DNA of 64,000 nt, taken from Hyaloraphidium curvatum SAG 235-1 (taxonomy: Eukaryota > Fungi > Monoblepharomycota). The stretch lies in NCBI GenBank assembly GCA_025558095.1, contig JAIVFI010000018.1:1-64000 (forward strand), given 5' to 3'. The notes under the pieces were generated by a model. It searched no databases, was not told the DNA's origin, and was given only the letters and a program-made list of their open reading frames with translations. Both the position numbers and the translations under genes were made by a program. The first letter of the stretch is position 1. Every line of letters begins with the position of its first letter. Below are positions 1 to 64,000 of the stretch, piece after piece.

Positions 1-755
1 CCGGAGCGTTGACAGCGGCGGCTTCGGTGCACAGCTGAAGCCAGTGTTGGAGTTGGGCCGCGACGCCAAGAGCCCAGGCCACCGCGATCCGTTCGCGGAA
101 GCGCCGCACAAAACGAGAGTAAAGGCCATCGAGGTCCACGGGCTGCCCATCACGGCCGACGATCCCGGGATACTGGATGCGCCCCATCTCCGAGGAGAAG
201 CGCGAGAAAGTGTCAGAGACAGCGCTGTACGAATCAAAAGCAATCACGATCAGAGGGTAGAAGTTGGCGTTGAAGACGAAACGGGAGTAGTCCTTCCTGG
301 CGGCCTCGACCCGCCGTTCGACTGCGTGGCCCGGGACCGAGAAGACCAGGCCCGTGTGCAAATGGGCCATAGAGGTGAGGGTCTTGATCTCGAGCAACCA
401 CCGTTTCCGGGTTTCGCGGTGCGTGATGAGAACGTCTCCAAGGCGGCCTGCATCCGCAGGCGTGGGCGGGGTGACAGTCTCGTAGCCATGCGCAAGGAGG
501 TTTGGCGGCATGGGGTGCACGCGGAGGAGCGGGATGGAGCGAAGCGCCGCGCGGATGGCCGCGCAAATGTCGTCGTGACCAGGACTGAAGAGATCCCGGC
601 CATAGCAGCCCGAGAACGCGTGCTCCCCGTCAGCGAGAGCCGGCCTTCTCCGGCCTTCTCAGAACCCAGCAATCTCGGTGCCGTCCCTCACACCCCGGGA
701 AAAGATTGCGATCGTCTAAGCTTTCTGAGGTTGGACATATTGCTCTTCTCTGTTG
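1..755 (-). mobile_element. Degenerate 3' part of an RLE-type (CRE/R2-like) non-LTR retrotransposon ORF: CCHC zinc knuckle plus restriction-like endonuclease; continues beyond window start
   Basis: My minus-strand translation (not in the track because it runs off the window) reads C-EGRHRD-C-WVLRRPALADGE-H-AFSG-C ... GHDDICAAIRAAL ... GRLGDVLITHRETRKRWLLEIKT ... KDY ... FYPLIVIAFDSYS ... FRERIAVAWALG. This follows the CCHC / RHD / (P)D..(D/E)xK / KY / F.P..(E/D)..G / RI..A order of RLE elements. A 10-bp duplication (ccggccttct x2, about 640-659) shifts the frame. The right boundary is approximate. Confidence 0.7.
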
Positions 756-765
756 CCGAACCGCG

Positions 766-2321
766 ATGGATCCCGCCGCGATTCCCGCCGGCGACGGCCT
801 GGCCACGCTCGGCGCGGCCGACTTCCTCGCCGTCTTCCCGCGCCCTCCGGCGCCCGACGCCCGAGTGCCCCGCGGCCTCCTTTCGCCTACGACGGACCCC
901 GCACTGCCGGCGCGTGAGGAGCGTCCCCTGACCCCCGAGTCAATGGTCGCATCTTTGAAGAACTTCCCACTCCAGCGCGCCCAGCTGGCCCTCCAGTTCG
1001 CCGTGCTCAAGCTCACCCGCGGCTACAAGTTGGCCTGGCTACACCAGTTTACACACACCGCTACGCTTGCCGCGGCGTTCGCCCTTGTCTTCCCGTTCAA
1101 CGACGGCACTTTCGGAACGCGGCACCTCGCGGTCGGGGCCGCAGCGTACTGGATCAACCTCTTTGGGTACACCTTGATCCATTTTCTCTCGGGAAGCTGG
1201 CGCCCCTCTGCCGACGGAACCGGCAATCCGCTGGACGGGCAGCTGGCTGCGGACCTCGTCAGATGGGCACAGTTGGTCGACACCGCAGGGGTTCCGGGCA
1301 CCGACAGGAAGCTGGAAGGCGGATCGGAGCCTTCTTTGCTCCTTGTGCACGACCCCGAGGACCCCTTGTGCCCATGTCCCAGGAAGGAGTGCGCGGGCGG
1401 TCTCCCCGAACGAAATGCCGCGCTCGCGGTTTTAACCAAGGTCTTCGCCATCCCCAGCTCCCTTTTATCCTGGAGCGTGCTTGGATTATGGACGGTTTGC
1501 GTAACTTTTGCTTCGCGTACCTGGGCCACGGGATGGGCGGCCTTCCTCGTCGTCATCGCGTTGCTGTGCCACGTTCTGTACGCGAGCATCACGATCGCCA
1601 TCTCAGTGGGCACATACGTGCCCCACGACTTCGACATCCAGAACCGGCTGCGGCGGCGCGTCATGACCATCGCGCTTTCGGACCTGGTGAAGAGGCTCGA
1701 GGGACCTTGGCAGCCGGGCGACGCAGCCGCAGCCCCTCCGCCAGCCGTGGAACCCTACACTTGGCTACATTCGTGGCTCGTTTCGGATTGGCAGCTGCAC
1801 CGGGTCTCCAGCGATGGGATCCGGAGGGTATTCGCCTTTGGTGTGCTGCTCGAGGTAGCTACGATCATGATCAGCGTGGTGCGTGAAGGCCGCAGCGTTC
1901 CACGAAGATCCCGCCCGCTGATTCCTTGCAGCTCGGCGCTTCCTGCGTCCCCGCATGGGCCATCTCCACCATGGCCGTCATCGCGTACTGCTTCCTCTCG
2001 AACCTCTACGCCGTCGCGGTGCAGAATGCCCACATCGACGGCACCGCTGCGCTCTACCTCGCGGCTGCGGACCGCATCTCTCTCCTCCTCCTACGCCCCG
2101 CCCCCGCGGGCACCGACAGGGATCTCGTCGCGCACCACGCCGTCGTCTTGCGAACGTACGCGGACCCGACGCGCTACAGGGCCAGATTCCTCGGCTTCGT
2201 CGTCACCTTCGGCGCCATCCGGACGCTGTTGCTCGCCGCGTTCACGGTCGCGGTCGGGCTGGTGGGACTGCTGCGTGGAGGAGGTGTCACCGTGACGCTG
2301 CAGAGCGTGTGCCCAGGGTGA
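766..2321 (+). CDS. Predicted 7-TM membrane protein, paralog 1 (candidate 7TMIC/GRL-like receptor channel)
   Basis: ATG 766; intron 1879-1931 (GTGCGT...CTGAT...CAG, 53 nt) joins ORF 706..2295 to ORF 1926..2321; seven hydrophobic segments; two close paralogs downstream. The gene model is secure, the function is inferred. Confidence 0.85.
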
Positions 2322-2592
2322 GGTGGGACGGACGGCCAAGAAGACGCGGGGGTCATGCGCAAGTAGATTCGTGCAATAGATCTATTTGCTGTGTTGAGCC
2401 ATCAAGATCGAGTTGCGCACAAAAGCCAATGCGGCTCTCTTCATCTCTTCGTGGGCGGGGCGGGTGGCGGGACAGCTCGTGAGCTGAGTCCGACTGTCCT
2501 GCACCCCGCCTGACGGCGCCGCAGTCGCCCTCGACACGCTTTCAAACAACCTCTAGAACAAATCGATCTATTCGTCGACCGCCCGGACCGCC

Positions 2593-4145
2593 ATGGAGCC
2601 CACGATCCCCGCCGGCGACGGCCTCGCGACGCTGGGCCCGGCCGACTTCCTCGCCGTCTTCCCGCGCCCCCCGGCGCCCGACCCCCGCGTGCCCCGCGGG
2701 CTCCTTCCTCCCACCGCGGACCCCGCCTTGCCTGCGCGTTCGGAGCGACCCCTGACTCCCGAGTAGATGCTGGCCTCGCTCGAAAGGTTCCCTCTCCAGC
2801 GCGCCCAGCTGGCCCTCCAGTTCATGGTGCTGAAGCTCACCGGCGGGTACAAACGCCCTTGGTTGCACCACTTGTCCTTTTCGGCGTCCCTCGCCGCGGC
2901 CTTTGCGCTCATCTTCCCGTTCAACGACGGCACGTTCGGGACGCGGCACCTCGCGGTCGGCGCCGCGGCGTTCTGGCTCAACGTTTTCGGATACACGCTC
3001 AATCATTTTCTGTCTGGAAGCTGGCGTCCGGCGGCCGACGAAGCCAGCAATCCCCTGGACGGCCACTTCGCCGCGGACCTCGTCAGATGGGCACAGCTGG
3101 TCGACGGTTCCGGAGCGACCGAAGCCGTGCGGAAGCTGGAGAACGGAACGGAAACCTCTCTGCTTCTTGTGCACGACCCAGAGGACCCGATGTGCCCCCG
3201 TCCCAGGAGGGAGTGCGCGGGCAGCGTCCCGGAGCGCAACGCCGCCTTCGCGTTCTTCTTCAAGGTCGTCGCCCTCTCCGGTCCCCTCCTATCCTGGACC
3301 GTCCTCGGCCTGTGGACGATCTACGTGACGTTCGCTCCTCGCACCTGGACCACGGGCTGGGCGGCCTTCCTCGTCGTTCTCGCCTTTCTGACCTCCCTGC
3401 TCTACTGTCCCGTGGTCACTTCCATCTCCACGGGCACGTACGTGCCAGGCGATTTCGACATCCAGAACCGGCTGCGGTGGCGCACCGTGTCCGTCGCGCT
3501 CTCCTATCTGGTGAGGCGGCTCGAGGCTCCCTGGAACCTCGGAGGCACGTCGACGGCGGCTCAGCCGGCCCCCGAGCCCTATACCTGGCTCCACTCATGG
3601 CTCGTGTCGGACTGGCGTATGTACCGCACCGTCGGCGACGGCATCCGGAGGACGTTCGCAATCGGCCTGATCATCGAGGCGGCGACAGTGGCGCTCAGCG
3701 TGGTGCGTGGTTCGCCTCCGCTCCCCCCGGAACCCGTTTCACGCTCCCTCCGCAGCTGGGCGCGTCCTGCGTTCCCGCATGGGCCATATCCAGCCTCGCC
3801 GTCATCGCGTACTTCCTTCTGTCCAACCTCTACGACGTCGCGGTGCAGAATGCCCACATTGACGGCATCGCGGCGCTCTACCTCGCGGCCGCGGACCGCA
3901 TCTCCCTCCTCCTCATCCGGCCGGCGCCCCCGGGTGCTGACAGGGAGCTCGTTGCGTACCACGCTTCGGTCCTGCGGACATACGCGGACCCGACGCGCTA
4001 CCGCGCGCGGTTCCTCGGCTTCGTCGTCACCTTCGGGGCCATTCGGACTCTGCTGCTGGCCGCGTTCACCGTCGCGGTCGGGCTGGTCGGGCTGCTGCGG
4101 GGCGGGGGGGTGACGGTGACGCTGCAGAGCGTGTGCCCGGGGTGA
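2593..4145 (+). pseudogene. 7-TM paralog 2 with in-frame TAG (pseudogene, or N-truncated form starting at ATG 2767)
   Basis: ATG 2593 MEPTIPAGDGLATLG matches the paralogs. TAG at 2764-2766 sits where paralogs have Ser (TCA/TCG) and is immediately followed by ATG. Intron 3703-3755; stop TGA ends at 4145. Confidence 0.75.
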
Positions 4146-5084
4146 GACACCGGGGCCGGCTCCAGCTCGGGACAGGCAGCATGCGCGGGGATCCGGAGCC
4201 GGGGGTGCCCGATTGGGACCATCCCGGGATATCCATACATGTGCTTTTGCGCGGAGCTTGCTTGCTTCATTCTCTTTGGGTGCGAAGCGCGGTAAACCCC
4301 GACTTGTCGGGCATCGTGTGAATCGGCTGCGCTCTTCGCTTCGACTGTCAGCTGCCACAAGGAGGGCAACGGGCCAGGTCGGGCGGGGTGCGGCACGGGA
4401 CCCGCCCGCAGTGCGGCCAGGGAGTCCGCAGGCCCAGGCCCGGCACGGACGAACAGTCCTTCCGCGGCCGGCCCTCACCCCGAGCGTCCCGAACCGCCGT
4501 CCGCGCATGCGGCGCCGCCGGAGCCCCGCCGGGCGGATCTTTGCGCGGCCCTGAGGCGGGCCCGCTCGGCGTATCGTCGCGCCGTTGCACCCGCGGGATG
4601 CCGAGGGGGGCATCGGGATGTCCGCTTCGCCGCCCGAGCCGCTTGAGGGGCCGAATGTGGCCGGCGAACCGGGTTGCCTTCCTACAACGTCCTGCTTCCG
4701 CATACCACGCTACCGGCCTGATTCGTGGCTCTGATTTTCAGATTAAGCAAGATCTTCCGGTGGCTCACGGCCGGAGGAGGAGCGGGAAGCTCTTGTGGAG
4801 ATTTCAGGGGATCGGCTAGGCGGCGTCCCAAACGCAATGCCACCACTCTGCTCTCCTTTCCCTCGGCGACAATCCGCCCTCGGGCGGGCAGCGATACCAG
4901 TGGCCGATTTCGTTCCGTTCTGGGCCGGTGACTCGCCCTCGATCGGGTGGCCGACGCGCTCGATCCAATTCCCGGGTCCGAGGCGGCGATTCGGAGGGCG
5001 GGGTCTGGGCCCCGTCGGCCGGCCTGAAGAGGCAGAGCGGGACGCAAACATCCGAGCGCAAAACTCCACCGACAGCGACCCGCG

Positions 5085-5822
5085 ATGGGAGTCGAGCGCC
5101 CGCGCACCGCGCCGATGCCGCCGCCGCGCCTCGCGTGGCCGCCGCCGCGCTCCGAGCCGCTCCGCGCCGAGAGGGAGAACAGCGCCGCCGGGCCCCCCCG
5201 CGCCGCCGACCCCACCGGCCTGCGCACGCCGCCGCCCACGCCGACGCCCGAGGGCGCGTGCTGGGGCTGCCTGTCGGGGGCGTGCTGCGGCTGCGACGAC
5301 GCAGGCTGGGAGACCGCGAGCGCCGGGACCTCGACGACTTCGGCGTCCTCGGCCGCAGGCGACTCCTCGGCATCGGAGGTTTCGGAATCGACAAACAGGA
5401 CTGGCTTCCGGCACATCGGGGCGTCGAGCCTGCGCAGCGTCGCCAGCACAGCGAGCACAAAGAGCGTGCGGTTCGCCGACGCCGTGGAGGTCTTCTCCGA
5501 CGACTGCGAGGACGCTGGCGCCTCGGGGGACCTTGAGGACGACGAGGACGACGACCGGCCCGCCACTGCTGGCGCCGAGCAGCCCCGCTGGACCCAACCG
5601 GACCTCGGCGTGCCGCGGCCCGACGCCGTCAACGCATGGGCGGCGCACCTCGGCGCCCTCCTTGCCGGCCCGGAGCATACGCTTCCCGAGGGCGGGGCGT
5701 CGCAGCTGCGGGCGGCATGGCCGGCGTTGCTGCACGGCCAGTCAGCGGAGCTTATTGACTTTGGGGTCAAGCCGGCGGAGGGTGCGGGGAGACTGCCGGA
5801 CCTGAGGGCCTTTTGGCGGTGA
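5085..5822 (+). CDS. Hypothetical low-complexity protein containing a KSVRF (RVxF-like) motif
   Basis: 245-aa ORF with coding-like codon use, Ser-rich and acidic tracts; start could be ATG 5085 or 5115. Confidence 0.5.
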   Translation: MGVERPRTAPMPPPRLAWPPPRSEPLRAERENSAAGPPRAADPTGLRTPPPTPTPEGACWGCLSGACCGCDDAGWETASAGTSTTSASSAAGDSSASEVSESTNRTGFRHIGASSLRSVASTASTKSVRFADAVEVFSDDCEDAGASGDLEDDEDDDRPATAGAEQPRWTQPDLGVPRPDAVNAWAAHLGALLAGPEHTLPEGGASQLRAAWPALLHGQSAELIDFGVKPAEGAGRLPDLRAFWR

Positions 5823-6329
5823 TTGGCTATGGACGGATCGTGCCGGTGCCTTGGCCCCGTCCGATTGACGAACTGTACATAGTGCTAGAGATGAGAGGTA
5901 CCCGTTCGGTTAGCCGTTACTTCCAGTGCCGATCATGTGCTTCGCCGCGAGTCAGAGCGCAACCACAATGTTCCCGGTTTGGCCTGTGCCCTTCTCTGAA
6001 GCGAGTACGTCACAAAGGAGCTCCCAAAGTCTAGTAGACGCTTCGCATTCACGAATTTGTCACTGGAGCTTTCAATGTCCGTCGGAGCCGAAGCGAGGCT
6101 TCCTCCTGTCACGATTCCAATGTAGCGTTCCTTCGGCTTTGCTCTTTACGTGGTGTTGTGCAAATCAGGGCTTATGTGTGGCATGGTATCCTCGCGAGCA
6201 AGAAAGGGCTGAGCGGCACTCGGCGTGCCCACCTGTGTTCCCCGCAACCACTGACCTGCCCGGCCCAGCCTCCGCGTCTGAAGAGAAAGAGCTGCTATCG
6301 GACTTTGTCTTTCAACGTCCCGAAACGCA

Positions 6330-7890
6330 ATGGACCACGCGATTCCCGCCGGCGACGGCCTCGCGACGCTCGGCCCGGCCGACTTCCTCGCCGTCTTCCC
6401 GCGCCCCCCGGCGCCCGACGCCCGCCTGCCCCGCGGCCTCCTTCCGCCCACGGCGGACCCCGCGCTACCGGCGCGTGAGGAGCGACCCTTGACGCCCGAG
6501 TCGATGCTCGCCGCGCTGGGGAAGTTCCCGCTCCAGCGGGCCCAGCTTGCGCTGCAGTTCGACGTGCTCAAGCTCACAGGCGGCTACAAGCTGCCGTGGC
6601 TCCATCATTTCGTCTTCTGTACGGCCAACGTCGCGGTGTTCTGCCTCATTTTTCCTTTCAACGACGGCACGTTCGGGTCGCGGAACCTCGCGACTGGGGC
6701 CGCGGCAGTCTTCTTCAACGCCTTTTCATACACTGTGGTCCATTTTCTGTCTGGCAGCTGGCGGCCGGCCGGCGACAAGGCCAACAATCCTCTGGACGGT
6801 CACTCGGCCGCGGACCTCGTCCGATGGGCGCAGCTGGTCGATGCTGCTGGCGGAGCCACCGAAGTCGAGCGGAAGCTGGAGACTGGACCAGAATCTTCTC
6901 TTCTTCTGGCTCACCATCCCGAGGACCCTCTGTGCCCTTGCTCCAAGAAAGAGTGTGTAGGTGTCATCCCGGAAACCAACGCCATGTTGGCTTTTGTAAC
7001 CAAGCTGGTGGTCTCTATCCTTGGCCCTCTTGTGTCCTGGAGCGTTCTGGGACCGTGGACGATCTACATCACGTTTGCTTCGCGCACTTGGTCGACGCCC
7101 TGGGCAGCTTTTCTCGCCGTCGCTGCTTTGCTCCTGCATCTGCTCTACTGTATCACGCTCGCTTCCCTCTCCACGGGCACATATGTACCCTACGACTTCG
7201 AGGTCCAAAATCGGCTGCGGCGGCGCACCATGTCCATCGCGTTATCGGATTTGGTGAATCGGCACGAGGCAAATTGGAAGGGGGGCGAGTCCGCTTCAAC
7301 GCCCCCACCTGCCGGCGAACCCTACACTTGGCTCCATTCATGGCTCGTTTCGGATTGGCAAATTCACCGTATCATCAGCGACGGCATCCGGAGAGTTTGG
7401 ACCTTTGGTGTGCTGATCCAAGTCGGGACAATCATCATCAGTGTGGTGGGTACGCCGTCGGCGCTTCCAGCGGAGATGGTCTTACACCCCAGCATCGCAG
7501 ATCGGTGCCTCCTGCGTTCCCGCATGGATCATTTCCGCCATGATTCTCATCACGTTCGGCTTCCTCTCCAGCCTGTATGCGGTCGCTGTGCAGAACCACC
7601 ACATCGACGGCACCGCGGCGCTCTACCTCGCGGCCGCGGACCGCATCTCCCTCCTCGTGCTGCGTCCCGCCCCGGCGGGCACCGACAGGGAGCTCGTCGC
7701 GCACCACGCAACAGTCTTGCGTACCTATGCCGACCCGACGCGCTACCGGGCCCGGTTCCTCGGGTTCGTAGTCACCTTCGGGGCCATCCGGACGCTTCTG
7801 CTCGCGGTGTTCACCGTCGCTGTGGGATTGGTCGGGCTGCTGCGGGGAGGAGGTGTCACGGTGACGCTGCAGAGCGTGTGCCCGGGGTGA
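6330..7890 (+). CDS. Predicted 7-TM membrane protein, paralog 3
   Basis: ATG 6330; intron 7446-7500 at the same position as in paralogs 1 and 2; C-terminus ...TVTLQSVCPG identical. Confidence 0.85.
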
Positions 7891-8279
7891 CGGGGGGGCC
7901 TTTTCCTTAGCGGCGCGACGCAGGAGATTTGGAGTCCTTTTCGCGGACATCATGTACTGTATTGCATTGCGGAGCGAACTCGTGGATCCCACATCTCCAT
8001 TGACATGAATCGCGCATAGAGCGGATCTCAACTGCAAAGCTTGAAGGATCACGATGGCGCGCTTTTCAATCCCTATACCCCAGCGCGCCGCACCCACCCG
8101 CATCCGTCACCCATTCGCCTGACGTCGGCTGTGCTCGATAGAGACCGACCGGCGATCTCGAATGAAGGAAAAAAGGAAAGGACACGCCGAGATAAAGGAA
8201 AGGCAAGAGATGAACTTGCGTTTTGACACTTCGAACGGCCACGCGAGCGCCACACGGCTAATCCCAAACCGACATCCGC

Positions 8280-10187
8280 TCACAGCCTCGCCGCGTCCCC
8301 CTTCCACTCGTCCTTCTCCCTCTTCCCCACGAACCTGAACCCCCGACCCTCAGGCACCACGTCCTCGACCTCCTCCAGCGGCAGGAACTCGGGCACCTTG
8401 TCGAACCCGAACGGGCGCGAGGAGAGGCGGTACCGCACGGGCGTCTCGGAGAGCTGCAGCGCGGGGCCGACGAAGGAGACGGTGTGGCCGGGGGGGAGCC
8501 AGGGGCAGTCCTTGACGGAGAACATGAACTCGGGCTTGTAGGCGTCGGGGAAGCCGGCGCGGAAGTGCCTGTGGGAAGAGGCAGGTTGCACACTGTCAGT
8601 GACCGCAATCACAGACGCAACAGCGTTCCACCCACGTGTTCTGGAACAGCGCAAAGTAGGCGAAGCACCCCCCGCCGAACGCCCTCTCCGGGTCCAGGTC
8701 CGACGGCTCGGGCTGGTACGCCTCCCAGCACTTTTCCACCGTCGCCGCGTCGTGCAGCCCCAGCCTCTGCATCATCATCCCCACCTGCAGCAGGCTCGTC
8801 CTCACCCTGTACGACCCCCCCTCCCTCGCCCTCCGACGCAGCGCCTCGATCACGCCCATGGCGAGCGAGTGCCCCGTGGAGATGTCGAGCACGTTGATGG
8901 GCACGGGCGCGGGCCGGTCGTGCTGCGGGCCGTCGGTGTACCGGTGGTGCTGACCCTGGACGGCCCCGATGCCGGCGAGGAAGTGCGCGAGGTGCTCGTA
9001 GCCCGCGGCCGAGGCGAGGGGCCCGGAGAAGCCGAAGGCGTTGGCCTCGGCGTAGACGACGCCGCGGGGGCGGCCGGCGACGAGGGAGAGGACGTCGTCG
9101 TAGCCGACGCCGAGCTTTTCGGGGACGCCGAGCGCGTTGCTGTGCCGGGCAATGGTGAGGTTGGCTGTCGGATCGCCCTGCCGCGAACAACCCACTTGGA
9201 CAGGAACACGTCGCAGTCGGCGACCATCTTCCTGAACCTCGCCATGTCGTTCGGGTTCTTGAAGTCCACGTGGATCGACCTCTTCCCCGCGTTGGTGTCC
9301 AGCGCAAGCCCGTCATCGATGAAGGGCGACGTCACCCTGATCACCGTCGCTCCCAGCGCGGCCAGCAGGCACCCCCCGCGCGGCCCGAGCAGCACGCGCG
9401 TGAGCTCGAGCACCTTCACTCCGTCGAGAATGCCGGCGGCCCGGGGCTCCCCGATGCGGGTCCACGGCACGGGCGCCCACCCCTCGCGGCGCTCGATCCC
9501 GACGGTGGGCCACGTGGCCGCGAGCTTCCCGTGCTCCGAGGCGGCAAAGTCCTCGGGCCGCTGGCCTACGATGCACGCCGTGGCGTTCTTGGCGATCATG
9601 TTGCGCTCGAGCTCGGCGCTGTCCCACTCGGCGATCCGGGCCGAGACGCGCTCGGCGTACTCCTTCCTGCCTTCGGGGTAGTCCAGCTTGGGCGCGAGCT
9701 CCTTGATCTCCTCGGGGGAGAAGCCAAACGCATCCAGCAACCGCTCGGGACCGTCGAATGGGCGAAGGTAGATCAGGATGTAGCGGCCATCCCGGCAGCG
9801 GAAGCTCGAGTTCATGACGGCGCGGTGCCACCTGTACGGGTCCTCCCCGCCCAGGTGTGCGGCAACGAAGCCGATCGACTCCAGCGCGCCCATGTCGTCG
9901 ACGGTGAACGAGAAGTGCGACGTCAGGCTGGAGGCCGCGTGCGCGACGTCGACGGCCAGCCGCTGCGGCTTCCCGAGCCGCTCCCGCGAGATGAGGCTGC
10001 ACAGCGCGCCGACGGCGGTGTTTATCCCGGCGATCAGCTCCGCGGGCTTGAACGGCGTCGGCACGAAGGGCGCCGCCGGCGCGGTGATGTCCGCCGCGGC
10101 CACGTCGGCCCGCGCGTCGGCGAGCTCGGCGGGCGACAGCAGCTGGGTCAGGTAGCGCAGGGAAACGTCGCGGACAGCGGCCTCCAT
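8280..10187 (-). CDS. CoA-transferase family III (CaiB/BaiF-like, tandem-domain type)
   Basis: LDGVKVLELTRVLLGP...LAALGATVIRV...NAGKRSIHVDFK motif; introns 9140-9195 and 8569-8635 restore the frame. Confidence 0.9.
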
Positions 10188-10654
10188 TTCGGCGGGAGGG
10201 TGGGGGAAGGGCCGCGGGGGACAGTCGTCGGTCCTCTGCGCCGAGGATGTTGCCACCGCCGGCCGCTTGACTTGCCCCCTCCGGTGAAAACGCGGCGAAC
10301 TTTGCCAAAGGCCACACAATCCCCTACAGGGAGAGCAATCCGATCTGTGGCACCTAGTATCTGCCACTGACGAAGGCTGTATTGCAACGAATCCGGACAC
10401 ATTGGCTAGGGCCGCACATTCGAACGCTTGTACCGCCACGCAACCATCACAAAGCAAGCCTAGTCAACCAAGTGCCCCATCTCCTTGAGCGGCGATTTCT
10501 TAGAAACTGCTCGGCTTCTCGTTTGCCTGTCTGTGTAACTGTCCGAGACGGATTCCCTCTCTTCCGTGCGTCCCTGCCGTCCCGGCGACGCCGTCTGTCT
10601 CCCATAAACATCTCCCATCGTCGTCGGCAACACACACACCCTCACCCCGCAAAA

Positions 10655-11799
10655 ATGAGCTCCGACCCCTCCCCCCCGCTTCTCCGCGTCGGCTGGCTGG
10701 GCCTCGGCGCGATGGGCCACCCCCAGGCCAAGAACATCCTCGCCCGATACCCCCCGCTCGCGCTGCTGACCTGCTACGACGTCGACGCGGGCAAGGCCGC
10801 GGCGTTCCGCGATGCGTGCGCCGCGGTTCAGCGTGCTGCGGAGGCGGAGGTCCGCATGGCGTCGTCGCCGGGGGAGGTGGTGGACGCGTCTGACGTCGTG
10901 TTCACGATGCTCCCGTCGCCGGCCGTCAGCAGGGAGGTCTACGCGTCCGTGCTGGGGAACGCGAGGCCGGGGCAGGTGTTTGTCGAGTGCTCGACGGTGG
11001 GGCCCAAGGTCGTCGCAGAGATCGCGGCGATGCTGGAGGGCAAGGGGGCGGCGCTGGTGGATTCGCCCGTCAGCGGGGGTGATTGCATGCCTTTGCCGGA
11101 AGTCGTGCCGCGCGCGCTCATGGGTTTGTGGTTGGCAGGCGTGCAGGGCGCCGAGCAGGCGACGCTGACCTTCATCGTGGGCACCGCGGACTCGCCGTCG
11201 CTGGAGGAACGGTCGCGGCTGGCGCTGGACCAAATGGTGACCTTCAGCACCCCCGAGCTGGACAGGATCAGGCCGCTTCTGCAGACCATGGGGAAGAACA
11301 TCTTCCACTGCGGGCCGATCGGTGCCGGCCAGGTGAGCCGCCTCCCCCCCCTGCGCGGCCGAAGGTGCCCGACCCGACCCCGACCCAGGTCGCCAAGCTC
11401 GCCAACAACAACCTCATCTACACGCACGTCCTCGCCCTCTCCTACTCCCTCATCAGTGGCTCCCGGCACGGCGTCCCCCCGCCGCTCCTCTCGGCCATAA
11501 TCAACACCAGCACCGGTCGCTCCTTCATGTCCACGCACTGGAACCCCGACCCGGGGTCGACGCCGGAGGTGAACTCGCCGGCCAAGAACGGGTACGTGAT
11601 ACCCCCCGGGTTCCCCGTAGTGGGGGCGGTCAAGGACGTGAGCCTTGGCCTGGAGATGGGGGAGCTGGTGGGGGTGGACAACCAGCTGGTGAAGGAGACG
11701 TTGAGGGTGTTCAAGGAGGCGAGCAAGGATGCGGAGTACGCGGGGTTGGACTTTTCGGTGGTGTACAAGTGGCTGCTGGAGAACCTGAACAAGCTGTGA
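10655..11799 (+). CDS. 3-hydroxyisobutyrate dehydrogenase / beta-hydroxyacid dehydrogenase family
   Basis: GWLGLGAMG Rossmann motif, DSPVSGG, GAGQ-VAKLANN, WNPDPG; introns about 11079-11138 and 11333-11388. Confidence 0.9.
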
Positions 11800-11906
11800 G
11801 GGGCGTCGCCGACGAACTTGACCCCAACGAGTTTCGGACCGGTCCGGCACATTTGCTACCGCAGGCCGCGCGCTCCGACGCCTTCCGGGGTGCCGACCAC
11901 GGGCCC

Positions 11907-12387
11907 TCAGAACGCCAGCCTGGTCTTGTACCCCATCTCCTTGAGCGCCTCTCCCAGCTCGTTCGCCGCCCCCACCGCCGCGCGCTTTCTCTCGGGATCG
12001 GCCCCGATCTCGGCGTCCGTCCTGGCGAGCACCTTGGCCCACACGGACTTCATCTTCCTGGCGACCAGTGTCGCAGAACCAGAAGTCGAGCTGCATCCCC
12101 ACGAGCGCCGTCCCCAGCACCGAGACGAACGCGTCGTGCCACTCGCCCTTCTTGATGCTGGTTTCGGCGCGCTTCAGCTCGTCCAGCAGCGTGTCCATGG
12201 CGGCGTAGGACGACGACGTGGTGGTCGTCATGAACCCGGAATCGTCGCCGTCCTCGTCGTCCGAGCCGTCCCCCGTGCCGGCGCGGATCCTCGCGGCGAG
12301 GGCGTCGAACTTGGCCGCGTCCCCGGGGCGCAGGAAGGCGACCCGGATCGCGTCGTCCTTCTGGCGCGGGGCATTTTTCGACACCAT
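11907..12387 (-). pseudogene. Small acidic hypothetical protein with an apparent frameshift near 12066
   Basis: Frame A reads MVSKNAP...LDFWFCDT. Coding-like sequence then continues in another frame (VARKMKSVWAKVLARTDAEIGADPE...KTRLAF*, TGA 11907). No plausible intron lies between them. Confidence 0.5.
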
Positions 12388-12520
12388 TTTGCAAGGGCGG
12401 AGGGGATTTGGAGGCTTTCTTATTGCGAGTGTCGATGGATGGAGAGGAGGGGCGGGACGGCGGTCGCGTTTCTTCGCCTCCACTGACCTGCACACTCCAG
12501 CGCGTGCAGCGGGGCACAAA

Positions 12521-13833
12521 ATGGACAACCCGCCGCTCGGCACATTCAACCCGGCGATGGACGTGTCGGCAGCGGGGGCGCAGGCGGGGGCCGGGCACGG
12601 CGGACCGCTGCCGCCCATCCCGATGCCGCCGCTGCAGGTCGCGCCGGTGCAGCTGCCGCCGATGTTCGGCGCGGCCCCCGCGGCCCACGACTACGCGCTG
12701 CCGGGCGTGGCGCAGCAGCTGGGATACGTGATGGACCCGCCGCGCGCCGGCACGCCCGAGAACAGGCTGGGCCGCCCGCAGCGCGCCGCCGCGCAGGCCG
12801 CCGCCGCGCAGCTCCCCGCGCTGCTGATGGACGAGGACGCGCCGGCAAACAAGCAAACACACCGCGCGCCCGCCCAGGCCGCGCAGGACGCCTACGTGCC
12901 GCCGGGCACGGTGTCGGCCTCGCCCGCGCCCGCCGGCGTGCCCGCCGTGCAGCTCACGTCGACACACAACGCGCAGGTCGGCATCGCAGTCGACGAGGCC
13001 ACGTGGCTCGCCGCCGTCGACGCGCATCTGGCCTCGCTGGCCGACCCCGCGACCCCGAGGCCCCGCCCGATCCCGCAGCTCACCCTCGACACGTACCCGC
13101 CCCGCGCCGGGCGCAGGCCGCCGCCGGGGGAGCAGGACGGCATGCACACGGACAGCTACCAGCTCGAAAGCCACGTCGAGGGCGAGATGCCGATCCTGCG
13201 GCGGCGGGACACGGACTACGTCAACGGCACCAAGCTGCTGCGCCTGATCCCGGTGGGTCCTCCCGCGCCGCCCGTACCGCTCCCTGCTGACGCGGCGTGC
13301 CAGCACTCGATGACCAAGGGCGTCCGCGACAACATCCTCCGCGGCACCGCCAACCGCGACGCCTTCGTCCCCCCCGGCCTGCTCCGCGCCGGCATGTCCG
13401 TCGCCGAGGCGACCAAGAACCTCCCGCGCAAGTACCAGGGCGTGTGGTGGGTCCCCATCGGGTTGCACGCGGTCGTTGCGGGCTAACCTGCTCCTTCCGG
13501 GTGGGAAGGATCCCGCTGGCCAACGCCCGCGCCCTCGCCATCCGGTTCGACCTCCTCCCCTACGCCCGCACGCTGCTCGCCCCCGACCCCACCGAATTCC
13601 TCGTCCCCCCCTCCCCCCAGCCCTCCCCCGGCCCCGAAGCCAGCGACACGGAATCGGAGGGCTCCCTCGGGCTGGGCCTGGACGCGGACGCGCCAGACCC
13701 GGACGACGTGCTCAGGGGGTGGCGGTACGAGCGGCCGGCGCGGGACAGCCTGGCGGAGAAGCCGTACGGGTGGGTGCGGATGTCGAGGGAGATGGCGGCG
13801 GGCAACAGGGGGAGGGTGGGGAGGATCACTTGA
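12521..13833 (+). CDS. APSES/KilA-N domain transcription factor
   Basis: ILRRRDTDYVNGTKLLR...RDNILR...KYQGVW|IPLANARALA; introns about 13253-13303 and 13448-13509; Pro/Ala-rich N-terminus. Confidence 0.85.
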
Positions 13834-14232
13834 GGCGGAGTCGACCAAGGCCGGATGGACGATCGTGGGCCTCTGCAACATTGTCGAGCTGGTTCATTCC
13901 CTGTACTTGTTCGTGCTCCGCGTCTCCTTCGGCGAGGCGGGATCCGAAGCACCTGCACCGCCCGCCCCGTCGCCTTCCATCCCGGTGTCCGCGTGGCTGC
14001 ACCCCTTGCTCCCCGCCTCCAGGGAAAGCGGCTGACTCTGCATCGGTCGAGCTCCAGAGACGGCCATCGATAGCCCGAGCCAGCACATCCGCACCACGAC
14101 CGACGGCTTGAGGGTCTCATGGACAAGTTCGAGGGTATGCTGGTCTACTAGATGTACCTGTGCGGGAGGGTCCCACCTTCCCCGCACCGATCCTCCGCCG
14201 CCTCGGCCCTCCTTGGCCGCCGGCACCGCCGC

Positions 14233-16121
14233 TCACGGGGCCGCGAGGTTGGTCAGCGGCACGTACCCCCTCCTCCCCGTCTTCACGTTCGTCGCGAACC
14301 CCCACGCGTCGTCGAACCTGTCCGGGACCGCGTCAGCCTCCCCGCACCCCGGGCCGCCGGGGCACACCCACGCCTGCTCGACCCGCAACACGTCCCCGAC
14401 CCGGATCGGCATCTCGTCCTGCATCCTCGGCGCGTACGGCTGGATCACGCGGAGCGCCCGGCCGCCCAGGCCCGCGAGGTCGACCTGCGCGGCGGTGGGG
14501 ATGACCAGGGGGGGCAGCGAGCCCCGCGCGGCGTTGAGCGGGGCAACGCCGAGCGGCGCGGTGGGGATGCCAGGAACGGGCTCGGTGTAGGAAGGCGAGA
14601 AGGGCCGGGGTTGTGTGCCGTGGGCGGGGAAGGCGGTGGCCGCGGAGGGCGGAGGCACCGTCCCCTCGGCCGGGAGCTCCAGGATCGGCGGGGGGGCGTT
14701 GCTCCCCTCGAGCGGGGCGAGCTCGACCGGCTTGGTGTAGAGCGGCGCCGCAACGTTGGCCGGCGCCGCCACCGGCACCCCGGCCGTGGACACCCTCGCG
14801 GCGCGCACCCTGTTTGCCTTGCTCCGGCGCCTGGCACAGATAGCGATGCCGACCAGCGCGATCGCCGCCAGCAGCCCGCCGACGACGCATCCGATGATCA
14901 GCCCGAGGTTGGGCGGGGCCGCCGCGGGGGCCGCTGGAGGCGCCGTCGCCGATCCGCCTGCGGACCAGGAGGTGGCGCCGTCCGCCTCGCACTGCCCGAC
15001 GTACAGGTCGTGCCGGAGGCAGTTGCCCCCGTCCGGCGACGAGACGGCCGACTGGAGATGCGAAAGACCGCCACTGCCGGGGATCGAGCGGAGGGACCAG
15101 AAGGCGGGGAGGATGCCCTGCCGGCGGATGAGGCTCACCGGGGCGGCGGCTTTCTCGGCAGGGCGAACGAAGGACATGCTGAAACGCGCGGCGAGGCGGG
15201 CGAGGAGTGATCGACGGCGCTGCGGCACCAGGAAGTCGCCCGTCTGGCAGTCGGCAAGCAGCACTGCGAGGGAACAGGCCACGGCGGGGCGGGGAACTCA
15301 GAAAGCGGCCATCGAGCAGCACGGCGGGGCGGCTCACAGGTGCCCAGGTTTGCGAGACACGCGGACGAGTTGCCCGGCAGGACCAGCTTGTACTCCGAAC
15401 AGTTGGGCGCCCCGTGGCAGTCCACGATCCAGTCGGAACCCCTCGTGTCGGGTTCCAGGAAGCACAACCCCGAGTCGGCGTTGCACTGCACGCCGCAGGT
15501 GCTGCGGCACGGGGCCAGGGGTGACTCGCTGTCTGTGAAGACGTTCAGGAAGTTGCCGTTGCCCGCGAAGAGCACGATGGGGGTGCCTGTCGGCCCCGGA
15601 AGGAGGGAGCCGGAGCTGGTGCTCGTAGTGGTATCGGAGTAGTCAGTGGCGGTGGAAGCTTCGGTGGTTGGCAACGTGGCCTCGACGGTGGTGGAGGAGG
15701 CTTCCGCAGCGGTCGGCGTGGGGCGGGAGGTGCGCCTGGAGCGGGTTCGGGTGGTCGTCGGGGAGTCCGTGTGCGCCGTCCCCGTGTCGGAAGACGAGCC
15801 GGTCGCCGCCGGCGCCTCGCCGGAGATCGCCGGGGTTTCGGTGGTCAGGAGCGATGCCGGCTTTGCCACGCACCGCCCGCGCGAGCACCGCTGCGCGAGC
15901 AGGCAGCCGACGGCGCACGCGCCGCAGTTTGCCGAGTCGCCGTCCGTGTCGACGCACTCGCCGGCGCACCGCGTGAGGCCGAGAGCGCAGCGCTGCGCGG
16001 CGGCGCGATCCGTGTGAGCGAGGAGCGCCAACGCCGCCGCCGCAAGGACGCGGCCGCGGGGTGCCGTCCCTCCCGCGGCCCGCGTGGGGCGCCGCTGCGA
16101 TGCGGTCCTCGCCATTCCCAT
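14233..16121 (-). CDS. Type I membrane protein: signal peptide, Stig1-like Cys-rich domain, Ser/Thr stalk, second Cys-rich region, TM helix, C-terminal SH3
   Basis: CVDTDGDSANCGACAVGC; TM LIIGCVVGGLLAAIALVGIAIC followed by ARRR; SH3 YAPRMQDEMPIRVGD...DDAWG...GYVP; introns near 15.3 kb and 14.35 kb. Confidence 0.8.
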
Positions 16122-16551
16122 TTTGCGCGCGCGCTACTTCGCTCAATACCGGCGAGGCCGGCGCGGTGCCGCTGTCCCAAAGCAGTCAGGAGAAGCCACC
16201 GTAGCCGTAAAACACAACACAAAGCCCACCCTGTGCGTCTAGCTAGCCGCTGATTATGCCCGACGACGATGACACTTCACTCCGGCGGTCACGCCGCGAG
16301 GTAAAGGACAGGGAGCCTGATGCCCAGGAGGGACCCCAAGGGCGGGCGCGTGGATCGCGTTCTCGTCAGGTTCGGTCGGGGAAGATCTCTCCATTCTCCC
16401 CATGGAGCTCCCCGAGGACTCCGACGGTGAGCCCGAGGACTATGTCCCCGTTCTGAGCACCGGCGCGTGACACGGCGCTCAGCATCCGGGCCGTTTGCGG
16501 TCTCGTGGCGATCGAGCCGTGTGTGGTACGTCTGCAGCTTGTTCGGGTTCG

Positions 16552-18830
16552 CTACCCCACCTCCCAATCTTCCCCCCTGCCGCTCCCCTCGGGCGACCTG
16601 CTCGCGCTCTTGCGCCTCTCGTGCCTCTCCCAGTGGTCCAGCGCCTGCGTCCCCAGGATGCCCACGGCCCTCCGGAGCTCGTTCCGCTCCCTCTTCTTCC
16701 TGCTCTCGTCCACCAGCCCGCTCAGGCTGCGCGTGAGCGGGTTGTGCACGAAGATGTCCCGCAGCGCCGCCGACAAGGCCGAGGCGGACGGGGTGGGCTG
16801 CTCGAGGAAGGGGTGCAGCAGCGCGGCCGAGGAGGCGATGCGGGTGGCGGGGTCGCGGGTGAGCATGAGCTGGAGGAGGTCGACGGCGTCGGGGTCCGCG
16901 CGGGGGCCTTCGGGGACTGCATGGGTGCGGGGTGCGTCAGCACGATCGGCTTCCGGCGGGGAAGGAGCATAGGATGCCCACCGACGAGGTCCCCGTTCAG
17001 GATGTGGTCTTCCAGCGCCTCTTCCGTCGGCCCGTTGAAGGGAAACTGCTCAAACACCAGCGCAAACACTGCGCGTCAAAGTCAGCACGTCGACACCCTC
17101 CCCGTTGCGCATCGGACCCACGGATCACCCCCACGGCCCATACGTCCGCCTCCCTCCCGTCGAACCCAGAATACATCGCCGGCGCCACGACCTCGGGCGC
17201 CATGTACCTTGGCGTGCCGTACCGGAACTCGGGCTCCGCGCCCTCGGCCTTGGGCTCGGGGACGACGGTCGCGAAGCCGAAGTCGGTGAGCTTGACGCGG
17301 AGGGTGTCGCCGGGGAGGGCGATCGATGGCGCGGGGGAGGAAGCGCGCGGGGAGGAGGGGCGGGGGGATGAGGAGGGGAAGAGGAAGTCGGAGGGGGTTG
17401 TGGCGGCGCGGGCTGCCGAGAGCGGGGAGGACGCGTCGGGGTCGTCGTCGCCGGCCGAGTCGCGGCGCGAGGGTTCGGAAAAGGTGATTTCGGGGAAGGT
17501 CTGCACCTTGGGTGCGATACGCGGGGAGCGCGACCGCGAGCCGCGCATATTCGACCCCTTTGGAGGGGTCGCCGGCGAGACGGTGAGGCCCGGCGACGCC
17601 GAGCGCGCCCTGTCCGTCCCCTGGCCGTCGACGGCCGAGAGCGAGGAGCTCCGCGGGGGAATGGCGACGGGCGGGAGCTCCAGCACCGTTCCGTCCACCT
17701 CGACCCTGGTGGCGGGCAGGATCCGTGGGCTCCCCGACGGCGACCTGTCGCGGCCCCGGCGGCCGCGGTCCTCCTCCTCGTCCTCCTCTTCCGGGCCCGC
17801 CACGAGCACGTTCTGGAGCTTCATGTCCCGGTGGGCGACGTGCCGGTCGTGCAGGTAGGCGAGGGCCTCCAGGATCTGCCGCACCACATGGCGGACGTGG
17901 TCGATGGGGAGGGGGGTGCCAAGGTGCCGGAGGTGCGAGAGTAGGTCCCCGCCCGAACAGCTGTCCCGGGGCACACCGAATGTCAAGGAACAACACAAAT
18001 CAATTCCAAGGGCTCCACCCACTATTCCGCAATGAAGTAGACCTCGCCGTAGCTCTCGAGGACGTCGTAAAGCTGCGCGATGTTGGGGTGGCGCAGCTCG
18101 CTCTGCAGGAACGTCTCGTTCAAGAGGCTGGCGAGAAAGGCGTGGTCCGTGACGTGGGCCTTGGGGATCGTCTTCATGGCGTACAGCGTCCCCGGGGCCA
18201 CGTACTGAAAGAATCACGGGTAAGGAAGCGAGCCGTTTGGGCCAAAGAAGTCGGGCTACCCACTTCGGCAGGCTCCGGGAAGCGCTTTCTCCTATAGTAT
18301 CCGCGCCTGACTCGGACCAGATCCACATCGCCGCTCATGCCGCTGGATTCGACAACACGAGGGCAAACCGCCCGCGGTTCACCTTGTCAGCCCGGCAGCC
18401 GGCACCGGGACGGCCCGACGCACCTGCCCAGCCTCCTCACGACCTCGAACATATCGTCCAGGTCCACGATGTCCGCCTTTTTCCGCGCGGCCTCGTGGAG
18501 TTCGGCGTCCGTGATCTCCCTGTTGCTGAAGTCGAGCCGCACGGCGAGCCGGTGGCGCCGCTCCCGGAGCTCCGCCATGGACGCGTGGGTGAGTGAGCGG
18601 CGGGATCGCTCGACGGCGGGGGAGAGCGATTTGCGCCGGCCGGTGCCGCCCCAGACGGAGGACGGCCGGCGCCGGCCGAGCGAGTCGGGTTCGGACGCGT
18701 CCGCATCGCCGTCGTCCGAGGCCAGGAACTCGTCCAGGAGGTTCGTGTGGAACTGAATGTGAGCAAGGCGCGGATCCTCGTCGGGAGGACGCGTCGGCGG
18801 CGACGGTGTTGGAGACCCGGTCGCCGCCAT
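16552..18830 (-). CDS. Ser/Thr protein kinase (CAMK-like), multi-exon
   Basis: YAMK, HPNIAQL, HRDMKLQN, DFG, YGTPRYMAPE and DVWAVGV are spread across several exons. The 3' end is uncertain and may extend to about 16.3 kb. Confidence 0.85.
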
Positions 18831-19253
18831 TGTGTTGGGAGCGGCGGTGACGCGATGCCGCGTCGAGTACGTCCGCGACCAACGATCGACCTTCGAAGGC
18901 GGGTCTCACTGACAAAAGCCAGCAGCTTCATGAAACAGAATGCTCTTCCAGAGGACGATTGGCCGATCTGAGGGCGGGATCCGGATTGCGGTGCGTGTCA
19001 CGTATCGGCAGTGGCCTTGAACGAGTTTTCACTCGCCGGCAATGCCAAGAACAGCGCCTTCCTCATGCGTCCATCAAACGCCGTTTAGGATGATCTTCTC
19101 GATATCGCTTCCGACGGATGCTCGGCAAAGCATGGCGATTGTTGGTGGTGGGATCGGCGATCCGCACCGGGCGGCGGGCGCGGGGACGGCAACACAGCGT
19201 CCCAAAGCTGACTCCTCGCTTCTTGACACTCCGTTCCTGCAACCGCGACGGAA

Positions 19254-20755
19254 ATGAGGGAAGGCCTCATCTTCGTCGCCCTTCTCGCCCTCCTGCTGGC
19301 GACGGACCGCGCCGCGGAGGCGCAAAAGTGCCCCGCCGTGACTTCATGGCGGACGCGGACCGTCTTCCGGACACGCACCGTCCTCCGCGGGTGCGCAACA
19401 TCCCCGCGGCGTCCGACAACTGCGAAGCGGCGCACCACGAGCGCATTGCGGCGCACGTCGGCGAGGTCCTCGGCACCGCCGCCCACGACGGCAAAGCTCC
19501 CCGCAACCACGAGGCCGCCGGTGCCCCCGCCGCCCGCGGGCATCGTCTCCCTCCAGAACATCAGGTACAAGGGCACCGCCCTGCTTCCGACCTTCGCCGC
19601 GGGGGCCTCGACGGGCTACGCCCCCGGGATGCTGGCCGTCCGCCTCCATCCGTCCTCTGGATCGCTCTTCTTCTACTCCGACACACACATCTACAGCAAC
19701 GGGGCCGTCTACGAGTTTACCGTGCCCTCCTTCTCAGCCACCGCGCCGTACCCGGCGGCCAACGTGACCAACGAGTTCGGCATCGCCGCGCTGTACGGGG
19801 CCCGCAGGCTCGACGAGGCGCTGCGGCCCTTCGGCGCCGGGGGGTGCAACGTCAACGGGTTGCACTATGACGACGTGCTCGGCGGGCTCTTCTGGGTTTA
19901 CTCGGAGCCGTACTCGACGGGGAACAAGGGGGCTCCCACGCTGGGCTTCACGCCCCTGTCGGTGTCCCCGAGCGGCCCGGCTTCGGGCCTCGGAACCCCG
20001 CAGGGACCGTGGAAGGTGCATCCTAACATCCATTGGGTCCGCGGTGGCATCGCATCCGTGCCGCACGGCTACGCCGCGCGCATGGATCCCGCCCTGCGGC
20101 TCGCGGTCGGTTTCGGAGGCACCTACTCGATCGTCGCCGGCGCGTCGTGGGGTCCCGCCATGACCCTCGTGAACCCCGCGAACCCGGGCTCGTCGCCGCG
20201 CACGGTGCTCGGGTTCGACGAGGCCGCGGGGTCGCGGTGCCCCCGGCCCGGGGACTACTGGATCGCCGATCCAGGGTGGCTCGGGACCGACCCAGTCAAC
20301 GGCACGGGGACCTGGACGGGCTCCGACGTGATTGGGTGGGAGACGGGGGCGGGATCGGCGGTGTGGACAGACGCGGGGGCGCTGCGGGGAGTGCTCTTCT
20401 GGACGTCGCAAGGCACGGGACGCATCGCGTACGAGGTTCGTAGCTGCCTTTGCGTCGCACGGGCTCTGTTTAACGGCCAGCGCCGCAGAACGGCGGCATC
20501 CAGCAGGCCGGCCGCACCAACAGGCTGTACATCTTCGACCCCGAGGACCTCGTCGCCGCGCACGGCGGTGCGTCGATCCGGGTCCGGCCGCGGTGGTACG
20601 GCGACTTCCCCATGCCGCCCGGGTTCGCCGAGGGGCAGTTTGCCGGCATCGCGCGCGACCCGAGCGACCCGGCGGCGTTCTACGCCGTGCAGACGGGCGC
20701 CGCCCGGGAGGGGTTGGAGTGGCACCCCGTGCTGCACCGCTTCCGCATCGAATGA
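19254..20755 (+). CDS. Secreted protein: Arg/Thr-rich linker plus Gly/aromatic-rich beta-type domain of unknown family
   Basis: Signal peptide MREGLIFVALLALLLATDRAAEA; intron about 20436-20488; TGA 20753-20755. Confidence 0.75.
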
Positions 20756-20781
20756 GATCAATCGGGATTGGATTGCCTCTG

Positions 20782-21640
20782 TCAACACATGTGCCAGTCG
20801 TCGGGCTCGCTTTCTCCCTCGACGTCTCCGTCCTCCCATTCTCCCCTAACGTCGCTGTCCGTCGTGTCCCGCGATTCGAAGGCAGACAGCTCGGCCCCCA
20901 CGTCCGACGGCAGATCGTCGGTCGGGGGGAGCACCCAGCCCGGGTAATACCCGTCGTATCTCAGGCCGTGCCGGTCCATCGTCGCCACGCGGAACCTGCA
21001 TACGTGGCCGTTGGCGTACCACCCGGTCCCGTCGACGATCAGCTTCAGGATGTCCTCGAGCAGCTGGTCGCGCTCCGGGTCGGCCAGCGGCTCCTCGCTG
21101 ATGGCAGGTACGTTGTCGAGACTGCGGTTCAGGTACCCAAGCTTGACGACGATCTCGTCTTGTTCGCGAACCATCGATGTCCTCGCTTTCGGGGAACCAT
21201 CCTCCACGGGCGTCGACAAGTCCACGGAGCTCGGCGGCGGTGACGCGCAAACCGCGAAGAAACTCTGTCAGCGCGTCCAACGTATGCAGCAGATGTCTCG
21301 CAATGATGGGAACCAGAGTACCGTCCGCCGGAAGTCCCGTGCTCCGAACAAGACACCCGAGCGAAAAGTCGACCATGGCCTCCTCGTCTCGCGCGCGAAT
21401 GAGGTCAACTTCGCGGCAGAACGGCCCCGGCAGCTTAAGGGCCGCGAGCAGGTGCTTTGTGGAAGCGAGAAACGCGGCGGACGCGACAGGCCGCACGCGC
21501 TTGCAGGCCCGTCGCAGCTCGTAGAGGGCCGAGAGCGGGACGTAACGGCACATCTCCGCGAGCAGCTCGTCCGGCATGCCCTCAAGAGACGGCACGGGCT
21601 TGCCAACATGATCTTCGGCAGCCGGAATCGGGCCTTCCAT
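20782..21640 (-). CDS. F-box-like domain protein
   Basis: SLEGMPDELLAEMCRYVPLSALYELRRACKRVR; a probable intron ending CTGACAG near 21266 joins ORF 20782..21225. Confidence 0.6.
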
Positions 21641-22139
21641 GGCGGGATTCGGCCTGGAGGGTGGTTCGATGTGGGAAGACCGGGACGGTCGTCGCACACG
21701 CGTGCAATCAGATCTGGAATCGGCTCATGGCCTAACAGCTGGAATCGCGAAGGAAACAGCAAGCGAGCAGTGCCACGGTGATCGAGGTCATTGCATTGCC
21801 TCCTTCACCCGAATCAAGGAACGGTCCTACACTGCAAGATGGAGAGCCTTACATACGTGTTCCTCGTCGTCAGCATCCTCTTCATTTCCACCGTCATCCA
21901 TTTACCTCGTTCCCCTCAATGTCCTCCGCACCTTCGTAACCGTGCTCGTCGTTCAGGTTGGCGCTGCCATCCGAGGCCGCCAAGTCCCTGGGGCCTACGG
22001 TAGACTCGCGGTGGATGTCCAGTACGTCCGATAGAATCCGCAAGGCTTCCAAGGATCCTCTTCTTAGTTCGAAATAGGTTACACCTGACAACCATGCTCG
22101 TGCACGCCGGGTCCACCCTCTGACCCGGATCAACAACCC

Positions 22140-23158
22140 CTACCGTCTTCCCGGCACGGTCGTCGTCCTCCTCCTCGACGTCGTCCTCCCCGCCCGTGGC
22201 AGCACCTGCGGCGCGTACACCCTCAGCACCGAGTCCACCCACGGCGCCACCGCCGATACCCGAGAATACGCCCCGTATATGAAGTCCGGCGACGCGCACG
22301 TGCCTTCCGCGCCCCAGCTCACGATGCCCACGAGCACCTGCGTCCCGTTGACCGTGGCGAACAGCGGCCCGCCCGAATCGCCGTTGCACGCGTCCACCCC
22401 TGGCGCACCGGCGCAGATCATCGTGCCGGGATAGTACTGCCCCCCCAGATAGTACCCGCACTCGTCGTTCGAGGCCACGGGGAACCCGGCGCGCTGCAGG
22501 ATCCGGGGGAACCCCGCGGCCTCGCCCAGCTTGCCCCACCCGAGCACCGTCGTCCTCGTTCCCGCCCGTGGGAACGCCGGGTTCCGGTTTATCGCGATCC
22601 AGCGCGGGGTGAATGCCGCGCGGCCGTACCGCGTCGGCGGGCCGAGGACGAGGACAGCCGCATCCCATTGGAGGGTGAAGGAGTCGAAGCGGGGGTGGAC
22701 CAAGGCGAGGCGAGGGCGGTAGTCGGTGCCGCCTTCGCGGGAGGAGGAGAGGGAGATGTTGCGCCGGTACGTCGAGGCTAGCCATTCGGAGGCTTGCGTG
22801 CCGCGGACGCAGTGCCCTGTCAAGACGCCGTCAGCAAACAGGGGCCGTTTCGCCGGCCGGGGTGGGGCCCACCTGCCGTCAGGACGACGTTGGGCGCGAT
22901 CATGGTGCCGCCGCACGACCAGCCCCGGTAGGAGTTGACGAGGCGGACCATCCAAGGGAAGACATATTGGGCAAGAACGGGGGAGCCTCCGACCACGTTG
23001 GGCACCAGCGCCCCGAGCGTCACGTTCCGGCCCATTAGTTGCCCGGAAGTAGAGCCGGGATCCGGGTCGGCAAAGGCGCCAGCGAGGGCAGAAAGCAGCG
23101 CGGCGGCGCAAAGAAGCCCGAAGCCCGGCCGCGGCCGTCGCGGTCCCGGGGGCCGCAT
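22140..23158 (-). CDS. Secreted trypsin-like serine protease (S1)
   Basis: VVGG activation site, CGGTMI, LTAG|HC across an intron near 22820-22872, WDAAVL, DACNGDSGGP, GIVSWG. Confidence 0.93.
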
Positions 23159-23695
23159 CGCCGCCGCGGAGCCGTCCTCGCGGCGGTTAGAGCGGTGGAG
23201 GAAGTGCGAGGAGGCAGATTCGGGCACGGATCCCGGTTCCCGGGGTGCGCTCTGAGGGAGTTTGGAATCCGCTGCGGCGGGGGTGCCGCTGACTCCACCC
23301 GCTGCCGCCGGAGGGCACCCCTCGGCGCTCGGAGCCACCTCGAATCACAATGGGCAAAAAAAGAGTATTGAGACCAACGAATCACCATCTGATCTGCTTC
23401 GCGAAGCTTATGCGGAGAGTTCCTCGTGAGCTGCTCCATTCGGGAAGGCCCCTCTTCGGTTAGCCGGTATTCGCCAACAAGACCCGAAACCGACAGAGAT
23501 TGATGTGACAAGAGGGACGCTGTCCCATGCCATGTCGTCTCCTCGGGCTGATTGTGGCAGCCCAGGCCACCTGGAAGACGATCCGCGACGAGGGTAAGTC
23601 AAGGTATCCCATCTACCGACCCCGAATCGCCAAGACGCCGTGCGGATCAACATTTCCTCGATGCTTCGGGGTGGATTATTAGAGGCCGACTGCGG

Positions 23696-25658
23696 ATGAT
23701 CCCGCCAACGGCGGTCTGTGATGGGCAGGACGCAAAGGCCCCAATGCAGGCCGGCGGCCCGACGGCGACTCGGGCATTCACCCGGCCCCGTGACCCCCGG
23801 AACGGCCCCGCGATGAGCGCCGGCGCCGACGCGGCCCGCATCGACTCGGCCATCGCGCTGGACGACGACGCGTGCGCGTGCGGCGCGGCGGGCGGCGGCG
23901 GCTGCGGGGGGCTCTGCGCGGCCGCCGGCGAAACCGCGCGCCGCGACAAGGGGAAGGGCAAGGCGCCCGAACCGCAGGTCGCCGACATCGGTGGGCATTT
24001 TATTGGAGGCCGGACTGTTCCGGGGCCCGTTTCTCCCATACAGGCGGAGGTCTGACTCCCGTCTCCCAGTCTCCGAGGTGCCCTTCGAGATCGCCCTGCG
24101 CATCGCCTACTGGCTGCTGCCGAAGCACGTCGAGAACGGCGGTCTGCGCGATTTGATGGAGTTTGGCGCCGCCTGGTGGGCCCGCCCGTCTCGGGGCTTC
24201 GGGCCGGAGTGCTCACTCGCGGGCCCTTCTCGGCACGCCATCTCCCCCTTATAGTCGCTACTTCCGCCTGGTCGCCTACGACGAGTCGGTCTGGCGCGAG
24301 GCATACGCCCGCCTGCTGATCGGCAAGCAGCTGGCGCCGCACTGCCCGCCGCCCGCGCAGCTGCACCACCTGTGCTCGTTCGCCGCCCGGCCGCACCTCA
24401 TCGAGCGGATGACGGACCACGAGCTGCGCGTGTTTTGCATCGAGCGCCACAACAGACGTGGGTTTTGGCGGCCGGGAGGAAGTCGCCATCGATCTGACTG
24501 ACCCAACTGTGACTGCCTCGTCTTCTTTCGGAACCGATCCGGCTCGCCGCCGATTTGCAGGCCTGGTCGTCATCCCCGACGTCCCCTTCGGCATTCCCCT
24601 CCCCACCGACCCGGACGCGCCCCCGAGTGACCGCGACCGGCCCCGGCGCCGCTTCCTCGCCTCGGACGTTCGCCCGCAGGACACCCCCGACTCCTTCTTC
24701 CTCCCCCCCGACGTGACCAACGTCCCCTCGGCCATCTCGCACCTCGCCCGCTCCGACCTCGTCGAGCTCGCCACCCGCCGGGTGTACCTCTCCCCCGCGA
24801 TCCCGGACGCCCTGCCGTTCGCGAGCAGGTTCCAGCTCGCGTACGCGACCGCCCTGCGTGACGCCAGGCGGACCTTCCTCACGGAGCACGAGCTGGTCAA
24901 CATGCGCTGGAGCGTGAGGTTCAGGGATTCGAGCTGGTTCGGGTGGGGGAGCGGCGGGAGGGTGTGGGCGAGGCACGAGAGGGGCGGCGGGATGCAGGTG
25001 GGTGTTAAAAGGGCGATCGAACGTCGCGTCAGGCGTTAACTCCGTTGTTCTTGATTCCGACCCACAGCTCGGCGACATGCTCTTCCACTGGCGCTTCCTC
25101 GGCGACCCCGACGGCGAGGTGCGCCCGAGCTTCCCCCCCGCGCGCGGCCCGTCGCACCGCGTGCACGGCGCAGGCTACGTGAGCGCCGAGCGAGCCAGGT
25201 GGAAGAACGCCGACATCCTCAACAGGCGGAGGCTGGTGCAGGTGCGTCGTCGGGCGCCGTCGGATGCTCGCTGCTTCTGACGCATTTCGTATGGGATGGA
25301 CGCACAGTGCGAGCGCTACGCCCCCAAGACGGTCCGCCGCACCCCCGACTGGGGCTGGACCCTCAAGAACCCCAACGTCAAGTACACCTCCCTCTCGCAG
25401 GAGGACCCGCCCGCCTCTTCCTCCTCCGGTCCTGGGCAGCCCGGCGCGCCGACCCCGGCCCCTACGCCGACCCCGACTCTCGCGATGGCGCCGGCCGCCG
25501 CGCAGCAGCTGGTGGCGATCCTGACGTCGCCGCTGGGGTACGGGTTCGTGCAGATGGGGGGGCAGGAGGAGGAGGAGGAGGAGGAGGAGGACGATGACGG
25601 GGAGATGGCGGAAGAGGACGGTGCGTTCCCATGGCGGTTTGGTCGATCATTGGTCTGA
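23696..25658 (+). CDS. Multi-exon hypothetical protein with a possible F-box-like segment and acidic C-terminus
   Basis: Chain of coding-like exons (VPFEIALRIAYWL...; YDESVWREAY; LTEHELVNMRWSVRF; RTPDWGWTLKN) separated by GT-AG introns; start uncertain. Confidence 0.6.
25565..25591 (+). repeat. (GAG)n microsatellite encoding poly-Glu
   Basis: gaggaggaggaggaggaggaggag run inside the last exon. Confidence 0.8.
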
Positions 25659-26135
25659 CGTACGTCCCCTTGTTCGAACGCGCAGACATGAGCGACCAGG
25701 AGCGCGACGACGAGGAGACCAGGATCCTGCAGGAGCACCGCTGGATCGCCGGCTCCGCGTTCGGCAGCGACTAAAGGACCACCGGGTACCGCACGCCGCG
25801 GGGACGGATCGCTTTGGGACCGGAAGGGAGTAGAGCGGAGCCGGACCGGGAGCAGCACGTCAAGTGTCGGAACAGTCAGTTTTGGGAATAACCATCTCCA
25901 GTTGCCGTACTCTGCGCCCCCTCCCGACCGTCGTCGAGGACGGCATCTCCCGTGTCCGAGGACTTTGGGACTCGGGTCCGGACTGACTGATTCCGTGCCA
26001 CTGACAGTCGCCGAACTTCATTGCGAAGACATTGCCACACACGACCAAGCCAATTCCCCATTCCTGACTGTACAACCCGGCGGCGACCGTCCTTGCTGGT
26101 CAGCCGGAAACCCCGCTATCGTCCTCGGAGCCCTT

Positions 26136-29100
26136 TCAGCGCTTCGCAGTGACCGTCTTGAAGATCGTCGACCTGATGGTTGTTTTCGCGATCTGGGTGG
26201 GAAGGGCAGTGAGTGACCGGCAGAGCGGCGCCGCGAGGGTGGGCCCGACGCACCGTAACTTTGACCGTCGCCGTAATCGTCGATTTGATCGTCGTTTTCA
26301 CCGTGACCTGCAGCAAAGGGGTTCAGGTTCCTCGAGGATCGGCCCGCGCGCCCGCAACCCACCTTGGAGGTCGACACCTGGGTCGAGGTGGCCACCTTGG
26401 TGGTCGTACGGATCGTCGTGGCCGTTTTCGTTGCGGTCACAGTGATTTTGGCGAGGCTGGTGGTCTTGGTCCGCGTCGAGAAGATCGTGGTGGGCTGGAT
26501 CGAGGTCAGCGTGGCAAAGACCGTCGTCGTCGTCGGCACGGTCAGGGTCGAGGAGATTGTGACGGGCGCCGGGGGAGGGAGGGTGACGGTTGAGGTAGAG
26601 ACCAGAGTGGTCGTGACCTGCAGCGTGGCCGTGCCGCCGGGGAGGGTGGTCGTCGAGACGGACGTGACCGTTGCCGTGCTGACAGCCGTCTGCGTCGAGA
26701 CAGAGACGACGGTGCTCGTCTGCAGCAGGGTGCTCGTTTGCACCAGGGTGCTGGTCTGGACCAGGGTGGCAGTGGTCGTGACGGTCTGGATCGGAACCAG
26801 ATGAGCGCGGGAAGCAGCTCTGGTGCGGAAGGGGGCCTTACCAGGGTTTCGGTCGGCAGAAGCGTCGGCGTCTCCGTCGTCTGCGTGGTTGCGGCCGTGA
26901 ACGGGTTCTGCTCGTCCACGCGCAGGGGCGACGAGTCGAGCCGGCCGCACGTTTGCACCCCGTGCGGGGCGAAGCACGTGTAATTGGGGCCGTTCGTGCA
27001 TCCGGGCTCCACGTCGATGATGTACGAGAAGATGAAGGGCACAAGGTCCGACGGTACGAGCACCGAGTCCGTGCAGTGGTCCGCCCCGTCCGACCAGACT
27101 GTGTTCCCGAAGCCGTCCTGCTGCCAGCGCAGCTCTTGCCTGAAATCCACTGCTCGAAGATGGGCAATGCGGCCGCGAGCGTCAGTCACCGTCCACAGCA
27201 CCGCGCTGGCGCAAACACCCACGGGCCTTGACGCTGTCGGGCAACCACTCGACGGACATGACGCCGTCCACGCCCACTGGGATCGCGTCCACGTAGAACT
27301 TCTTGGCCCTCACCAGGCTCCTTCCCCGCAGCTTTTGGGGACCGTACTCGTCGCACGACGCCTGCTCGTAGGTCGCGGGCCACTCATTGGGCCGCGTGCC
27401 CGGGATGAAAGCCACATTGATCGATGTCAAGTTGCCCGAGCCCACTGAGCAGGAGACGGAGAAAAGAGCCATCAAGACCTGGAAGACGGGTTGACCGCCC
27501 AAGCCACGCACCGTTCGCCGCGTCCGCGCAGGTGTCCGTAGGCGAGAAGAAGAAGCCGACCGAGTAGAACCCGGGAGCAGGCGTGGGGCTCGGTCCCCAC
27601 GTTTCGGTCAGCGTGGCCGTCCCTGTAGGGAACTCGGTGGCAGTCCCCGTGGGGAACTCAGTGGTTGTGCCCTGTGTGCGGGGGAGAGATCGTTAATCCA
27701 CGAGCCGCGTTCGCTGGCGGCGCACCCACCGTCGGCGTCGCCTCCTTCCACCCGATCCTGATGGGCGAGTCCTGCAGCGGCCCGCACCAATCCACTTCGG
27801 ACATGCCGGCGTTGGTGTACCTGCAGTAGGGCTCCGAGCCGTTGTACGGGCTCGAGCACGACCTCACCAGCTACGTGCGATCCGTCAGCCCAGCCGCCTG
27901 GTCGGCCAGCAGCGATCCAGCAACCCACTTGGAACTCCACCGAGTTGACGTTGCCGAGCTCCAGCGGGTCCCAGCACCGCCCAATGAACCCGATCTTCTG
28001 CATGATGAGGGCTGCTCCCACGTCAGCCGCGCTCCTATCCGTCGCGTTCAGCCTACTCACGATTGCTCTTGACCGACGCCGGGAACCAGCTCTCCATGCC
28101 GATGATCCCCTCGGCCGACACGCCCGCGGCCTCGGTGGAGAAGTAGGTCTTGTACCTGTAGTTCAGCCCGCCCGTGCCGCCCTGGCAGGAGGCGTCGGAG
28201 AAGGAGTTGGGCGGGGGAGCGGCGTTGTCGCCAAAGTAGTAGCTGGCGACCGCAAGGTCGAGGGTGTCGCTGCGCTGCAGCGCGGCGGGGTCGAACACTG
28301 CGGCACAGGGCGATCAGCCACGGCCCGGACCTGCGCGCCGCGTAAGCCCACCTTCCGCCTCGGTCTCGCAAGTCGAGTACGCGGCGGTCGACCACCTCCA
28401 GAAGGCGTACCTGGGCGTCGCCGGCCCCGTGGGCTGCGCGGTGCCCGTAAGCGTCGGCGTCGGCGTTAGCGACGGCCCGACGGGCTCCTGCGAAATCGTC
28501 CGTCAGCGTCGTGCCGGATTGAGGGGACGGAGCCTCACCGTCGTGGTCGCGAACCCGGTCGTCGTGCCCGATCCGTTGGGATCCACGCCGAGCCGGAGCG
28601 GGGACGAGGCCAGCTGGCCGCAGTACCCGACCTCGTAGCCAAACATCCCTTGGAAACACGAGTACGACTCGAGCGTGGCGCAGGACACGAGCGACTGCAG
28701 CCCGCGGGGTGAGGTCCCGGTGCGCGGAACTGGCGAGGATGCACCCACGTCGAAGCGGATCTGAACGATCTTGGGGACGTCCTCCGTTGTGAGCGCCCTG
28801 TTGCACGGGTCCACCCCCGCGCCAAACGTGACGCGTTGGTAGATGCGCGCTGGTGGCCGCCCGATCAGATCCCTGGAGGCACGGGAACGTTGCGCGGGGT
28901 TCACCCACGTTTGGTCTTGACGTCCGCCGGGATCCACGGCTCCAGCCCAATAATCCCTTCGGGTGACACGTCCCACGCCTGCTGCTGGAAGGTGAAGTGC
29001 CTCGAGAAGTACTGGGCGCCACCGCCGCCAGGGTAGTCCGTGCAGGACGTCCCCGTGAAGGTCGACAGGTTGGAAGAGTAGAAGGCGTTGGGCTCGGAGA

Positions 29101-30259
29101 AGTACTCGGCCGAGGCGAGGGAGAGGAAGCCGGACGCGGGATGGTCGACCGAGAAGACTGCAGGGATGGGGACGAGGTAAGCTTCAGCACACAAATGGAG
29201 GTGCACAACTCGTACTCGAAGACGAGTTCTCGCAGGTGGAGTGGAACTCCTTCTTCCACGCCCAGACGGCCTGGCGGCGGAACGGAGTACTCGTCGGGGA
29301 GGTGCCCGTGCCAGTGCCCGTCGGTGATTCCGTCGTCGCCGGCTGCGTTTCCTGCATCTGAGGTGTCAGCCGCCGAGCAAGTACGGGGACGCCGCAAACC
29401 CACAATTGACCCCGTCGTGGTCGTTGCTGTTGTCCCCCCTTGATCGATCCTCAGCGGGGACGAGGCAAGCGGGCCACAGTACGACACTGTAGGCCCGTCG
29501 ATGTCGAACGCGCTGCAGTAGGTCAGCGCGGGGGAGCAGCTCGGCGCGCGCTGCGGATCGGCGTGAGCGTGCTCCGGGCGGGCGCTATAAGGAAGACCCA
29601 CGGCGAAGCGGACCCTGCGGATGTTGGGCAGGTCGGCGGCGACGAGGGCGCGGTTGCAGGGGTTGACGCCGTCGGCGAAGATGATCTGCTGCTGCATCGT
29701 TGCTGGACAAGCGGTTGGGACAGTGAGCTGCGGCGCCGAGTCCGCGGTGGGAGACCCACCGAGCGTCTTGACCGAGTCCGGGAAAAAGGACTCCATGCCA
29801 ATGATGCCCTCGGCCGAGACCGGCCAGCCGTCGCGCCCGAAATAGTACTGCTTGTTCCATGCGTCCCCGCCTTGTGTGCAGGGCGCGTCGGCGAACGGCA
29901 GCGCCGAGATGCCGTCGTTGATGTACCACGGCAGGGCGGTGGAGTTGACGTAGGTGACGTACTCGCGGGCGCTGACGGCGGCGTCCCCGGGCGGCACCGA
30001 GAAGACTGCGTTTTGTGGTCAGCGGCGCGGGGGCCGTGCAGCGGGCGGGCGCACCTCCGTCCCCGGCCGGGCACGCCGAGTGCGGCGGCGACCAGAAGTA
30101 CCATATTGCCGTGAAGTTGGACTGCGTGTCGCGCGGCGCGAGGGCGTGGGGCGCGGGGGCGTGCGGCGCGGGGTGCGCGGGGTGCGCGGCAGCGGGCGAT
30201 GCGAGGAGCGCGGCGGCCGCGAGCGCCGCGACGCGGAGGACGCCGCTGGCGGGCGGCAT
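26136..30259 (-). CDS. Large secreted/cell-wall protein with four copies of an unrecognised Cys-containing domain and a Thr/Val-rich C-terminal tail
   Basis: Signal peptide MPPASGVLRVAALAAAALLASPAAA; motifs EGIIG.ES(W/F)FP..VK and CG.L..SP(L/I)R recur four times; many short introns; ends KTVTAKR* (TGA 26136). Confidence 0.8.
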
Positions 30260-31729
30260 TTCGGGGAGTGGGCGGCGCCGGTAGATCGGCGCGTTTCGTG
30301 GGTGGAACGGGAAGTTCAGTGGTGACTAGCGAGTCTGACTGCTCGGGGGGATTGGCTGGTCGTGGCGCAGGGGATGACGTAGCTCGAGTCAAATTTCCAT
30401 CGTCGGCCGCCTTGTCCCGCCGTAGCGAGTTGCAAAAGGCAAGGAAACTGCAAATCGCGGCTTTTGACGCCCCTGTCCCCGGCCCCCGCGGCTTCGACAA
30501 GCGGGGCGCGCTCTCCCGCACCGCATCTGGACACTTGGGGAGAGGCCTAGGCACTCGCTACAAGCTCCTCACGCTCCGCAGACAGACAACGGGGAAGAAT
30601 CGTGCATTTCGAACAAATCAACGATTTCCACGAATCCTGACCCCGGTCCAGAGGTTCGGACCGTCGCGGCCGTTTGATCCCCCATCCTCGACCGACGGGC
30701 CCCGCCGAAGGCGCCCGCGGCTGGTCCACACAGCCGTGCCCATTTCATTGCCCTTTTCCATTTCTGCAGATCCAGCACGAGAACCCAGCGCGGGTCAATG
30801 TCCTGTTCCGGCCCACCATCGCGGTATTCCATGCGGGTGCCGTTTGCTGACCGACCCTCGACACCTCGGAGCCGAATTTTCGCTGCGGTCCCACCGGAGC
30901 GCACTCCGGGGCCACATTGTTTCGGACGAGGCCCTTCGAGAACGGTCGCAGTCGACGGCGCCAAATCGGATGGACCCCCTGTGATGTGGCTCGATTCTCG
31001 GGGTCCGGGGGACACCAGTAATTCCCGCCTCCATGCTGCCGTCCTCGGGACCGACTGTAGGTCAGATGGCGAGGCCAGGAAGAACCGGAGCCTCCGGAAT
31101 TCCCCGAGGTGTGACCGGCAGAGGCGATTCCGGAGGTGCCGCGTGGCGTTGGTAGCGCAAATGTTGGAGGCGCCCGCCATCTCCACAAAGATGAATAACG
31201 GAGAATGCCGTGATTCGGTCTGACCAGCGCCCGGGGGCCAGGGGCCCGAACCGCCGCCTTTTCCGCCCGCCACCGGCCGGTGCGTCCCTCGAGCACCAAC
31301 CCGCCCGTCCCTCAACCGCGCCGGCGCGAGCTCCCCGGCGGCGAGCCGGAGGCAGGCCGGAACTCCGAGCCGCGGGCTTTCGCTGGGCCGGAGGAACTCC
31401 CTACGGCCGCTGGACCCGAAGGTTTGCGGCTGCGGGGCGGCGGGCGGCGGCACGGCTGGTGCGTCCCAGGGATGGCCTCGACGCTCCCCCGCGACCTGTG
31501 CGCCGGCTGGTGCCAAGACGGGTGGCCGTGGAGGGAGTCCACCATAAGGAGAACAGACCCGTGCATCAGCTGCCCCCGCGGTGCGACGGCGGGGCTTGGG
31601 GAAGGACCGATTTGCCTTCTTGTGACTAATAGTCATCCGCCTGGACCGCGCCGTTCCGCCGGACCGAAACCCACCGGCCACAGAGAAAATACAGCCTGCG
31701 TACCGCGGAACCAGCAGCGCACCGCCGCT

Positions 31730-33844
31730 ATGCCCGTGCTCGCCACCGGCGGGCGCCCGCCGGGCCGCTCCGCGGAGCCCGACGCCGACGACGACAGCAA
31801 CGACTGGGGCAGTCTCGTGCAGCGCGCCGAGGCGTACGCCCACGCGGACGACGCCGACGAGGAGGAGGACGACCGCGACAGCGCCGTGTCGCTGCACTCC
31901 GGCGGGGGCACCGGCCGCCGCGGCCGCGGCGCGCACTACGTGCCGGCAAAGTGGGGTGCCGCCGACGTCGACGGCCACGCGAGCCTGCCGTCGGCCGCGG
32001 GCTCGGTGATCAGCCTGGCCAAATTGCCGCTGGCGAAATTGGGCGCCGGCAGTGGGCCGGTCTCCCCGAACTCGTGCTCCTCCGAGGCGTTCCTGCCCTC
32101 CCCCGGCCACCCCCGGGACGTGCACGTGCACCGCAGCATGTCGGACCCCGGCTTCCCGATCGGCTGGAGCACCGACCGCGAGCCGCCCTTCTCGGCGTAC
32201 GGCCCCGCCTTCCCCATGCCGACGCAGTCGCGCTCCGCCGCGCTGGCCGTGGCCGACGCCCCCGCGATCTCGGACCTGCTGCTGCCCTCGCTCACGGGCT
32301 ACTTTGCGCACTTCCACCGCCTGTTCCCGCTGCTGCACCGGCCCACCTTCGAGCGCGCGTTCCGCAGCGGCGCATCGGCCTACGGCAACAAGCGGCCGCT
32401 CGCCCTGACCTACGCCGCCGCGGCCGTCGGCGCCGCCGAGATCGAGGACGTCCCGGACGCCCAAAAAATCGCCTACACGCGGTGGTGCTGCAACCGCGCG
32501 AGGGACCTGCTGCTTGCACAGGGTGCCGCGGACCTCGAATCCGCGCAGGCGCTCTGCCTGCTGATGGACGTGATGCTCAGGGCGGGGGAGCCCGCGAGCA
32601 TGCTGCCGCTGGTGCAGCGCGCGGCGCTGATCGTGGACAAGCTGTACCTGAGCATGCCGCCCGGGTTCCCTCCCGACGCCGAGTCGTGGGCCATCCGCGA
32701 GATGGTGCTGCGGCTGCGCATCTACGTGGCCGCCTACGACGTCGGCACCGCCTCGACGACAGGCAAGCCCACCATCGGGCACTACTGGCACGCGCACAAG
32801 TTCCCCATCCCCGCCACCGAGGCCGAGTTCGACTCGCCGGATCCCGAGGCGGCGCACATGACGGCCGAGGCGCGGTACGACGCCGGACTGGAGCCCACCG
32901 TGGACTTTGGCAAGTCCGACTACGCCTCCATCTCCTCGGCCATGCGCATCCTCGCCGGCGCGCCGTTCGGCGGCGGCGGCTCGGTGCTTTCGATGCTCCA
33001 TCTTGCCAACTACGCCTCCCACATCCGGGACTCGCTCCTCTCCTCCGCACCCGGCCCATCGGGAACCGACCGCCGGCACAAAACCGCCGTGCAATCCGCC
33101 CTCTGGGACGCCACCACGGGCGCGCTGCCCCCCGACATCTGCAAGGGCCTCGCCCGCGGCGACGCCGGCCCCCTCCTGCGCGGGTGGAAGGCCTACTTCC
33201 CCGACCCCGCGCACGCCCACGCCGCGCTGCAGTCCTTCCTCCTCGCCAAGCGCGCGGCGATCGAGGTGTTTGCCCGCTCGGGCTTCGTCGCCGCCGCCGT
33301 CTCGCGGTGCTCGCGCTTCGTCCGCACCCTCGACTCGACCATCAAGCACGACCCCGCGCTGCCGTACTGCCACTCCGGGCTGGCGAGCCCGGCGGCGGCG
33401 GTGGGGAGGATGCTGATCGACGAGGCGAGGCAGCTGCAGGACCACCCGGGGCCGTTCGAGACGCCCGAGGAGCGGACGGAGAGGGAGAGGCGGAAGGAGG
33501 AGCTGATCATGCAGGCGAGGATATGTTGCCGCGTACTGGGGAGGCTGGGCGCCGTGTACGGCCTGAACTGTGGGTGTCTGGCCGGCGCTGCGGTTCTCGA
33601 TCGCAATATGTTGACGCAGGCCCCCCTTACAGTGAGACAGGCGGCCAAGGGCTACCACGCCGAGATGGTCGCCGCCGGCTGGGCCTCGGCCACGTGCCCG
33701 TCGGCGTCGCTGAACGACCTGTCGGAGGAGGAGGCCGAGTTCCGCTCGGACGTGGGGAGCCACGGGCACACGGAGGAGTTCGGGGGGTCGACGGTGCTGT
33801 TTGCCGAGGAGAAGATGGCGAGAGGGGTCGTCGGGGCGGCTTGA
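31730..33844 (+). CDS. Fungal-specific transcription factor (Fungal_trans / middle homology region) protein
   Basis: YFAHFHRLFPLLHRPTF, LALTYAAAAVGA, ESAQALCLL, REMVLRLRIY..YD; start uncertain; probable in-frame intron near 33.6 kb. Confidence 0.8.
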   Translation: MPVLATGGRPPGRSAEPDADDDSNDWGSLVQRAEAYAHADDADEEEDDRDSAVSLHSGGGTGRRGRGAHYVPAKWGAADVDGHASLPSAAGSVISLAKLPLAKLGAGSGPVSPNSCSSEAFLPSPGHPRDVHVHRSMSDPGFPIGWSTDREPPFSAYGPAFPMPTQSRSAALAVADAPAISDLLLPSLTGYFAHFHRLFPLLHRPTFERAFRSGASAYGNKRPLALTYAAAAVGAAEIEDVPDAQKIAYTRWCCNRARDLLLAQGAADLESAQALCLLMDVMLRAGEPASMLPLVQRAALIVDKLYLSMPPGFPPDAESWAIREMVLRLRIYVAAYDVGTASTTGKPTIGHYWHAHKFPIPATEAEFDSPDPEAAHMTAEARYDAGLEPTVDFGKSDYASISSAMRILAGAPFGGGGSVLSMLHLANYASHIRDSLLSSAPGPSGTDRRHKTAVQSALWDATTGALPPDICKGLARGDAGPLLRGWKAYFPDPAHAHAALQSFLLAKRAAIEVFARSGFVAAAVSRCSRFVRTLDSTIKHDPALPYCHSGLASPAAAVGRMLIDEARQLQDHPGPFETPEERTERERRKEELIMQARICCRVLGRLGAVYGLNCGCLAGAAVLDRNMLTQAPLTVRQAAKGYHAEMVAAGWASATCPSASLNDLSEEEAEFRSDVGSHGHTEEFGGSTVLFAEEKMARGVVGAA

Positions 33845-34187
33845 AGGTTGATGTTGTGTGTATTGTGTTCTGTGCCGGGGAACCGTCGCTTGCTCTCCAA
33901 CCGTGAAGGGATGGATGGGTCCATCGAAGTCATCGAGGTCGGGGTGGGGCGCCTCCCCCCAATCCCGCATCCACGTGCCGGACGGCGGATCTGCCATCAA
34001 CAGCACCGAATCCCTCCACATCACACAATTTCGGGCCTGTCCAAGCACGTATTGCCGGGGGATGGGGATGGGGACGGGCTGACTCGCTGGTTGCCGCAGC
34101 GCTTTCCACCGCCGCCCGCGCAAGGCCGCCGGGATCCCCACCCGCACAACCCCCCCTTCTGACCCGGATCCGGCCTCAAGTTCCGCG

Positions 34188-37090
34188 ATGTCCGCCAACG
34201 GCCGGCTGGCGACGCCGCCCGAGTCGCCGCCGAAGGGCGCGCGGGGCGGCGACGGCTCCCCCTCCGCCCCCGCGCCCGGCAAGGTCACCGGCCTGTGGGC
34301 CGCCGTCGACGCGCACATCGCCACGATCAAACAAAGGGACGCCCGCATATTGGCGCTGGAGGCGCAGTTCGCCGCCGAGCAGGCCGCCGTGGCGAACCAC
34401 CTCGGCCACATCGAGCGGCTCGAGAGGGAGAATGGGGTGCTGAGGGCCGACCTCAACGCGGCGCTGGAGCGCGAGGCGTCGCTCGATGACGGTGCCGGGG
34501 CCTCGAAGCGCGATGCCAACCTTGCCAGGCGGGCCGCCGCGGACGCAAAGAAGGAGGCCGAGATGCGGGACGCCGCGCTGACCGAGAGAGACGCCCGGAT
34601 CAACGAGCTGACCAACGGCAACACCGCCGCGAGGGCGAAAATCCAGCAGCTCCAGAAGGAGCTGGCCGACAAGGACGCCAAGCTGGCGGCGATGGCCGGC
34701 AAGGTCGCCGAGGCCGAGCGGGCCGCCGGGGCCGCCCGGGAAGCGCTCTCGGAAAAGACCACCCTCCTCGCCGAAAGCACTTCCAAAAGAACACTGCTGG
34801 AGGTGACTGTCGGCAAGCTGGAAGGCAAGGTCGCGAAGCTTGAGGACGCCGCCGCCGAGTCGGCCAACACCATCGCCGGGCTCCGGGCCGGTTCTGCGGA
34901 AAAGGATGGGCGCATCTCGGCACTGGAGAGCGACCTGGCTTCCCGCGACGCCAAAACGGACGAGCTATCGTCCGATCTGCGCGTTGCGAAGGACGAAATC
35001 GGCCGCCTGGCCGGGGAGCTCGACTCGCTCCGCCGGCAGGCCTCCTCGGAGCGGGCCGCCCTCGAATCGGACCTCTCCGCCGCCCGCGAGCGTGCCGGCC
35101 AGCTCGATTCCGAATCATCGGACCTCCGCTCCAAACTTGCCGCCTCCGAATCCCGCGCCGCGGGCCTGGACTCGGACCTCGCCGCCCTCCGCGCGGACCT
35201 CGCCGCCTCCCAGTCCTCCCTCGCGGAAACCAGAACCTCGCTCTCGGAAGCGCAATCCGCCCTCGAAGCCGCTGAGAAGAAAGTGGCGGTGCTCGAAGGC
35301 GTGCTAAAGGGCGCCAACGAGGCCAACGACGAGCTCGAGGCGGCGGTGGCGAAGCTCGAAGGCGAGCTCGAGGGGGAGCGCAAGGCCGTCGAATCCGAGC
35401 GCGCGGCGAAGGGTGCGGCCGAGAAAAAGGGCGAAGAACTCGACCGGGAGCTCGCGGCCGCCAACGCCGCCCTGCTCGCCTCGGAATCGCGGGCCAACGA
35501 GCTCGACGCGGACCTCGCGCGGCTGAGGGAGGTGCTCGCCGCCTCGGAGAGCGGGACGGCGGAATTGAGGGAGCTCCACGACGCCGCGGGAGACCGGATC
35601 GCGGCTCTGGAGGGGGAGCTGGCCAAGGCGAAGGAGGGGGAGGAGGGGCTGAAGGGGGAGCTGGAGAGGGCAAAGGGGGAGGCGGAGGAGAGGGGGACGG
35701 AGGTGGAGGCGGCGCGGAAGGAGGCGGAAGGGCTGAAGGCGGAGCTGGAAAAGGCCCGTGGGGAAGCCGAGGCCGTGCGCGTGGAGCTCGCCGACTCCAA
35801 AGCCGCCGCCGCGGGCGAGGCCGAGGGACTGGCGGCGCAGTTGGACAAGGCGCGCGAGGAAGCCGAGGCCGCGCGGAAGGAGGTCGAGGCGAGCAAGGCG
35901 GAAAGCGAGGAGCTGAAGGGGCAGCTGGAAGCCGCGGAGGGAGAGGCGGAGGGCCTGAGCAAGCGCGCGAAGGAGGGGGAGGCCAGGATCGGGGAGCTGG
36001 AGGCCAAGAGCGCAGAGCTGGAGGCCAAGGCAAACGAGCTGGAGGCCAAGGCGGCAGAGTTGCAGGCCAAGATCGGCGAGCTCGAGGTATCCGTCAGCGC
36101 CGTGGAGGCCGAGCGCGACGCGGCGTCCGCCAAGGTCGCCGAGCAGGAAGCCAAGGTCGCGGAGCTGCAGAGCACGACGGAATCGGCGGCGGCCGAGATC
36201 GGGGACAAGGTCGCGCGCGCCGAGAAGGAACTCGAGGAATTGCGGGCGGCACTGGCTGCCACGGAGGAGGCCAAGGAAGCAGCTGCCGCCCGCACCGCAG
36301 AACTGGAATCGATCGTCGAGGCGGCGACCAAGGACAAGGCGGACCTGGAAGCCAAGGCCGGCGACCTCGAGGCGCGGATCGCGGGCCTGGACGCTGAGCT
36401 CGCGCAGCTCCGCGAGGTCCTCTCCTCCTCCGAATCCTCGCGTTTGGAGCTGCAGGAAAAGGCCGACGCGGCCGCGGACCGGATCGCCGCGCTCGAGGCC
36501 GAGCTCGCTGCGGCCCCGAAGAACGCGGCGCCGCCGGCCGAGATGGAGGCCGAGCTGGGGACGCTGAGGAAGAAGTCGACCAAGGCCGAGAAGCAGCTCG
36601 CGGACATGAAGGAGCAGGAGGCGCAGCTGCAGGATTGGCTCAAGCACGGGGCCGAGGTGATCGAGGAGCTCGAGGGGGTGGTGGCGCAGTACGGCAGGCA
36701 GATTGCAAAGTGGGTTCCTTGCCGCATTGCCGGGCACGCCGTCCTGATCTCCCGAGCCGCAGGTCGAACGCGCTCATCAAGGTCGCCGTGGACCGGATGC
36801 GCAACCGCGCCCAGGTGATCCGCGTCGCACCCCGCGGACAGAACGGCGGCGGCAACGCCGACGACAAGGCCGACAAGCTCGGGCTGAACCTGCCCAACAA
36901 GGACTGGGCGCACGCGGACCACGAGGCCGCGATCAAGGAGAACGAGGCGCAGCTCGCGGCCCTGGAAAAGGCGGCCGAGAACGCCGACAAGCTGGAGCTG
37001 GACGTCAGCGGGAGGGACCAGGGGACGGTGGCGCAGGACGTCGTGGCGGCGTTCAAGAAGAGGCTGGGGGGGAAGAAGGACAAGGCTTGA
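34188..37090 (+). CDS. Long coiled-coil protein (about 950 aa)
   Basis: Continuous Ala/Glu/Leu/Lys heptads; intron about 36710-36762 joins ORF 36635..37090. Confidence 0.85.
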
Positions 37091-37220
37091 ACGGCCCGTT
37101 CGGCATTATTGGCGACATTTCACCGGGGAATCTTGTTCATTCACTAGTTGGAAAGCATGCACACCTTTCTATAGAGAACATTCAAGCAACGAAAGTGAAA
37201 GAGTGAAGAAGAGTCTAGCT

Positions 37221-38123
37221 TCACAGCTCATTCGTTTTAGCGTCCCCCGCGCGGGCAGCAAGCTCGCCAAGCTCCTTGATCCACTGGTCGAGCCATTCAC
37301 GGTCCGTGAAGGCCTTGGTCGGCAGGATCGGCGTGCCCGACTGCCCGAACATGGCCCCCTTGTGCGCGGCGAGCTCTGGCGCGAGCAGCAGCGGCACCAC
37401 GTTCTCGGCGTACCTCTCGGGCGAGATGCTGAAAAAGCCGATCAGCTTCTCCGAAAGCCACCCCGTCCAGCTGGCCCCCTCCCCGCCGTGGTAGTTGTCC
37501 CTGATCCCCGTCCTGATAAGGCCCGGGTTGAGCCCGTACGCGGCGAGCCCGCGGTCTTTCCAGTAGTGCACCAGGGCCTCGTTGGCGGCGACGGTGTTGA
37601 GGTGCACCTGGCCCATGCCGCCAGAGTACGAGACGTCAGAGTTGAGGTCGCCCAGGACGCCCTTTTCGCCCGAGCCGGGGAACCCCATGATCCACACGCG
37701 GGCTTTGGGCTGGCCGAGCAGGCGCGGGCCGAGCTCCTCGAGGATGAGGTAGCGCGACAGGGCGCTGACGGCCATGTCCTTCTCGATCCCCTCGGCCGTC
37801 ACCTCGCGCACGGTCTTGGCCATGATGCCGGTGGTGAAGACGTAGCCGTCGAGGTCGGCGGGAAGCTCATTCCCGACCCTCTTGGCCTCGCTCATGAGGC
37901 TCAGGTCGGCCTTGAGGAACGAGATGCCCTTGACGCCCTCGTCGCGGAAGGTGCGGCCAACGACGGTGACGGCGGCGCCCTTGGCGGCGAGCAGCTTGGC
38001 GATGGCCCGGCCGAGGCCATCGGTGCCGCCGACGACGGCGAAGCGCTTGCCGCCAAAGTCCAGCGACGAAACCGCGGCCTTGTTGAGCTTGACAGAGGGG
38101 TCGGTGCCGCCGAAGATGGACAT
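37221..38123 (-). CDS. Short-chain dehydrogenase/reductase-like oxidoreductase
   Basis: VVGGTDGLG, FLKADLS, LNPGLIRT; intronless, 300 aa. Confidence 0.88.
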   Translation of the reverse strand: MSIFGGTDPSVKLNKAAVSSLDFGGKRFAVVGGTDGLGRAIAKLLAAKGAAVTVVGRTFRDEGVKGISFLKADLSLMSEAKRVGNELPADLDGYVFTTGIMAKTVREVTAEGIEKDMAVSALSRYLILEELGPRLLGQPKARVWIMGFPGSGEKGVLGDLNSDVSYSGGMGQVHLNTVAANEALVHYWKDRGLAAYGLNPGLIRTGIRDNYHGGEGASWTGWLSEKLIGFFSISPERYAENVVPLLLAPELAAHKGAMFGQSGTPILPTKAFTDREWLDQWIKELGELAARAGDAKTNEL

Positions 38124-38494
38124 GGCGGTGGGAGGGAAGAGGAGTAGACGCGAGGTGTCTGCGGAGCTGACGCGAGGCTGACGATGCGAGCCTTTATGTA
38201 GCCTTGTCGTCGCCTTGCGTGGGCTCCGTGTTTCGAAAGAATCGGAAAATCGGCGTAGGGAGTAGGGCTAGTGCGACCAGGATTCGGATCGAGGACGTTC
38301 TCCGACTTTCCGCCACGCCGAAATCGGCAACACACAACCATCTCTACAATTCCTCGGGCTCGCATTCGCAAGACGACGCTGCCGCGGCGAGTTTCCGCCC
38401 GTACTTCCTCCGAAAATCCTACGTGATGTCAGAACCTCGCCTTCCTCCTCTCCTCCCCAAGGCCTTGGTACAAGGGCGGCAGCTGGGTACCGGG

Positions 38495-40337
38495 TTAGTT
38501 GGCACTTTCGGTAACGGACCACGTCTGTCCCACGTATGCGGCCATGGGGTCGGTCCAGGTGCCGGTCCTGTTTGTCCTGCACCCCATGTCTTTGAGAAGC
38601 TCCTCGACGTATGCGACGTAGTGAAGCATGTACTGCAGCGGGCAGCGAGTCAGCGCACTGGGACCGCTAGAGCTTAAACTCAACCTACCATGGATCCCAT
38701 CAGGTCGGCGCGGCGCTCGGTGGGGTACATCTTGCGCTGCCATTCGATGATGGCGTCGATCTCCCGGTTCTGCTCCTCCGCAGGGGGCAGGGCGACGTTG
38801 CCCTGGAAGAGGGACGAGACCCAATGGGCGCCGACCTCCGACGCTGTGTTGCAGTGACGGCGGCCGGCTCAGACCAAAGGACTCGCAACGAGACGGCGGC
38901 ACTCACTGAGGGAGTTCATGATGGACCTAACGAAGCCGTTGAAAGCGATCCCGCGGACTCCAACGGGCGCGATTCCGCGGTAGAGCCTGTAGGGCATGTC
39001 GCCGTGGGGAAGCCCGAGGTCGGCGGCCAGCTCCGGGGAGAGGTACGAGAAGGATGCCTTCCAGCCCGTGCACTGGACGACACAGTCCACGTCCAGGATC
39101 TGGGCTCCCTCTTCCGCGCCGCGGAGGGAGAGGGAGTTAGGGCCGACGAAGGCGAGCTCCATGTCGCGGTCGACGACCACGCGGATGGTTCCGTCGCGCA
39201 CGCGATCGAACAGGCCGGAGCTTGCTACGGGGATCGAAGAGTCTTGGAAGATGCCGAGGGAGGGATTTGGCCTGATCTCGGGGGCTGCGCATGGATAACC
39301 ATCAGGTCAAGGTTGTGCGCCGCTTGCGTATGCACCCACGTATGTTCTGAACCATGCCCCAGGAAATCAGGTCGCGGACCAGGCCTGCAATCCACGAGCC
39401 CAGTTTCGTGCCGTGAAGGTACGAGGACTGCTCGCCCCTCCAGTGCGGCACGAGCCACGCGAAACCCTTGCGGAGGACGGGCACCATGTCCTTGTTGTGG
39501 ATTTCGACAAAGTACCGGTTCTGCCTGCTGAGCATGGTCACGGGCTCCCCGGCCGCGCCGCCCGCCTTCCTGTGGTTCGCAAGCAAGGTGCAGACGTCGG
39601 CAGCCGACTTGGAGCAGCCGACGACGGCCACCCTCCCGGAAGCCAGGACCTTCTCCAGCACCGCGGGATCGCCGAGCTCCGAGGAATGAGCGACGAGGCC
39701 GCGGAATCGCTCCCGTCCCGGGATCGGGACGGGCATCGGGTCGCTGTGCAGGCCCGTGCAGACGGCGAGGAAAGTGCACGTCGCCTGGCGGGTTTCCTTT
39801 TCGCCGCCGATCCGGTACGTGACGGTCCACCGCGGCGAGGGCAGGTCGGAGAGCTCGCCGACCGGTTCGATGCTTAAGACGTCGGCATCGAGCAGGATCC
39901 TGGGACCGGAGGGCCCCCGTTATCTTCGCCTCGCCTCCTTCCTGCGCCGTCTGCTGACTCACCGCTCCATGCCGACGCGCGACTCGGCGAACCTCTCCAG
40001 CGCATCCTGCACCTCCTCCCTCCGGAGGCACACCTCGTCGGCGTGCTCCTCCCTCTCGAACGGGAAGTCCGAGAACCGGTACGACCCGCGCGGGTTGTTG
40101 GACCTCAGCCCGGGGTACCCGCGTCCCGCGGCCCAGACGCCGCCGACGCGGCCGTGCTTCTCCAGCACGAGGACGTCGCGGAAGCCGTCCCGGAGGAGGA
40201 CGCTGGCGGTGCTGCATGCGGTGCCGTCAGCGGCGGCGTCGGCCGGGGGTCGGCCGGGCCCACATGAGCCCCGTGAGGCCGGCGCCCAGCACGACCACGG
40301 GTTCGTCGAAGACTCCGGCTGGCGCGGGGCGCTCCAT
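38495..40337 (-). CDS. Flavin-containing monooxygenase (FMO-like)
   Basis: VLGAGLT(G), EKHGRVGGVW..YPGL, CTGLHSDP, FRGLVAHSS, VVGCSKSAAD, DCVVQCTGW, LYRGI; multiple introns. Confidence 0.88.
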
Positions 40338-41091
40338 GGGTGCCTGAAGCTGTTCAGAAAGAGGAGATAGGCGCCCTGGCTGTGGAGGTTGCCGAGGTCG
40401 GGACCGCCCATTGTTGCGGACGGACGTGCGGCAACCCTGCACAGCAATTGTCCGCTGCCAATGCGATGATCTGGAATCGGATTTGGCGAAGTGGGGGCAC
40501 AATAGCGCTATTGCAACCGCGGAGCATTGAACACCATGCGACTACTTCCCGCCGACGTCCGCGCATGCATGTCCAAATTTGATGCCAAGGCGGGGACCAA
40601 AGAAAATGCAGACTCTGAGCGCGAGTGGTGCGTCGGTGTAGATGAAAAGGGCTAGTACGAAGCGAGAAATGCCTTGGTTAGGTCGGATAGACTGGGACGG
40701 CCGCTCTTGGTGTCTAAATCTGAAAGGACCAGTCCAGATGCGAAGGCAGGGACAAGAACGTGATCCCGAGCGCGGATCGTGCGAAGAGGCTAATGGGAAT
40801 GCCTTGGAAAAATCCGATCAGATGGGGACGCTGCGCTCGGCGCGCCGATTGTGACTGCTGCCCAGCGGCGTCCCCGATCGCGGTTGCGCTCACACGCCCA
40901 AAGATTCGTCTCGCAACTGGAAGAGTCGACCGGATCAGGGTACTCAAGCCCTGATGATCGCGACTCTGAGCGGCAACGAGCTCTGCAGCAGCGACGAACG
41001 ATGTCGGGCAGGATCCGTAAAGCAGGCCGTCCGTCCGCCACGACGATTCGCGCTCGATTCCACCCAGGGCACACGGTGACACGCCCTCGCC

Positions 41092-41574
41092 CTACATCCT
41101 CCACTTGGGATCGCGGCTCGCACCGCCGGCTTTCATCGACGCCTCCACCCCGTCTCCATCCTCCGGATCGCCCATCACGCGACCGGCGCCGGTGATCCTC
41201 CACCCCTCCTTGAACCTCTGCAGGAAGTACAGCCCCGTCTCCCTGAACGTCTCCCTCCCCCCGGCGTCGGAGAACTTCCACAGCACCGTCGCGACGGCCG
41301 TGTTGGGCCCGTGCAGATCCACCCTGATGTCCAGGGGGGAGATGTCCTTTGCCGGCACGGGGGCGGTCTTTGCCACGGCGTCGAACACCGCGTGGGCTTC
41401 CTCCAGCGACCTCAGGGTGGTGGTGGGGAACGAGACGTCGGAGAGGTAGACGGGGAACGCAAAGTACTTGGAGACGTCGCCGCGTGCGAGGACGCAGGGG
41501 ATGTACTCGCGGAGGAAGGTGTGGATCTCGGCGCGGACGGCGTCCTTGTCGTAGATGGATCCGGCGGGCGGCAT
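41092..41574 (-). CDS. NTF2/SnoaL-like fold protein
   Basis: 160 aa; KYFAFPVY...GPNTAVATVLW...LYFLQRFKEGWRI pattern. Confidence 0.65.
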   Translation of the reverse strand: MPPAGSIYDKDAVRAEIHTFLREYIPCVLARGDVSKYFAFPVYLSDVSFPTTTLRSLEEAHAVFDAVAKTAPVPAKDISPLDIRVDLHGPNTAVATVLWKFSDAGGRETFRETGLYFLQRFKEGWRITGAGRVMGDPEDGDGVEASMKAGGASRDPKWRM

Positions 41575-41739
41575 CGCGGTGGGAGATGGGATGCCGAGTT
41601 GGGGGACGCTAATTGGAGGGCGGGCGGCGGGGATTTGCTTCCGGTGTCTCCCACAGAAGTCGGTGCAGGCGGATGTGAGGGCGGCGGCCGTGAGCGCGTC
41701 CTCCCCAAACACCCCACGAGCGCGTCATCCAGCGGAAAT

Positions 41740-42702
41740 ATGGCGCTCTATCTGCTCGTCGGCGCGCCCCTGGCCGCGGCCGCCGCCCTCGCCGCGCTGC
41801 GCCTGCTCCTCCCCTCGACGTCCTCGCGGTTCGTCGACCCCGCCGCCCCCGCCCGCACGCTGCAGCTCCCCGGCGGCCGCACCCTCGGCTACGCGTGCAC
41901 CGAGCCCTCCGATGGTGGGCCCGTGCGCCGCGTGGCGCTGCACTTCCACTGCCTCCCCGGCTCGCGGCTCTCCCTCCCGCCGGGCCCCGCGCCCCCCGGC
42001 ACCCTCCTCGTGTGCGTCGACCGCCCCGGCGTGGGCCTGTCCTCCACGTGGCACGCACCCCCCTCCTTCCGCTCCTTCGCCGCCGACGTCTCGCGCCTCG
42101 TCGACGCCGTGCTGCCCCCCGGCGCGGAACTCGTCGCCACCGGCCACTCGGCGGGGTGCCTGCACGCGCTCGCGCTGGCGGCCACCGACGCCCGCGTCTC
42201 CCGCGTCGCGCTGTTCGGGCCCATCGTGACGCCCTGGGTCGTCGGCGTCCCCGAGTTCGACTGGAAATCCGGGATGCGGCCCGCGAGCGCGGGCATGACG
42301 GAGATGCTGCGGGACCGCCCGGGCTTGGCGCGGTGGATCGTCTGGGCGCTGGCGCCGTTCCTTGTCGATCCGGAGGGGTCGGTCAAGGACATCGACGCGA
42401 CGGAGAAGCTGGCGCCGGAGGTGGCGGAGGGGGTAAGGAGGGCGGCGGCGGAGTGTTTCCGGCAGGGCGTCGCGGGGATGGCTGCCGATCTGGTGCTGTG
42501 CGGGTCGGGGCGGTGGGACTTCTTCCCCGGGGACGTGGGCTGCCCCGTCGCTATTGTTGTTGGGGAGAAGGACGCGTTCACGCCGCCTGCGATGGCAAGG
42601 TGCCTCGCCGGGGTGCTGCCGGACGCCAGCCTGGAGGTGGTGCAGGGGCAGGGGCACTTCGGGCTGTTTTTCGGGCAGTACATGTCTGCCATCGCCGGCT
42701 AG
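41740..42702 (+). CDS. Alpha/beta hydrolase with N-terminal anchor
   Basis: LPGGRTLGY, HCLPGSR, DRPGVG, GHSAG nucleophile elbow, GEKD acid, GHF catalytic His. Confidence 0.9.
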   Translation: MALYLLVGAPLAAAAALAALRLLLPSTSSRFVDPAAPARTLQLPGGRTLGYACTEPSDGGPVRRVALHFHCLPGSRLSLPPGPAPPGTLLVCVDRPGVGLSSTWHAPPSFRSFAADVSRLVDAVLPPGAELVATGHSAGCLHALALAATDARVSRVALFGPIVTPWVVGVPEFDWKSGMRPASAGMTEMLRDRPGLARWIVWALAPFLVDPEGSVKDIDATEKLAPEVAEGVRRAAAECFRQGVAGMAADLVLCGSGRWDFFPGDVGCPVAIVVGEKDAFTPPAMARCLAGVLPDASLEVVQGQGHFGLFFGQYMSAIAG

Positions 42703-42816
42703 ACGTCATGGCGCTGGGTGTGCCCGGGTTCCATCGTCAATATTATTGACGTCGACGCGATGCTGCCAGTGCGTTCCGGGGCACCGGCCGCAGCACCCGA
42801 ACCGCGGGGCCGCCCT

Positions 42817-43776
42817 TCAATCCTCCACCACCCGTGTCCGCAGCAGGAAGTACGTCACCCTCATCAGCCGGGGCTCCAGCCTGTGGAACAGCACCGGCTC
42901 CATGCTGCAGCACCCCTCCCCTGGCTCGAGGTTGTACGACTGCAGCCGGTACCACTTCAGCGTCGCGATCAGCTTCCCGTCAAACAGCTCGTCCGGCCTC
43001 AAATAGGAGAACCGCTCCCTGCCCATCGCGTCGCGGGTGTCTTCGGGTAGGATCCCGCGCTGCGCGAGGCACCGCGCCACCAGCACGTCCTCGAACCCGT
43101 GCTGGAGGCAGGAATGGTGGCCCTGCGCCACGGCGGCGGCGAACTCGCGCAGCGCGGCGCGGTTCAGCGCGTAGCCCGAGCCGGTGTTGTAGTGGTGCGC
43201 GGGCATCCCGGCGAACTTGAGGCGGCGCCCGACGTACCGCGGCACGCCCGGGTCGGGGAAGTGGCCGCGCACGTAGGCGCGGAAGTTGCCCGCGAGGAGC
43301 AGCGAGTCGTCGTCCAGCTTGAGGAACCAGTCGGCGACGGAGGCGTATTGCCGGGCGGCAAGGAGCAGCGCGGCGCGGACGTTGGCGAACAGCGCAATGC
43401 GGTCCTCTTTCGCGGCCCGCGGCAGCACGATGAAGCGGTCGCCGTGCGGCGTGCCCGCTAAACCCTGCGCCGGGTCGGCGCCGGACGCGTTGGGCGACGA
43501 CACCACGAAGCGCAGCACGTCGCAGTCGCGCCCCCACGTGTCCTCGACCGCCGCTCGCTTGGCCGCCGACTCGGCGGAGAGCTGCGAGAGCACGAGGCAC
43601 ATCAGCCGCGGCGTGCGGGGCGGCAGGGGCGACAGCGCGGGCGCAGGGGCGGCCGGCGGTGCCAAGTTTGCGAGAGCGTCCTCGACGCCCAGACCGCCCG
43701 AGAGGTGCAGCGCCGCGAGCAGAGTCAGATTAAAGGCCAAGAGGAAGGCGACCAGGCCCGCCACCGACGCGCCCAT
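42817..43776 (-). CDS. GT31 beta-1,3-galactosyltransferase (core-1/Fringe-like)
   Basis: Type II anchor; TWGRDCD, WFLKLDDD, YVGRR, GSGYAL, EDVLVARCL, EGCCS...FH. Confidence 0.9.
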   Translation of the reverse strand: MGASVAGLVAFLLAFNLTLLAALHLSGGLGVEDALANLAPPAAPAPALSPLPPRTPRLMCLVLSQLSAESAAKRAAVEDTWGRDCDVLRFVVSSPNASGADPAQGLAGTPHGDRFIVLPRAAKEDRIALFANVRAALLLAARQYASVADWFLKLDDDSLLLAGNFRAYVRGHFPDPGVPRYVGRRLKFAGMPAHHYNTGSGYALNRAALREFAAAVAQGHHSCLQHGFEDVLVARCLAQRGILPEDTRDAMGRERFSYLRPDELFDGKLIATLKWYRLQSYNLEPGEGCCSMEPVLFHRLEPRLMRVTYFLLRTRVVED

Positions 43777-43942
43777 CGCAGGCACGCGTCGGCGCGTCCC
43801 CAGTCTCGGCGGCGAGGGATTGCTTTCCGCCCCTTCGATTGTTTTAGTGGCCAGCGGCGGTTTATCCGCAAGCCCGCCCGCCCCCCAGGATCTCCATTCG
43901 GGCGGACGGACGCCGGCGCAGGGCGGGTGACGGCGGGGAGGC

Positions 43943-44989
43943 ATGTCGCGGCGGGTGCGGCCGGCGGCGCTGGGTGCGGCGCTGGGCCTGGCCGTGTCCC
44001 TGGTCCTCACAGGGACGACCGGCGGGCTGTGGCTCGCGCGGCTCCAAAAGTGCCCGGACGGCGACGCGGCCGCCGTCGCGCTCGGGGGCGTCCCCGCCAA
44101 CTCGTCGTCCCGCGCACCGTGCCCCTTCCTGCCGCGCATCCCGCGCGTGGTGCACCACGTCTTCGGCCTCGCGCCGGACTTCAGCGGCACGCCGTTCAAC
44201 GCGCTGCACGCCGCATCGATCCTCTCGGCCCGCAGGCACCTGCGCCCGACGCAGGCGCTCTTCCACCACACCTTCGAGCCCTCGGGCCCGCTCTGGGACC
44301 TCGTCAAGCCGCACCTGACCCTAGTCACGGTGGCCAACTTCTCGCACATCTTCGACCGCCCCGTCGACGTGGTCGCGCACAAGGCCGACTGGGTCCGCCT
44401 GAACGCGCTGCTCGAGCACGGCGGCGTGTACCTGGACATGGACACCATCGTCCTCCGCGACATGGACGAGTTCCTTGAGCTCGACGCGCTCTCCTCCTCC
44501 TCCCTCCGATCACCGGACCCCTCCGCCCCCGCGGCGTGCGAAAAGACGCACCAGTTCGTCATTGCCAAGGAGGGCACCTGGGGCGCCGCCAACGCCGTGA
44601 TGCTCTCGGCGCGCAACGCGACCTTCCTCCGCGCGTGGCGGCTGCTGTACCAGTTCTTCAACGACTCGGTGTGGGCGGACCACTCGGTCTACCAGCCGCG
44701 CAAGCTGGCCGAGCAGCTCCCCGAACAGGTCACTCTGCTGGAGCAGGGCGCGTTCCTGGACCCCCTGTTCGGCCCGCAGGATCTGGACAGGGTGTATGCC
44801 AAGGGCAGCGCGCACGACTGGCCGAGGTGGCAGTACGCGTACCACGGGTGGGAATCCCGCGCGGCGGCGCGCTACAACTTCTCGGAGATCTTCGAGCCGC
44901 GGTACGTGATGAAGGTGGACAGCGCGATCAACAGGCTGGTAAGGCCGTACATGGAGGAGCTGGTGGGACAGGGTCTCAAGGTGGGATAG
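43943..44989 (+). CDS. GT32 DXD-motif glycosyltransferase
   Basis: Type II anchor; IPRVVHHVF, AHKADWVRL..L..HGGVYLDMD, WADHSV..P. Confidence 0.9.
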   Translation: MSRRVRPAALGAALGLAVSLVLTGTTGGLWLARLQKCPDGDAAAVALGGVPANSSSRAPCPFLPRIPRVVHHVFGLAPDFSGTPFNALHAASILSARRHLRPTQALFHHTFEPSGPLWDLVKPHLTLVTVANFSHIFDRPVDVVAHKADWVRLNALLEHGGVYLDMDTIVLRDMDEFLELDALSSSSLRSPDPSAPAACEKTHQFVIAKEGTWGAANAVMLSARNATFLRAWRLLYQFFNDSVWADHSVYQPRKLAEQLPEQVTLLEQGAFLDPLFGPQDLDRVYAKGSAHDWPRWQYAYHGWESRAAARYNFSEIFEPRYVMKVDSAINRLVRPYMEELVGQGLKVG

Positions 44990-45021
44990 CGGGGCTGGAG
45001 GCCGGTGGCCCGGGGGTGGGG

Positions 45022-45214
45022 GCACGTCGTGTCCTTCTGCCGCACGAAGCTCCTCCCGCACGCCGATCCGTCGAACCTGCTCCTCGCCTGCCGCGACACG
45101 CACACCATCGGGCAGTCCGTCTCGTGCCGAATTTCGTTCCTGATCACGATCTACGGCACGAAGCACGTCGGCGAGGGCATGGCGTGCTGGCTCGGTCTCT
45201 TGACCGGTGACGCG
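45022..45214 (+). pseudogene. About 190-bp duplicated fragment of the 5' end of the F-box-like gene at 52.6-52.8 kb (inverted orientation)
   Basis: HVVSFCRTKLLPHADPSNLLLACRDTHTIGQSVSCRISFLITIYGTKHVGEGMACWLGLLT aligns to HVVSFSGRTKLHPHGDPSNLLRTCRDMHAIGQSISCRISFLVTVYGTRHVGEGMACWLGLLT; no start codon and no continuation. Confidence 0.85.
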
Positions 45215-45408
45215 GCGTCTTCCGCCGGGCCGGAACGGTGCCCCACTACATGCAAGACTGCCCGATCGCGGGGCGCGGACTGGCCAGGAGGATGGCGGGA
45301 AGTCGGGATGGTGAGCGGAAAACGGCGTGGGAGGAGTACGAGAACGGCCTCGGACGCAGGGGGCCTCCGGAGGAGTAGTGTCTAAACATCTCGATTGATC
45401 TCAAGGAG

Positions 45409-48056
45409 CTATAGGCCCTCGAGAATCCTCTTCAACTCGTCCGCCACGTCGCCGAACCGCGGCCTTGCGGCTGCATCCGACTGCCAGCACCTCTGCATCA
45501 GCATCCACGTGGCGTCCGGGCAGCGATCCGGCCTCTGCGGGCGGAACAAAGGGTCGCCTAGTATCCGGGCGCCGAAAGCGTCCAGGTCCACGCCCCGCCC
45601 GTGGAGGAACTTGTTGGCCTCGTGGATCTCGTCGGCCAGAGGGATGTCTCCCTCGGAGAGGAGCTCCCACATGGTCATGCCGAAAGCGTAAACGTCCGTA
45701 GCCGTGCCCGGTGTCGGCTGGGGCTTCTTGAACGCTGAGACCAATGACGCACCAGGTTACACTGTCGCTCATATGCGTCCGCTGCCGATCACTCACTCTC
45801 CGGCGCCATGTACGAAGGCGTCCCGCCTCCCCGGTTCGTCGCGCGCAGCGAGGCCGTGGTCCTGATCTTGGCCAGGCCAAAGTCCGAGACCTTGGCCACG
45901 CCGTTCTCGTCCACGAGGATGTTCTCGGCCTTGAGGTCCAGGTGGAGGATCGGCGTCGGCAGCGAATGGAGGTGGTTCATCCCGCGGGCGACCTGGAACA
46001 GCAGCTGGTGCACCGCACGCGCTTCGTACGCCTTCGGCTTCAGCCCGCTGAGGTACTTCTTGGCGGTGCCGCCTGCCATGAACAGCGTGACCAGACACAG
46101 CGGCTCGCGACACCATCCCATCAGAGGCAAAACTACGGAGCGGTGCGTCAGACGATTCTTTACGAGCAGTTTGCCAAGGCTTCCCTCACCGTTGACATGG
46201 TAAGGCAAACGCGACCAGACGTCCATCTCCCGTTCGAGCTCCGCAACGGCCTTGTCGAGCTGCTTGCCGGTCGGGGTGGAGCCGTTGATCACCTTGAGCG
46301 CGACCTTGGTGTGCCTTTGGTAGGTTGCCTCGAACACCGTCCCGAAGCCTCCCGCTGCAATGAATCGACCTTGCTCCAGGTGATTCGAGTCGATCTCGTG
46401 GCTGCTCCTGGAGATCCGCCCGCCGCCGTCGGGAGGGATTGGTTCCGCCGCGGGGTGCGGCGCGATTGCCCCCTCGTATCCACTGTCGCCACGGGCCTGC
46501 TTCGCGCCCTCCTCGGCGATCCTGCGCTCGAATTCCAGCTCCCGCAGCCGTAGCTCCTCCATGCGCCGCGCGAGCTCGGCTTGTTGCTCCGCAGCGGCCC
46601 TGGCGCGCTCCTGGGCCTCGCGGCCCTCGCGCTCGAGCCGCTCCGCCTCGAGGCGCTGTTGGGCAAGCTTCCTCGCGAGCTCCGCCTCCTCCTGCTCACG
46701 CCGGAGCTTCGCCGCGGCCCCGAGCTCCGCAGCCGCCCTTGCGCGCTCCTCGGCCTAGCGGCGCTCGCGCTCGAGCCGTTCCGCCTCGAGGCGCTGCTGG
46801 GCAAGCTTCCGCGCGGCCTCCGCCTCCTGCTCGCGTCTGAGCTTCGCAGCGGTCTCGAGCTCCTGCAGCCGCTTGCGCTCGCGCTCCTCCTGCACCCGCT
46901 GTCGCTCGAGCGCGGCCCGCTCCTCGGCCCTGCGCCGATCCTCGAGCTTCTTGCGCTCCCGGAGCGCCCTTTCCTTCCGAGCCGGGTCCTTGAGTGCATT
47001 CTTGATTTGTTCAGACACCCCACCAAGCTCAATGAGCGAATGGTTGAACTCGAGAGCGGAAAGGAGAGCGCGCTCGCCCTCCTCCGAGACCTTACCAAGA
47101 TCTAGCGTGGTAAGAGTGGTGTTCACCTTAAGCCCCTCGGCAAGCGCACGAGCTCCATCGTCCCCGATTCCACAAATTAGCGAAAGGTGAGTCAACGTTG
47201 AGTTCTCCTTCAGGGCATCCCCGAACGAACGTGTACCAGCGTCCTCCAGGTAATCACAAATCCATTCGCCATCTCCGTCATTGTAGTTGGCGTCGAGATA
47301 AAGGTATTTTAGGGTCGAGTTGGCCCTCAGCCCTTCAGCAAGGGCTCGCGCACCTTCCGCTCCAATCACGCAGTTGCTCAGGTTCACAGTGATCAGTACA
47401 CGATTCCTCTTCAGAACTTCTCCCAGCGCACGTGCTCCTTCGTCCTCTATCGCATTGTACTCCAGGCTCAGGCTGGTCAGCGTGGAGTTGACCAACAGTG
47501 CTTTTCCCAACGCCCGTGCGCCATCAGGCCCGACACCGTTTGCCGAAAGCTCCAAATCTTTGAGCGTTGAGTTGACCTTTAAAGTGTCCGCGAGCGCCCG
47601 CGCGCCCTCGTCCCCGATTGTGTTCACCTGCCATTGCCTCAGATTCGGATTGTGCCTCCCCTGCTCTCCAATTCCAAGCCAGAGCGTTGTCAGTGTGGCG
47701 TTCACTTTGAGTGCCTCCGCAAGGGCCAGAGCAGCCTCAGGCTCGAGGCAGTTGATGTATCGCAGGTTCAGGGTCGAGACGGTCGAGTTGTGCTTGAGCG
47801 CGTCCGCGAGCGCTCGGGCACCAACAGTTCTGGCGTAGCAGCCTTCAAAGTCCAGCTCCTTGACAGTATTGTTCTTCTTGAGCGCCTCCGAAAGAGCGCG
47901 CCACGCGTCCTCGTCGATGAAGTATTTCCCACCGAAGTTAAGAGGCTGCTCCACCCGTGTCTGCCCCGCCAACTTGCGACGCCAGTAGGCCGGGTCCTCC
48001 TCCGGTTTCGACGCATCGGGCCGCTTCGCGCCAAAGGCCGCGAGGACCTTCTTCAT
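45409..48056 (-). pseudogene. RNI-type LRR + coiled-coil + TKL-like kinase, split by an in-frame TAG
   Basis: About nine 28-aa LRRs (ARALAEALKVNSTLTTL); TAG at 46755-46757; kinase motifs AGGFG, VALK, HLDLKAEN, DFG, GTPSYMAPE; intron 46133-46189 and another near 45.73-45.79 kb. Confidence 0.8.
46585..46850 (-). repeat. Two about 45-codon tandem repeats in the coiled-coil linker
   Basis: AAKLRREQE..ARKLAQQRLEAERLERE.R(*/E)A.ERARAAAE occurs twice. Confidence 0.8.
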
Positions 48057-48359
48057 CACCAGCGACGGAGCGCGGGCCGGGGCGCGCCGTGGCGCACAGG
48101 TGCTTCACGGTTTGACTGACTGACTGACTTCCGCCGCGGGCCCGGGACCGATATCGGGGACTCGCGCCCTCCCCAGATCCCAACGAATCCAGCTTTTGAA
48201 GCTAATCGACTACTTTCGGAGCATCACGATGACCCCTTTCCATCCCCTCGAAGCCAGTCATTTACCTCCGCTCCGGGCCCTCGGTGACTGGGGGTCACGT
48301 GACCCCCCACCTGCTGTCTGCAAACGCGACGCCATCCGCCCTGCCCGCGCCATCCCGCG

Positions 48360-49543
48360 ATGGACGCCAGCGGGCACCTCCTCTCCGCGCTTCGCGGCCT
48401 GCGCATCTCCTGCGTGGTGCCCCCGCGGCCGTTTGCCTCACCCGGCGCCCGCGCCTTCCGCGCGTCGCCGCCCGCGCAGGCGCTGGTCCCGTGGGTCGCG
48501 CGCCCCGGCCGCGTCCGCAGAGCGCCGCCGGCAAAGGCGCTCAAGGCAAACCCGCGGCTGGCGCGGTCGGAGGAGAAACGCAAGGCCGCGGGGCGCAGCT
48601 GGCCGACGGTCGAGTCGACGGGCATCCTCATCAAGCGGGGCGACCGCTCGGAGCCGCCGCCGGTGCGGTGGCTGGATTGGCGGGGGAGCATGGGCCTCGG
48701 TGGGATGCCTCGTCGAGGAAGCGGGATCCGGTCTAATTGGTGGTCTTCTCCGCTACCGACGTGCTTCTTCTCGCGGCACGACTTGATCCTCCTCAAAACC
48801 TGAATCGGCGGCAATCTATCGTCTGGGCATCGTTTCCCGCAACAGCAACAGCAAGTTCCGAAACGCAGGACGCCGCCGCCCTCCGCGCCGCCAACGCCGC
48901 CCTCCGCGAGGAGCTCCTCTCCCCCTCCCCCTCCGTCCGGCTAGGCCGCGCCCTCGACCCCGTCGACCCCGCCAAGCTCCCCTCGGTCCCCGCCGCAGGC
49001 CCCTACTTCCACTCGGCGGTGACCCCGGCCGAGATCGCCTTCGCGACGGAGGAGGCGCCGAAAGCGCTGGGCGGGGATCCGCAGGAGCTCGAGGACAGGG
49101 CGGAGATGGTGCGGCGGGCGGCGAGCCTGGAGAACGCGTCGATGAGGCAGGTGGCGGCGTTCAACCGGGCGAGGATGGTGGGGTTGTTTGGGCGGAGGGA
49201 GGGGGATACGGGGTCGTCCGAGGTCAAGGGTGGGTTTGCCGCCGTGTTCCGAGGGTTGCCGCAAGCTGACCTGCTTGGAAGCCGCCGTCTGGACCGCCCG
49301 GATAAAAGCCATCCGGGAGCACCTCGAGTCGTGCGGATACAAGGATAAGCACGCGCGGCGTCGGCTCGCGATGCTCGAGTCGAGGAGGGCAAAGGAGCTG
49401 CTCTACCTGCGGCGCAAGGTGGGCGTACCGGCGGCTGCAGTTGCCGGCATCGGACTGATCCGCTTCCCGCACAGAACCTGAAGCAGTTCGTCGAGGTCAG
49501 CAAGGCGCTGGGCGTGGACCCCGGCCGGTTCGTCGGGCTGTAG
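48360..49543 (+). CDS. Mitochondrial ribosomal protein uS15 family
   Basis: DTGSSEVK..AVWTARI...EHL...KDKHARRRL.ML...R.K.L.YLRRK S15 signature; presequence-like N-terminus; several introns. Confidence 0.85.
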
Positions 49544-49660
49544 GCATCGCGGGACCTGGCGCGACGATTCGCCTCGGAATAGAGGGCGAGGATCTGGATT
49601 CGGCACACACACGCGTGGCGGTCCGAGAACATCGATCTTGTCCGGGATCGGTACACGGAA

Positions 49661-50215
49661 TCACACCTTGGGCTTGACCGGCGTCTGCTGGAGGAACTCG
49701 ACCCTGGCAGCGCCAACGAACGGTCATTCTCAAGTCCGCTGCCCTTGACCCGGCATGCCGCAACCCACCAGTTCCCATCCGGGTCCTCGACGATGCTGAT
49801 CCTGATCCCGGGCCTGAAATCCACCGGCTTGACCCTCACCGGCGCCCCGCCCGCCTCGGCCTGCTTCGTCACGGCGTCGACATCCTTGACGGTGATGGTG
49901 AAGTACCGCATCCCCGTCGCCGCGGCCATCCCGCCGGGCGGGTTCGAGCCGGCGGGGAGCTTGCCCTGCGTGACGAGCTTGAGCACCGTGGTGCCGATCA
50001 GGATGCGGTCCATCTTGCCGCCGCCGGCCATGGGGAGGGTGCCTTCGAGCGGGAGGCCGAGGGTGTCCTTGTAGAAGGCCAGCATCTGGGATTCGGGCGG
50101 GGGGACGGGCGTGGGTGACATTCGGCGGCGGGAGCGGAGACGGGTGCACCTTGGGCCCGTCGCGGACGACGATGCCGAGGTCGATCGAGTCCTTGGCCAC
50201 CTGCAGGGCCGGCAT
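49661..50215 (-). CDS. Glyoxalase/bleomycin-resistance (VOC) family protein
   Basis: IDLGIVVRD..K|MLAFYKDTLGL...YFTITVKDVD...EDPDGNW|VEFLQ; two introns. Confidence 0.88.
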
Positions 50216-50382
50216 CTTTGCGGGCGCGGCGGGGAAGAAGTGTCGCGGGAAACGGACGAACGAGCCGACGCGTCGAAGCGCGGAGTAACCCCGCGGTAGA
50301 CCGTCTTCATGTCAAGCCCGATCTGCCCTAAAGGCCTCCATTTACTGATTTCAAGCATCAAGACATTTCCCTAGCCGTAAGA

Positions 50383-52844
50383 TCACCTCCTGACACCGGC
50401 CTCCGAGAACTTGTCCTCGTACTCCTCCCACGCCGCCTTCCACTCGCCTCCTCGGCTCTCCGCCATCCTCCTGGCCAGCCGGGGCCCCGAGATCATATCC
50501 TTCTGCGTCGCCGCCTGCGCGAGGAGCTTCTTGAACATCCCCGGCCCCCGCTTCTCGTTTGGCTTGGTCATGCTCCCCCGCACGGCGTCGCTCGTGACCT
50601 TGGGGCGTTTGCCGCGCTCCGGGGCGAGCAGCCAGCCCACCAGCAAGGAGTCGCCCCTGCGCACGGCCCACGTAAGCACGTCGGAGAGCGACCCGGTGTT
50701 GTCGTTCGCGAGCTCGAGGAAGGCAATGATGGTGTCGTTGGTGGGGTACCGATTCGCGTCCTTGCCGAGGAACTCGCGGACAAAGTCGTGCACAGTGAAC
50801 GCACCGGTACCGGCTCTGGTAGCACCGCCTCCGAGTGGTATCAGCTTGCGGATGTCCTGGAATCGAAGGCACTTTGCTCAAGTCTGCGAGATCAGGGCCA
50901 GCAAGCAACAAACCTCGACGTTGCCGGCATCGATCGCAGCCCTGATGTCGTACGCAACGACGTCATCGACCGCGGAATGGTTCGGAATAAACGCGCGGTT
51001 GGTGGTGTTGCTCAGGGCGGTCCTGTTCCGGACGAGTTCCTCGGCGGTCCCGAGGTGCGGCCGGATGACGTCCCGCCTTGCCTTGTCGCCCGCGAACCAC
51101 TGCAGGAGCTGCTTCTTGCCCGTTTTGTCTTTCCACAGGTGCGAGTACGCGTCGAGCGCCGCCTTGAGGAGATCGGGCTGGGCGCCAGCCGCGGTCGGGG
51201 CCCGGAAGAGCGACGAAAGGACCGACAGGGCGTGCTCCCGCGAGAGCTCGACCTTCTCGACGACGAAAATACGCGTTCGGAGGGAGAGGGTGGCGTCGAG
51301 GATCAGGAAAACCGCGTCGGGGGCGCCAATCGTGGCCCCGGCCTTCATGAGCTGGCGCGCAGAAGCCACGTCGTTCGCCTTGATGGCCGCCAGCAGGTTC
51401 TGGTCGTCTTCAGTCATGGTGCTAGTGGTACCCGCGGTGTACCGCTGGATCACCTTGACCAGCTGCGGCTTCTCGGTCTTGATGCACATCTGTCGACGCC
51501 GGGAGGTTCAGGCAACAAATTGGCACGGCAGGGAAAGCCCACCTCGAGGTACCGCTCCACTTTGACCCTGGCATCGTCCGTAAAGAACCAGCCGTCCGCG
51601 AGTCGTTGATTGAGCAGCGCGGCAAGGGCGTCCTCCGTGGACTGGTTGGGGCCGTGGCAGCAAATGGCTGCCCACACAGCGTCCAGCACGTCCGGGTTAT
51701 CCTTCGTCGCATTGCTGTTGTAGGGCACGCGGGCACCCGCGTGAACGACAACTCTAAAGGAAGTGCGAAGAAGCGTAAGGTTCGACGGCCTGCGCTGGCG
51801 GCCTCGCACCTACTGGTAAGCCAGGGCCGTGGTAGTTGGCACGTAGGTGAGCTCGACTTCGGGTAGAGCTTGCGGATCGGCGGAAATGACTTTGTTCAGC
51901 AGAATCCTGCTGAGGCTGCGCGCGGTCTTGGATCGCCGGTCCTGTTCGGAGTAGGGCTCCCGCTCTGGAGGTAGCTCCGACGACAGCAGCTCCCGGGCGC
52001 GCGCCGATTCCCAGAAGAAGTTGCCCTCGCTGGCATCCACCTGCACGCCCAGCTCGAGAAGACGATTGATTGCTCCGACAGCATTGCGGCTGACGGCCTC
52101 AACGAGGAGCATGTGGCCGCCGTTGAGTGCCTCGATCCCCATGTCGGCACCGTGCACGCACAGGGGCGCGCGACCTCTCGCCGAGTAATCCTCAAACGCG
52201 TCCCTGAAGTTGCGACCGCTGGTGGAGAGACCGGCGACGGAAAAATTGGGATCGAACAAGAATTGGTGCCGCAAGGCCCCCACAGCGATCGCGACGTCGT
52301 CCGTCCCCGCCACGCCGATACGCTTGCCTTCCTTGACCAAGTACAGAAGCTCCGAAGGCACCTTAGACCCTTCCAGCTTGACCAGCGCCCTGAACGAGAC
52401 CTCGTCGTTCGCGGAAAACGGGTCGAACCCCGTCCCCGGATCTCGCCCCGGCGGCCAGAGCTCGAGCCCAAAGCGCAGCACCGGCACCAGCAGCTCTGGC
52501 CTCTCCCCATTTGCGAATCTCCTGTAGAGCCTTTGCAGCACGTAACGGGGCACCGTTCCGGCCCGGCGGAAGACGCCCTCGACCACGTCAGCGGTCAAGA
52601 GACCGAGCCAGCACGCCATTCCCTCCCCGACGTGCCGGGTGCCGTACACCGTGACCAGAAACGAAATCCGGCACGAGATCGATTGCCCGATGGCGTGCAT
52701 GTCGCGGCAAGTGCGGAGGAGGTTCGACGGGTCGCCGTGCGGGTGGAGCTTCGTGCGGCCCGAGAAGGACACGACGTGCTCGAGGCACTCGGGCGGGAGA
52801 GCGAAGAGCGGAGACTGCGGCTGCGGGCGGCTGGCGAGCGGCAT
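50383..52844 (-). CDS. Multi-exon protein with F-box-like N-terminus and ankyrin-like helical segments
   Basis: LFALPPECLEHVVSF; LLVEAVSRNAVGAINRLLELGVQVD; LLAAIKANDVASARQLMKAGATI; exons joined across 51.8, 51.5 and 50.85 kb. Confidence 0.65.
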
Positions 52845-53007
52845 CGTTGGAGACGAAAGGGAAAGAGACGGGTGGGAAAAGCCGAAAAAGAACGACGGAG
52901 AGACGAATCGCAGGGATGATGACTCGCGGGCGTGTCTCGCCAATTCATTATGCCAGCGTCGAAGTAGATATAGATCCGATTATCCTCTACATAATAGCAG
53001 CGCGCCA

Positions 53008-55013
53008 TCATGGACCGCAGTGGAACTTGTCGGTCGCCTTGTACTTTCTCCTCGTTGCCCTGCTCGAGTTCCGGTGGCTCCACCCGAGGTCCAGGCCGCA
53101 GTCGGTCTGCACGTTCTTCATCCCGTACAGATCGACGAGGCCCGCGGCGTGGGCGAGGAAGGCGCCGGTGTAGTCCTGCGCGGGCTCGGTGTAGGTGTAG
53201 TTCCTTTGTCCGGGCGGGGCGTCAGAAGTCGATCTCGCCGCCCCCGGGAAAGCCCCACCAGTGGTCGTCCACGACCGTGTCGTCAGGCAACGGCCCGCCC
53301 AGCAGCGCCCCGTATGCGATGAACTGATTCTTGTGGTTCCACTTGCCGACGCCCTGCAGCACAAAGTCGCGCTGGATGATGCCGAGCTTCTGCCCGCGAA
53401 GGGGAAAGTCGATGAACGAGTTGTAGGACGAGATGTGGGAGGGGTACTGGGGCCAGGAGCCCTTGCCGAAGCCCACGAGGAAGGAGAACGGCTTCTTGAG
53501 GCCCGGCTTGCCCTTGTTGTCGCCGAGCTGCACGCGGAGGGTCAGCGCGGATGTCGGATAGGAGCCACAGGATGCCCACGATGTAGTTCGCCTGCGTCAC
53601 CGCCCAATTCGCCAGCTTCGTCGCGTACGCGTCCGCAGGATCAAACGTCCTCAGGAACTTGGCGTGCCGCAGCGCGAGGAAAGCCGCGTGCGAGGCGCCG
53701 CCCAGCGCACCCCAGTTGGGGCCCCTCGCAAGGCCGCGCGGCGTATAGAAGCAGCAGGGGCAGTTTCTGTTGTACCCGGGCGGATCGGGCATCGCCGGGT
53801 CCGGGTTCACGGGATTGGGCTTGCAGTTGCCATACAGCTTGGGGCAGTCGGGCATCCACAGGTCCAGATTCCGCTTGACCTCCGCGGCGTACTTTGAGGT
53901 CTTGTTGTTGTCGATGACCGCGAGGAGGTGGCTGAGGGGCTGGAACTTGTTCTCCCAGTCGAAGTACTGCAGGCCGCGGGGGTGCGCTCCGGCCAGGCGG
54001 AGGAAGCGGGCGTCCTCGAAGTCCCAGGCCTGACGGGCGCGGTCGAGGTAGGCGGCCTCGTTGGTGGCGAGGTAGAGGAAGATGGCCGCGATGCCGATCT
54101 CGTCCTCGTACGAAGTGGAAGGGTAGTACTGGGCTGCAAACGAGGGCAACTGTTAGAGCAGCTCCAACGTTCGCTGCGGGAGTAACTCACCGTGAGACTT
54201 GAACGCGGCGGTCTTGTTTCCCCAGGCCATGTAGGTTCCCGGGTACTTGGTCGCAAAGTCGTACAGGTCCTTCGCCGATTGCAGGCACCTCGCTGCAAAC
54301 GCCGCGTCCGTGCTCCTCAGGGTGAGGTACGCCAGCGACATTCCCGCCGACGCAGCGCCGATGATCTCGGAACTCGGGTGCTGCGGGGTGATGTACCCCG
54401 AGAACTTGGGCCCAGCGCGCCTGAAGCCCATCGCCGACACCCACTCCTCCGGCGGCCCCTGGTACAGGAAATCCACCCCCTCCCCGACTCCCATCATCCC
54501 GATGAACTTGTACTTGGCCACGTGCGCCTTCAGCGTGTACTCGGCCCCAATCCGCACCCAGTCCCTGGCCTCGGTGACCTCGCCGATCCCCGTTAGCGCA
54601 GCCTCGTGTGCGTACAGCGCCCAGCCCATCATCCAGTGTGTGTGCGCGAACGGGCCTCCGAACTTGAGCGCGTTGGTCGCCTCGTACCACCCGCCCGACA
54701 TGTCCTCGCCCGCCGGCCCTTTGCAGTCCATGCAGCTGTCCCCGCGCCACGCGAGCCTCTGGTACGGCAGCTTTCCGCTGCGCTGGCCCCAGAAGTAGAG
54801 GTACGACAGGTGTACGGCCCGGGAGTAGTCGTACTTGGGGAGGCGGGGAGTGGGTGGGGGGATGGCCTGCCTCTTTGCTAGGCGCGAGTCGGCGGCGTCC
54901 GCTTCCGGCGCCCGGGGGGCGGCAGCGGCCTCCCAGGGGGCCGCAAGTAGCAGTACGAGTGCCAGTAATGCGCCGTGCCGCGCGATGGCCCGCGCACGCG
55001 CGCAGAATGCCAT
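53008..55013 (-). CDS. Secreted glycoside hydrolase family 9 (endoglucanase-like) with variant catalytic motif
   Basis: Signal peptide; GQRSGKLP...WRGDS...DMSGGWYEATNALKF; YEDE, FDWENK, SFLVGFG..P..PSH, YTEPAQDY; three introns. Confidence 0.9.
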
Positions 55014-55655
55014 TTTGCCGAATGCGGCGGGGAGGCGGCGAATGGCGAGAGAAGTCTGTCGGCCGCGCCCCTGGCGTCCGAATCCGCCTGTGAGCCCGCC
55101 AAAGGACTCCCCCGACGCCGATGGGACACTGAAGGAGCGGCAAGGGCGCGGAAGGGTGCCGCAGGCGGAATGCCGCTTTCGGGGACGCCGTTGGGTCGCC
55201 GTTGGGCTCGCGTGGCGGAGCGGCTGCGGCTCTCTCCTAAACCTTGCCGTCACGCCAAAACCCCCCGATCAGCTTTCTTATCTGCAGTTTCCCGGCAAGG
55301 CAAAGGTGACATCCTGCACCTCCACGGTCATCAAGTCTGGAACCGCTTCGACCGGAACAGTTGAGCGGGTTGTGGACGTGCCTCACCTCTTGTATGGCCC
55401 TCCTGCGAGGCACTCCCCATCATCACGGAGGACAGCGGCATCCCAGCGAGGCTTCTGCGGGGGGCATGCTCTGCTTTGTGGCGTGGATGTCGGTACGAGC
55501 AAGCAAACTTCCATTCGGTATTGACCTTCGATGTACGCGCTGATGTCGGAATGTGGAGGACACGATCTTCCTCCGCCCATGAAGCACCGCAAAATGTCCG
55601 GTTCGTCCAAACTGATCTACTAGTTCCGCAGGGGAACACTATGGCGCTGTGGGAT

Positions 55656-55979
55656 TCATCCTCGTGCACCCTGCGAGCTCTCGCCTCGCGTCCGCCTCCA
55701 GCGCCTCGCTTGGGTCCGAGGCGCTGTAGTGTCCCTTCCTTGGACGTTAACGTTGTCGGGGAGAGGAGCCGGAGGCGAGTACGCTCCCTCGGACCGGGGC
55801 ACGGGCGTCTGGGTGTGGGCGGCGGCGAGGACCGGGCGGATGGTGCTGGAGCGCCGCTCGTCTAATGTGGCGGCGCGGGGGGCCGCAGGAGGCGAGGCGG
55901 CGGTGGTGACCCTCTGGGCGTCCGCGGCTTTGCTGAAGAAGGAAGCGACGAGCAAGGCGATAAGTGGGGCGGTCTCCAT
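55656..55979 (-). CDS. Small ORF with signal-peptide-like start (possibly a remnant)
   Basis: METAPLIALLVASFFSKAADA followed by low-complexity sequence. Confidence 0.3.
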   Translation of the reverse strand: METAPLIALLVASFFSKAADAQRVTTAASPPAAPRAATLDERRSSTIRPVLAAAHTQTPVPRSEGAYSPPAPLPDNVNVQGRDTTAPRTQARRWRRTRGESSQGARG

Positions 55980-56415
55980 GCTCTAACTGGGCTGCGTTTG
56001 CGCTGGCGGTGTTCGGCGTCTGGTCGTCTGCGGACGCTGCTTTCGGAGCTCGTTGACCCGCGCTCAGCGACCACCGATTATGTACCCCGTGCGGTGCAGC
56101 GGGATTTCGGCCGAACGGAGGGCGAAGTGCTGACGGGGCGCAGCGGTCCGCGGAAGCGTCCCTCGGACGAACCGCGGAACGTCCTTGGCGGGTCTGGACT
56201 CGGGGCCCTAGAGGACCCCTTCTCAAATCCGACGCACTGTGGGGCCCGTACCGTGCTCCGGCGGCTTTCAAATGAGCTCCTTTATCAACGGACGGAGTGC
56301 CGTCGGCTTGGGAGGTCGCGCGTTCGCTGGCGAGCGGTATTCGCCGGGCGGCCGACCGGGTTCTGGAGAAGAGCGGCGGAGTGGGAGAGGCACAGCGGTC
56401 CTTCCATATAAGCGG

Positions 56416-57039
56416 ATGTCGCCGCCCTCCTCGGAACAGTCGCCACCGACCGACACAGTGCGCCGCACCGCAGCCCTCGTACTCGCCGCCCTCCTTGCCC
56501 TCGCTTCGCCCGCCCGGGCCTTCTGTATCTACAACGAAGGCAGCCGGGCCATCCTGGTCGTCGACCGGATCCGCACCGCCGTCAACAACAACGACGCTAC
56601 CATCCTGCCTCCCTTTGCCGCGGACGTCCCCTTAAGCACCTGCTCAGTCAACACCGAGCTCTTCCTCGCAGATCGGCCGGGGGCCAAGCAGTGCCGTTTC
56701 CAAGGAGGCACGGGCTCCTACATTTATTATGCAATTCTGCTGGCTGCTGATATCATATGGTTGAAGCCGTCAATGCAAACTATCGATACGCAGTTCGATC
56801 GTGATTACGCGAGTCGTCTGAGCCTGAGCAAACCCTTCCGGCGCCCGGGCGAAGTCAGGTCGCGGTGCTGCCGCCGCCTCGCCGCCTTCGTCCCCGCTCT
56901 TGAACACACATTTGCCCTGTGTCGCGTCGCAGACGGCGCGGAATCGTCTCGTCGGAGCTCTTCGGCCGCCGCTGCTCCCGAGACTCCGTGTGGCGCTTTC
57001 ACAGGACAACTCACTTCGTCCTTCGCGGTGCTCTGCTGA
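56416..57039 (+). CDS. Putative small secreted Cys-containing protein (exon structure unresolved)
   Basis: RRTAALVLAALLALASPARA|FCIYN signal peptide and cleavage site; the downstream part looks intron-containing or degenerate. Confidence 0.4.
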   Translation: MSPPSSEQSPPTDTVRRTAALVLAALLALASPARAFCIYNEGSRAILVVDRIRTAVNNNDATILPPFAADVPLSTCSVNTELFLADRPGAKQCRFQGGTGSYIYYAILLAADIIWLKPSMQTIDTQFDRDYASRLSLSKPFRRPGEVRSRCCRRLAAFVPALEHTFALCRVADGAESSRRSSSAAAAPETPCGAFTGQLTSSFAVLC

Positions 57040-57191
57040 GGTCCCGGGATTTCAGAGACCGCCGCGCGTTTCGCTCCGTGGCTTCCTGCGCGGCGCGTGC
57101 GGCCTCGGTTTTCCTCGTGTCGGCTCCTCAGGTACCCACAGCCTTTGGTGGCGCGCTCTCGGACTCAAGCTGGGCGCCACCGTGGCAGCCG

Positions 57192-58946
57192 ATGGAGACC
57201 ATTGATGCGACCTACTGGCGCGTGAGGCTCTTTGGCAAGACGGAGCTGGACGCCGGCTCCGAGAGAATAGGAGACCGCGGCGCCCGCGCGCTCGCCCAGG
57301 CGCTGGCGGAGAACTCCACTCTGACCTCCTTGCGGCTGAGGAATCAGGGGCTCGGGCCCGAAGGGGCACGCGCACTCGCCGAAGCGCTTAGGAAGAACTC
57401 GACCCTGGCCATCTTAGGCCTCCAGGATAATGGCATTGGAGACAGCGGCGCCAGCGCTCTTGCTGGGGCCCTCCTGAAGAATTCGGCCCTGACAAAACTT
57501 CACCTGGAAGGCAATGGTATTGGCAAGGCGGGCATCCGCAAGCTCCTTGGCGCGCTGGACACGAATTCCAGCCTGAGGGAGCTAACATTGGACAAGAAGG
57601 ATGACATCCCCAATCTCCCTCGGTTCATTGAGTCAGCACTCCAAAATCCAGACAGACTACGGCGGCAAGAGCAACAGAAGACGCTGCCGAACATTGGCAA
57701 AGCTAATCTCGAGAACCGCACCCGACATGAGACAGCAGAGGATCCATCAACCGCTGACGAGCACACCACTGTCGAAGGGGAATCGACACCGAAGTGGACG
57801 GCGGAGCTCTGTCCGCCTCCAAGAATGGAGTTGTTGATGGTCCCGGGAATTAATCCACTTCCACTTCCTTCGTCCGTGGCAACAGCCAATTCACGATGGA
57901 CTGCTGGGTTTCCAAGCCGGGCGCTGAGCCTACCGGAGAAGCGCAGCACGGCGTTGCTTGGCTCCCCTGCTGTGAACAGGACCATCTACGAAATTGATCC
58001 GTTGCACCTGAGACAAGGCAACTACCTCGGGTCGGGGGCTTTTGGTATTGTAGTGGACGGGATGTACCAGAAGCACACCAAGGTCTCCCTCAAGCTCATC
58101 AAAGGCTCGGATCTCATTGGAAGGCAGCTCGAAGAGGCAGTCAAGGAGCTGGAATGCGAGATGGAGGTGTGGTTGCGGCTGCCATACCACACCAACGGTG
58201 GGAAGCATGACGGGGCAGTCGTGACCTCTCTGATGCAAGTCGGTTTCAGTTCTTCCTCTGTTGGGCTGGTGTCGCGAGCCGTTGTGCCTGGTGACGCTCT
58301 ACATGACCGGCGGAACAGCCAGGAAGTACCTCGGTGCGCTGCAACCGAGCCCTTCGAAGCGCGCGCCGTGCACCGCATCCTCTTCCCAGTTGCGGTGGGG
58401 ATGACGCACCTTCACTCCCTCCCAACGCCGATCTTGCACCTCGACATCAAGGGAGACAACATCCTTGTGGACGAGGGGGGGGTCGCCAAGATCGCGGACT
58501 TTGGGCTGTCCAAGATCAGGGAGACGGCTTCGCTGCACACGACGCTGAAGGGGGGAGGAACGCCCATGTTCATGGCGCCCGAGGGTGGGTCAGTCAGCGC
58601 GGCGGGCCGTGACCTGATCCGCATCATGACGACGCGCACCGACCTCAGCTTTTGCCAAGCCCAAGCCGAACCCGGCACCGCGACCGACGTCTACGCCTTC
58701 GGTATGACCATGTGGGAGCTCCTTTCCCGGGGCCAGAAACCGCTCTGGAGTGCGCTGCAGGCCTACGGCGCCGAGGCGTTCGGGGAGCGCGTCCGGACGG
58801 ACCCCAAGTTCCGCCCGCCGCGACCGTACGCGTGCCCGGATGCAACGTGGGACCTGATCACGAGGTGCTGGGCGATGGACGCGGCGGCACGGCCGAGGTT
58901 CGAGGAGATTGCGGACGAGCTGAAGGCCATCCTCGACGGCATGTGA
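57192..58946 (+). pseudogene. RNI-type LRR + TKL-like kinase paralog with a 1-bp deletion in the kinase domain
   Basis: 4-5 LRRs; GSGAFG, HLDIKGDN, DFG, GTPMFMAPE. After splicing intron 58198-58249 the frame breaks near 58346 relative to the paralog. Confidence 0.75.
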
Positions 58947-59137
58947 GCCGTCTCGCGAGTAATAGAGCTCTGCGCATCCGGCCTGCTGTCGATTCCTTCG
59001 CATGCATCGTCTTCCATGCCGATCACAGCTTCTTGTCGATCCAGTAGATCACCTGCCTGCCGACCAGCAACGGGATCCCGCCACTCTTTGGCCAAACGCT
59101 GCCGGCGCGGGACGGTCAGCCGGGTCGATCGGGTAGA

Positions 59138-60126
59138 TCACCGCTCGGAAGTACCCACGTCATCTGGAACTTGCTCAGCCTCCCGCTCCTTACCGTCGTC
59201 GTCTGCTGCTGCCTCAACCAACCCCCCTCGCACTCCCCCGGCAGCCGGACAAAAAGTCACCCTCAGCGTCGCCGTCCCCGCGAACCTGTTCACCCCCGAT
59301 CCCGGCTTCAACTGCGGCGCCACCACGCCCTGGAGGAAATCCTCCGTGGCGAAGATGTGGTCCGCGAAGAAGGCGAGCATGGGCCAGGTCACGGGCCCGT
59401 CGAACCCGGCGAAGCGGACGAACTTGGGGTCGTCGCCCAGCAAGGGGTGCGAGGTTTCGTGGATGCCTCGGTTGCCGCCGGCGGGCTCGAGGCACTCGAA
59501 GTGGCGGAAGTACCCGTGGCCGCCCGGCACCACCGCCGCCCGCTCCATCACCCTGATGGCCGTGTGCGGTTCCCCCGCGGGGGGGCCGGGGTGGTCGTCC
59601 GGCAGCGCCAGCTCTTCGACACTTGCGGCGTGCGGGAGGCCGAGGAGTTCGCCGGGGCGCGGGACCGCGGGGAGGGCGGCGAGGAGGGCGGTGGCGGTCG
59701 TGTGCAGGGCGTGCAGGGGCGCGGCGGAGCGCACGTCGACGCGGGCAAAGGAGAGGGCGCCGCCGGTCTAAAGTCAAGCGCAATCAGCCCTCCGTGTGCG
59801 GAACGCCGGTCCGTGCGGCCCACCTTCATCGGGCGGATCGTAATCTCCAGCTCGGCCCCCCTCGGCGGGCTCGACAGGTACTCGACCCCCATATCAGCCG
59901 GCCTGATCTTGGCCCCGGCGCCCTCGTCCGCCCCCGCCCCGTTGAAATGGTCCATAAGCGCGCGGACGATGAGCGAGAGCAGCACCGCCCCCGGCACCGC
60001 GCCGAACGCTGACACCCATTCCGGGTCGACCTTGGCGCGGTAGACCGACTCGGCCGAGGGGGCCGCGCGGGGGGACGTGCGGGTGACCGCCGTGAGGCGG
60101 TCGAAGAGGCTCGGCGGGGAAGGCAT
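59138..60126 (-). CDS. Thioesterase-like (double hot-dog) protein
   Basis: YRAKVDPEW..FGAVPG...VEYLSSP...ITIRPMKVGR; MLAFFAD; intron about 59.77-59.82 kb; 3' end uncertain. Confidence 0.7.
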
Positions 60127-60470
60127 CGTCGCGGGCGAGGGCAAGTGGAAGTCGGGGAAGGAGCTCGTCAGCCAGTCGGGGCGATCCTGGGAATGTTCCG
60201 CGGTTCCATGCACCGTCGTCCTCGTCCCTAACGCGGTTCAACTGCCTGGTCGGGGAGCGCCTGCCACATGATTGGCACCTCTTGCTCTCCACAGGCATCT
60301 AGGTGGGATTTTGGTTCCGTAGGGCGGGTCACCGCTGCGGGAATGCGGAAGAACCAGGGAAAGTCGGGCCCGGATTTGTTGCCGTTATGCATGCATTCCC
60401 CAGCAGATAGATAACGATGTTTTGCCGCTCTCCAGCTCTAACTGGTCTCTTCTCAGATCGCCGTCCCAAC

Positions 60471-61530
60471 TCAGTCAATGATCACCATCCCGCCCTCCTC
60501 CTTCACGCCCTCCGGCATCGCGACCCTCCGGACCGGCTCCGGCTTGGGCCGGCCGTAGTAGACCTTGAAGAAGGCGATGACATCACTGATCTCGCCCCGG
60601 TCGACACATTCCATCTCAGGCCCCTGGGCTGCGGGCTCGGCGTCGGGAAGGGGCTGTTCGTCGGCTTCGCTCTCCTCGGTCTCGGAGTCAGTGGATGCAT
60701 CGCTGTCGGAATCCATGGATTCGTCCGAGTCCGAGTCGTCGGATGATATGTCCACGTCTTCGTTGTACCTTCGCAATGGCAGCGTCAGACGCCAGGACAT
60801 CCCGTCCCGCTTGGCGGCAAGGCGCTCACCTGGTGCTGAAGAAGGGGGAGTCCCTCGTCTTGGCCTTGGGCACGATGCCGTCCGAATGCATGAGCTTTTC
60901 GACCCCGGAGGCCCTGTCCTGGAGCTGCTTGGGCACGAGCTCCTCGTGCGTCTTCCAGAAGAGGCAGACCCTCACGGCGATGGTGCCCATCGCACCGTGG
61001 ATCGCGGCCGCCTTGCTGCGCTCGGCGGGATCCAACCCGGCCGTGGGCTGGAAATCCACGAGGCCGAACCTGATGCGCCTGGTCCGGCCGGCGGCGTCCT
61101 CGTACTGCCCGCCGCCGATCATCCAGCCGGTCACTCACCCGCATTGCCATGATGCGGGCCCAACGCAAGCACCTACCGAATCCACCACCAGCTCCTCGCC
61201 CAGTTCCACTACGGGGGTCCCGACGATGCGGCCGTCGATGTGCACGTCGAAGACGACCGAGGGCGCATCTCCCGCGTCCCACGGCACCCTTCCCCGGGCC
61301 GTGGTCTTGAGCACCAGGCTGAGCCGCGGGCCGGGCCCCTCGCCGCGCAGACACTCGAGTAGCGGGGCGACGGGAATGGAAGCCGACGCCGAGGTGCCCC
61401 TTGCGGCGATCTCTTCGAGGGGCAGGGCGCGCGGGGCGCCGCCGCGGGAGACCTTGACGGCGAGCGTGTGCACGAGGGGCACTTCCTCCCGGTCGACGCG
61501 GGCGGTGTTGATGCGAAGCACGGTCGGCAT
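60471..61530 (-). CDS. Hypothetical multi-exon protein with an acidic Ser/Asp tract
   Basis: Three coding-like exons (FDVHIDGRIVG; MGTIAVRVCLF; IAFFKVYY) separated by GT-AG introns. Confidence 0.6.
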
Positions 61531-61875
61531 CGCGTCGTTGGTGGCCGTGGGTGTGTTCTGTGATGATATCCCGGGGGTTCCTCGCTGGGTGTTTATGTAC
61601 TCGGCGCGACCGCGCCGCGCCGGCGCGACCACACCCGCGCAAAACGGGCACCGTGCGGAACCCGTCCAGCCAATCGCATCCGACAGAACCCGAAGCAGTC
61701 CCGCATGGGGCCGAGATCCCAAGACCGAAGGGCCGGTGCTGGCGAAACCATCCCACCGTATCCATCCGCCTTTTCATCCGACGGACCAGGGCCTGGCAAA
61801 CCTTCCTATTCCGGGCGCGCCGCGCTGGCTGCCCTTCACATTGCCCTTCTATCCACATCTCCGTGCTCTCGCTGC

Positions 61876-63033
61876 CTACCGCACCGGCTCCCCGTACGCC
61901 AGCGTCTTCTCCACCGCCCACCTCATCCTCCGCACCGCGTTCCGCCTCGCCCTCCCCCTCTCCTCGGCCGACATCCCGTCCACCGCGTCGAGCAGCGGGC
62001 TGCCCTCGGGGAACTTGCGCGCGAACGCCGCGCCGGCCTCCACCGCCGCCTCCAGCTGCTCCCGCCTGGTCATGGGGGCGGGATGCTGCGACAGCGGCGG
62101 GAAGTCGAAGAACCGCAGCGCGTCCGGCGCCACGGTGGCGTTCAGCTGCAGCCCGGCCTGGGTCCAGCGAATCCAGGCCTGGAAAAAGTGCTCCGCCGGG
62201 GAGGGCACGGTGGAGAAGAAGGCCAGGAGGCGGCGGAGTTCCCTCCCGTTCCTGAAGAGCGAGGCGCAGAAGGCGCGGGAGAGGATGACCCACGCGTCGC
62301 CGTGCGGCACGGGCACCGCGGGCTCGAAAGGGTAGGGTATCACGCCGTCGTACGGGTACGGGAGGGGGGAGAACTCCATCCCGGGCTGCCAGATGGAGCC
62401 GTGGGTCGCGTTTCCCGACAACGCGGGGTCGAGGGAGAGCATCTTCCACCGCAACACCGGGTCCCAGAACGAGACGAAGGAGACGTCCAGGGGTGCGCCG
62501 GCGGAGGAGACCGAGGCCTCGGCGAGGGCGGCGGCGAGGTCCCCCGGGAGGAGGAGGGGGTAGCAGTTGCCCGAGAGGTTGACGAAATGCGTCCAGTCGC
62601 GCGACCACAGGAGCATGTGCTCGATGGCGTCCACGGTGTTGAGCACCATGGACACGCCGCGGTAGGTGATTTGGGCGGGGGAGAGGAAGCGCACGTTGCC
62701 AAACTCGGGGCCGCGCAGCAGGCGGCGGAGCTCGGCGTCGCCGCGTTTGCCGACGGCGTTGGTGTCCAAATGAATGAGGTAGAAGTCCTCCGGGCGGTGG
62801 ATCGCGCGGAGCAGCCGCGGCACGAGCGGCAGCGACGCGTTGGATATCTGCAGGAAGTAGGCCACGCGCACTTGGCGGGCGCGCGCGGAGGGCGACGGCG
62901 CGGCGTCCGGTGCCGGCGGAGCGTCGGGCGGCCTCTTTCGGCGCGGCTCGTGGAGCGGCCGGAGCAGGAGAAAAGCGAGCACCAAACACACGGCGACGAA
63001 GGCCCGCCGCCGACGGTACCACGGCGGGCGCAT
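61876..63033 (-). CDS. GT14 core-2/I-branching / xylosyltransferase-like glycosyltransferase
   Basis: Type II anchor; VAYFLQ, RLLRAIHRP..FYLIHLD, WTHFVNLSG.CYPL, GDAWVILSR.F, EHFFQ, FARKF. Confidence 0.9.
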   Translation of the reverse strand: MRPPWYRRRRAFVAVCLVLAFLLLRPLHEPRRKRPPDAPPAPDAAPSPSARARQVRVAYFLQISNASLPLVPRLLRAIHRPEDFYLIHLDTNAVGKRGDAELRRLLRGPEFGNVRFLSPAQITYRGVSMVLNTVDAIEHMLLWSRDWTHFVNLSGNCYPLLLPGDLAAALAEASVSSAGAPLDVSFVSFWDPVLRWKMLSLDPALSGNATHGSIWQPGMEFSPLPYPYDGVIPYPFEPAVPVPHGDAWVILSRAFCASLFRNGRELRRLLAFFSTVPSPAEHFFQAWIRWTQAGLQLNATVAPDALRFFDFPPLSQHPAPMTRREQLEAAVEAGAAFARKFPEGSPLLDAVDGMSAEERGRARRNAVRRMRWAVEKTLAYGEPVR

Positions 63034-63251
63034 TCCGCCGCCCCGCGGACGCCGGGAGCGCCCGCACAAGATCGTGCCCCGCGGCGGGCCCGGACACGGG
63101 GGAGCGGTGTGTGCGGAGTTTTCGTAGGTGGGGCCGGTCGGCCGGCGCGCACAAGTCAACTAACCCCTCCCCTCTTCCCCGAATTCAATGTATATGGCGT
63201 GACGTGATGTATCGGGGTTGGGGGGCGCTCAGCGCCTGTGATAGAGATCTG

Positions 63252-63435
63252 ACGTGATGCGCCTTTGCCCGCGCCTCCCCATTTCCGATCCCGCCCTGGC
63301 CAAAAGCTCCAAGGCGCCGACGATCCATCCGCATCCCTCGTCACGTGGTGCGCCTTTGCCCGCGCCTCCCCATTTCCGATCCCGCCCCGGCCAAAAGCTC
63401 CAAGACGCCGACGATCCATCCGCACCCCTTGTCAC
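63252..63435. repeat. Direct tandem duplication, 2 x 91 bp
   Basis: acgtg(a/g)tgcgcctttgcccgcgcctccccatttccgatcccgcc...ggccaaaagctccaag..gccgacgatccatccgca starts at 63252 and again at 63343. Confidence 0.9.
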
Positions 63436-63504
63436 CTACCCCCACACCCACGACCTTCCCCTTTGTTCGACCCTCTCCGTCCGCCAGCTTGTGCCCTCCG
63501 GCGA

Positions 63505-64000
63505 TCACGCCCCGAACCCCTCCCACTCCCACACCCCTCCCTCCCCCTCGCCCCAATCGTCGTCCGAGTCCTCCTCCGAGGAGCTGCACGCGCCCAGGCT
63601 CCGCCGCACGCGGGCCGCGACGGCTTTGGCGGTCCTGGGCTGCCTGCGGGGCGGGGCGGCGGCCTCCGAGGACGCCGGCGCCCGCCCCGTCCCTCGCGAA
63701 GCGGTGCCGAGCGCCGTCCGGACCTCGGCAAACTCGAACGCCGCGTCCCTCCAACCCCTCGGTCCCACGCCCTCCCTCGCCGCTTCGGAGCTGCTCCACA
63801 CGAACCCCCTTTCCCTCTCCCTCTGCCCGCGGTGCTCCGAGGGATGGTGGAACCCGGAAGAGATGGGTGAGAATGCGTGGCGCAGGGCGTCCCAGGGAGT
63901 CGTCTGCTGCGCGGGGCGCGCAGGGCGGTCCGAGGTCGGGGAGGTGGCTTCTCGCGCGGGGTCGGGAGAGTGGGGGGAGCGGCGGTGCGCGCGGGGCGCG
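63505..64000 (-). CDS. 3' end of an unidentified gene entering from beyond the window
   Basis: Coding-like low-complexity frame ending SSSEEDSDDDW...GFGA*. Confidence 0.35.
   Translation of the reverse strand, partial: APRAHRRSPHSPDPAREATSPTSDRPARPAQQTTPWDALRHAFSPISSGFHHPSEHRGQRERERGFVWSSSEAAREGVGPRGWRDAAFEFAEVRTALGTASRGTGRAPASSEAAAPPRRQPRTAKAVAARVRRSLGACSSSEEDSDDDWGEGEGGVWEWEGFGA

Follow-up and report, generated by a model that had tools for sequence, protein, structure and literature searches.

A lineage-specific family of about 400 seven-helix membrane proteins with a predicted 7TMIC-like fold in the fungus Hyaloraphidium curvatum

H. curvatum possesses a family of about 400 membrane proteins, and structure modelling makes it highly probable that they share the 7TMIC fold of insect Or, Gr and Orco proteins, whose superfamily also takes in animal and protist GRLs, plant DUF3537 and PHTF. 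The favoured reading, of moderate confidence, is that these proteins would act as ligand-gated sensor channels. Three tandem paralogs of the family occupy positions 766-7890, all on the + strand, of the window, the whole stretch of 64,000 nt of H. curvatum DNA which was analysed. A protein search of the H. curvatum genome detected at least 80 full-length loci. At 50% identity the family is represented by 467 sequences, 299 of those at E<=1e-30, and all ten representatives sampled for their species belong to H. curvatum. The DNA pattern of the conserved motif was found at 257 places and the control pattern at 4, and scaling of this count gives an estimate of about 380-430 loci. From these sequence counts the family is estimated at roughly 380-470 members in the 32 Mb genome, or ~2% of the genome. 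The paralogs are 25-36% identical, their genes are mostly intronless and their clustering in the genome is about twice the random expectation. A lineage-specific and diversifying family had been proposed in the original prediction, and the number of paralogs together with their species origin strongly bears this out.

Each of the three tandem genes has one intron of 53-55 nt, situated at the identical codon in all three and four residues upstream of an invariant cysteine. The tandem units, as recognised from DNA repeat families, are spaced by 1824 and about 3740 nt. Exon 1 of copy 1 (766-1878) has 371 codons for the N-terminal region and TM1-TM5. It is followed by a phase 0 intron of 53 nt (1879-1931, GTGCGT...CAG) and by exon 2 (1932-2321, stop at 2319-2321), which encodes the EL3 cysteine, TM6, TM7a, TM7b and the C-terminal cysteine. 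The NCBI model of this copy, P0001, begins at the internal Met60 and joins ...IMISV to LGASC... at the junction. Copy 2 is composed of exon 1 (2593-3702, 370 codons including an in-frame TAG), an intron of 53 nt (3703-3755, GTGCGT...CAG) and exon 2 (3756-4145, 129 codons and the stop). Copy 3 has exon 1 at 6330-7445 (372 codons, corresponding to residues 1-372 of NCBI model P0002), an intron of 55 nt at 7446-7500 (GTGGGT...CAG) and exon 2 at 7501-7890 (residues 373-501 and the stop). The exact exon junctions of copies 1 and 3 are those of P0001 and P0002, in agreement with the common intron position proposed earlier for the three paralogs. Three coding sequences had also been proposed, and copies 1 and 3 are indeed open while the TAG of copy 2 had been overlooked. 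This TAG (2764-2766) replaces a serine codon (TCG/TCA) of copies 1 and 3 and lies immediately ahead of the conserved Met59 codon. Copy 2 is a pseudogene of recent origin or else a gene with a shortened N-terminus. The first 88 residues of the proteins are hydrophilic and proline-rich.

Seven hydrophobic segments were found both in the family-averaged hydropathy and in the helices of two AlphaFold2 models, as the original prediction had it. Its layout of the connections also holds, with a long TM4-5 loop (about 75 aa), a very short TM5-6 loop (4 aa) and a helical TM6-7 loop (~60 aa). Lysine and arginine make up 11.6% of the flanks on the N-terminal side compared with 3.0% on the C-terminal side among 133 members. 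According to the positive-inside rule, this predicts an intracellular N-terminus and an extracellular C-terminus, a purely computational assignment which is the N-in orientation expected earlier and goes against an N-out one. The inner connections of about 70, 75 and 60 aa are longer than the outer loops of about 12, 16 and 4 aa, and a 13-aa tail follows on the outer side. In the P0002 model, the TM4-6 helices are 45-60 residues long (257-280 with 287-317, 331-375 and 380-425), and those of the P0136 model span 230-290, 311-352 and 359-411. In both models, such long TM4, TM5 and TM6 are predicted to reach into the cytoplasm, which is the hallmark of the anchor domain. TM7 of the P0002 model is split into a hydrophilic TM7a (435-448) and a hydrophobic TM7b (465-488), joined by a conserved non-helical linker of 16 residues (RARFLGF). 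An amphipathic helix (67-82) lies ahead of TM1 and the Or/Gr alignments begin at residues 52-67, the part of the protein where the N-terminal re-entrant loop of the superfamily (TM0) would be expected. Five of the six hallmarks in the structural definition of the 7TMIC superfamily were found in the family, namely seven helices packed as in Or/Gr, an intracellular N-terminus, short outer loops, long TM4-6 and a split TM7 (Himmel et al. 2023, bioRxiv 2023.08.30.555482).

The packing was analysed with two models which are 25% identical in sequence, P0002 (pLDDT 88.8, pTM 0.87, alignment of 41 sequences) and P0136 (pLDDT 90.5, pTM 0.90, alignment of 106 sequences), both built on alignments containing only paralogs of one genome. 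Foldseek against the PDB returned insect Gr/Or proteins as 12 of the 12 top matches of P0002 and as 11 of the 13 of P0136, with probability up to 1.0, at weak E-values (7e-3 and above) and TM-scores of 0.3-0.46. Among the best eight rows of the ESM Atlas search, five are annotated as 7tm_6, 7tm_7 or DUF3537 and three are unannotated animal clusters. The TM-score by query is 0.50-0.57 in six of these eight and 0.37-0.57 overall, and then falls to 0.31; a DUF3537 cluster reached 0.55/0.62. In the packing test by Foldseek-PDB, exhaustive VIA-align and ESM Atlas, Or/Gr/Orco proteins matched both models best and were alone in doing so over the full length, and across the three structure libraries the leading full-length matches were Or/Gr/Orco of insects, DUF3537 and further 7TMIC clusters. 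A GPCR, transporter or other-family fold was considered and rejected on these matches. The likeness to 7TMIC proteins proposed from the sequence is thereby upheld.

The C-terminal third of the proteins is under strong purifying selection. Across the family, conservation of the membrane helices is highest in TM7b and lowest in TM1-4, with entropies of 1.69 bits and 3.0-3.2 bits, respectively. Among the three window copies, dN from TM7b to the C-terminus is 0-0.04 at dS 0.35-0.87, far lower than the dN of 0.13-0.66 in TM1-TM5. The ratio dN/dS is about 0-0.08 in TM7b and well below 1 in every region, the comparisons with copy 2 included. The near-invariance of TM7 beside divergent TM1-6, which had been seen earlier, is thus due to selection. 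Gene conversion was rejected as its cause, since synonymous sites in the same region have diverged. TM7b of copy 3 (7777-7848, residues 465-488), a putative pore helix, reads FGAIRTLLLAVFTVAVGLVGLLRG and carries the family-conserved residues R469, T477 and R487. The TYhhhhhQF motif is missing from TM7, as cautioned in the original prediction. Outside TM7b, the first intracellular loop (IL1) between TM2 and TM3, residues 142-212, contains an invariant H-x6-C-x-C-x4-C pattern, represented in copy 3 by H-x3-D-x2-C-P-C-x4-C (6912-6956, codons 195-209). This His/Cys3 (+ Asp) cluster is probably a zinc site. An invariant cysteine pair is present on the outer face, formed in copy 3 by Cys377 (7513-7515) in the 4-residue TM5-TM6 loop and its predicted partner Cys499 (7879-7881) in the C-terminal tail, within the motif QSVCPG.

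By analogy with solved Or/Gr structures, an ion channel function is slightly favoured. Subunits would assemble as tetramers through a cytoplasmic TM4-7a 'anchor' bundle, and the cation pore at the centre would be lined by TM7b. Each paralog could have a different ligand pocket in its variable TM1-6 bundle, and the repertoire would then sense many chemicals, environmental or metabolic, through ligand-gated channels. IL1 would likely bind zinc through its invariant cluster, and a Cys377-Cys499 disulfide on the outer face would fasten the C-terminal tail directly behind TM7b to the TM5-6 loop. A chemosensory role, by the same analogy, comes close to an even chance. The full reading, in which a non-motile unicellular fungus independently evolved ~400 ligand-gated 7TMIC channels with a zinc/redox module in IL1 and a disulfide-latched C-terminus, is offered tentatively; the His/Cys3 module and the latched C-terminus would then be innovations unknown in the superfamily.

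It is possible, though rather unlikely, that the proteins, while sharing the 7TMIC fold, do not serve as chemoreceptors and are instead PHTF-like (Class-B) internal-membrane proteins, or else channels or scaffolds under cytoplasmic regulation. The His/Cys3 loop could then serve metal or redox regulation, and the expansion self/non-self recognition or stress signalling. A long IL1 is the distinguishing feature of PHTF-like Class-B 7TMICs, the invariant and presumably cytoplasmic cluster suggests intracellular regulation, and PHTF is not known to be chemosensory. H. curvatum is non-motile and is not known to have a flagellated stage, so chemotaxis cannot be the use of the family. PHTF-like Class-B 7TMICs have been reported from Chytridiomycota and Blastocladiomycota, and PHTFs are conserved proteins of one or two copies with an IL1 of >300 aa and an N-terminus of roughly 100 aa (PMC9998090; bioRxiv 2023.08.30.555482). 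The present family, however, has an IL1 of about 70 aa, did not match the Pfam PHTF domain in scans at E<=10, and is hugely expanded and variable in TM1-4, which is the pattern of ligand-diversified receptors.

A convergent seven-helix bundle is improbable. The family would then be an unrelated orphan membrane family (transporter, receptor or structural) whose likeness was possibly exaggerated by the predictor, and the sequence comparisons agree with this. Scans of 41 members and the window copies gave no Pfam match to 7tm_6, 7tm_7, DUF3537 or Trehalose_recp at E<=10, so the link to PF08395, PF02949 and PF12056 looked for on the original prediction was not found. Profile search gave 0 matches to PDB chains at E<=10, and PF12056 had no match in the own genome, in a search whose control was also silent. 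DUF3537 is only a weak protein-language-model neighbour (rank 23, score 0.90), behind unannotated ciliate membrane proteins and TMEM39. Against convergence, alignments of >300 residues were obtained with Or/Gr/Orco only, and no GPCR, rhodopsin, PAQR or transporter appeared at comparable score in two exhaustive structure searches. Split TM7, 45-60-residue TM4-6, N-in topology and a conserved TM7b co-occur, and the three libraries and the two divergent models agree. The likeness to 7TMIC proteins is supported at the level of the modelled fold, and homology is a possible rather than an established basis for it, since no sequence link was found. It is highly improbable that the copies are passengers of mobile or selfish elements or mostly decaying pseudogenes, forming an array without cellular function: hundreds of dispersed, mostly intronless copies and in-frame stops in copy 2 and at a few further loci would fit this, but full-length frames are open at 25-36% identity (82 of 92 among the matches listed), dN/dS indicates constraint throughout, six positions do not vary among 150 proteins, and the flanks of the three window copies show neither mutual similarity nor terminal repeats.

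If the sensor-channel reading is true, this would be by far the largest 7TMIC-type repertoire known outside animals and the first massive chemoreceptor-channel expansion there, and large sets of 7TMICs would have arisen outside animals as well. About 400 genes is a size comparable to the largest insect odorant-receptor repertoires. The family prompts one to ask what a planktonic fungus without flagella would be sensing through it. The hundreds of natural, mostly intronless variants offer material for structure-function work on the 7TMIC channel class, and two new putative elements of regulation or structure, the invariant His/Cys3 loop and the pair Cys377-Cys499, lend themselves to testing. 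The members are all labelled 'hypothetical protein' and stand outside any Pfam family; a new Pfam-type family model can be built directly from them.

The family resembles insect Or/Orco/Gr proteins (PF02949, PF08395), examples of which are MhOR5 (7LIC), AaegOR10 (8V00), Orco (6C70), BmGr9 (8VC1) and Gr43a (8JM9), in its N-in seven-TM layout, long TM4-6, split TM7, short outer loops, conserved TM7b, variable TM1-4 and large tandem-array expansions. It differs from them in its fungal host, the absence of detectable sequence similarity and of TYhhhhhQF, the ~70-aa IL1 with the invariant His/Cys3 cluster, a short TM3-4 outer loop and the invariant outer-face cysteine pair. Its genes for the most part lack introns or else carry a single one just before the invariant TM5-6 cysteine, unlike the animal 3' intron. 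The non-helical TM7a-7b linker is a further difference and is longer than that of solved Or/Gr structures, in which no counterpart is known for it or for the long IL1. With PHTF Class-B proteins the family would share the core fold and an enlarged IL1, but it is fast-evolving, has about 400 copies and does not match the PHTF Pfam domain. Unicellular GRLs and DUF3537 proteins are similar in length (350-500 aa), seven TM segments, N-in topology and inner loops longer than outer ones. Fungal GRLs (SpunGRL1, SpalGRL1) likewise miss most of the TM7 motif (PMC7746228). The 7TMIC families known outside animals are small, with a single gene in Spizellomyces, protist sets of up to 6 and plant sets of 4-12 (PMC7746228). 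These families of 1-12 genes per genome were recognised through their sequence similarity to GRLs, whereas the H. curvatum family lacks such similarity and exceeds them in size by about two orders of magnitude.

The interval 766-7890 contains one gene in three direct tandem copies on the + strand (766-2321, 2593-4145 and 6330-7890). The array claimed in the original prediction was recovered by DNA repeat families, in which neighbouring copies are offset by 1824 and about 3740 nt. Each copy is composed of a long exon 1 and a 387-nt exon 2 separated by a GT..AG intron of 53-55 nt in phase 0. The common intron position was also borne out; it lies four codons 5' of an invariant cysteine in all three copies, and the exon junctions read from the DNA are exactly those of the NCBI models. 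A mobile-element origin of the copies was rejected. Comparison of the flanks among the three copies found no similarity.

With exon 1 of copy 1 as query, the search retrieved three proteins that NCBI labels 'hypothetical', all from Hyaloraphidium curvatum, a member of Monoblepharomycota. P0001 corresponds to copy 1 from Met60 on, P0002 is copy 3 (501 aa; residue numbers follow it), and P0003, encoded on a different contig, is a fourth close paralog with 64% identity to copy 3. These stored models served as the only full-length proteins; copy 2 was analysed exon by exon, without a joined model, and exon 1 and exon 2 were treated separately in the script analyses. In copy 2 the reading frame is interrupted by a TAG at 2764-2766, a position that encodes Ser in the other copies, and the conserved Met59 codon follows directly. 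The remaining regions of copy 2 are under purifying selection like that on its sister copies; therefore the TAG would be either a recent stop or upstream of a gene that starts at the downstream Met. The N-terminal 60 residues of the family (766-942 in copy 1) carry a family-wide motif with consensus AEWLALxP...DPA...R...PLT, in which P24 is 80% conserved. This motif is left out of P0001, and the copy 2 stop would delete it. It may act as TM0, in trafficking or as a docking site.

Copies 2 and 3 are separated by a 2.2 kb spacer (4150-6330) with a GC content of 68-75% and long overlapping ORFs on both strands, none of which matched Pfam. The + strand ORF at 5085-5822 encodes 245 aa, acidic and Ser-rich, with KSVRFADAVEVF, which we take to resemble the PP1-docking RVxF motif. 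Beyond the array, a CoA-transferase family III (PF02515) gene is situated at 8596-10457 on the - strand across two overlapping frames (E 3.5e-23 and 8.4e-17), its halves presumably parted by an intron or a frame change.

The array belongs to a large family. Searched in six frames with P0002, the 31.9 Mb assembly of the organism itself yielded 92 matches representing at least 80 full-length loci with 29-37% identity, mostly single open frames; 86 of the 715 candidates from the first look were scored. Word-indexed protein searches with exon 1, the family profile and the C-terminal region returned 3-4 H. curvatum proteins each and were uninformative on other taxa. When 1.84 billion representatives were searched exhaustively by HMMER with a profile built from 41 members, 467 proteins matched at E<=1e-3; the matches numbered 420 at E<=1e-10 and 299 at E<=1e-30. 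All ten proteins sampled among the 150 HMMER matches listed were singletons from H. curvatum. Searched as a DNA pattern, the signature D-x2-C-P-C-x4-C occurred at 257 places, whereas its reversed control gave 4. The exact motif is present in 60-67% of known members, so the motif count would correspond to about 380-430 loci. Among the motif sites, 57% of the first 100 listed were within 20 kb of another against a random expectation of 28%, so the family as a whole typically shows tandem duplication like that of the window copies.

At least three paralogs further removed from the window copies (C22, C7 and C32) share their intron position. In a FastTree phylogeny the window copies formed a tight clade within a 14-member group including the C22 gene. 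At G000:C14:661092-664574 (loci L004, L008 and L056), P0003 adjoins a more distant member, P0094. The intron of P0094 is elsewhere, around residues 274-291 at the end of TM4, indicating intron gain or loss within the family. On contig C10, two members 4 kb apart (G000:C10:808992-809024, +, and C10:813173-813205, -) have identical 33-nt motif sequences, which suggests a very recent inverted duplication.

The seven hydrophobic segments noticed earlier proved to be seven membrane helices by family-averaged hydropathy and two AlphaFold2 models. In P0002 these are TM1 (89-110), TM2 (117-141), TM3 (213-240), TM4 (257-280), TM5 (355-375), TM6 (380-402) and a split TM7, in which TM7a (435-448) is hydrophilic and TM7b (465-488) hydrophobic. 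The arrangement was compared with the 7TMIC hallmark list of Himmel et al. 2023. The expected N-in/C-out topology is supported by a K+R content of 11.6% versus 3.0% on the two faces (133 members). The outer loops are short and the inner loops long; the TM5-6 loop has 4 residues, as short as anticipated, and long helical stretches connect TM4 to TM5 and TM6 to TM7. TM4, TM5 and TM6 extend into the cytoplasm as 45-60-residue helices.

Among the four close copies, the region from TM7b to the C-terminus has a dN of 0-0.04 and a dS of 0.35-0.87, while dN in TM1-TM5 is 0.13-0.66, in agreement with the near-invariant TM7 and divergent remainder described before. Gene conversion as the source of the invariant 3' end is ruled out by the dS found there. 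Low dN at such dS makes the near-invariance of the 3' end a result of purifying selection on the protein.

No Pfam family was found at E<=10 for the exons, three distant paralogs and the 41 alignment members, which gave noise only, and the family profile had 0 matches among PDB sequences at E<=10. PF08395 and PF12056 also found nothing in the organism's own genome, a result without weight because the control genomes gave no matches either. Sequence methods were silent where predicted structure was informative, and the fold of the family is read from the models. AlphaFold2 gave a pLDDT of 88.8 and pTM of 0.87 for P0002, and 90.5 and 0.90 for P0136, a member only 25% identical to P0002; both models rest on alignments of paralogs from one genome. 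The proposed resemblance to insect receptors was upheld by Foldseek against PDB, in which insect Gr/Or structures took all of the first 12 places with P0002 and 11 of the first 13 with P0136, with weak E-values (7e-3 and above) and probabilities up to 1.0. The best eight rows in ESM Atlas, after which scores fall to 0.31, comprise five annotated clusters, namely DUF3537 (TM 0.55/0.62), 7tm_6 (0.50/0.61), nematode GUR-4 (0.52/0.62) and two of 7tm_7, and three unannotated ones, cnidarian (0.57/0.69) and, for the remainder, arthropod. In a protein-language-model atlas recognition was low; unannotated membrane proteins of ciliates came nearest, together with TMEM39, while DUF3537 took rank 23, and these neighbours are taken as a lead only.

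Fold, topology signal, conservation pattern, selection and expansion are demonstrated computationally, and the solved Or/Gr channels suggest a mechanism by analogy. The proteins would form tetramers joined by a cytoplasmic TM4-7a bundle, with a cation pore lined by TM7b. The variable TM1-6 bundle would provide a ligand pocket diversified across about 400 paralogs. A four-copy complex prediction for residues 285-501, in which the alignment was unused, gave an uncertain fold and speaks neither for nor against the tetramer.

Single GRLs are on record for two species of Spizellomyces, and protists and plants are reported to have small families (PMC7746228). A later screen from 2023 detected 7TMICs in both Chytridiomycota and Blastocladiomycota and described no expansion. 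No paper connecting Hyaloraphidium with GRLs or 7TMICs was found in the literature covered, and individual members may be in the supplementary lists of the 2023 screen. The family is rated as a new, highly expanded and structurally embellished form of a known superfamily. As the original prediction had cautioned, the canonical TYhhhhhQF motif is absent from TM7b of the family, where the conserved residues are R469, T477 and R487. C377 in the TM5-6 loop and C499 in the C-terminal tail, both on the outer face, occur together in 138 of the 140 proteins covering both positions. They are located within or beside the only two 3-residue strands of the P0002 model (377-379 and 492-494) and likely form a disulfide. 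IL1, the TM2-TM3 loop, is about 70 residues long and carries H195, D199, C202, C204 and C209, all of them invariant or almost invariant across about 150 proteins. With an N-in topology, this cluster would be in the cytoplasm, suggesting a putative zinc (His/Cys3) site. PHTF-like Class-B 7TMICs are likewise marked by a long IL1; Pfam at E<=10 gave no PHTF sequence signal for the family. Unlike known 7TMIC members, the family has a 16-residue TM7a-7b linker (RARFLGF). By family entropy, conservation is highest in TM7b (1.69 bits) and lowest in TM1-TM4 (3.0-3.2 bits), the same pattern as in insect receptors.
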